NCBI GenBank assembly: GCA_964495745.1
Contig: CAZBYM010000001.1
Location: 1 to 32,911, forward strand
Direction: 5' to 3'
DNA: 32,911 nucleotides
Origin: an uncultured Chryseobacterium sp.
GTDB taxonomy: Bacteria > Bacteroidota > Bacteroidia > Palsa-965
The position numbers and the translations under genes are program-made. The notes under the pieces are model-generated. The model was not told the DNA's origin. It searched no databases and saw nothing but the letters and a program-made list of their open reading frames with translations. Within the stretch, counting starts at the first letter, position 1. Each line of letters opens with the position of its first letter. Of this stretch, positions 1 to 32,911 are shown in pieces.

Positions 1-867
1 CAAGAACCATGCTTAAATCGGCTTGTTCGGAAACGATGATTGCATTATTTCCTCCAAGTACAAGAATTGATCTTCCGAAACGTTGAGCAGTGGCTCCTGC
101 AACAATTCTTCCGATACGTGTTGACCCGGTGAAAGAAATTAATGGCACGCGCGAATCATTATTCATCATGTCGCCCACCGGATTTCCGATCAACACACAA
201 CTCACTCCTTCAGGTACGTTATTGTCTTTTAGTACAGAAGCAATAATATTCTGACACGCAACCGCGCACAACGGAGTTTTTGAAGAAGGCTTCCAAACGC
301 AAACATCTCCACATACCCAAGCGAGTGAAGCATTCCACATCCAGACTGCTACCGGAAAATTGAACGCAGAAATAATTCCTACAACTCCAAGCGGATGATA
401 TTGTTCGTACATCCTGTGCTTCGGACGCTCACTATGCATTGTCAATCCATAAAGTTGTCTTGAAAGTCCAACAGCAAAATCACAGATGTCAATCATCTCT
501 TGCACTTCGCCCAATCCTTCCTGAAGTGATTTTCCCATTTCATATGAAACAAGTTGTCCCAACGGATGTTTGTATTCGCGAAGTTTATCACCAATCTGAC
601 GAACAACTTCACCGCGTTTTGGAGCAGGCATCATTCGCCATACTTTGAATGCTTCTGTGGCAGCGATCATCACTTTCTGATAATCATCTTCACTTGCCTG
701 ATTTGTACTGCCAATAAATTGACCGTCTGCAGGAGAAAAAGATTCAACCACTTTCCCTTTCGTGTTCCAGTGTATTGTTCCGGTTGAGGCGCCAAAATTC
801 GTCTCGCCAATTCCTAGTTGCTTCAGCGCTTTCGCGATTCCGAACTGATCTGTCATTACCTGCGTCA
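1..867 (-). CDS. Aldehyde dehydrogenase of the ALDH7 / alpha-aminoadipic-semialdehyde (piperideine-6-carboxylate) dehydrogenase type. The 3' end runs off the window. There is an apparent 1-nt frameshift near codon 10.
   Basis: My own minus-strand translation (codons 2-4 ... 836-838) reads IAKALKQLGIGETNFGASTG..PAPKRGEVVRQIGDKLREYKHPLGQLVSYEMGKSLQEGLGEVQEMIDICDFAVGLSRQLYG..PLGVVGIISAFNFPVAVWMWN..VWKPSSKTP..ISFTGSTRIG..LGGNNAII and stays open to position 1. The nearby ATGs (865-867, 853-855; MTQVMTDQF) are in a different frame. The ORF is absent from the supplied track because it has no stop inside the window. Confidence 0.8.
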
Positions 868-891
868 TAGTTAATTGAAATATAGGGGGCA

Positions 892-899
892 CAAATGTA
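892..899 (-). promoter_or_regulatory. Bacteroidota-type -7 box TAnnTTTG (tacatttg) for the aldehyde dehydrogenase gene
   Basis: The minus strand reads ctacatttgtg about 25 nt upstream of the ATG at 867, a perfect match to the TAnnTTTG consensus. Confidence 0.4.
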
Positions 900-1146
900 G
901 ATAATTTACTTCCTATGGATGATACTTTTCGTAAGAGAAAAGCGCTCACCTGTCGAATCCTTCATTTGTATACGTCGAAATTCAGGCAGAAAATACATGT
1001 AATAGATAGAATACCTGATTACAGTATATGAAAGCCGCATTATGTGCGATAGTTTGGAATCACACATAATTACTCACAAGGGAAAAGGCGGTAACATAGG
1101 CCTTGCGGAGAGCGGGTAGCTGCGGCGGGAAAACTACTTGTGTCAT

Positions 1147-1177
1147 CCAAAAAAGCCAGTGCAGAAGTGCGTGCACT
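1147..1177 (-). terminator. Candidate intrinsic terminator for the rseP / 275-aa gene pair
   Basis: Minus strand: agtgca-cgcacttc-tgcact (6-bp stem) followed by ggcttttttgg, about 100 nt after the stop at 1278. The stem is short, so this is weak. Confidence 0.3.
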
Positions 1178-1277
1178 TAACAAAAATGAACGAATCACCG
1201 AGTCCTACATTGTAGAAAAAATTCTGTAGTAAGTGTTGCATTGTTTTTAACAGGAAGTACACGAAGTTGACAACCAA

Positions 1278-2105
1278 CTATTTTTTCGGAATCAGAGCCG
1301 TGCTAAACTTTGTATACACCGCCTTGCCGATAGTCGCAAAAGCGCCATCAATAATTTTTTTCGGTGTATTAATTGTATTGGCAAACTGTCCTTTTGTTTT
1401 TCCCATTGCAACTCGCAATCCTGAAGTTGCATTAAAAATGGTCCAATGCAATGAAGCGCTTCGCTTGTAATCGGTGTTGTTGTTTGTGTTGTACGGATCG
1501 CTTCCAAGATCGTCTTGCAGATCGAGTTGATTCAGAAAAACAACGTACTCGCAATTGTAGATTTTTTTCAGATGTGCGAGAAGATTTGGACTCAGGATAA
1601 GTGTGTTCATGAACTTCTCTCCTTCCGCTTGCTCTACTTGCACTTGTCCGTTTTTTATTCCGGTTGTAGTTTGCGATGCAGCACCTTTCAATTCTTTTTT
1701 CGGCGCTGGTTCCGGATTTAGCGGAGCGTTCACCGAAATATATTCTGTAGAAGTAAAGTTGTACGTGTACATCAGATCTACTTTCATTTTCGCTGTGTCA
1801 TCTAACAAAGAAATCACGTTGTATGTTGGCGAAAAAGCTTTTTTAAACTGATCACACATCCCTTTGCGAAGCGACTCCTGAATCTGATTGTAATTTTGTC
1901 CGGTAGTAGTGCTGATGTCTTTTGTAACATCAGAACTTCCGTTAAACATTTTCGGATACCAGGGAATAACGAGAATGGTAAGTTTTCCGTTAGTTAATTT
2001 TGGATCGGTGTTCTGAGCGGAATCGGTGCGCGTAGTAGTTTGCGCAACTACACTTCCGCCGATGAAGCAAATCATTATCAGTTGAAAAACTCCCGGACGA
2101 TTCAT
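1278..2105 (-). CDS. Hypothetical secreted protein (275 aa) immediately downstream of rseP
   Basis: Long ORF with a signal-peptide-like N-terminus (MNRPGVFQLIMICFIGGSVVAQ). It starts 6 nt after the rseP stop on the same strand. I recognised no family motif. Confidence 0.7.
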   Translation of the reverse strand: MNRPGVFQLIMICFIGGSVVAQTTTRTDSAQNTDPKLTNGKLTILVIPWYPKMFNGSSDVTKDISTTTGQNYNQIQESLRKGMCDQFKKAFSPTYNVISLLDDTAKMKVDLMYTYNFTSTEYISVNAPLNPEPAPKKELKGAASQTTTGIKNGQVQVEQAEGEKFMNTLILSPNLLAHLKKIYNCEYVVFLNQLDLQDDLGSDPYNTNNNTDYKRSASLHWTIFNATSGLRVAMGKTKGQFANTINTPKKIIDGAFATIGKAVYTKFSTALIPKK

Positions 2106-2111
2106 CGTGTC

Positions 2112-3437
2112 TTATTTGATCAGGAAGCGATATATGTCGTTTCCATTGGCCAATACGAGTAAACCTAAAACAAGATACATGCCAATTGTTAACGCACGCT
2201 GCATGAACTTGTCGCTCACTTTCTTGCCGGTTACCATTTCCCAAAGAACAAAGAGGATATAACCTCCATCCAACACTGGAATCGGCAATAAATTCATGAA
2301 GGCAAGAACGATCGAAATAAATGCTGTGATTCCCCAGAAAGCCTGCCAATCCCATTCTGAAGGGAATGTGCTTGCAATACTTGCGAATCCTCCAACTTTT
2401 GACGCGCCGGCTTTAGTAAACAAAAACCGCAGCTGCTTCATGTAATCAGTCAGGGTTTCTATAGTCTTACTCCAACCACGAGCCCATGATCCGAAAAATC
2501 CATATTCTTTCACGGAAGTTTTCAGATATGAAAGCGGATTTTTTGAAATCGCACCGATTAATCCCGCTTCGTTAGGCGTAATGGTAAGTTCCTTCCATTC
2601 TCCATCACGGATTAATCCAATGCGAACTTCCTTGTTCTTAGAACGCTGGAATCCCTTGACAAATTGCTGATAGTAAAGAATTGTGTCGCCATTAAAAGAA
2701 ATCAAACTGTCGCCAGCTTTCATTCCGCCTTTTGCCGCTGCATTGTCCGGAATAACACTGTCCAATACAAATGGAACCTGCGCCTGCACTACGTATTTAG
2801 GATCAGCAGCTACAAATTTATCGTCCAAGTTCGCTGGTAAAGTAATGTTCATTTTCTCACCATTACGATCAATCTGCACTGTGCGCGCGTCGTCGAGAAT
2901 AATTGACTTTCCTAGAGTTCCAAGATTTTCGATCTGCTTGTTGTCAACCGTGATAATTTTATCTCCGTCGCGAAGACCCGCATCAACAAGCACAGAGTCA
3001 AATGCAACTCCGTATTTCGCTTCCGAGGTTGGGATATACTCTTCTCCCCACGCCCAGAACATCATACTGTAAATGATAATTCCCAACAGAAAGTTTACGG
3101 TGATTCCACCAGCGAGAATGATCAGCCGTTGATATGGCTTTTTCGCTCTGAATTCGTCAGGCTTTGCAGGCTCATCTGGATTGTCGGCATCTGCCATCAT
3201 TCCTGCAATGTCAACGTATCCGCCAAATGGAAACCATCCCAATCCGTACGTGGTTGCTCCGATTTTTTTCTTGAACAAAGAAAATTTCATGAGGTTCCCG
3301 AATGGGAAAAGAAAATCGAAGAACAAGTAAAATTTATCCACACGCGCCTTAAACCAACGCGCAGTAATATAATGCCCGAATTCGTGAAGAATAATCAGGA
3401 ACGAAAGACTCAGAAAAAACAGGGTGAATTTTACCAC
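2112..3437 (-). CDS. rseP: RIP (site-2) zinc metalloprotease RseP
   Basis: 441 aa with an HEFGHY zinc motif in the first TM segment, a central PDZ-like region and a C-terminal NLLPIPVLDGG motif. GTG start at 3435-3437. Confidence 0.9.
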   Translation of the reverse strand: MVKFTLFFLSLSFLIILHEFGHYITARWFKARVDKFYLFFDFLFPFGNLMKFSLFKKKIGATTYGLGWFPFGGYVDIAGMMADADNPDEPAKPDEFRAKKPYQRLIILAGGITVNFLLGIIIYSMMFWAWGEEYIPTSEAKYGVAFDSVLVDAGLRDGDKIITVDNKQIENLGTLGKSIILDDARTVQIDRNGEKMNITLPANLDDKFVAADPKYVVQAQVPFVLDSVIPDNAAAKGGMKAGDSLISFNGDTILYYQQFVKGFQRSKNKEVRIGLIRDGEWKELTITPNEAGLIGAISKNPLSYLKTSVKEYGFFGSWARGWSKTIETLTDYMKQLRFLFTKAGASKVGGFASIASTFPSEWDWQAFWGITAFISIVLAFMNLLPIPVLDGGYILFVLWEMVTGKKVSDKFMQRALTIGMYLVLGLLVLANGNDIYRFLIK

Positions 3438-3461
3438 AGCTCAGATTTGTTACACAAGCGC

Positions 3462-3469
3462 CAAAGATA
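3462..3469 (-). promoter_or_regulatory. -7 box TAnnTTTG (tatctttg) upstream of rseP
   Basis: The minus strand reads gttatctttggcg about 25 nt upstream of the rseP GTG, a perfect consensus match. Confidence 0.4.
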
Positions 3470-3666
3470 ACTAAAACAAAGGCTTGAGAATGGGGTGAGA
3501 AAGGCCGCTATTAACCGGCAATCGTGAATTACTGTTAAGAAACTGCACGATCCAAATTCCAACTTGCGAAACCACAAATTTCAGATTGACTCTTCCTTCG
3601 TGATGCGACCCCGACTGGTAAACGAGCCTTTTTCGATCTGAATTTCGGGGGCACTCGGCATTTTTC

Positions 3667-3708
3667 CCGTAATTCGAAAGTTAGACTTTAGAATTACGGT
3701 ATTATTTT
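3667..3708. repeat. 42-nt direct repeat, copy 1 (interrupted hairpin plus tattatttt tail), left flank of the ATPase gene
   Basis: Sequence ccgtaattcgaaagttagactttagaattacggtattatttt. It is 39/42 identical to 4903-4944. Outer stem ccgtaattc/gaattacgg, inner stem aaagt/acttt. Confidence 0.9.
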
Positions 3709-3709
3709 A

Positions 3710-3717
3710 TACATTTG
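3710..3717 (+). promoter_or_regulatory. -7 box TAnnTTTG (tacatttg) ending 4 nt before the ATPase ATG, implying a leaderless or near-leaderless mRNA
   Basis: The sequence reads tatacatttggtcaATG. It is a perfect consensus match sitting between repeat copy 1 and the start codon at 3722. Confidence 0.4.
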
Positions 3718-3721
3718 GTCA

Positions 3722-4900
3722 ATGATAGATCGCATTTATACTCCGCAACTCAAAAAACTCCTTCGGCTCTTTCCCGCAGTTGGACTTATTGGTCCGCGCC
3801 AATGCGGGAAGACCACGCTTGCTTTGCAGATGAAGAAAGATCTGCATGGAAAAGCTGTCTATTACGATCTTGAAGATCCTGCCGATAACAGCAAATTCGA
3901 CAATCCATTGCTGATCCTGAATCAACCGGATGCTAAAACCATCATTATCGATGAAATTCAGCGCCGACCAGAACTTTTTGCAATTCTCCGATCGGTGATC
4001 GACAAAAAAAGAAAACCCGGGCGGTTTCTTTTGCTTGGTTCTGCATCCCCTGAAATGATTCGTGGTGCTTCTGAATCTCTTGCAGGAAGAATCGCATACA
4101 TCGAAGCAACACCCTTTCTGTTTTCAGAGTTGTTTTCAATGGCTGACTCAGAAAACAAAAATTGGTTGCGCGGTGGATTTCCAGGAGCTTTGCTTGCAAG
4201 AAGCAATAACGACGCAAGAGCGTGGATGACCGCTTTCACGCGAACGTTCATTGAGCGCGATTTAAATACCCTGTTCGGAACTACATTCGAGCCCGCACTC
4301 ATGTTTCGTCTCTGGCGTATGCTTGCGCATCAGCACGGACAAATCTGGAATGCCGCTTCATTCTCAAAAGGTCTTGATACGAGTTCCGTAACCATAAATC
4401 GATACACGGATTATCTCGTTGGAGCATTCATGCTCCGCAAGCTCGAGCCGTGGCACGTAAATTCCCGGAAACGTCTTACAAAAAGTCCGAAGATTTACCT
4501 CCGCGATTCAGGGCTGCTTCATCATCTGCTTGGAGTTTACGATCGCAATACGCTGCTGAATCATTCTTCCATCGGCTATTCTTGGGAAGGCTTTGTTGTA
4601 GAACAGATTTGCGCCCTCTTGCCTGATACAATTCATCCGTTCTTTTATCGCACACACGATGGGGCGGAAATGGATCTTGTTTTGGTGAAAGGCATAAAAC
4701 CTGTTGCGTGTATTGAAATCAAGCTTACAACATCACCTTCTGTCAGCCGCGGAATGTCGCAAAGCATCGCTGACATGGGATGCAAAAGCAATTTCATCGT
4801 CACGCCAGGCACATACGCAGGATGGAAAATCCGGAAAGATATTTTCGTTTGCGGTCTGCAGGAATTCCTCGAAAAACATGTTTTGCCGGACAAATATTAA
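3722..4900 (+). CDS. AAA+ ATPase with a C-terminal DUF4143 / PD-(D/E)xK-like domain (COG1373-type)
   Basis: 392 aa with a Walker A motif GPRQCGKTT and a Walker B-like IIIDEIQ. The C-terminus THDGAEMDLVLV..ACIEIKL fits the D..ExK nuclease-fold pattern typical of this family. It is the only + strand gene between minus-strand neighbours. Confidence 0.85.
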   Translation: MIDRIYTPQLKKLLRLFPAVGLIGPRQCGKTTLALQMKKDLHGKAVYYDLEDPADNSKFDNPLLILNQPDAKTIIIDEIQRRPELFAILRSVIDKKRKPGRFLLLGSASPEMIRGASESLAGRIAYIEATPFLFSELFSMADSENKNWLRGGFPGALLARSNNDARAWMTAFTRTFIERDLNTLFGTTFEPALMFRLWRMLAHQHGQIWNAASFSKGLDTSSVTINRYTDYLVGAFMLRKLEPWHVNSRKRLTKSPKIYLRDSGLLHHLLGVYDRNTLLNHSSIGYSWEGFVVEQICALLPDTIHPFFYRTHDGAEMDLVLVKGIKPVACIEIKLTTSPSVSRGMSQSIADMGCKSNFIVTPGTYAGWKIRKDIFVCGLQEFLEKHVLPDKY

Positions 4901-4902
4901 TA

Positions 4903-4944
4903 CCGTAATTCGAAAGTTCAACTTTAGATTTACGGTATTATTTT
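4903..4944. repeat. 42-nt direct repeat, copy 2. Hairpin plus T-tract acts as a likely terminator for the ATPase gene (possibly bidirectional for dxr) and overlaps the dxr stop.
   Basis: Sequence ccgtaattcgaaagttcaactttagatttacggtattatttt. It starts 2 nt after the ATPase TAA, is followed by further t residues, and contains the dxr stop codon (4938-4940) and last codons. Confidence 0.85.
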
Positions 4945-6110
4945 TTGCCATTCTGAATGATCATCTCTGCAATTTCTCTTGCTGATTTGTCCGAATCGAT
5001 AAAGTCTTCGATCTTCTTCGGCACCGAGAAAGCAACATCCTGCATGGTCCTTTCAATCACCTCCGCAATCTGCAGAAATCCGATCTTATCATTCAGAAAA
5101 GCTGCAACAGCAACTTCGTTCGCTGCATTCATCACACATGCGCGATTTCCACCGTCTCTCATCGCATCGTAAGCTATTCCTAAACAAGAAAATGTTTGCG
5201 TGTCAACTTTCTCGAATGTTAAAGCAGGATATTTCATGAAATCAAATCGCGGAAAATCAGATTTCAATCGCGCTGGATATCCAAACGCATATTGAATCGG
5301 CAATTTCATATCGGGCAATCCCATTTGAGCTTTCATTGATCCGTCCTGAAACTGCACAATGCTGTGAATTATGCTTTGCGGATGAACAATTACATCAATC
5401 TGTTCCGGCTTCAGCGAGAAAAGCCATTTGGCTTCAATCACTTCAAGTCCTTTGTTCATTAACGTCGCAGAATCAATTGTGATTTTCGCACCCATCGTCC
5501 AGTTCGGATGTTTGAGTGCTTCTGCTTTTGTAACAGTTGCAAGTTGCTCGCGCGTCTTTCCACGAAACGGTCCGCCGGAAGCCGTCAGATAAATTTTCTC
5601 AATCGGATTTTCAAATTCTCCGGCGAGACATTGGAAAATCGCAGAGTGTTCTGAATCTACCGGATACAAATTCACCGCGTGCTCGCGAGCTGTTTTTGTA
5701 ACAAGTTCTCCAGCCACAACAAGCGTTTCCTTATTCGCAAGCGCAATTTGCTTCCCCGCTTTTATTGCAGCCAATGTCGATTTTAGTCCGGCGTAACCAA
5801 CAATTGCCGCCAGCACCATGTCCACCGTTTCCATCTGCACAACATCTGCGAGTGCTTCTTCTCCACCGTAAACTTTAATTCCTTCGTCAAGCAAAGCAGA
5901 TTTCACTTTCGCGAGTTTCGAAACATCATTGATCACCACCACATTCGGCTTGAACTTCAGCGCTTGTTCAATCAGCAAATCCGCATTGTTTCCTGCAGCG
6001 AGAATCTCCACGACAAATTCATCGGGATGCGCAGCAATAACTTCCAGTGCTTGCGTTCCGATTGAACCGGTTGAGCCGAGGATGGCGATGTGTTTTTGTT
6101 CTGAATTCAC
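4938..6110 (-). CDS. dxr: 1-deoxy-D-xylulose-5-phosphate reductoisomerase
   Basis: 390 aa. N-terminal IAILGSTGSIG NADPH-binding motif, LANKE, and the DSEHSAIFQC and NKGLE motifs of Dxr. GTG start at 6108-6110. Confidence 0.95.
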   Translation of the reverse strand: MNSEQKHIAILGSTGSIGTQALEVIAAHPDEFVVEILAAGNNADLLIEQALKFKPNVVVINDVSKLAKVKSALLDEGIKVYGGEEALADVVQMETVDMVLAAIVGYAGLKSTLAAIKAGKQIALANKETLVVAGELVTKTAREHAVNLYPVDSEHSAIFQCLAGEFENPIEKIYLTASGGPFRGKTREQLATVTKAEALKHPNWTMGAKITIDSATLMNKGLEVIEAKWLFSLKPEQIDVIVHPQSIIHSIVQFQDGSMKAQMGLPDMKLPIQYAFGYPARLKSDFPRFDFMKYPALTFEKVDTQTFSCLGIAYDAMRDGGNRACVMNAANEVAVAAFLNDKIGFLQIAEVIERTMQDVAFSVPKKIEDFIDSDKSAREIAEMIIQNGKK

Positions 6111-6290
6111 GTGGTAAAGATAGATACTGTTCCCGGTTTCCTGTTCAACGTTTCGGGGTCGCTGTCGTCGCCAAGCAAAATTGTCACATCGAGTGTTTTA
6201 TTTTCAAAAACGTATCGAGATGCGGCAATTTTGCTTTGTGCTACTCGAACTGACGGCCTATTACTTCGGCGCGAATCTAATACTCAGTAA

Positions 6291-6408
6291 ATTGTCCATT
6301 GTACGTTTGGCATTGACCATTGAAAAATGATCAATACTCATTGTTCAACAATCACTCCGTTGAACATTGCCCATTGTGCGTTTGACATTAAACAATAAAA
6401 ATGATCAA
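6291..6408. repeat. Two degenerate ~44-nt direct repeats (6291-6334 and 6366-6408) separated by a 7-bp-stem hairpin, in the dxr upstream region
   Basis: attgtccattgtacgtttggcattgaccattgaaaaatgatcaa versus attgcccattgtgcgtttgacattaaacaataaaaatgatcaa: 37 of 44 aligned positions by eye. Hairpin gttcaac/gttgaac at 6343-6365. aatgatcaa occurs three times. Confidence 0.75.
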
Positions 6409-6452
6409 CACACAACGCTCAAGTTTCAATGATCAACTAAAGCGCCCAAAAC

Positions 6453-6516
6453 TGTGAACGATGAACGAATCAACGGTGAACCGTGTACGGTGAACGGTGA
6501 ACGGTGAACGGTGAAC
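6453..6516. repeat. 7-nt tandem array (NGTGAAC, about 9 units; the last four are perfect ggtgaac)
   Basis: Units: tgtgaac gatgaac gaatcaac ggtgaac cgtgtac ggtgaac x4. The array ends on the first base of the M23 peptidase stop codon (6516-6518). Confidence 0.9.
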
Positions 6517-7382
6517 TAAAAAACAACATAATCCTGCGGATCCACCGGCGCTCCATTGTACCAAATCTCAAAATGCACATGCGGACCTGTAGAATGCTCT
6601 CCGGAATTTCCAATAATCGCAATCGGTTCTCCAGCCTTTACAAACTGTCCCGTCTTCTTGAGTAAAGCTGCATTGTGCTTGTAAACAGAAATCAGATTAT
6701 TCGAATGTTGTATTTGAATTACATATCCGTCTTCCGGATTCCATCCTGCAGAAATGATTGTTCCATCAAGCGTAGCTTTCACAGACTCATTTTCGCTTGA
6801 AGCAACATCAACTCCGAAATGCTCTTCTGCAAGATTGAACGAACTTGTAACCGAACCTTTCACAGGAGCAAAGAAAAAATATCCGCTGATTCCGGTTTTC
6901 TTCGTTACTCCAAGTGCCAGTGAATATTCATCGCCCTCTTCAATTTCATAGCGCAAGGCAGAATCTTCCGGCGAACGAGCATGATCAAGATCTCCGTAAT
7001 TCTTGGAAGTATCGGTTGGGTTTTGAATATTAACAGCCGTATCGTTTCCCTTTAAAATGTTGGTGAGATTTTCCAAATATTGTTGACGGGCCGTAGCTTC
7101 AAACATGAGCGAATCAGTTTTCTCATTCAGATCAATCATGTCTTGCTGCATTCCAACATCTGCGTAACCCGGAATGTATTCCCTAACAGGGGTGAACGCG
7201 ATCAAACTCACAACAATTGCAGTCATGACAATCGTTATCGCGGAAATTGCAACAAGTATTCCAAGTGGCGTTAGTGTAACCGAAACCCGCTCTTCGAACG
7301 TATCATCATCCATGACCACCATCCGGTAGCGAATGCGCAACCGGTCTTTCCAGGATTTCTTCTTTGGTGTTGTTGGACTCAT
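6516..7382 (-). CDS. M23 (LytM-type) family metallopeptidase with an N-terminal membrane anchor
   Basis: 288 aa with one TM segment (LGILVAISAITIVMTAIVVSLIAF). The C-terminal domain has HFGVD and GNSGEHSTGPHVHFEIW, the M23 zinc-ligand motifs. Confidence 0.85.
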   Translation of the reverse strand: MSPTTPKKKSWKDRLRIRYRMVVMDDDTFEERVSVTLTPLGILVAISAITIVMTAIVVSLIAFTPVREYIPGYADVGMQQDMIDLNEKTDSLMFEATARQQYLENLTNILKGNDTAVNIQNPTDTSKNYGDLDHARSPEDSALRYEIEEGDEYSLALGVTKKTGISGYFFFAPVKGSVTSSFNLAEEHFGVDVASSENESVKATLDGTIISAGWNPEDGYVIQIQHSNNLISVYKHNAALLKKTGQFVKAGEPIAIIGNSGEHSTGPHVHFEIWYNGAPVDPQDYVVF

Positions 7383-7472
7383 GATTTGTGAAAGGAAGTC
7401 AAATATCCGTATTTAAGGCGGTTTTCAGGCAACCATAAGGCAAATAAGGCGTCTTGAATACAGTTAATACAC

Positions 7473-7480
7473 TATTTTTG
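7473..7480 (+). promoter_or_regulatory. -7 box TAnnTTTG (tatttttg) upstream of the porW/sprE-like gene
   Basis: The sequence reads cactatttttgtcg about 60 nt upstream of the GTG at 7542, with a TTG at 7454-7456 as a possible -33 element. Confidence 0.35.
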
Positions 7481-7541
7481 TCGTCCGGGAGTTTATGTTG
7501 AGCACGACGAAACATTTAGAGTGCCGTACCTGTAGGAAAAC

Positions 7542-10178
7542 GTGAAATACACGATCAAATCATATCATTTTGTTCTGGCACTATTTGTTGTGGCAGTAAT
7601 CGCTGCGTGCTCAACCACGAAGAACACCTGGGTTACGCGCACGTATCATAACATTAACGCCAAGTACAACGGCTTCTTCTATGCAAAAGAAAGCATGAAG
7701 GATGCGAACGACAAAATCGTTAAAACTTACGAAGACGACTATTCGCAACTCCTTCCTGTTTTTCAGATTCCAAATACTCCTGCTTCCAAAGGCTGCTATA
7801 CCGATCTGGAAAAAGCAATCAAGAAAGCAACACTTGTTATCGAACGCCATGCAATTACCAACAAGTCTGGAATTGAAGTTGCCGGTGCAGTGAAGTGGAT
7901 TGACGAAAACTATTTGATCATTGGTCAGGCGCATTATTACAAACAGGAATTTATTCCTGCGTTGGAAATTTTTGAATACATCATTAACAAGTATCCGAAA
8001 AATCCTACGCAAAGTCTTGCCATCATGTGGAAGGCCCGCACCCTGATTCAACTAGGAGATTTCACTGGCGCAGAAGGTCAACTCGATGTTGTTGCGAACG
8101 ACAAGTCATTAACAGATGCGCAACAAGGAGAAGTCAAAGCAACGTATGCCGATTTATATATTCACACAGGCAATTATCCGAACGCGATAAAATATCTGGA
8201 AGAAGCAATTCCGCTCACGAAGAAAAAGAAGACGCGCGCACGTTACATGTTCATCCTTGCGCAACTTTATGAAATTACGGGTAACAACAAAAAAGCTGCA
8301 GATTATTTTGGAGATGTAATCAGTCTCAATCCGAATTATGATATGCTTTTCAACGCGAAGTTAAATCGCGCAAGATTAAGCGCGTCTACTGCGACGAACC
8401 GGAATGCTGCCAAGAAAGAGCTTGAGCGGATGTTGACCGATGAGAAGAATAAAGAATACAAAGATCAGATCTATTATACACTTGCGCAGTTAGAACAATC
8501 AGGAAATAACAAAGCGGGTGCGATTGCTTTTTACAAACTTTCGGTTGCAAGTAGTTTCGGGAACAACAAACAAAAAGCAATTTCCTTTCTTGCTCTTGGC
8601 GATATTAGTTTTGCCGATCAGGATTATTTGCAAGCCGGAGCTTATTACGATAGTACCATGATGTTCCTTCCGAAAGATTACAAAGGATACAATTCTATCA
8701 GCGATAAGAAGAAAAATCTTGGCAACCTGATTAAGTACCTTAATATTATTTCGAAAGAAGACAGTTTGCAGAAAGTAGTGAATGTGTATGGAGGCGACAC
8801 GACAACATTATACGCATACATCGACAAGAAAATTGAGGCTGCAAAAAAAGAAGAAGAAAGAAAGAAGAAAGAGCTCGAAGACAGAATGAACGGTGGCAAT
8901 AATATGATTGGCTTGAATCCGAATACGCCAAATACTCCTAATCAACCAGCTGGTCAATGGTATTTTTACAATCCGAGCACAGTAGGATTTGGGGTCAGCG
9001 AATTTACCCGCAAGTGGGGCAATCGTAAACTGGAAGATAATTGGAGACGAGGCAACAAAGAAACTTTAATTGAGGAAGAAGATCCGGAATCGAAAGACAC
9101 TGCGAAAGGAGCAACAAAAAAACTTGCGTCTGATCAGTCTCGTGATTTTTATCTTCGCGAATTGCCATTGACCAAAGAGAAGATGGAGAAATCCAACGAG
9201 GCTCTTGCTGATGCGTATTACAATCTTGGTTCGATCTACAAAGATCAAATGAACAACTTGCCAAAAGCATCTGAAACATTTGAAGCGCTTTGTGTGCGAT
9301 TCCCGAATCATAAATATGCTTTAGCTTCTCATTTTCAATTGTACCGTATTTATCAGAAGACAGGAAATAAAGTCAAGGAAAAAGAACATAGCGATTTCAT
9401 CTGCAAGAATCATCCACAAAGCGATTATTGCCAGTTGATCACTAATCCGGAGCATGAATTAAACATCCTGGCCGAACGTGAAAAAGTCCGCGTGTATTAT
9501 GATTCAACGTACCAGGAATACACACGCAGAAATTTTGCAAGCGTTGTTGTTCGTAGCAATTATGCTGATTCAATTTTCGGAACCAAGCACGAGCATGCGG
9601 CGAAGTTCGCTTATATCCGCGCATTGAGTCTTGGCAAAACACAAGGAACTCCTCAAATGGAAAGCGCGCTTGTGAAACTGATTGACAATTTTCCGAAAGA
9701 CCCAATTCGACCTACTGCACAATCGATGTTGGACTTTATCCGCAAATCAAAAAGCGGAGTGGGCAACACCAACCCTATTGACACGGCTGGTAACGCGAAA
9801 GCCTCTTATGCTTCCAACGATAAAGTTGAGTTTCAATACATGGTAATTGTTCAGACCGGCAAGGGCGATCTCAATAAATTCAAAGCGGCACTTTCCGATT
9901 TTAACACTGCAAATTACGGCTCAACACAACTTTCGATTTCCGCTATGGTAGTCGATCCTGCGCGTCAAGCAATAATGGTCAATAAGTTTGCCGATCAATC
10001 TGCCGCAATGGCTTATTATAATAATCTCAAGTCGCACCCCGAAATTTTCGCTTGGCTCGGAGCTGGTACATTTCAGGCAATGGTGATTTCCACAGAAAAC
10101 ATCCCGCTCTTCCTTAAAAACAAGGATGTAGAAGGATACAAGAAGTTTTTTGATGAGAATATATTGAATAAGAAGTAG
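7542..10178 (+). CDS. porW: TPR-repeat lipoprotein, probably the T9SS / gliding component PorW (SprE)
   Basis: 878 aa with a lipobox (VIAAC), then STTKNTWVTRTYHNINAKYNGFFYA, which matches my memory of the SprE/PorW N-terminus. It has multiple TPR-like segments and a size typical of the family (about 870 aa). The family call was not verified by search. Confidence 0.6.
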   Translation: MKYTIKSYHFVLALFVVAVIAACSTTKNTWVTRTYHNINAKYNGFFYAKESMKDANDKIVKTYEDDYSQLLPVFQIPNTPASKGCYTDLEKAIKKATLVIERHAITNKSGIEVAGAVKWIDENYLIIGQAHYYKQEFIPALEIFEYIINKYPKNPTQSLAIMWKARTLIQLGDFTGAEGQLDVVANDKSLTDAQQGEVKATYADLYIHTGNYPNAIKYLEEAIPLTKKKKTRARYMFILAQLYEITGNNKKAADYFGDVISLNPNYDMLFNAKLNRARLSASTATNRNAAKKELERMLTDEKNKEYKDQIYYTLAQLEQSGNNKAGAIAFYKLSVASSFGNNKQKAISFLALGDISFADQDYLQAGAYYDSTMMFLPKDYKGYNSISDKKKNLGNLIKYLNIISKEDSLQKVVNVYGGDTTTLYAYIDKKIEAAKKEEERKKKELEDRMNGGNNMIGLNPNTPNTPNQPAGQWYFYNPSTVGFGVSEFTRKWGNRKLEDNWRRGNKETLIEEEDPESKDTAKGATKKLASDQSRDFYLRELPLTKEKMEKSNEALADAYYNLGSIYKDQMNNLPKASETFEALCVRFPNHKYALASHFQLYRIYQKTGNKVKEKEHSDFICKNHPQSDYCQLITNPEHELNILAEREKVRVYYDSTYQEYTRRNFASVVVRSNYADSIFGTKHEHAAKFAYIRALSLGKTQGTPQMESALVKLIDNFPKDPIRPTAQSMLDFIRKSKSGVGNTNPIDTAGNAKASYASNDKVEFQYMVIVQTGKGDLNKFKAALSDFNTANYGSTQLSISAMVVDPARQAIMVNKFADQSAAMAYYNNLKSHPEIFAWLGAGTFQAMVISTENIPLFLKNKDVEGYKKFFDENILNKK

Positions 10179-10355
10179 GCAGTAGCAATCAGCAGTAACG
10201 AGCAGACTGCCGACTGAACCTGACGACTGCCTACTGGTTTATCAACACCCGTCAATAACTCTTCATTGCACGTTACACTTCAATAATTAACTTTACCACA
10301 TCGGACCGAATGGCAATTAGCCTACTCGTCTACTTTTAAACTCGCCTACTGCCTC

Positions 10356-10781
10356 ATGTTCAACAACAACAAAAACAATAGCCCCATGCGCAATGCCACT
10401 CCCGATTCAGGAACTGTAAACATTATTGGAGCAGGAACTAGTATTGAAGGTGATGTAGTGTCTGGAGGAGATATTCGCATTGATGGCAACCTCAAAGGAA
10501 CACTTCGCACAAGAGGAAAACTTGTGGTTGGACCGACCGGAACAATTGAAGGCGAAGTGACATGCCAGAATGCAGATGTTTCTGGAAATGTCCGTGGGAA
10601 AATCACCGTAACAGAACTTCTCGCACTCAAGACTTCCGCGAAAATAAATGGTGAAATCACTACGGGAAAATTGGCAATTGAACCAGGCGCCGACTTCTCC
10701 GGATCATGCAGCATGGGCGGTGTTGTTAAAGACATCCAGCATGAGCAGCAAGAATCCAAACTCGCCGAAAAAACAGCCTAA
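10356..10781 (+). CDS. Bactofilin-family (polymer-forming cytoskeletal) protein
   Basis: 141 aa with beta-helix-type repeats (IEGDVVSGGDIRIDGNLKGTL..GKLVVGPTGTIEGEVTCQNADVSGNVRGKITV..INGEITTGKLAIEPGADFSG) typical of DUF583/bactofilin. Confidence 0.85.
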   Translation: MFNNNKNNSPMRNATPDSGTVNIIGAGTSIEGDVVSGGDIRIDGNLKGTLRTRGKLVVGPTGTIEGEVTCQNADVSGNVRGKITVTELLALKTSAKINGEITTGKLAIEPGADFSGSCSMGGVVKDIQHEQQESKLAEKTA

Positions 10782-10974
10782 CGATTTAGGCAAATACGCA
10801 GGAATGGCCACTACAATGGCCGTCATTATCTGTGGAGGAACTTTCGGCGGAAGATGGCTCGACATGCACTATCCGCTAACAGAAAAACTGCCCGTTTACA
10901 CTTTAGTGCTTTCGCTTGCATCCGTTTTTGGCGCGATGTGGTATTTCATTCGCGACTTTGTTAAGAAGAAATAA
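10741..10974 (+). CDS. AtpZ/AtpI-family small membrane protein (F-ATPase accessory)
   Basis: Internal ATG of track ORF 10648..10974. The product MSSKNPNSPKKQPNDLGKYAGMATTMAVIICGGTFGGRWLD.. has two TM helices, the usual AtpZ layout. It overlaps the bactofilin 3' end by 41 nt in another frame. Confidence 0.65.
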   Translation: MSSKNPNSPKKQPNDLGKYAGMATTMAVIICGGTFGGRWLDMHYPLTEKLPVYTLVLSLASVFGAMWYFIRDFVKKK

Positions 10975-11035
10975 TTCATGACGTGATTTAAGTAACTTCC
11001 ACTTGCAATTCCGTTACAACGATATTCATCGGAAC

Positions 11036-11704
11036 ATGAAGTACATAGTTGCGCTCGCATTAATTCTGACTACCGAACATCGGGCGCTTCGAGCTCAGGA
11101 TAGTCTTGCCCGTTCTTCTGACAGCATCAACTACAACAACATTATGTTGCACGCTGAAGTTGGATACACGAATTTCCATGCTTGGAAACTCAGTGATATG
11201 TTTATTCCTGGCGGTGGAAAAGAATTCCCGGCATTTACCACTGTCGGATTAGGGGGATTGATCAGCGCCGATTACGAAAAATTCAGATTTGAAGGGTATT
11301 ATGGATTCCACAACTTTCTTCCCTTTGACAATGACGCGATGATCGATGGGAGTTCTGTAAAAACCCGTTTGCGCGGATGGGAAGCGACGTATTCCAAATT
11401 TGGCGCCGATATTGTTCCTGCTAAACTCTTTGACGTTTCGGGTGCGCTTGGTTTTTACTTCGGCAATCTAAAACTCGATTGGAACAATCGGAGATACACG
11501 AATCCATTCGTTGCTCCAATGGCAAAGATCGACCTACGTGTAAACCTCTGGAGAATTTCCGTTGGTGCTCGCGCTGCATATAGGTATGACATTACTTATG
11601 GTAACTGGAAGCGAAAATCTTATGGGATGGCTGTCTTGCCCGAGTATAAATTCCGTGAATTCCAGTGCATGGTTTTCGTTGGATGGATTATTCTATCCCA
11701 ATAA
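11036..11704 (+). CDS. Hypothetical secreted protein, paralog A (possible outer-membrane beta-barrel)
   Basis: Internal ATG of track ORF 11003..11704 gives the signal peptide MKYIVALALILT... It shares YTNPFVAP..(L/I)R....ISxGARAxYRYDIT...WKRK...VLPxYK with the next gene. Alternating aromatic/glycine strands suggest a beta-rich fold. Confidence 0.6.
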   Translation: MKYIVALALILTTEHRALRAQDSLARSSDSINYNNIMLHAEVGYTNFHAWKLSDMFIPGGGKEFPAFTTVGLGGLISADYEKFRFEGYYGFHNFLPFDNDAMIDGSSVKTRLRGWEATYSKFGADIVPAKLFDVSGALGFYFGNLKLDWNNRRYTNPFVAPMAKIDLRVNLWRISVGARAAYRYDITYGNWKRKSYGMAVLPEYKFREFQCMVFVGWIILSQ

Positions 11705-11775
11705 TTACATGATGACAAATTCCTCCAAACACAATTATTAATTTATCTTGGCTGGAAATTCATCGACAACTAAGC

Positions 11776-12540
11776 ATGAGAAACATTTTTACTTCCCTCG
11801 GTATTTTTTTTATCACCAGTTCACTCGTAGCACAAGGAGGAAATCAATCTGCATTTTCCGGAAATAAAGACATTCCAAAACTTGATTTGCATTTGCAGAA
11901 TCCTGCTCCCGATAAATCAAAATTCATGGAGGATAACAAAGAAGGCCGAGCATTGGCGTTTGGATACTTTGATTTCGATTCGAAAAATCTAAATTCTTTC
12001 CTTGACACAACAAGTAGTGTGAACAGCACATTCGCGTCAAACTACATGGGGATTTCTCTTGATAATTTCTCCAATAATGGAAAACACTACGATGGAATTT
12101 CAGGTGTTTCGTTTCTCATTCCACAAACTGTAACCGCAGGAACAAATGATTCTTTGAAATTAAAAATGGGTGGGTGGCACTTGACAACGAGTTTGTTTGG
12201 TTACGACATTATCAATGGAGAAATTGTGACGCTTGCAATTGCACCAGCTATTTCATGGGGAAATCTTAAAATGCGCAGAGAAGTCGCGGGACAAAAAACA
12301 AAATACACGAATCCGTTTGTTGCCCCGGGCGGACGAGTTGAACTGCGTTTCACGTTCGGAAAAATTTCGATTGGTGCGCGTGCGACATATCGTTATGACA
12401 TCACAAAATCGCTGTGGAAAAGAAAAGACGATATGATGACAGTGTTACCGGGATACAAAAACAATGGATTGGCGTATTTCGGTTATATCGGATTGACCGT
12501 TGGCGGGAAAAGCAATAAAGTTGAAAAGAAGCTGCCATAA
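11776..12540 (+). CDS. Hypothetical secreted protein, paralog B of 11036..11704
   Basis: 254 aa with signal peptide MRNIFTSLGIFFITSSLVAQ. The C-terminal half is clearly homologous to the upstream gene (KYTNPFVAPGGRVELRFTFGKISIGARATYRYDITKSLWKRK). Confidence 0.65.
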   Translation: MRNIFTSLGIFFITSSLVAQGGNQSAFSGNKDIPKLDLHLQNPAPDKSKFMEDNKEGRALAFGYFDFDSKNLNSFLDTTSSVNSTFASNYMGISLDNFSNNGKHYDGISGVSFLIPQTVTAGTNDSLKLKMGGWHLTTSLFGYDIINGEIVTLAIAPAISWGNLKMRREVAGQKTKYTNPFVAPGGRVELRFTFGKISIGARATYRYDITKSLWKRKDDMMTVLPGYKNNGLAYFGYIGLTVGGKSNKVEKKLP

Positions 12541-12603
12541 ACACAGCGGACTTTGACACCATTAGGTCGTATTCGGTTTCGTCACTAGTAGTATCTTCGC
12601 GTC

Positions 12604-12990
12604 ATGAATCCAAAGACCCGATTTGCAATTGTTTACTGTCTGTTTCTGGCGGTAATTGGAGGTCTGTTTTTCCTCTACAATTCGACCGTAAATCCCGAAT
12701 ACACACATCCTTACGGTTGGATCAGCTTCTCGGTTTTTGCAGGTGTAACAGGCATTGTACATTTGGTTTTGCTGAATGCCGCTGAAAAAGATCCAAAAGC
12801 TTTTGTTCGTGGGTTCATGGCGGCCAATACGATCAAGATATTCGTTTATCTCGCTTTCCTTGTAGTATTTGTGTTGGTCGAAAAAACCAAACCTGTCGTT
12901 TTCATTGCAGAGTTCGCGGTATTCTATCTCGTATTTACTGTGTTTGAAACCAGTTTGTTATACCGATATCTCCGCCCAATTCAGAAATAA
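12604..12990 (+). CDS. Small four-TM membrane protein directly upstream of atpB (AtpI-like position; family not recognised)
   Basis: 128 aa with four hydrophobic segments, on the same strand as the atp genes. Confidence 0.55.
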   Translation: MNPKTRFAIVYCLFLAVIGGLFFLYNSTVNPEYTHPYGWISFSVFAGVTGIVHLVLLNAAEKDPKAFVRGFMAANTIKIFVYLAFLVVFVLVEKTKPVVFIAEFAVFYLVFTVFETSLLYRYLRPIQK

Positions 12991-12997
12991 ACGTCGC

Positions 12998-13046
12998 GTC
13001 TGCCTTCAACCGTCTCATGTCTCGTTTCTCAAGTCTCATGTCTCGA
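12998..13046 (+). repeat. Degenerate 7-nt tandem units (KTCTCNN) upstream of the atpB promoter
   Basis: Units: gtctgcc ttcaacc gtctcat gtctcgt ttctcaa gtctcat gtctcga, in register. Confidence 0.75.
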
Positions 13047-13110
13047 AAACTCTTCGACGATCTGTTCAAATTATCTGATCAAAATCACTTCTTCAACTCA
13101 AAATAATACC

Positions 13111-13118
13111 TAAGTTTG
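13111..13118 (+). promoter_or_regulatory. -7 box TAnnTTTG (taagtttg) upstream of atpB
   Basis: The sequence reads atacctaagtttgcacg 52 nt upstream of the ATG at 13170, a perfect consensus match. Confidence 0.45.
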
Positions 13119-13169
13119 CACGCGAAATTCAGGATGGTCTCCTGTTGCTACATAAAACACTGATAGTCA

Positions 13170-14372
13170 ATGCGTTTTAATGCGATTTCTACCCGAATAA
13201 CTACCTTCATTTTGGCACTACTCGTGCCCGCCGTTTGTTTCGCTTACGACCCGGAAGCTGCTAACGATTCTACCCACAAGGATTCTACGCATTCCAGTAC
13301 TGCTCCCGATGCACATCATGCAGAATCAACAGCATTCAATCCGGGAGAAATGATTGTGGAGCACATTTCAGATGCACACGAATGGCATCTTTGGGGACAT
13401 ACACACATGCCGCTTCCTGTAATTCTGAAAACTGATAAAGGCTGGGAGTTTTTCTCATCTGGAAATTTTCGAAGTGGCGAACATCACGAACTTGGAGCAT
13501 ATCAGGGGACGCATTACGCTTACAAACTGAATGAGAAGGGGAAAATTGTGATTTGGGATACGCTTGCTGATAAAGAAAATCAGAATGCAACTCCATTGCT
13601 CACTGATCTCTCGATCACAAAAAACGTAGCCACGTTATTTATTGTAATGGCTCTGATGTTGTGGATATTCCTGAGCATCGCAAAAGCATACAAGAGAAAT
13701 CCAGGCACGGCTCCAAAAGGTATGCAGTCATTTATGGAGCCGTTGATCATGTTCATCCGTGACGATGTTGCCAAATCAAGTATTGGGCCGAAGTATGAAA
13801 AGTACATGCCGTATTTATTGACAGTGTTTTTCTTTATTCTTTTCTCAAATCTTCTCGGTTTGATTCCGATTTTCCCTGGAGGCGCAAACTTCACCGGCAA
13901 TATTACAATTGCACTTTCACTGGCGGCATTCACTTTCATTATCACTCTCATTAGTGCTAACGGACATTACTGGCGTCACGTTTTTGCAATGCCGGGCGTT
14001 CCAATTGGCGTTCTTTTCATTCTTACGCCAATCGAAATTCTTGGAGTTGTATTGAAGCCATTTGTATTGATGATTCGATTGTTCGCGAACATCACTGCGG
14101 GCCACATCATCGCACTTGCATTTTTCTGTATGATTTTCATTTTCAGTAAAGACCCGGTAACGGGAGCAGAAAATCCAGGTGCTGGTTTTGGTGTAGGAAT
14201 TTTTTCATGGCTATTTGTTGTTTTCATGACCTTTCTTGAATTGCTTGTTGCTTTTCTTCAGGCGTATGTTTTCACGCTGTTGTCCGCAATTTATTTTGGA
14301 TCAGCAGTAGAGGAAAGCCATCATGTGAATGAAGATTTTGACGGGCTTCCGAACACTCAACACGCTCATTAA
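13170..14372 (+). CDS. atpB: F0F1 ATP synthase subunit a, with the long N-terminal extension common in Bacteroidota
   Basis: 400 aa. It carries the conserved LMIRLFANITAGH motif (essential Arg) and multiple TM helices, and is followed by atpE. Confidence 0.92.
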   Translation: MRFNAISTRITTFILALLVPAVCFAYDPEAANDSTHKDSTHSSTAPDAHHAESTAFNPGEMIVEHISDAHEWHLWGHTHMPLPVILKTDKGWEFFSSGNFRSGEHHELGAYQGTHYAYKLNEKGKIVIWDTLADKENQNATPLLTDLSITKNVATLFIVMALMLWIFLSIAKAYKRNPGTAPKGMQSFMEPLIMFIRDDVAKSSIGPKYEKYMPYLLTVFFFILFSNLLGLIPIFPGGANFTGNITIALSLAAFTFIITLISANGHYWRHVFAMPGVPIGVLFILTPIEILGVVLKPFVLMIRLFANITAGHIIALAFFCMIFIFSKDPVTGAENPGAGFGVGIFSWLFVVFMTFLELLVAFLQAYVFTLLSAIYFGSAVEESHHVNEDFDGLPNTQHAH

Positions 14373-14432
14373 TTGAGAATTGATAATCGGAAATTGATAG
14401 TTTTTAATTGTAATTGTTTAACCTAAAAATAA

Positions 14433-14702
<270 letters not shown>

Positions 14703-14718
14703 CCACTGTCAGAATTTT

Positions 14719-14760
14719 CCTGCCGCTTGCGCGGTTGGCTCAAGCGGCAGGATTTTTATT
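14719..14760 (+). terminator. Intrinsic terminator / attenuator hairpin between atpE and atpF
   Basis: cctgccgctt-(13-nt loop)-aagcggcagg, a 10-bp perfect stem followed by atttttatt, 17 nt after the atpE stop. Confidence 0.6.
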
Positions 14761-14805
14761 GAGATTGAGACTTTTTTATTAAAACATATCACAAAAATTT
14801 AGCTC

Positions 14806-15300
14806 ATGGGACTTGTAACACCTGAATTTGGTTTGCTCTTCTGGATGCTGTTATCCTTCCTGACCGTTCTGGTAATTCTTCGCAAATATGCTTGGAAGCC
14901 GATTCTCAAAACGATCAAAGACCGTGAAGATTCTATCACAACGGCTTTGCAATCGGCTGAGAATGCAAAAGCAGAAATGAATAACCTGAAGTCAGAAAAC
15001 GAAAAAATTCTGCAACAGGCACGTAACGAGCGCGACATCATGATCAAAGAAGCACGAGAGATTCGCGAGAGCATGATCGCGGAAGCAAAAGGAAAAGCGA
15101 AAACAGAAGGCGAAAAAATGATTACGGCAGCTCGCGAAAGTATTCAGAATGAAAAGATGGCTGCAATCACTGACCTGAAAAACCAAGTTGCTCAGTTATC
15201 AATTGACATAGCAGAGAAAATTATTGCACGCGAACTTTCTTCCGAAAACAAACAGAAAGAATTACTAGGCGATCTATTGAAAGAAGTTAAGCTCAACTAA
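14806..15300 (+). CDS. atpF: F0F1 ATP synthase subunit b
   Basis: 164 aa with one N-terminal TM helix, then a long charged helix (KAEMNNLKSENEKILQQARNERD..). Its position between atpE and atpH supports the call. Confidence 0.85.
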   Translation: MGLVTPEFGLLFWMLLSFLTVLVILRKYAWKPILKTIKDREDSITTALQSAENAKAEMNNLKSENEKILQQARNERDIMIKEAREIRESMIAEAKGKAKTEGEKMITAARESIQNEKMAAITDLKNQVAQLSIDIAEKIIARELSSENKQKELLGDLLKEVKLN

Positions 15301-15302
15301 TA

Positions 15303-15863
15303 ATGAAAGCATCAAGAGTTTCTCATCGCTACGCGAAATCACTGGTCGATTTGTCACTAGAAAAAGGACAACTCGAGCAAGTGCACGAAGACATGCGACT
15401 TGTACTTGATACAATTCAGGCCAATCATGATTTATCGATTGTATTGAGAAGTCCTGTAATCAACACCGACAAGAAACAGGAAATTCTGAAAGCTATTTTC
15501 GGTGGCCAGATCGGAGTAATCACCACCGAATTTCTGGATGTCATTACAAGAAAACGCCGTGAAGGAGAATTGGAAGCCATCGCTGACGCATTTATTTTCC
15601 AATATCGCAAACACAAACAAATTCTTACTGCTGTAATTACAACAGCACAAGGATTGGATGAAAATCTACGCAAGCGTGTGATGGAAATCGTGATGCAGAA
15701 TGCAACTGGAAATTCAGTGGAACTTATTGAAAAAACAGACAAGACTTTGCTTGGTGGATTTGTCCTCCGTGTTGGAGATAAACAAGTCGATGCATCAGTA
15801 ATTCGTCAGATCAGAAATTTAGAAAGAAACTTTAGCGAAAATCCATACATCAGCGAGATTTGA
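15303..15863 (+). CDS. atpH: F0F1 ATP synthase subunit delta (OSCP)
   Basis: 186 aa. N-terminal SRVSHRYAKSLVDLS and C-terminal LLGGFVLRVGDKQVDASV are typical of the delta subunit. It starts 2 nt after the atpF stop. Confidence 0.85.
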   Translation: MKASRVSHRYAKSLVDLSLEKGQLEQVHEDMRLVLDTIQANHDLSIVLRSPVINTDKKQEILKAIFGGQIGVITTEFLDVITRKRREGELEAIADAFIFQYRKHKQILTAVITTAQGLDENLRKRVMEIVMQNATGNSVELIEKTDKTLLGGFVLRVGDKQVDASVIRQIRNLERNFSENPYISEI

Positions 15864-15891
15864 GTCAGGGGTGTGCGTTAAATGCGCAACT

Positions 15892-15919
15892 CTCGTCTCC
15901 CGTCTTCTTGACTCTTAAC
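15892..15919 (+). repeat. Pyrimidine-rich 7-nt units upstream of atpA
   Basis: Units: ctcgtct cccgtct tcttgac tcttaac, in register. The array ends 8 nt before the atpA ATG. Confidence 0.55.
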
Positions 15920-15927
15920 TAAATAAA

Positions 15928-17508
15928 ATGGCAGAAGTAAAACCAGCGGAAGTTTCCGCAATACTAAGACAACAACTTGCAGGATTCAAATCTGCAAAAG
16001 AACTTGAAGAAGTTGGAACTGTTCTCCAGGTTGGTGACGGTATCGCTCGCATTTACGGTCTTTCGAACGTAGGTTACGGCGAGTTGATCGAATTTGAAAA
16101 TGGGTTGCAAGGAATTGCATTGAACCTTGAAGAAGATAACGTTGGTGCCGTTTTGCTTGGTATTTCAACGGAAATTCGTGAAGGCTCTAACGTTAAACGC
16201 ACTGGACGAATCGCTTCGGTAAATGTTGGTGAAGGAATGCTTGGCCGAGTTGTTAACACGCTCGGAATTCCGATCGATGGAAAAGGACCGATTCAAGGTG
16301 AGACGTATGAAATGCCATTGGAGCGCAAAGCACCAGGTGTAATTTATCGTCAGCCAGTAAACGAACCTCTGCAAACCGGAATCAAAGCGATCGATGCGAT
16401 GATTCCTATTGGTCGCGGACAGCGAGAGTTGGTTATCGGCGATCGTCAGACTGGAAAAACTGCAGTTTGTATTGATACAATTATCAATCAGAAAGAATTT
16501 TACGAAGCAGGCGCTCCTGTATATTGTATCTATGTTGCAATCGGACAAAAAAGTTCGACTGTTGCAAACGTTGTTCGAGTTCTTGAAGAGAACGGTGCAA
16601 TGGCATACACTTGTGTCGTTTGCGCTGCAGCTGCTGATCCGGCTCCAATGCAATTCTACGCTCCAATGACTGGTGCTGCAATCGGAGAATTTTTCCGCGA
16701 CACCGGACGCCCTGCATTGATTGTATTTGATGATCTTTCAAAACAAGCCGTAGCATATCGTGAAGTATCACTTCTTCTTCGTCGCCCTCCCGGACGTGAA
16801 GCATATCCAGGTGACGTATTCTATTTGCACTCACGTATTCTTGAGCGGGCGGCAAAAGTGAACGCGTCAGATGAAGTTGCTCGTGCAATGAATGATCTAC
16901 CAGAATCTATCAAACATCTTGTAAAAGGTGGCGGATCACTTACTGCACTTCCGATTATCGAAACACAAGCAGGTGACGTATCTGCGTACATTCCAACAAA
17001 CGTAATTTCGATTACTGACGGACAGATTTTCCTTGAGTCGAATTTGTTTAACGCAGGTGTTCGTCCGGCGATTAACGTTGGTATTTCTGTATCACGTGTT
17101 GGTGGAAATGCGCAGATCAAATCGATGAAGAAAGTTGCAGGTACATTGAAACTCGATCAGGCACAGTATCGTGAATTGGAGGCGTTCGCAAAATTCGGTT
17201 CCGATCTTGATGCGGCTACTAAATCAGTAATCGACAAAGGATCCCGTAACGTAGAAATTTTGAAGCAAGGCCAGTTCTCTCCTTTCAAAGTAGAAGATCA
17301 GGTTGCAATTATTTATTGCGGAACGAAAGGATTGCTTCGCGATGTTCCAGTGAATAAGGTGAGAGAATTTGAAGCCGACTTCCTCGTGTACATGCGCAAC
17401 AAACATCCGAATGTAATGGCTGAATTGAAAGCCGGAAAATTTGATGAGACACACACTTCTGCATTGGAAGCAGCAGCGAAAGAACTTTCTGCAAAATACA
17501 AAGCATAA
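15928..17508 (+). CDS. atpA: F0F1 ATP synthase subunit alpha
   Basis: 526 aa with Walker A GDRQTGKT and near-universal alpha-subunit blocks ([29 protein letters not shown]-like, ITDGQIFLE). Confidence 0.97.
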
Positions 17509-17559
17509 TTCCGGTCTGCGGTTGTTTGTCAACTTCTCCGCCGCGGCGGACAGTCTGAC

Positions 17560-17590
17560 AATCGTAAATCGTAAATCGTAAATCGTAAAT
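17560..17590 (+). repeat. Perfect 7-nt tandem repeat (aatcgta x4 plus aat) between atpA and atpG
   Basis: The sequence reads acaatcgtaaatcgtaaatcgtaaatcgtaaatgaaccgATG. The array ends 6 nt before the atpG start. The TAA inside each unit falls in all three frames. Confidence 0.95.
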
Positions 17591-17596
17591 GAACCG

Positions 17597-18472
17597 ATGC
17601 CTAGCTTAAAAGAAGTACGAAACCGGATCACCTCTGTATCATCTACACAGCAGATTACTTCTGCGATGAAGATGGTGTCTGCTGCGAAACTTCGTCGCGC
17701 ACAAGACGCAATCACTCAGATGCGCCCTTATGCAAACAAACTGCGTGAGATTCTGGAAAATCTAAGTGCAAGTCTGGATAGCAGCGAAGGAGTATATTCA
17801 CGCAAACGCGAAGCGAAAAAAGTTTTGGTCATTGTTGTCACTTCGAATCGTGGTTTGTGTGGCGGATTTAACTCTTCAGTCATCAAACGAGTTGCATCCG
17901 ACATCAAAGAGAATTACTCTTCGTCTCAGATTTCTTATTTAACAATTGGTAAAAAAGGAACAGATTTTTTCAAAAAAACAAAATATGCTGCTGCTTTTCC
18001 TGAGCTTGGCAATTTGAATAGTTTGTTCGATGGAATGAGTTATGTGAGGACAGCCCCGATTGCTGAGCGCATTATGAAATCATTCGCTGATGGGGAATTT
18101 GATAAAATTGTTCTTTACTATAATCAATTCAAAAATGCTGCTGTTCAGATTACACAAAGTGAGCAGTTTCTTCCTGTTGTTCCAACCAAAGGCGCAACTA
18201 AAGCGAGTAAATCTGATTATATTTTCGAACCCCGAAAAGAAGAAATCGTTCAGGATTTGATTCCTCGCTCATTGAAAACTCAATTATACAAAAGCTTGCT
18301 CGACTCATTCGCTTCTGAACACGGGGCAAGAATGACTGCAATGCATAAGGCTACAGATAACGCGAAAGATCTTCTCAAGAATCTTCGCATCACGTACAAC
18401 AAAGCGCGTCAGACATCAATCACCAATGAAATTTTGGAGATTGTGGGTGGTGCAGAAGCGTTGAAAGGGTAA
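17597..18472 (+). CDS. atpG: F0F1 ATP synthase subunit gamma
   Basis: 291 aa. N-terminal SLKEVRNRITSVSSTQQITSAMKMVSAAKLRRAQ and C-terminal ITNEILEIVGGAEAL are gamma-subunit signatures. Confidence 0.93.
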   Translation: MPSLKEVRNRITSVSSTQQITSAMKMVSAAKLRRAQDAITQMRPYANKLREILENLSASLDSSEGVYSRKREAKKVLVIVVTSNRGLCGGFNSSVIKRVASDIKENYSSSQISYLTIGKKGTDFFKKTKYAAAFPELGNLNSLFDGMSYVRTAPIAERIMKSFADGEFDKIVLYYNQFKNAAVQITQSEQFLPVVPTKGATKASKSDYIFEPRKEEIVQDLIPRSLKTQLYKSLLDSFASEHGARMTAMHKATDNAKDLLKNLRITYNKARQTSITNEILEIVGGAEALKG

Positions 18473-18540
18473 TTGTCAGACTGAGCGTCCTGAGCCTGTC
18501 GAAGGGTGAAGTTTGACTTCCAAAATCGTACATTTATTAA

Positions 18541-19467
18541 ATGACTCGAATCGCATTCCTCGGTCTCGGTGGTGTTGGCGGATATTTCGGCGCTAAACTC
18601 GCACGAACATTTTCGCAATCGAAAGAAGTTGAAGTAGTTTTTCTTGCACGTGAACGAACTGCAAAAATAATTTCCAAAAATGGAATTCGCCTGATTACTC
18701 CCCAGGAAGATTTTGTTGCCCAACCTTTCGCCGTTTCAAGTAACGGATCTGAAATCGGGACGGTTGACTTTCTAATCTGTTCCGTAAAGAGCTACGATCT
18801 CGAAGAAAGTCTGAAGCATTTCTCGGATTGCATCGGGCCGGAAACAATTATTCTTCCATTGCTTAATGGTGTAGATGCCACAGAGCGAATCAATAAAATA
18901 TTCCCGGATAACGAAATTTGGCACGGTTGCGTTTACATTGTGTCGCGATTAATGGAACCAGGTGTTGTCAAAGAAACCGGCAACATTCATTCACTGTTTT
19001 TTGGTAGCAATGATTTGCAATTGGGAAAGCTGCAATTGCTGGAACGCATTTTGAAAAAATCGCACGACGATATTTTTCTTTCAGCGAACATCAACGAAGT
19101 TGTCTGGGAAAAATTTGTTTTCATTTCAAGCATTGCAAGTTTAACAAGTCATCTTGATAAATCAATAGGTGAAATTCTTGCCAATGAAAACGATCGCAAA
19201 TTATTGTTGTTGCTGTTGCATGAAATTGCTTCTGTAGCTACTGCAAATGGAATTGTCCTTCCGGAAAATATTATTCCATTGACAATTTCTAAAATGGAAA
19301 AACTTCCATTTGAAACTACGTCGTCGATGCATAGTGATTTCAAAAATGGAAATCGCACCGAGCACGTTTCCTTAACGGGCCATGTTGTAAAATTGGCCGA
19401 TCAATATCACATGAAATGCCCTAATTACAGGCAGATTCTTTCATCGTTGGAGAATAAAGCCCGTTGA
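18541..19467 (+). CDS. panE: 2-dehydropantoate 2-reductase (ketopantoate reductase, ApbA/PanE family)
   Basis: 308 aa with an N-terminal Rossmann motif IAFLGLGGVGGYFGAKLA, then LLNGV, WEKFVF and SSMHSDFKNGNRTE motifs as in PanE/ApbA. Confidence 0.75.
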   Translation: MTRIAFLGLGGVGGYFGAKLARTFSQSKEVEVVFLARERTAKIISKNGIRLITPQEDFVAQPFAVSSNGSEIGTVDFLICSVKSYDLEESLKHFSDCIGPETIILPLLNGVDATERINKIFPDNEIWHGCVYIVSRLMEPGVVKETGNIHSLFFGSNDLQLGKLQLLERILKKSHDDIFLSANINEVVWEKFVFISSIASLTSHLDKSIGEILANENDRKLLLLLLHEIASVATANGIVLPENIIPLTISKMEKLPFETTSSMHSDFKNGNRTEHVSLTGHVVKLADQYHMKCPNYRQILSSLENKAR

Positions 19468-19527
19468 GCTGGAATGTTTTCGGAAGCCGATTCGTTTTCG
19501 TAATTTGCATTAACAAAAAACAGCATC

Positions 19528-20001
19528 ATGCAATCCAAAGCAACAACTCCCGATCAGTATTACGCCGAACTTCCTGAAGGCCGTAAGAAAGCAATGATCG
19601 AATTGCGCAAAGTCATCAAGAAAAATATTCCGAAAGGATTCAAAGAGATGATGGGTTACGGCATGGTTGGATTCTCTGTGCCGCATTCGATTTATCCTGC
19701 GGGTTATCATTGTGACCCAAAACTTCCATTGCCATTCATGGGACTTGCATCGCAGAAAAATTTCATTGCTGTTTACCACATGGGAATTTATGCCGATCCG
19801 AAATTGTTGAAATGGTTTACGAATGAATATCCCAAACACAGCAAAACGAAACTCGACATGGGAAAAAGTTGCCTCCGTTTCAAAAAACCTGAGCAGATAC
19901 CATTCAAACTCATTGGAGAATTGGCAAGCAAAATGACACCAAAAGAATGGATTGAATTGTATGAGCGTGCATTTGTAAAAACAAAATCAAATGGCCGGTA
20001 A
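19528..20001 (+). CDS. DUF1801 (YdhG-like) domain protein
   Basis: 157 aa. The call rests on pattern memory of the DUF1801 family (PDQYYAELPEGRKKAMIELRKVIKKNIP..KEMMGYGMVGF..) and is not verified. Confidence 0.55.
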   Translation: MQSKATTPDQYYAELPEGRKKAMIELRKVIKKNIPKGFKEMMGYGMVGFSVPHSIYPAGYHCDPKLPLPFMGLASQKNFIAVYHMGIYADPKLLKWFTNEYPKHSKTKLDMGKSCLRFKKPEQIPFKLIGELASKMTPKEWIELYERAFVKTKSNGR

Positions 20002-20055
20002 TTTCTTTCTTTGCGGTCATTACTTCATGGGTGTATTTACGTTTAACAAAAACTT

Positions 20056-20616
20056 ATGGCAATAATAAATCCAGAATTAATCTATGGACATTGGTGGATA
20101 AACAATAAAATGGGTAGTTACGATGGTCTGGAATTTGTGAAAGATGGGGAGTGCATTGGGACTAACTTTGATTTTTTTATTCCCAAAAACTGGAATTTGC
20201 ACGATAATAATTTGATTATTACGATGAAATTAAGGGAGAAGGAAAAAGTTATCGCAGTTACATACAATATTATTTCTATCTCCGCTGAAAAAATGATATT
20301 GTCCGATGTAGATGAGTATTTGCCTACTCAAGACATTTGGGAAAGAATCCATATGGGTGACTTTACAGACGAAATGTACGGAAGGTGGAATGGAGAAAAT
20401 GACTCTTTCCTTGAAATTGTTCCAAACAACCAGTTTGAAGTTTTTGTGCGTACAAAATATGATGATGATGAAGGAAATGTAATAGGAGATATCCGCGAGA
20501 ACGGAATACAATTTGAAGTGAATTATGAAGATGAATTTATTACGTTGGTCAAAGATAAATTAGACACAAGTAAATTTTGTATTCAATTAAAATCCGGTCG
20601 AAAATATTGGAAATAA
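20056..20616 (+). CDS. Hypothetical acidic cytoplasmic protein, AT-rich gene
   Basis: 186-aa ORF with no signal peptide. Two GxW-containing halves (YGHWWINNK.., YGRWNGEND..) hint at an internal duplication or a lipocalin-like fold. Composition is markedly AT-richer than the atp genes. Confidence 0.5.
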   Translation: MAIINPELIYGHWWINNKMGSYDGLEFVKDGECIGTNFDFFIPKNWNLHDNNLIITMKLREKEKVIAVTYNIISISAEKMILSDVDEYLPTQDIWERIHMGDFTDEMYGRWNGENDSFLEIVPNNQFEVFVRTKYDDDEGNVIGDIRENGIQFEVNYEDEFITLVKDKLDTSKFCIQLKSGRKYWK

Positions 20617-20930
20617 AACAATTATTTGGATGACGGCAGGCATTTGTAGTGTGTTTACACTTTGTGGAAGTTACAACCGCTAATGACTCTTGGCGATAAT
20701 TTGCACAGACGAAACAAAAAAAAATTGTGTGCCTTATTCAACCACTTGTGACAATAGACAGTTGATCACGACAAACACCAACTACTTGTATTCACAACCC
20801 GTTATTGCTTCTCGTATTTCAAGTAAAAATAAACAACTACTCAAAAAGTAGTAATCTCCCAATTGCGCGGTATTTTTTCAGAATAATCATAGATTAATCG
20901 CGTTTGAGTAGTGTTATATCCTTCACTTTA

Positions 20931-21287
20931 ATGTCACATCACAAAACAATCCTGAGTACAATTTGTGCAGCATTCTTCGCGATGCTGTTCTCGTTTCAGC
21001 TTCCCATTCATGACGTATATATTGTTCTACAAGAAGTCGATTCTGCTTCCAACATTTCACCAGTTTCAAATCAATCGTTTGTTTTCCTGACGAATCACAA
21101 TAGTGATACGTACAATTTGAAAACCGACGATACAGGAAAATCTCAAGCCATTTTTCTTGGTCGCGGGACATATAGAGAAAGCAAAGTGCTAGTTGATGGA
21201 TATAATGTGTCAACACGGCGCAAAATCAAGGTAAAGGGAGCTTCTAATCTGGAAGTTTTCATTCTTACAAAACAGCAGCAATATTAG
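20931..21287 (+). CDS. Hypothetical small secreted protein (possible carboxypeptidase-regulatory-like beta-sandwich)
   Basis: Internal ATG of track ORF 20904..21287, giving MSHHKTILSTICAAFFAMLFSF.. (signal/TM) followed by a ~90-aa beta-rich domain. Support is weak. Confidence 0.4.
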   Translation: MSHHKTILSTICAAFFAMLFSFQLPIHDVYIVLQEVDSASNISPVSNQSFVFLTNHNSDTYNLKTDDTGKSQAIFLGRGTYRESKVLVDGYNVSTRRKIKVKGASNLEVFILTKQQQY

Positions 21288-21343
21288 CCATCTATCAGCA
21301 TGGAAATTGGCCGGAATACCTCGCTTCTTCATAGTGCGCGTTT

Positions 21344-21405
21344 TAACACAGATTACACAGATTGCCGGGATTTCAAATCAAAAATAATCTGCGTAATCTG
21401 TGTTA
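21344..21405. promoter_or_regulatory. 20-bp near-perfect inverted repeat (19/20) with a 22-nt loop, 82 nt upstream of the T9SS cargo gene
   Basis: taacacagattacacagatt (21344-21363) pairs with aatctgcgtaatctgtgtta (21386-21405). There is no trailing T-tract. The left arm is itself a tandem cacagatt(a) duplication. Confidence 0.5.
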
Positions 21406-21487
21406 GAAGGCAAAGTAGCACACTAGAATAATATTGATGTAGATCAGAGGTGAAAGGTTTATCTTTATCTTCCACAAACCACTCTTC

Positions 21488-24241
21488 ATGAAAACACTTT
21501 TTACACTTGCAACAGCATTTATGCTTTGTGCTTTTTCGCCCACAATTTCTGCTACGGGTGGGCCTGATGCATATGGTTATACCTGGATTACTTCTCTTGA
21601 TGTTGGCGGCCCAACTTACAATTGGATCGATATCACTGCACGTCCCGGCGTTCAAACAGTTACCGGTTTAGCTGATGATAATTCAGCACCGGCAATGGCG
21701 CCACTAGGATTTAGTTTTCACTATTATTGGAACGATTATACGCAAATGAAAGTCGGCTCCAATGGCTGGTTAAGTTTCAATAACGTGAGCAACGTTGCTT
21801 CATGCTTCCCAACAATTCCTACGGCAGGTGGAGCAGGTGATAATCTACTTGCTCCTTTGATGGGAGATTTGAATTTTACGGGGGCAGGAAATATTGGAAA
21901 TGTAAGATACTGGTCAAACAACATCGACACGTTTATCATTTCGTATATCAATGTTCCGTTCTGGGTTGTATCTGCTCCAGGATGGGCAGGCTCAAACTCT
22001 TTTCAAGTGATCCTTTGCAATTCTGATAGTTCGATCACATTTCAATATGGTGCTCTTGGTGGATTTGTTGCCAGCGCCGGTTGCATTGACATGACAGTTG
22101 GAATTGAAAATAGTACAGGCGGAATTGGTTTGCAAGTGCACTCTGATGTTATGCCTCCGATGAATTATGTTATTCGATTTGAATATCCTGCTGTCGTTCT
22201 CCTGAGTATTCAGGATGCACTTCCATCGTGGAATGATAACGCTGCAAATGGCGCTAAATTTATTATTAATAATAACGCGTATAATTTGAGGAGTGATATT
22301 CGCAACGCGGGAAATACCGGAATTACCGCAGCGATTAACTTGACGGCAATTATTCAGAATGCGGTTCCGGCAACAGTGCATAGTACTTCCGGCTTAATTC
22401 CTTCACTCGCGGCCGGTGATGATTCGTTATATGCTTTCCCTTCACCGTGGACACCAACAGCTATAGGACAATACACTTTTCAAACTTCACTGACTTGTTC
22501 TCAGGATATTAATCCCGCCAATAATTCGTTGAGCACAGAACTCGAAGTTGTAGATGTATGTGGCAACAATATGGTATTGAGTTATAATACAACAGGGCTT
22601 CCAACGGGAACTCTTAACTGGAATGGCGGAGCAAACGACGATGGTGCGGCCGTATATTTTGCGCCACCGGTTTATCCGTACACGATTTCAGCTCTTCAAT
22701 ATTATATCAGCACAAACACCAGCGATGGTTTCATTGCACAGATTTATGATGATGATGGATTGAACGGTGGCCCGGGAACACAATTGTTTACTACGACTGT
22801 TCCTTCAACTTCTGTTGTTGCTGCATCCTGGAACACAGTGAACGTTACATCAACTGTAACATTGAACAGTGGCGGATTTTATGTTGTATGGCTGCAAGGT
22901 GGATCCACAATTTTTCTTGGAACAGAAACTGCGGGCCCGCGATCACATCACAACTACGAAATTCTGGATGCAGCATGGTCAACTTATCGCGCTGATGATG
23001 TGAATGATTTATACATCCGTTGTGCAATCAACAATTACGTTAACCTTCCAACAAGCGTTAGCTCCGCAGTTAGAAACGGCATGGATGCAATTTGCACCGA
23101 CATGTCAACCGGACTTGTAACAGGATGGCTATGGGATTTTGGTGATGCTACAACTTCAACACTTCAAAATCCTGTTCATACGTATTCTCTTCCCGGAACA
23201 TATACTGTGTGTTTAACGGCTTCTTCACCTTGCGGAACATCTCAGTCATGCAACACGATAAATGTTTGCGCATTACCAACTGCGGCCTATTCCTCAACTA
23301 CAAGTGCACTTAATGCAAATTTCACTGATCAATCTACAGGAACTGTCTTCTCTTATCAGTGGGATTTTGGCGATGCGTCAACTTCAACGCTGCAAAATCC
23401 ATCTCACACGTATGCAACACCCGGAACATATACAGTTTGTTTGATCGTTTCAAACTTGTGCGGAGACGCAGATACGATTTGTCAGACCGTGTCATTGTGC
23501 AATGGAAATACGGCTGGCTTCGGAAGTTCTTCGTCAGGATTGAATTCGACTTTCGGCGATCAATCGACAGGAGCCATTGATAACTACTTCTGGGATTTTG
23601 GCGATCCTGCTTCAGGGCCGGCGAACACATCAACGATTCAAAATCCTGTGCATACTTTCACTGCGCCGGGGATGTATACTGTTTGCCTCATCGTATCTAA
23701 TACTTGTGGTTTCGCTGACACAACTTGTCAGACTGTTACAGTTTGCGAATTGAATACAGCTTCTTTCTCGAATACTACAAATGAAGATTCCGTATTCGTA
23801 ACCGATATGTCAACAGGCGCAATCGCAACATGGCTTTGGGATTTCGGCGACGGAAATTTCTCTTCTCTTCAGAATCCCGGAACACATCTGTACGCAACGG
23901 GTGGAGTCTATCTTGTTTGCTTAACAACGACAGACACATGCGGAATTGTTGATTCCGTTTGCCAAACGGTAATCATCATGATAACAGATATTCGTGCAGG
24001 TTCGCTTGAGCCTGTTTCAATTTATCCAAATCCGGCAAATGATGTTCTGTTTGTGAACATGAACGGAACAACAGTATCAGCTGTGGAAATCTTCAACATG
24101 ACAGGACAAATTGTTTACACGTCAGGAAATGAACAAAATTCAATATTTGAAATTAATGTTTCAGAACTTGCTGCAGGAATGTATACTGTTCGCGTAATTA
24201 ATGCTGACGGAGTTTCAGTAAGAAGATTCACGAAAGAATAA
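21488..24241 (+). CDS. Secreted multi-domain protein with four PKD-like repeats and a T9SS C-terminal sorting domain
   Basis: 917 aa with a signal peptide and an N-terminal GGPDAYGYTW.. domain. There are four WDFGD..(T/S)(L/I)QNP.H(T/L)(Y/F)..(P/G)G.Y.VCL repeats. The C-terminus IYPNPANDVLFVN...GMYTVRVINADG..RRFTKE is typical of Por_Secre_tail CTDs. Confidence 0.85.
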   Translation: MKTLFTLATAFMLCAFSPTISATGGPDAYGYTWITSLDVGGPTYNWIDITARPGVQTVTGLADDNSAPAMAPLGFSFHYYWNDYTQMKVGSNGWLSFNNVSNVASCFPTIPTAGGAGDNLLAPLMGDLNFTGAGNIGNVRYWSNNIDTFIISYINVPFWVVSAPGWAGSNSFQVILCNSDSSITFQYGALGGFVASAGCIDMTVGIENSTGGIGLQVHSDVMPPMNYVIRFEYPAVVLLSIQDALPSWNDNAANGAKFIINNNAYNLRSDIRNAGNTGITAAINLTAIIQNAVPATVHSTSGLIPSLAAGDDSLYAFPSPWTPTAIGQYTFQTSLTCSQDINPANNSLSTELEVVDVCGNNMVLSYNTTGLPTGTLNWNGGANDDGAAVYFAPPVYPYTISALQYYISTNTSDGFIAQIYDDDGLNGGPGTQLFTTTVPSTSVVAASWNTVNVTSTVTLNSGGFYVVWLQGGSTIFLGTETAGPRSHHNYEILDAAWSTYRADDVNDLYIRCAINNYVNLPTSVSSAVRNGMDAICTDMSTGLVTGWLWDFGDATTSTLQNPVHTYSLPGTYTVCLTASSPCGTSQSCNTINVCALPTAAYSSTTSALNANFTDQSTGTVFSYQWDFGDASTSTLQNPSHTYATPGTYTVCLIVSNLCGDADTICQTVSLCNGNTAGFGSSSSGLNSTFGDQSTGAIDNYFWDFGDPASGPANTSTIQNPVHTFTAPGMYTVCLIVSNTCGFADTTCQTVTVCELNTASFSNTTNEDSVFVTDMSTGAIATWLWDFGDGNFSSLQNPGTHLYATGGVYLVCLTTTDTCGIVDSVCQTVIIMITDIRAGSLEPVSIYPNPANDVLFVNMNGTTVSAVEIFNMTGQIVYTSGNEQNSIFEINVSELAAGMYTVRVINADGVSVRRFTKE
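23080..23960 (+). repeat. Four tandem PKD-domain-coding units (about 230-245 bp each) inside the cargo gene
   Basis: tgggattt(t/c)gg(t/c)ga recurs near 23131, 23360, 23591 and 23837. Confidence 0.8.
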
Positions 24242-24255
24242 TTTTTTCTATTGCG

Positions 24256-24292
24256 AAAAGTCGTCTTGCCAATGGCAGGGCGACTTTTTTAT
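24256..24292 (+). terminator. Intrinsic terminator after the T9SS cargo gene
   Basis: aaaagtcgtcttgcc-aat-ggcagggcgactttttt: an 11-bp stem (two G-U pairs) extended by A/T pairing and followed by a T-tract, 15 nt after the stop. Confidence 0.7.
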
Positions 24293-24342
24293 TGGACCAG
24301 TTTTTGGAAAGCATAAAGAAAACATGATCTGGCGCACAGAAA

Positions 24343-24350
24343 TAGTTTTG
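24343..24350 (+). promoter_or_regulatory. -7 box TAnnTTTG (tagttttg) upstream of the saccharopine dehydrogenase family gene
   Basis: The sequence reads aaatagttttgggt 59 nt upstream of the ATG at 24409. Confidence 0.4.
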
Positions 24351-24408
24351 GGTACATAGTAATTTCGTTTTTCAGTAGAGGAAATGTAGTTACTAAAGGC
24401 AGTAATAA

Positions 24409-25548
24409 ATGAAAAATATTCTCGTTCTCGGTGCAGGGCTGGTAGGGAAAACCATCGCTATTGATCTTTGCAAAAATTACAACGTAACCAGCGCTGATGT
24501 TAATGAAACTGCGTTGGCACAACTGAGGAATCAACATCCGATTAAAACCGTTGTTGCCGATTTGAGCATCTCGAAAAACGTCCACGACCTTGTACAACCA
24601 TTCGATCTTATCATAGGAGCCGTTCCTGGCTTCATGGGATTTAAGACACTCAAGACAATTATTGAAGCGGGAAAAAATGTGGTTGATATTTCGTTTTTTC
24701 CGGAAGATCCGTTTGATTTAGATCTGCTGGCTACCAAACACAATGTTACCGCAATTGTCGACTGTGGTGTTGCTCCGGGAATGTGCAATGTTCTCGCTGG
24801 TTACCACAACACAAAAATGAAACTGGAAAGTTATGAATGTATGGTTGGTGGACTGCCAATGGTTCGAGAATGGCCATTTGAATACAAGGCTGTCTTTTCG
24901 CCTATTGATGTGATTGAAGAATATACGCGACCAGCCCGTTACATTGAAGATGGAAAGTTGGTCGTGCGAGAAGCGTTATCGGATGCGGAGTATATCAATT
25001 TTGAGAATATCGGCACTCTCGAGTCCTTCAACACCGATGGTCTGCGAACGCTCGCTTTCACACTTCCGCGTGTTCCGAACATGAAAGAAAAAACATTGCG
25101 TTATCCGGGCCACATTGCACTGATGCGGGTTTTCCGGGAAACAGGATTTTTCAATAAGGAGAAAATACCTGTCAATGGAGTAGAAGTTTCTCCTCTTGAA
25201 TTCACATCAAAACTTCTCTTCCCAAAATGGAAACTCCAAGATGGTGAAGAAGATTTTACAATTATGCAAGTTGTCCTGAAAGGGAAAGACTCTTCCGGAA
25301 AAAGTCTCAAACACGTGTACACTCTTCACGATAAATTTGATTCCACAAATCAAGCCACATCAATGGCGCGCACAACAGGATTCACTTGCACAGCAGCTGC
25401 TCAACTCTTTCTGCAAAACAAATTTTCTCAAAAGGGAATTTGTCCACCGGAATATCTTGGACAGAATGAGAAGTGCTTTGAATCGATGTTGAAGTATCTT
25501 GAAGAGAGAAACGTGAAATATTCATGTGTTACAACAGCTGGAGACTAA
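24409..25548 (+). CDS. Saccharopine dehydrogenase family NAD(P)-binding protein
   Basis: 379 aa with the N-terminal Rossmann motif NILVLGAGLVGKTIA. Length and the GVAPG, TLRYPGH blocks resemble Sacchrp_dh family proteins. Substrate is not inferable. Confidence 0.75.
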   Translation: MKNILVLGAGLVGKTIAIDLCKNYNVTSADVNETALAQLRNQHPIKTVVADLSISKNVHDLVQPFDLIIGAVPGFMGFKTLKTIIEAGKNVVDISFFPEDPFDLDLLATKHNVTAIVDCGVAPGMCNVLAGYHNTKMKLESYECMVGGLPMVREWPFEYKAVFSPIDVIEEYTRPARYIEDGKLVVREALSDAEYINFENIGTLESFNTDGLRTLAFTLPRVPNMKEKTLRYPGHIALMRVFRETGFFNKEKIPVNGVEVSPLEFTSKLLFPKWKLQDGEEDFTIMQVVLKGKDSSGKSLKHVYTLHDKFDSTNQATSMARTTGFTCTAAAQLFLQNKFSQKGICPPEYLGQNEKCFESMLKYLEERNVKYSCVTTAGD

Positions 25549-25573
25549 ATTTCTTCCAGAATATCCGGTCATT

Positions 25574-26971
25574 TCATTGGCAGATAGCAGGCAATTCAAT
25601 ATACCGCCCACGCGAAATTCTGAAGTACTGAGAATTAATTTCGCTGTCTTTCATAATTTCCCAGCGACGCAACACAAATTCGTCCGCACGCAAACGGTTT
25701 CTGTTATCATTCTCATTCATATCGTCAGGCGTAGCAATTGAAACCTGAATGCCGCTGTTACGATGCATCGAACCGCTGCGCAAAAGCGTTTCCATAGGGA
25801 AGGACCAGTCTGCCCACTTGAAGCACGATTTGTAATCAGCCTCATTCATCACAAATTTACTCCCCGATTTCTTGTGCGCTACGTTAATGAGTTGTTCCAC
25901 CTGTTCCGTCCGGGCCTTGTAATCCATTCCAACATCTGTGAATCTTCCAATGCGCCAGCCAATAATTAGTAGCAGCGAAACGACAATAAAAGATTGACTC
26001 AATTGCATTTCCCGACAAAGTGTAAAGACCAGAGGAATCAGTACGATTGGAATGAGCGGCAAATACATTCGCTCGAAATATGGAGTGAGAATCGGATCGT
26101 TCGTATGCGTGAAATTCACCACGAGAATGTGTCCGATGAAAAATAGTAGCGACACAAGTAATTGAACTTTCATTTTTCTCACAAGAAAAAATAAACTTGT
26201 CCACACTAGAATCAAAATCGGGATTGTGTACCACGTGAAGAAAAATTGGATTAATTCCCAATAGTATGCAGGGCGTAGTAGTTGTCTATAGGATTCGTTC
26301 CAGTCTGCCGTTGCAAGTCCCAATTTTCCGGCTTCGTATTCGGTAAGCATCAATTTCTTCGCAACATACCAGCCAGCAAACAGAAGAACTGAAATTATGA
26401 GGATCTTGATTTCCAACTTGCGTTTTTCCAATGCTGAATAAATCAAAGCGAAAGCAATTGGAATAAACAGCAACGGGTGAGCAAAAAGCGCCGTGACCAA
26501 CACTGCTCCGAAGAAAATCAAATCCCTCAGGTGGGACACTTTTCCCTGCGATAAATGCGAGTACAGCAAAATCACTAACGGAATTCCATACCAGATTTCG
26601 TACATCGGCGTGAACTGAATATGCAGCACGCCGAGTACATGAGTCAGAACAATTGCAATTCCAGCGCGACGATCTTTCAAATAATAAGTCGCATACAGGA
26701 ACAGAATGTAAAACCACAAAACCGCGTTAAGCGAATTGAGAATAAAAATCAGATTTAGTGAACCTCCTAGTTTGACTCCTATCCAAGGAAGAAATTGCGA
26801 GAACGCTAGAATGAACCGCTGATGTTCAATTCTGAAATTTTCAGAATTTGCTACGTGTAATAAATAATGCGCGCCGTCGGCCTGAAATCTTTCTTTCGCA
26901 AAAAGGATTGCGAAAACCGCCATGACAAAAAAGAACCATGTTGTCCACTTTGTGTAGGCGCCTTTCAACAT
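25574..26971 (-). CDS. Polytopic membrane protein with a C-terminal soluble domain (unknown family, GT-C-like topology)
   Basis: 465 aa with about 11 hydrophobic segments, then a ~110-aa hydrophilic tail. It starts 16 nt after the gpsA stop on the same strand. Confidence 0.65.
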   Translation of the reverse strand: MLKGAYTKWTTWFFFVMAVFAILFAKERFQADGAHYLLHVANSENFRIEHQRFILAFSQFLPWIGVKLGGSLNLIFILNSLNAVLWFYILFLYATYYLKDRRAGIAIVLTHVLGVLHIQFTPMYEIWYGIPLVILLYSHLSQGKVSHLRDLIFFGAVLVTALFAHPLLFIPIAFALIYSALEKRKLEIKILIISVLLFAGWYVAKKLMLTEYEAGKLGLATADWNESYRQLLRPAYYWELIQFFFTWYTIPILILVWTSLFFLVRKMKVQLLVSLLFFIGHILVVNFTHTNDPILTPYFERMYLPLIPIVLIPLVFTLCREMQLSQSFIVVSLLLIIGWRIGRFTDVGMDYKARTEQVEQLINVAHKKSGSKFVMNEADYKSCFKWADWSFPMETLLRSGSMHRNSGIQVSIATPDDMNENDNRNRLRADEFVLRRWEIMKDSEINSQYFRISRGRYIELPAICQ

Positions 26972-26987
26972 CTGGTTCTTATAAAAA

Positions 26988-27989
26988 TCAGGAAAGTTTG
27001 TCGGTAAGAATTTTTACTTCGATTGCAGGAGCAATTTTCTCGTAAAGAATGTGGTACACGCAATTTGTGATTGGCATATCAACATTATACTTCTGGTTGA
27101 TTTCCTGTATACACTTAACGGCATAATATCCTTCGGCAATCATGTTCATTTCTAACTGCGCCATCTTCACAGAATATCCTTTTCCAATCATTGCGCCAAA
27201 CATTCTGTTCCGACTGAATTGCGAATACGCTGTCACGAGCAAATCGCCGAGATACGCAGAACTTTTTATGTCGCGATCAATCGGATGAACTGCATCTACG
27301 AATCTGGAAATTTCTTGAATCGCGTTTGAAATCAGAACGGCCTGGAAATTATCTCCATAACCGAGTCCGTGACAAATTCCGCTTGCAATCGCAACAACGT
27401 TTTTCAGAACAGCCGAAAGTTCCGTTCCAAAAATATCGTCAGAAACTGCCACGCGAATAAATCGACAAGCGAGTCGATCAGCAATGTCCTGCGCATATTC
27501 CGGCGTCTGTGACGCAACTGTGAGATAGGACAACTTTTCCAATGCAACTTCTTCCGCATGACACGGTCCGGTAATAACTCCGATGTGCGAATAAGCAACT
27601 TCAAATTCCTGATTGAAATAATCGCCAATGATCAGATTAGGTCCCGGAATAATTCCTTTAATCGCAGAGAAAACGATTTTGTTTTTGAAATTCGCCGCAT
27701 TTAATCCATGAAGTGATTCCGCAAGAAACGCAGACGGAACTGCCATGATGAGTAAATCATTCGCCGCAATTACATCGGCAATTGAATTACTGAACTCAAG
27801 TTTGTTCACATCAAACTCAACCGCGCTTAAGTACTTTGGATTGTGTTTGAATTTCTTGATGTAATCAGATTGTTCAGAATTTCGAATCCACCAGGAAATT
27901 TTTTCTCCTTCGGCTAAACCATTGCACAACATCTTCACAAGAGCCGTAGCCCAGCTTCCTCCTCCAATAACCGCGATCTTCTTTTTCAT
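26988..27989 (-). CDS. gpsA: NAD(P)H-dependent glycerol-3-phosphate dehydrogenase
   Basis: Internal ATG (27987-27989) of track ORF 26988..28076 gives MKKKIAVIGGGSWATALV... It carries GpsA blocks LKNVVAIASGI and EGYYAVK. The longer ORF would overlap the upstream gene. Confidence 0.92.
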   Translation of the reverse strand: MKKKIAVIGGGSWATALVKMLCNGLAEGEKISWWIRNSEQSDYIKKFKHNPKYLSAVEFDVNKLEFSNSIADVIAANDLLIMAVPSAFLAESLHGLNAANFKNKIVFSAIKGIIPGPNLIIGDYFNQEFEVAYSHIGVITGPCHAEEVALEKLSYLTVASQTPEYAQDIADRLACRFIRVAVSDDIFGTELSAVLKNVVAIASGICHGLGYGDNFQAVLISNAIQEISRFVDAVHPIDRDIKSSAYLGDLLVTAYSQFSRNRMFGAMIGKGYSVKMAQLEMNMIAEGYYAVKCIQEINQKYNVDMPITNCVYHILYEKIAPAIEVKILTDKLS

Positions 27990-28008
27990 GGTGTACGAAA
28001 ATACGGGT

Positions 28009-30030
28009 TTATTCGTAATCGGGGCGATTGCCGTAGATGCCCCGGTGACCTTCGCGTGTTGAAAATTCCATCGCATTTATGTCAACTGGCAACATGTTCG
28101 GTGTGAAAATGTAAGCTTTGATAGAATCTGTTGGCAATAAGGGCACTGGAGGTCGCTGCACGAAATATATATGCTGCCATTCCCTGGACGAAGAATCAAT
28201 TTGAGTCTTGGTACTCATTCCGGTCCACAAAATTTGCTTTCCGTTTCGAATAAATTCCACAACAAGCACCGCTTCGCTGTTGGTGTTCTTTAATCGTAAT
28301 CTCGATTGGAAAGCGATTTCATTATCCGGCCCGCTAATAACCGATCCTACACGAGTTGAAAATAGCGGACCATACTGATGCAAACTGTCAAGAATGAAAT
28401 AGTGGACCTTCATCTTCTCATAAACAGGCATCAAACTGTCGTTACAATCGAGTATGTCATATTGAGAATACGGGTTCCCATCGCTCCAGCTTCCTGCGGC
28501 ATTGCTCAAAAAACCATGAGACACATTCGCATAGTCAAACCAAGATGAATGCTTGCTGTTCTTCCAGTTGTACCATGGAGTTTTATTTTTCGCAAACACA
28601 TAAACTGCCGAATTAAACCACTCATGCTTCTCCACTAGACACGGAAATTTCTCTGCTATTATATCCAATGACGCAGGCGACGATTCCCGGGTACTCCATC
28701 CATACACATAGTACTCAGCATTGGATGAAGCCACATCGCTTTTCAATTGCAGAAGCTCGTCATGTTTGTATGTATGAAAAAGTGTGTACCAATAATCATC
28801 AATTGCGTACATCGGCTTTTGATTCAAATAATACAATACAAAATAAGGATCATCGACATTGAACATCACGTCAACATTGCTACGTCCGTACTTTTCTTCC
28901 GCCGCGAAAAATACTTCGACGAGGCCATCAAGTCTTCCGAAATGATTGGTCAAACGAAATGGCTTGTGCACCGTGATATACCACACCATTGGAATAATTA
29001 AGAGAAGTGCGAAACGGTACGACCATTTTGAAATGGCGTCATACGGAAACCACGAGAAAATAAACATCAGCAGAAATGGAAAACTGAAAAGCAAGGTTGA
29101 ATTCTGCAAGACAGGGTTTTTGTAGACAGAATAAAAATAACCGATGAGCATTGGAAATAACCACAGAAGGCAAACGATGATTTGTTTTTTGTCGAGGCGA
29201 CGCTTATTGAAAATGAAACAAGCGATTGCGACAGCGAAAACCAGAATCACCAATCCACGAGATTCATTGAAAACAAAAAACAAATGGTCTTTGAAAAACT
29301 CTGGTGTTGGAATTCCGAGCCAACCGCCAGGCCCGCCGATTCCGCCGATTTCCATTTGAGAAATTGTAAAACTAATGTGGGGAATAAAAAGCAAAACCGC
29401 GGCTCCACAAGCGACAAAATAGTTTGTCCTATTAATTTTCGTTGCGAGAAATATTCCACCAATTCCCAACAACAAAGTGGTAAGCAAACTGAAGTAATGT
29501 GAATACGCTGCGCCAGCGCCTGCCAGTCCGAATCCAATAATGTGCGCCCACTTTACTTTTTCTTCCTGCGAAAAACGGGAAACGAAATATGCTGCGAGCA
29601 TCGTGTAAAATAATCCCGGCGCATAGGGACGTGCGAGTTGCGAATACATTATCGTGAACTGGAGAAATGCCAGTGAACCTGCAACAGCAAGTGCCGCACC
29701 AATTCCAAACCATCTTCTCGTGGTAATTCCGGCGAGCCAGATGGAAGCGGTTCCCATCAACACGAACGGAATCCGAATTGCAAATTCTGAATTGCCAAAA
29801 CATTTTATCCAGAACCAGAGTAATACTTGCGTGAACGCAGGATGTCCATCGGGCTTCACTCCGCCGTTTAGCATTTCGCCAAATGAATTGAATTGCAAGC
29901 GCAGCAATGCACTTACTTCATCTGCTGTGATGGATTCAGTCCCGAGGTGATTGAGGCGCAATAACAAACCAGCGAGTGTAATTCCGCTGAGATAGAAAAG
30001 AAATTTGTAGTTGCTAGTTGAATGTGTCAT
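28009..30030 (-). CDS. GT-C fold glycosyltransferase-like membrane protein (family 39 / ArnT-like)
   Basis: About 12 TM segments in the N-terminal ~420 aa, an (A)DE motif in the first loop (SITADEVSAL), and a large C-terminal soluble domain. Start chosen at ATG 30028-30030 (MTHSTSNYKF..); the track start is a GTG at 30093. Confidence 0.6.
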   Translation of the reverse strand: MTHSTSNYKFLFYLSGITLAGLLLRLNHLGTESITADEVSALLRLQFNSFGEMLNGGVKPDGHPAFTQVLLWFWIKCFGNSEFAIRIPFVLMGTASIWLAGITTRRWFGIGAALAVAGSLAFLQFTIMYSQLARPYAPGLFYTMLAAYFVSRFSQEEKVKWAHIIGFGLAGAGAAYSHYFSLLTTLLLGIGGIFLATKINRTNYFVACGAAVLLFIPHISFTISQMEIGGIGGPGGWLGIPTPEFFKDHLFFVFNESRGLVILVFAVAIACFIFNKRRLDKKQIIVCLLWLFPMLIGYFYSVYKNPVLQNSTLLFSFPFLLMFIFSWFPYDAISKWSYRFALLLIIPMVWYITVHKPFRLTNHFGRLDGLVEVFFAAEEKYGRSNVDVMFNVDDPYFVLYYLNQKPMYAIDDYWYTLFHTYKHDELLQLKSDVASSNAEYYVYGWSTRESSPASLDIIAEKFPCLVEKHEWFNSAVYVFAKNKTPWYNWKNSKHSSWFDYANVSHGFLSNAAGSWSDGNPYSQYDILDCNDSLMPVYEKMKVHYFILDSLHQYGPLFSTRVGSVISGPDNEIAFQSRLRLKNTNSEAVLVVEFIRNGKQILWTGMSTKTQIDSSSREWQHIYFVQRPPVPLLPTDSIKAYIFTPNMLPVDINAMEFSTREGHRGIYGNRPDYE

Positions 30031-30119
30031 TATATAGCAAGTGCTAAAACGTTCGGATGACGTTGTTGTTATAAAATTCAACCCCGTTACCACGACTGAT
30101 TACTGCCACTGACAACCGC

Positions 30120-31634
30120 CTACTGTTTTTCAGGACGCATCTGCGGAAAGAACAACACATCCTGAATAGAAACATTGTTCGTCATCAACATCGCCAAACG
30201 ATCTATTCCGATTCCTATTCCAGCTGTTGGTGGCATTCCGTATTCCAGTGCACGTAGAAAATCGTGATCAATGAACATCGCTTCGTCATCACCACGCTCC
30301 ATCAATTTCACTTGCTCTTCAAAACGTTCGCGTTGATCAATCGGATCATTCAACTCGCTGTACGCATTTGCGATTTCCTTTCCGTTTACCATTAACTCAA
30401 ATCGCTCAACGAGCCCTGGTTTGCTGCGGTGTTTTTTTGTAAGCGGACTCATCTCCACCGGATAATCGGTGATGAAAGTTGGTTGAATATATTTTCCTTC
30501 GCACTTTTCCCCGAACAACTGATCGATCAACTTTCCGCGACCCATTGTTTTGTCGCAAGGAACATGCAATTTCTGACACGCTTCACGAAGCTGATCTTCG
30601 TTCATTTCAGTGACATCGACACCTGTGTGTTCTTTAATTGCATCATACAAAGTCACACGTGCGAAAGGTGCAGAGAAATTTATTTTCTGTTCTCCAACCG
30701 AAACTTCTGTTGTGTCGTGCAGCGCGAGAGCAACTTTCTCCAACATCGTTTCGCACGTCTTCATCATCCACTCGTAATCTTTGTACGCTACATAAAATTC
30801 GAGTACAGTGAATTCAGGATTGTGTGTACGATCCATTCCTTCGTTGCGGAAGTTGCGGGAGAATTCATACACGCCATCAAATCCGCCAACGATAAGTCGC
30901 TTCAAATATAATTCGTTTGCAATTCTCAAATAAAACGGAACATCTAACGCATTGTGATGTGTTGTAAACGGACGTGCTGCCGCTCCGCCGGGAATTGATT
31001 GCAAAACTGGAGTGTCAACTTCCAGCAATCCAAGATCGTTCAAAGATTCGCGAATGGAATTGATCATCTTCGTGCGCTTCACAAACGTATCTTTCACAGA
31101 AGGATTCACTACGAGATCCGCATAACGCTGACGATAACGGAATTCAAGATCCGTTACTTCATCATGCGCTTGTCCCGATTCATCCACTTTCACAATTGGC
31201 AAAGGGCGAAGTGCTTTACTCAACAAGCGCAATGTTGTAACGTGAATTGAAATTTCTCCTACTTGCGTTGTGAAAACGTATCCTTCTACGCCAATGAAAT
31301 CTCCGATGTCTAGCAATTTCTTGAAAACAGAATTATACAAATCTTTGTTTTCCCCAGGACAAATTTCATCGCGATTAACATACAATTGAATACGACCAGT
31401 AGCATCTTGCAATTCTGCGAATGAAGCTTTTCCCATCACACGCACGCCCATGAGTCGACCTGCAATTGCCACTGCCTTGTAACTTGTTTTATCGCGTTCG
31501 TAATTTTCTTTGATATCCTTCGCCGTAACGTTTACCTTAAATTCTTCTGCCGGATACGGTTCAATTCCAAGTTCGCGAAGCTGATCAAGTTTCTGACGAC
31601 GAATAATTTCCTGTTCGGAAAGGTGCTGGCTCAT
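30120..31634 (-). CDS. lysS: Lysine--tRNA ligase (class II)
   Basis: Internal ATG (31632-31634) of track ORF 30120..31778 gives MSQHLSEQEIIRRQKLDQLRELGIEPYP... It has class II motifs (FRNEG, GIGIGIDRLAML) and an OB-fold N-domain. Confidence 0.95.
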   Translation of the reverse strand: MSQHLSEQEIIRRQKLDQLRELGIEPYPAEEFKVNVTAKDIKENYERDKTSYKAVAIAGRLMGVRVMGKASFAELQDATGRIQLYVNRDEICPGENKDLYNSVFKKLLDIGDFIGVEGYVFTTQVGEISIHVTTLRLLSKALRPLPIVKVDESGQAHDEVTDLEFRYRQRYADLVVNPSVKDTFVKRTKMINSIRESLNDLGLLEVDTPVLQSIPGGAAARPFTTHHNALDVPFYLRIANELYLKRLIVGGFDGVYEFSRNFRNEGMDRTHNPEFTVLEFYVAYKDYEWMMKTCETMLEKVALALHDTTEVSVGEQKINFSAPFARVTLYDAIKEHTGVDVTEMNEDQLREACQKLHVPCDKTMGRGKLIDQLFGEKCEGKYIQPTFITDYPVEMSPLTKKHRSKPGLVERFELMVNGKEIANAYSELNDPIDQRERFEEQVKLMERGDDEAMFIDHDFLRALEYGMPPTAGIGIGIDRLAMLMTNNVSIQDVLFFPQMRPEKQ

Positions 31635-31651
31635 AGGTGATTTTTGTTGGG

Positions 31652-31659
31652 CAAATGTA
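31652..31659 (-). promoter_or_regulatory. -7 box TAnnTTTG (tacatttg) upstream of lysS
   Basis: The minus strand reads ccctacatttgccc 17 nt upstream of the lysS ATG, a perfect consensus match. Confidence 0.45.
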
Positions 31660-31669
31660 GGGATAAGAC

Positions 31670-31696
31670 GCGAGAAGCGAGAATCAGCCGCGAGAA
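31670..31696 (-). repeat. Three copies of heptamer ttctcgc (minus-strand reading) over the -35 region of the lysS promoter
   Basis: Plus strand: gcgagaa gcgagaa tcagcc gcgagaa. Minus strand: ttctcgc ggctga ttctcgc ttctcgc, then 10 nt, then tacatttg. Confidence 0.8.
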
Positions 31697-31747
31697 AAAG
31701 GTCAATCGCTGATCTAGAAATATAGATTTGACGTATCTTTCTACAAC

Positions 31748-32164
31748 ATGAAGCACATTGCTTATATAGTAGTTGCAATTCTGTTTTGCAGTTTCATTTA
31801 TTCTACAGATACAGTTGAGTCATCTGATCCTGACTTGTTAATTGGTAAGTGGAAGTATGCGGCAGCTTATTACAATGGCACAATAGACACTGGCCGGGTA
31901 GAATTCAGTGAGTTGTATTATGAGTTCCGGGCGGACAACACTTGCGAACTCAGCTGGAAGAATGCGGTTGATACCACCATTTACCATATGATCGGCACTT
32001 ACAAAATGAATGGGAAACGTGATAAGTTGACCATGTACTATGGTAAGAACAAACCCCATACCGTGCATATCCGAGAGTTAACTGCCACAACATTAGTTTT
32101 TGGCGATCCTGCGAACAAAAAACGCAATTTACCTTCGCTTTATTCGCGTTTCGAAAAAATGTGA
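31748..32164 (+). CDS. Small secreted lipocalin-like protein (hypothetical)
   Basis: 138 aa with a signal peptide and an LIGKWKY..Y..F..D motif, as in bacterial lipocalin-like domains. It is divergent from lysS. Confidence 0.5.
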   Translation: MKHIAYIVVAILFCSFIYSTDTVESSDPDLLIGKWKYAAAYYNGTIDTGRVEFSELYYEFRADNTCELSWKNAVDTTIYHMIGTYKMNGKRDKLTMYYGKNKPHTVHIRELTATTLVFGDPANKKRNLPSLYSRFEKM

Positions 32165-32308
32165 AAGTCGTGTAATGGTATGCGGCATAAAACTTTCAAC
32201 TTCTATAGCAGGATCTATGGAGGCGTCCTTGAAGGTATTGCGCAAGAATAAATCCCAAACAGAACTTCATTTGGGTCGAATTAAGTAATCATAAATGGGC
32301 GTTGAGCT

Positions 32309-32659
32309 TTACCGCACCAACGACGCCAACGGAATATTCAACTTCTCGTGCAGATTCCGCACCATTTCCAACGTTAGTTTTCTCCTTCCTGAAAAAACAT
32401 CACTCACTCGACTCTTATATCCGAGAATTTCGCCAATATCCTTTTTGGTAAGACCTTGCTGTTCCATTCTATACTTGATGGCTTCAATTGGATCAGGAAC
32501 ATCAATTGGGAACATGCGTTCTTCGTAGTCCTCAATCAACAGTGCCAGAAGTTCGGCTTCATCTCCATCCTTAGTTCCCGCTTTTGCGTGAAACACTTTG
32601 GAAAAACGAGCCATATACTTCTTGTATTGTTTTATTGACTTGATCTTTGCGAGTTTCAT
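32309..32659 (-). CDS. higA: HigA-type antitoxin-like XRE-family HTH protein (COG5499-like), with no toxin gene visible
   Basis: 116 aa. The N-terminal helical part (EAELLALLIEDYEE) plus the C-terminal HTH (LTKKDIGEILGYKSRVSDVFSGRRKLTLEMVRNLHEKLNIP) match the HigA layout as I remember it. Confidence 0.65.
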   Translation of the reverse strand: MKLAKIKSIKQYKKYMARFSKVFHAKAGTKDGDEAELLALLIEDYEERMFPIDVPDPIEAIKYRMEQQGLTKKDIGEILGYKSRVSDVFSGRRKLTLEMVRNLHEKLNIPLASLVR

Positions 32660-32692
32660 CGTTGCACTAAATTACGACTTGTTGTTGAAATT

Positions 32693-32902
32693 AACGCCTG
32701 CGGCAGCATGGAATTTTTTGTTCGTCCATTTAGCCCAACGCTCCCGCGTTGGGCTAAATGGGTTTCGCTCCTCCGGAGCTTGGTATATTAGTCAAGCGAG
32801 TTTGGGCATTTCTGAACCTCGTAGAGGTGAAACATTGCTAACCACGGACCTCGTCCGTGGTTAGCAACATCAAACAAAAAATTCCATGCTGCCGCAGGCG
32901 TT
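32693..32902. other. Non-coding nested inverted-repeat element: 30-bp perfect terminal arms enclosing two perfect 15-bp hairpins (retron-like msr/msd ncRNA candidate or MITE)
   Basis: Arms 32693-32722 and 32873-32902 are exact reverse complements. Hairpins lie at 32726-32761 and 32835-32867. The 73-nt centre carries small palindromes. There is no credible ORF. Confidence 0.6.
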
Positions 32903-32911
32903 TTCAAACCT

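Follow-up and report, generated by a model that had tools for sequence, protein, structure and literature searches.

A 210-bp nested palindrome with a match to Acido-Lenti-1 beside an orphan higA gene of Bacteroidota

REP/RAYT systems, TIRtrons and MITEs are already known, and Acido-Lenti-1 (RF01687) is a curated family that Rfam files as an 'sRNA' and that has been without a known function since 2010. Its seed alignment (Weinberg et al. 2010, PMC2864571) holds 89 members and shows covariation; it includes tandem arrays from Lentisphaera with 69-200-nt periods, and the tails of its members read CUAA, CUAC (= GTAG), CUAU or CUGA. Among REP families, tail-to-tail dimers are common, and the acidobacterial 'TIRtrons' have been described as genes of Y1 transposases that lie between long inverted repeats (PMC3733652). 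Y1 enzymes with the signature Y---Q--HH constitute subclass 1.2, which is reported mainly from Cyanobacteria and Bacteroidetes and is said to be without typical terminal structures or associated hairpins (PMC6006769).

Here we describe a 210-bp element (32693-32902) near the end of a 32,911-bp stretch of DNA, the whole of which is referred to as the window and which is a complete contig. The novelty is modest and consists of a link between the Acido-Lenti-1 'sRNA' and Y1 transposases, together with a perfect dimer form in Bacteroidota at a decayed toxin-antitoxin locus. The link was not found stated in the papers retrieved that mention the motif.

Architecture of the element and its left module

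An inverted-repeat search resolves the element into three perfect inverted repeats with 61 stem pairs in total (Table 1). The initial annotation of this DNA had described three nested perfect inverted repeats at these positions, and they are present; its figure of 60 stem pairs was right about the perfect pairing and one pair short in the count, as hairpin A extends to 16 bp around a 4-nt loop. The small palindromes that it placed in the centre, the 88-aa ORF and the neighbouring HigA-like gene all exist. The left-arm sequence was matched in none of 100 shuffles of the window. Folding the element as RNA gives -132 kcal/mol, with z = -16.5 for the plus strand and z = -15.2 for the minus strand, where a similar fold on both strands is expected of a DNA palindrome; folding with DNA parameters gives -85.6 kcal/mol and z = -17. 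Formation of the nested structure by chance is excluded.

The element has a G+C content of 50%, versus 42% for the window. Its own flanks form a short palindrome (TTGAAA/TTTCAA), and GGCG followed by UUUU lies 3' of the right arm on the plus strand. A single ORF overlaps the element, and no homologue was found for its translation. A search with the 56-aa reading of the element for spurious ORFs at other copies gave no candidate. Inspection of the two halves reveals a common plan of arm, 3-5 nt, a 15-/16-bp hairpin, (T)GTTTC and a 4-5-bp hairpin, with the halves on opposite strands and the small hairpins facing each other. Hairpin B is laid out like hairpin A and differs from it in sequence. 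The ACCTC-GTA-GAGGT hairpin, read on the minus strand, mirrors the left half and gives a weak match of 7.2 bits to R1, a covariance model of our own described below.

Table 1 Features of the element and its surroundings (window coordinates).
Feature	Position	Strand	Remarks
Orphan higA (HTH_3 antitoxin, HigA-type)	32309..32659	-	start 34 nt from the element
88-aa ORF	32598..32864		sole ORF over the element; runs straight through the palindromes
Outer extension TTGAAA/TTTCAA, imperfect	32685-32690 / 32903-32908	.	3-nt bulge on the left; from folds and alignment
Left 30-nt arm, AACGCCTGCGGCAGCATGGAATTTTTTGTT	32693-32722	.	100% complementary to the right arm
Hairpin A	32726-32741 / 32746-32761	+	16-bp perfect stem, 4-nt loop TCCC
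Acido-Lenti-1 (RF01687) match	32734-32780	+	central hairpin, CUAA, linker, small hairpin
Small hairpin GCTCC-TCC-GGAGC (CTCCGGAG)	32767-32779	+	corresponds in alignments to the second small hairpin of the Acido-Lenti-1 family
Second small hairpin ACCTC-GTA-GAGGT	32816-32828	-	follows hairpin B and TGTTTC on the minus strand
Hairpin B	32835-32849 / 32853-32867	-	15-bp perfect stem, 3-nt loop
Right 30-nt arm	32873-32902	.	exact reverse complement of the left arm; 150 nt between the arms
Last nine bases before the contig end, TTCAAACCT	32903-32911	.	common end point of two separate assemblies

The left half of the element matches Acido-Lenti-1 over model positions 1-46 of 46, with a score of 37.2 bits that clears the gathering score of 37 by a narrow margin (E 1.7e-6 over 31500-32911 and 4e-5 over the whole window). 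This is the sole Rfam match of note in the window, the others over 31500-32911 at E <= 10 being weak ones to sn668 and mir-87. The hallmarks of RF01687 are all present, namely the 8-bp stem, the CUA(A) tail, a linker of ~8-10 nt and a GC-rich small hairpin of 5 bp. Relative to the consensus central stem CCUAGCGC/GCGCUAGG, the 8-bp stem of the window (CCCAACGC/GCGTTGGG) carries two compensatory double changes. The core of the module comprises the inner 8 bp of hairpin A (32734-32741 / 32746-32753) and the CTAA tail (32754-32757), and pairing of TTAG (32730-32733) with this tail is what takes the stem of hairpin A to 16 pairs.

Two further models point to the same stretch. R1, built from 88 acidobacterial copies, contains 8 base pairs because the RNAalifold consensus of the alignment caught the central hairpin alone; it scores 47.7 bits at 32682-32790 (E ~1e-11), its single strong match in ~65 kb (the 33-kb window and 30 kb of related loci), and no second copy of the module was found in the rest of the contig or in those 30 kb. 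An nhmmer search with the family profile gives 35 bits on the left module (E 2.4e-10). A profile of the upstream part of the family only has no match to the left arm, so homology is restricted to ~32729-32789 and does not extend into the 30-nt arms; nor does this profile support a correspondence between the arms and the family's upstream small hairpin. Hairpin B falls outside the family by score, with no RF01687 match at E <= 10, and only ~60 bp of the 210 bp are tied to the family. The left module is a true Acido-Lenti-1 copy. Assignment to an integron attC site, in which GCCCAAC/GTTGGGC would fit the R''/R' boxes, was rejected, as the boxes lie 8 nt apart and the family consensus reads GCTGGGC.

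Acido-Lenti-1 in other genomes

A degenerate core pattern run against GTDB genomes matched at least 120 stretches, from which the family sample was taken. Among the matches listed, the hosts are mostly Acidobacteriota, with Chloroflexota, Verrucomicrobiota, Eremiobacterota, Binatia, Dormiibacterota and Methylomirabilota also represented, and several MAGs have at least five loci each; in some of these, two inverted copies are separated by 117 nt. Copies follow a plan of a small GC-rich hairpin, a T-rich spacer of ~20 nt, the 8-bp hairpin with CTAA, ~8 nt and a second small hairpin. The tetranucleotide tag of this sample is fixed by the search pattern; in the window element the hairpin has TTAG/CTAA at its foot. 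On the opposite strand the module reads TTAG plus a hairpin, or GTAG plus a hairpin in some seed members, and resembles GTAG-tagged REPs. Crude ORF calls revealed no orientation bias of the copies relative to neighbouring genes.

Small hairpins of the family are IS insertion targets: a full IS with DUF772 and DDE domains (2114-3479 of one locus, L008) and its MITEs are inserted in hairpin loops, with duplication of the loop sequence. In Acidobacteriota, MITEs of 156-209 bp with three unrelated IS-type terminal-repeat types enclose the module; one of these types belongs to the full DUF772/DDE IS, and apparent target duplications are visible in the MITEs read (L096, L013 and L012/L045).

Genes for Y1 transposases (PF01797 Y1_Tnp, IS200-like) were found by tblastn in 10 of the 120 loci. 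Eight of these ten genes lie within ~45 nt of a module that fits the strict pattern and the others 128-370 nt away. In two loci with opposed modules ~550 nt apart, the 147-aa ORF between them is a Y1 transposase (PF01797, 87-89 bits), and in four (L075, L084, L097 and L108) inverted repeats of 38-77 nt, composed of the module, stand on either side of the Y1 gene. Where both sides are readable, inverted terminal copies of the module stand ~40-45 nt from each end of the Y1 gene. The encoded proteins carry DHLH or NHVH, WQ and YIRNQAEHH, the last of which constitutes the Y---Q--HH signature. A hairpin repeat that flanks a Y1 gene in inverted orientation is therefore what the family presents in Acidobacteriota, and because the module forms inverted terminal repeats around the Y1 gene, the layout is the one that defines REP/RAYT 'REPtrons' and the acidobacterial TIRtrons. 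In the sampled genomes Acido-Lenti-1, filed as an 'sRNA', behaves as a REP-type DNA element.

The toxin-antitoxin locus and the end of the contig

The proteins encoded in the window are core chromosomal ones (an RseP-like protease, Dxr, the ATP synthase operon, GpsA, LysS and a T9SS-sorted protein), and these, together with homologues named Bacteroidota, place the contig on a Bacteroidota chromosome. A contig with the window's LysS and lipocalin genes comes from Hainich groundwater. The gene next to the element encodes a HigA for which a 101-aa version is on record and whose relatives are 84-88% identical. In these relatives the order uvrC-higB-higA is conserved, with higB immediately upstream of higA. 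The toxin gene is intact in two of the related loci (L149 and L152), split into 65-aa and 30-aa pieces in another related contig and deleted to a remnant of ~17 codons in two more (L150 and L151). DNA homology between the window and its relatives stops at the start of higA, and the element occupies the higB slot, between higA and the contig end; relatives carry higB exactly where the initial annotation had expected the toxin partner of the HigA-like gene.

Synteny in the four related loci (L149-L152) leads us to expect uvrC on the minus strand beyond 32911. Neither a HigB remnant nor the conserved C-terminus of UvrC was detectable in the last 350 nt of the window. The minus-strand open frame at the contig end (GLKTPAAAWNFLF...) was considered as UvrC and rejected, as it does not fit the C-terminus AKxKLVWEYF; a search with UvrC also led to an unrelated locus, L154.

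Upstream of higB, the relatives have two palindromes of the form GTAACCAA(A/T)TTGGTTAC, which are likely to be HigA operators. Hairpin B contains the only TAACCA...TGGTTA inverted pair of the window, which corresponds to the half-sites of the relatives' palindromes. The half-site correspondence is suggestive but weak, spanning 6 nt with a chance probability of ~0.05-0.1. Neither strand has a Bacteroidetes-type -7 box (TAnnTTTG) between 32150 and the contig end, which makes it probable that transcription of higA runs through the element. The terminator scan listed a terminator-like hairpin 3' of higA and no such site inside the element.

The contig ends 9 nt past the element. An independent contig of 717 nt (L148, ENA assembly ERZ1292634) corresponds to window positions 32195-32911, contains an identical element and ends at the same base. 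Look-ups with the neighbouring proteins returned short contigs only, which stop earlier or at the same base as 32911. The common end suggests a branch in the assembly graph at the border of the element, caused by a repeat or by a strain difference.

Origin of the element and comparison with known systems

In our view the element is probably a selfish DNA repeat of the REP/MITE class, palindromic and non-coding, that carries an Acido-Lenti-1 module. Its form is that of a tail-to-tail pair of hairpin modules set inside 30-bp inverted repeats. The hairpins may be recognised in single-stranded DNA and copied or moved in trans by a Y1 enzyme; alternatively, the 30-bp arms may be recognised by a DDE transposase, as for the acidobacterial MITEs with the same module. 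The element would have arrived at the locus by transposition, and it fills the higB slot between uvrC, expected past the contig end, and the orphan higA. A possible side effect concerns higA RNA that runs through the element: it would form a duplex of 30 bp carrying two lateral hairpins, which could serve as a processing site or an insulator. A host function is not needed to explain the presence of the element.

In size, ends and coding content the element is MITE-like, being 210 bp long and non-coding with perfect 30-bp terminal inverted repeats. The initial annotation had offered a MITE as its second reading, and this comes close to what we find, a small, non-coding unit bounded by inverted repeats. 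Nothing was retrieved by searching GTDB genomes and JGI metagenomes with the exact 30-nt arm, viral contigs with patterns for hairpins A and B, or plasmids and phages by blastn with the element; the exact-arm and blastn searches likewise revealed no parent IS with the same ends. A metagenome scan with AGCCCAACGC....GCGTTGGGCT retrieved mostly ordinary terminators and a few Acido-Lenti-like hairpins, with nothing resembling the 210-bp element. TT flanks the arms on both sides, with no clear target-site duplication and a right flank of 9 nt only. The window has no Y1 or DDE transposase gene. A possible Y1 gene starting at the ATG at 32886 (MLPQAFSN) was set aside, as it is without the conserved M.HTY..N..H.VFSTK. 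Among the acidobacterial copies examined, the convergent tail-to-tail form with long perfect outer arms was not seen.

A more far-reaching version of the selfish-repeat reading is speculative and has a small chance of being correct. Acido-Lenti-1 would serve as substrate DNA, either as a REP or as a terminal repeat, for Y---Q--HH subclass 1.2 Y1 transposases, and the window element would mark one end of such a system that is active, with a repeated unit, possibly including a Y1 gene, lying just past 32911, with higB displaced and with HigA operator-like half-sites in hairpin B. A repeated unit beyond the contig end would cause two assemblies to break at the same base.

It is unlikely, on balance, that the palindrome formed in place, by template switching or inverted duplication around an existing REP-type hairpin when higB was lost, leaving a scar that never moved as a 210-bp unit. 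Such an origin would accord with the single known copy and with the absence of a visible target duplication. The position is where relatives show the decay of higB through intact, split and ~17-codon forms, hairpin B holds the window's sole pair of putative HigA operator half-sites (TAACCA...TGGTTA), and local template switching could yield stems that are all perfect. However, remnants of HigB and UvrC were detected neither within the element nor next to it, the element aligns poorly to the uvrC-higB spacers of the relatives, and the half-site match covers only 6 nt and has the chance probability given above. The closeness of the module to acidobacterial copies would, moreover, still call for an incoming repeat.

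We regard a functional structured RNA, acting in trans as an sRNA or in cis in the termination, insulation or processing of a uvrC-higA transcript, as quite improbable. The filing of Acido-Lenti-1 as an sRNA and the covariation of its seed alignment speak for it, but a DNA hairpin recognised by a transposase would give the same covariation. The extreme RNA fold (z = -16.5), the probable reading of higA through the element, with no -7 box from 32150 to the contig end, and the GGCG and UUUU after the right arm on the plus strand also count in its favour. On the other hand, copy number, tandem and inverted arrays, targeting by IS and the flanking of transposase genes point to behaviour at the level of DNA. 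The copies show no orientation bias with respect to neighbouring genes, as far as crude ORF calls go, and no terminator-like site is listed in the element.

The first reading of the initial annotation, a retron msr-msd ncRNA gene whose reverse transcriptase would lie just past the contig end on the plus strand, found no positive support beyond its geometry, and we judge it very unlikely. The retron-like traits are the long stem that closes the structure, inner hairpins, a G at 32724 that stays unpaired and a stem-loop standing 5 nt off the right arm. The Rfam scan proposed in that annotation gave Acido-Lenti-1 at 32734-32780 and no match to any retron family of Rfam 15 at E <= 10, and the left half, the supposed msr, belongs to a dispersed multi-copy repeat family rather than being one ncRNA per reverse transcriptase. 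In a crude motif test, a YxDD-containing ORF was downstream of 0 of 116 family copies; YxDD followed by VTG was found on neither side of any of the 116, one upstream ORF having YIDD. The family instead accompanies Y1 transposase genes, four related loci put uvrC on the opposite strand beside the position of the element, and the fold is equally good on both strands.

An assembly artefact at the contig end is very unlikely: the element does lie 9 nt from that end, the sample assembly has low coverage (cov 3-4) and both contigs stop at the same base, but contigs of 32,911 nt and 717 nt that were assembled differently agree in every base of the element, its left module belongs to a natural family, and a simple fold-back of adjacent sequence would hardly yield 30-nt arms around a non-palindromic 150-nt interior with flanks that are not reverse complements of each other.

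Several consequences follow for annotation. A retron should not be called from an unpaired G and perfect inverted repeats in a nested layout alone. Acido-Lenti-1 may need re-annotation in Rfam as a REP-type mobile DNA module, and given the REP-type behaviour of the family, recent calls of 'Acido-Lenti-1 ncRNAs' beside Tannerella protease genes (bioRxiv 10.64898/2026.02.09.704811) would be affected. The range of the family now extends to a groundwater member of the Bacteroidota, where the copy has an unusual tail-to-tail form that is perfect throughout, and the locus documents toxin-antitoxin decay in which a toxin was lost and a repeat gained. Such elements may break metagenome assemblies, as the common contig end suggests.

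Set against the described systems, the element shares with retron msr-msd loci the inverted repeats flanking hairpins and the unpaired G after the left arm; it differs from them in offering no sign of a reverse transcriptase, in matching no retron RNA family, in having uvrC as its predicted neighbour and in being symmetrical on both strands. To Acido-Lenti-1 it is related through 32734-32780, which covers the full 46-nt model with stem, CUAA, linker and 5-bp hairpin. In contrast to the described motif, the window copy has a stem lengthened to 16 perfect pairs, has a 30-nt arm in place of the missing upstream small hairpin, resides in a Bacteroidota host with 42% G+C and lies within a longer perfect palindrome.

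Bacterial MITEs (Correia/NEMIS, ERIC and the acidobacterial IS5/IS1182-derived ones) resemble the element in its length of 210 bp, its non-coding nature, its perfect 30-bp terminal repeats and its intergenic position, and as with them, any transcript of it would take the form of a long hairpin. The same module lies inside the 156-209-bp MITEs of Acidobacteriota; the window arms are unrelated to the three terminal-repeat types of those MITEs. With respect to REP/REPIN elements, the inner hairpins of the window differ in sequence, so that the element is a heterodimer, and its long perfect pairing comes from the 30-nt outer arms and not from REPs; classical RAYTs have a YxxxNP signature, whereas the Y1 enzymes of the family have Y---Q--HH (subclass 1.2). 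The features in common with REP/REPIN, RAYT and TIRtron systems (PMC3733652; PMC6006769) are a short hairpin with a putative tetranucleotide tag at its foot, a family that is multi-copy, forms dimers and clusters, is targeted by IS and flanks a Y1 gene with inverted copies, and, as in REPINs, a dimer of two hairpins that can fold into one long hairpin.

HigA conservation and candidate operators

Comparison of the window HigA (32309-32659) with its relatives (loci L149-L153) reveals 84-88% identity, whereas the neighbouring lipocalin-like protein is merely ~33% identical between the window contig and the same relatives. Either conservation of the antitoxin greatly exceeds that of the genes around it, or the antitoxin has been exchanged. 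By tblastn, the last ~33 aa of UvrC in L149, L150 and L152 (TAKKLLSKFKSIKQLKEKSLEEISEVIGPAKAG) align to the first 28 aa of HigA (MKLAKIKSIKQYKKYMARFSKVFHAKAG; window 32576-32659), where the E-value of 6.6e-4 comes from a tiny database and the alignment may therefore be lysine-rich noise.

In the relatives, two GTAACCAA(A/T)TTGGTTAC palindromes lie between uvrC and higB (L149 3555-3625; L152 2575-2640). The first shares bases with the stop codon of uvrC, and the second is directly followed by TACATTTG or TATATTTG. These palindromes are likely HigA operators. The sole TAACCA...TGGTTA inverted pair of the window (32838-32864) falls in hairpin B of the 210-bp element, where 13 nt separate the half-sites, in contrast to 3 nt in the relatives. 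The Bacteroidetes -7 promoter motif (TAnnTTTG) is found on neither strand of the last 760 nt (window 32150-32911), and expression of the orphan higA may rely on transcription that reads through from upstream. Downstream, a terminator-like hairpin separates higA from the convergent lipocalin gene.

Contig end and weak matches

Two contigs share the same terminal base, 9 nt beyond the right arm of the element: the 32,911-nt MAG contig ends there (32911), and L148, which is 717 nt long and stems from a sample assembly of low coverage, has it at position 1. This identity suggests a repeat or strain-variable junction at 32911. The family model (built on 88 acidobacterial copies) also weakly matches window 26477-26546 (-) at 16.9 bits and E ~0.005, within a 465-aa ORF lacking a Pfam match; this is probably noise. 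In L154, another Bacteroidota contig, uvrC is followed at 719-781 by an imperfect palindrome that is long and AT-rich (AACCACATAAGACACATAGGACATAAGG...CTTATGTGCCTTATGTGGTT) and has no sequence relation to the element.

Mobile elements at Acido-Lenti-1 modules

Insertions of an IS5/IS1182-like IS and of MITEs occur in the loops of small GC-rich hairpins of the Acido-Lenti-1 family, with duplication of the loop sequence (CTTTAG, CTGAAG, CTTGAAG or TCC). The MITEs, of 156-209 bp, represent three mutually unrelated terminal-repeat types and themselves enclose an Acido-Lenti-1 module.

Features located in the window and in sampled Acido-Lenti-1 loci
Feature	Locus	Position	Strand	Remark
Terminator-like hairpin, CCCAAATGAAGTTCTGTTTGGG then ATTTATTCTT	window	32254-32275	-	34 nt past higA stop
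IS200-like Y1 transposase gene (PF01797), 147 aa	L075	1197-1640	-	near Acido-Lenti-1 module
IS200-like Y1 transposase gene (PF01797), 147 aa	L084	2949-3392	-	near Acido-Lenti-1 module
IS5/IS1182-like IS, DUF772 + DDE_Tnp_1	L008	2114-3479		
MITE	L096	~3560-3715		
MITE	L120	~911-1120		
MITE	L013	~315-470		
MITE	L012	~7031-7190		
MITE	L045			
MITE	L011	~4765-4960		

Beyond the two tabulated Y1 transposase genes, others of the same kind (PF01797, 147 aa) lie near modules in L020, L108, L097, L047, L011, L059, L017 and L095. Inverted modules bracket the gene in L075, L084, L097 and L108, at ~40-45 nt from either gene end. The module-associated proteins carry the Y---Q--HH signature of Y1 'subclass 1.2', which was reported without associated hairpins (PMC6006769).
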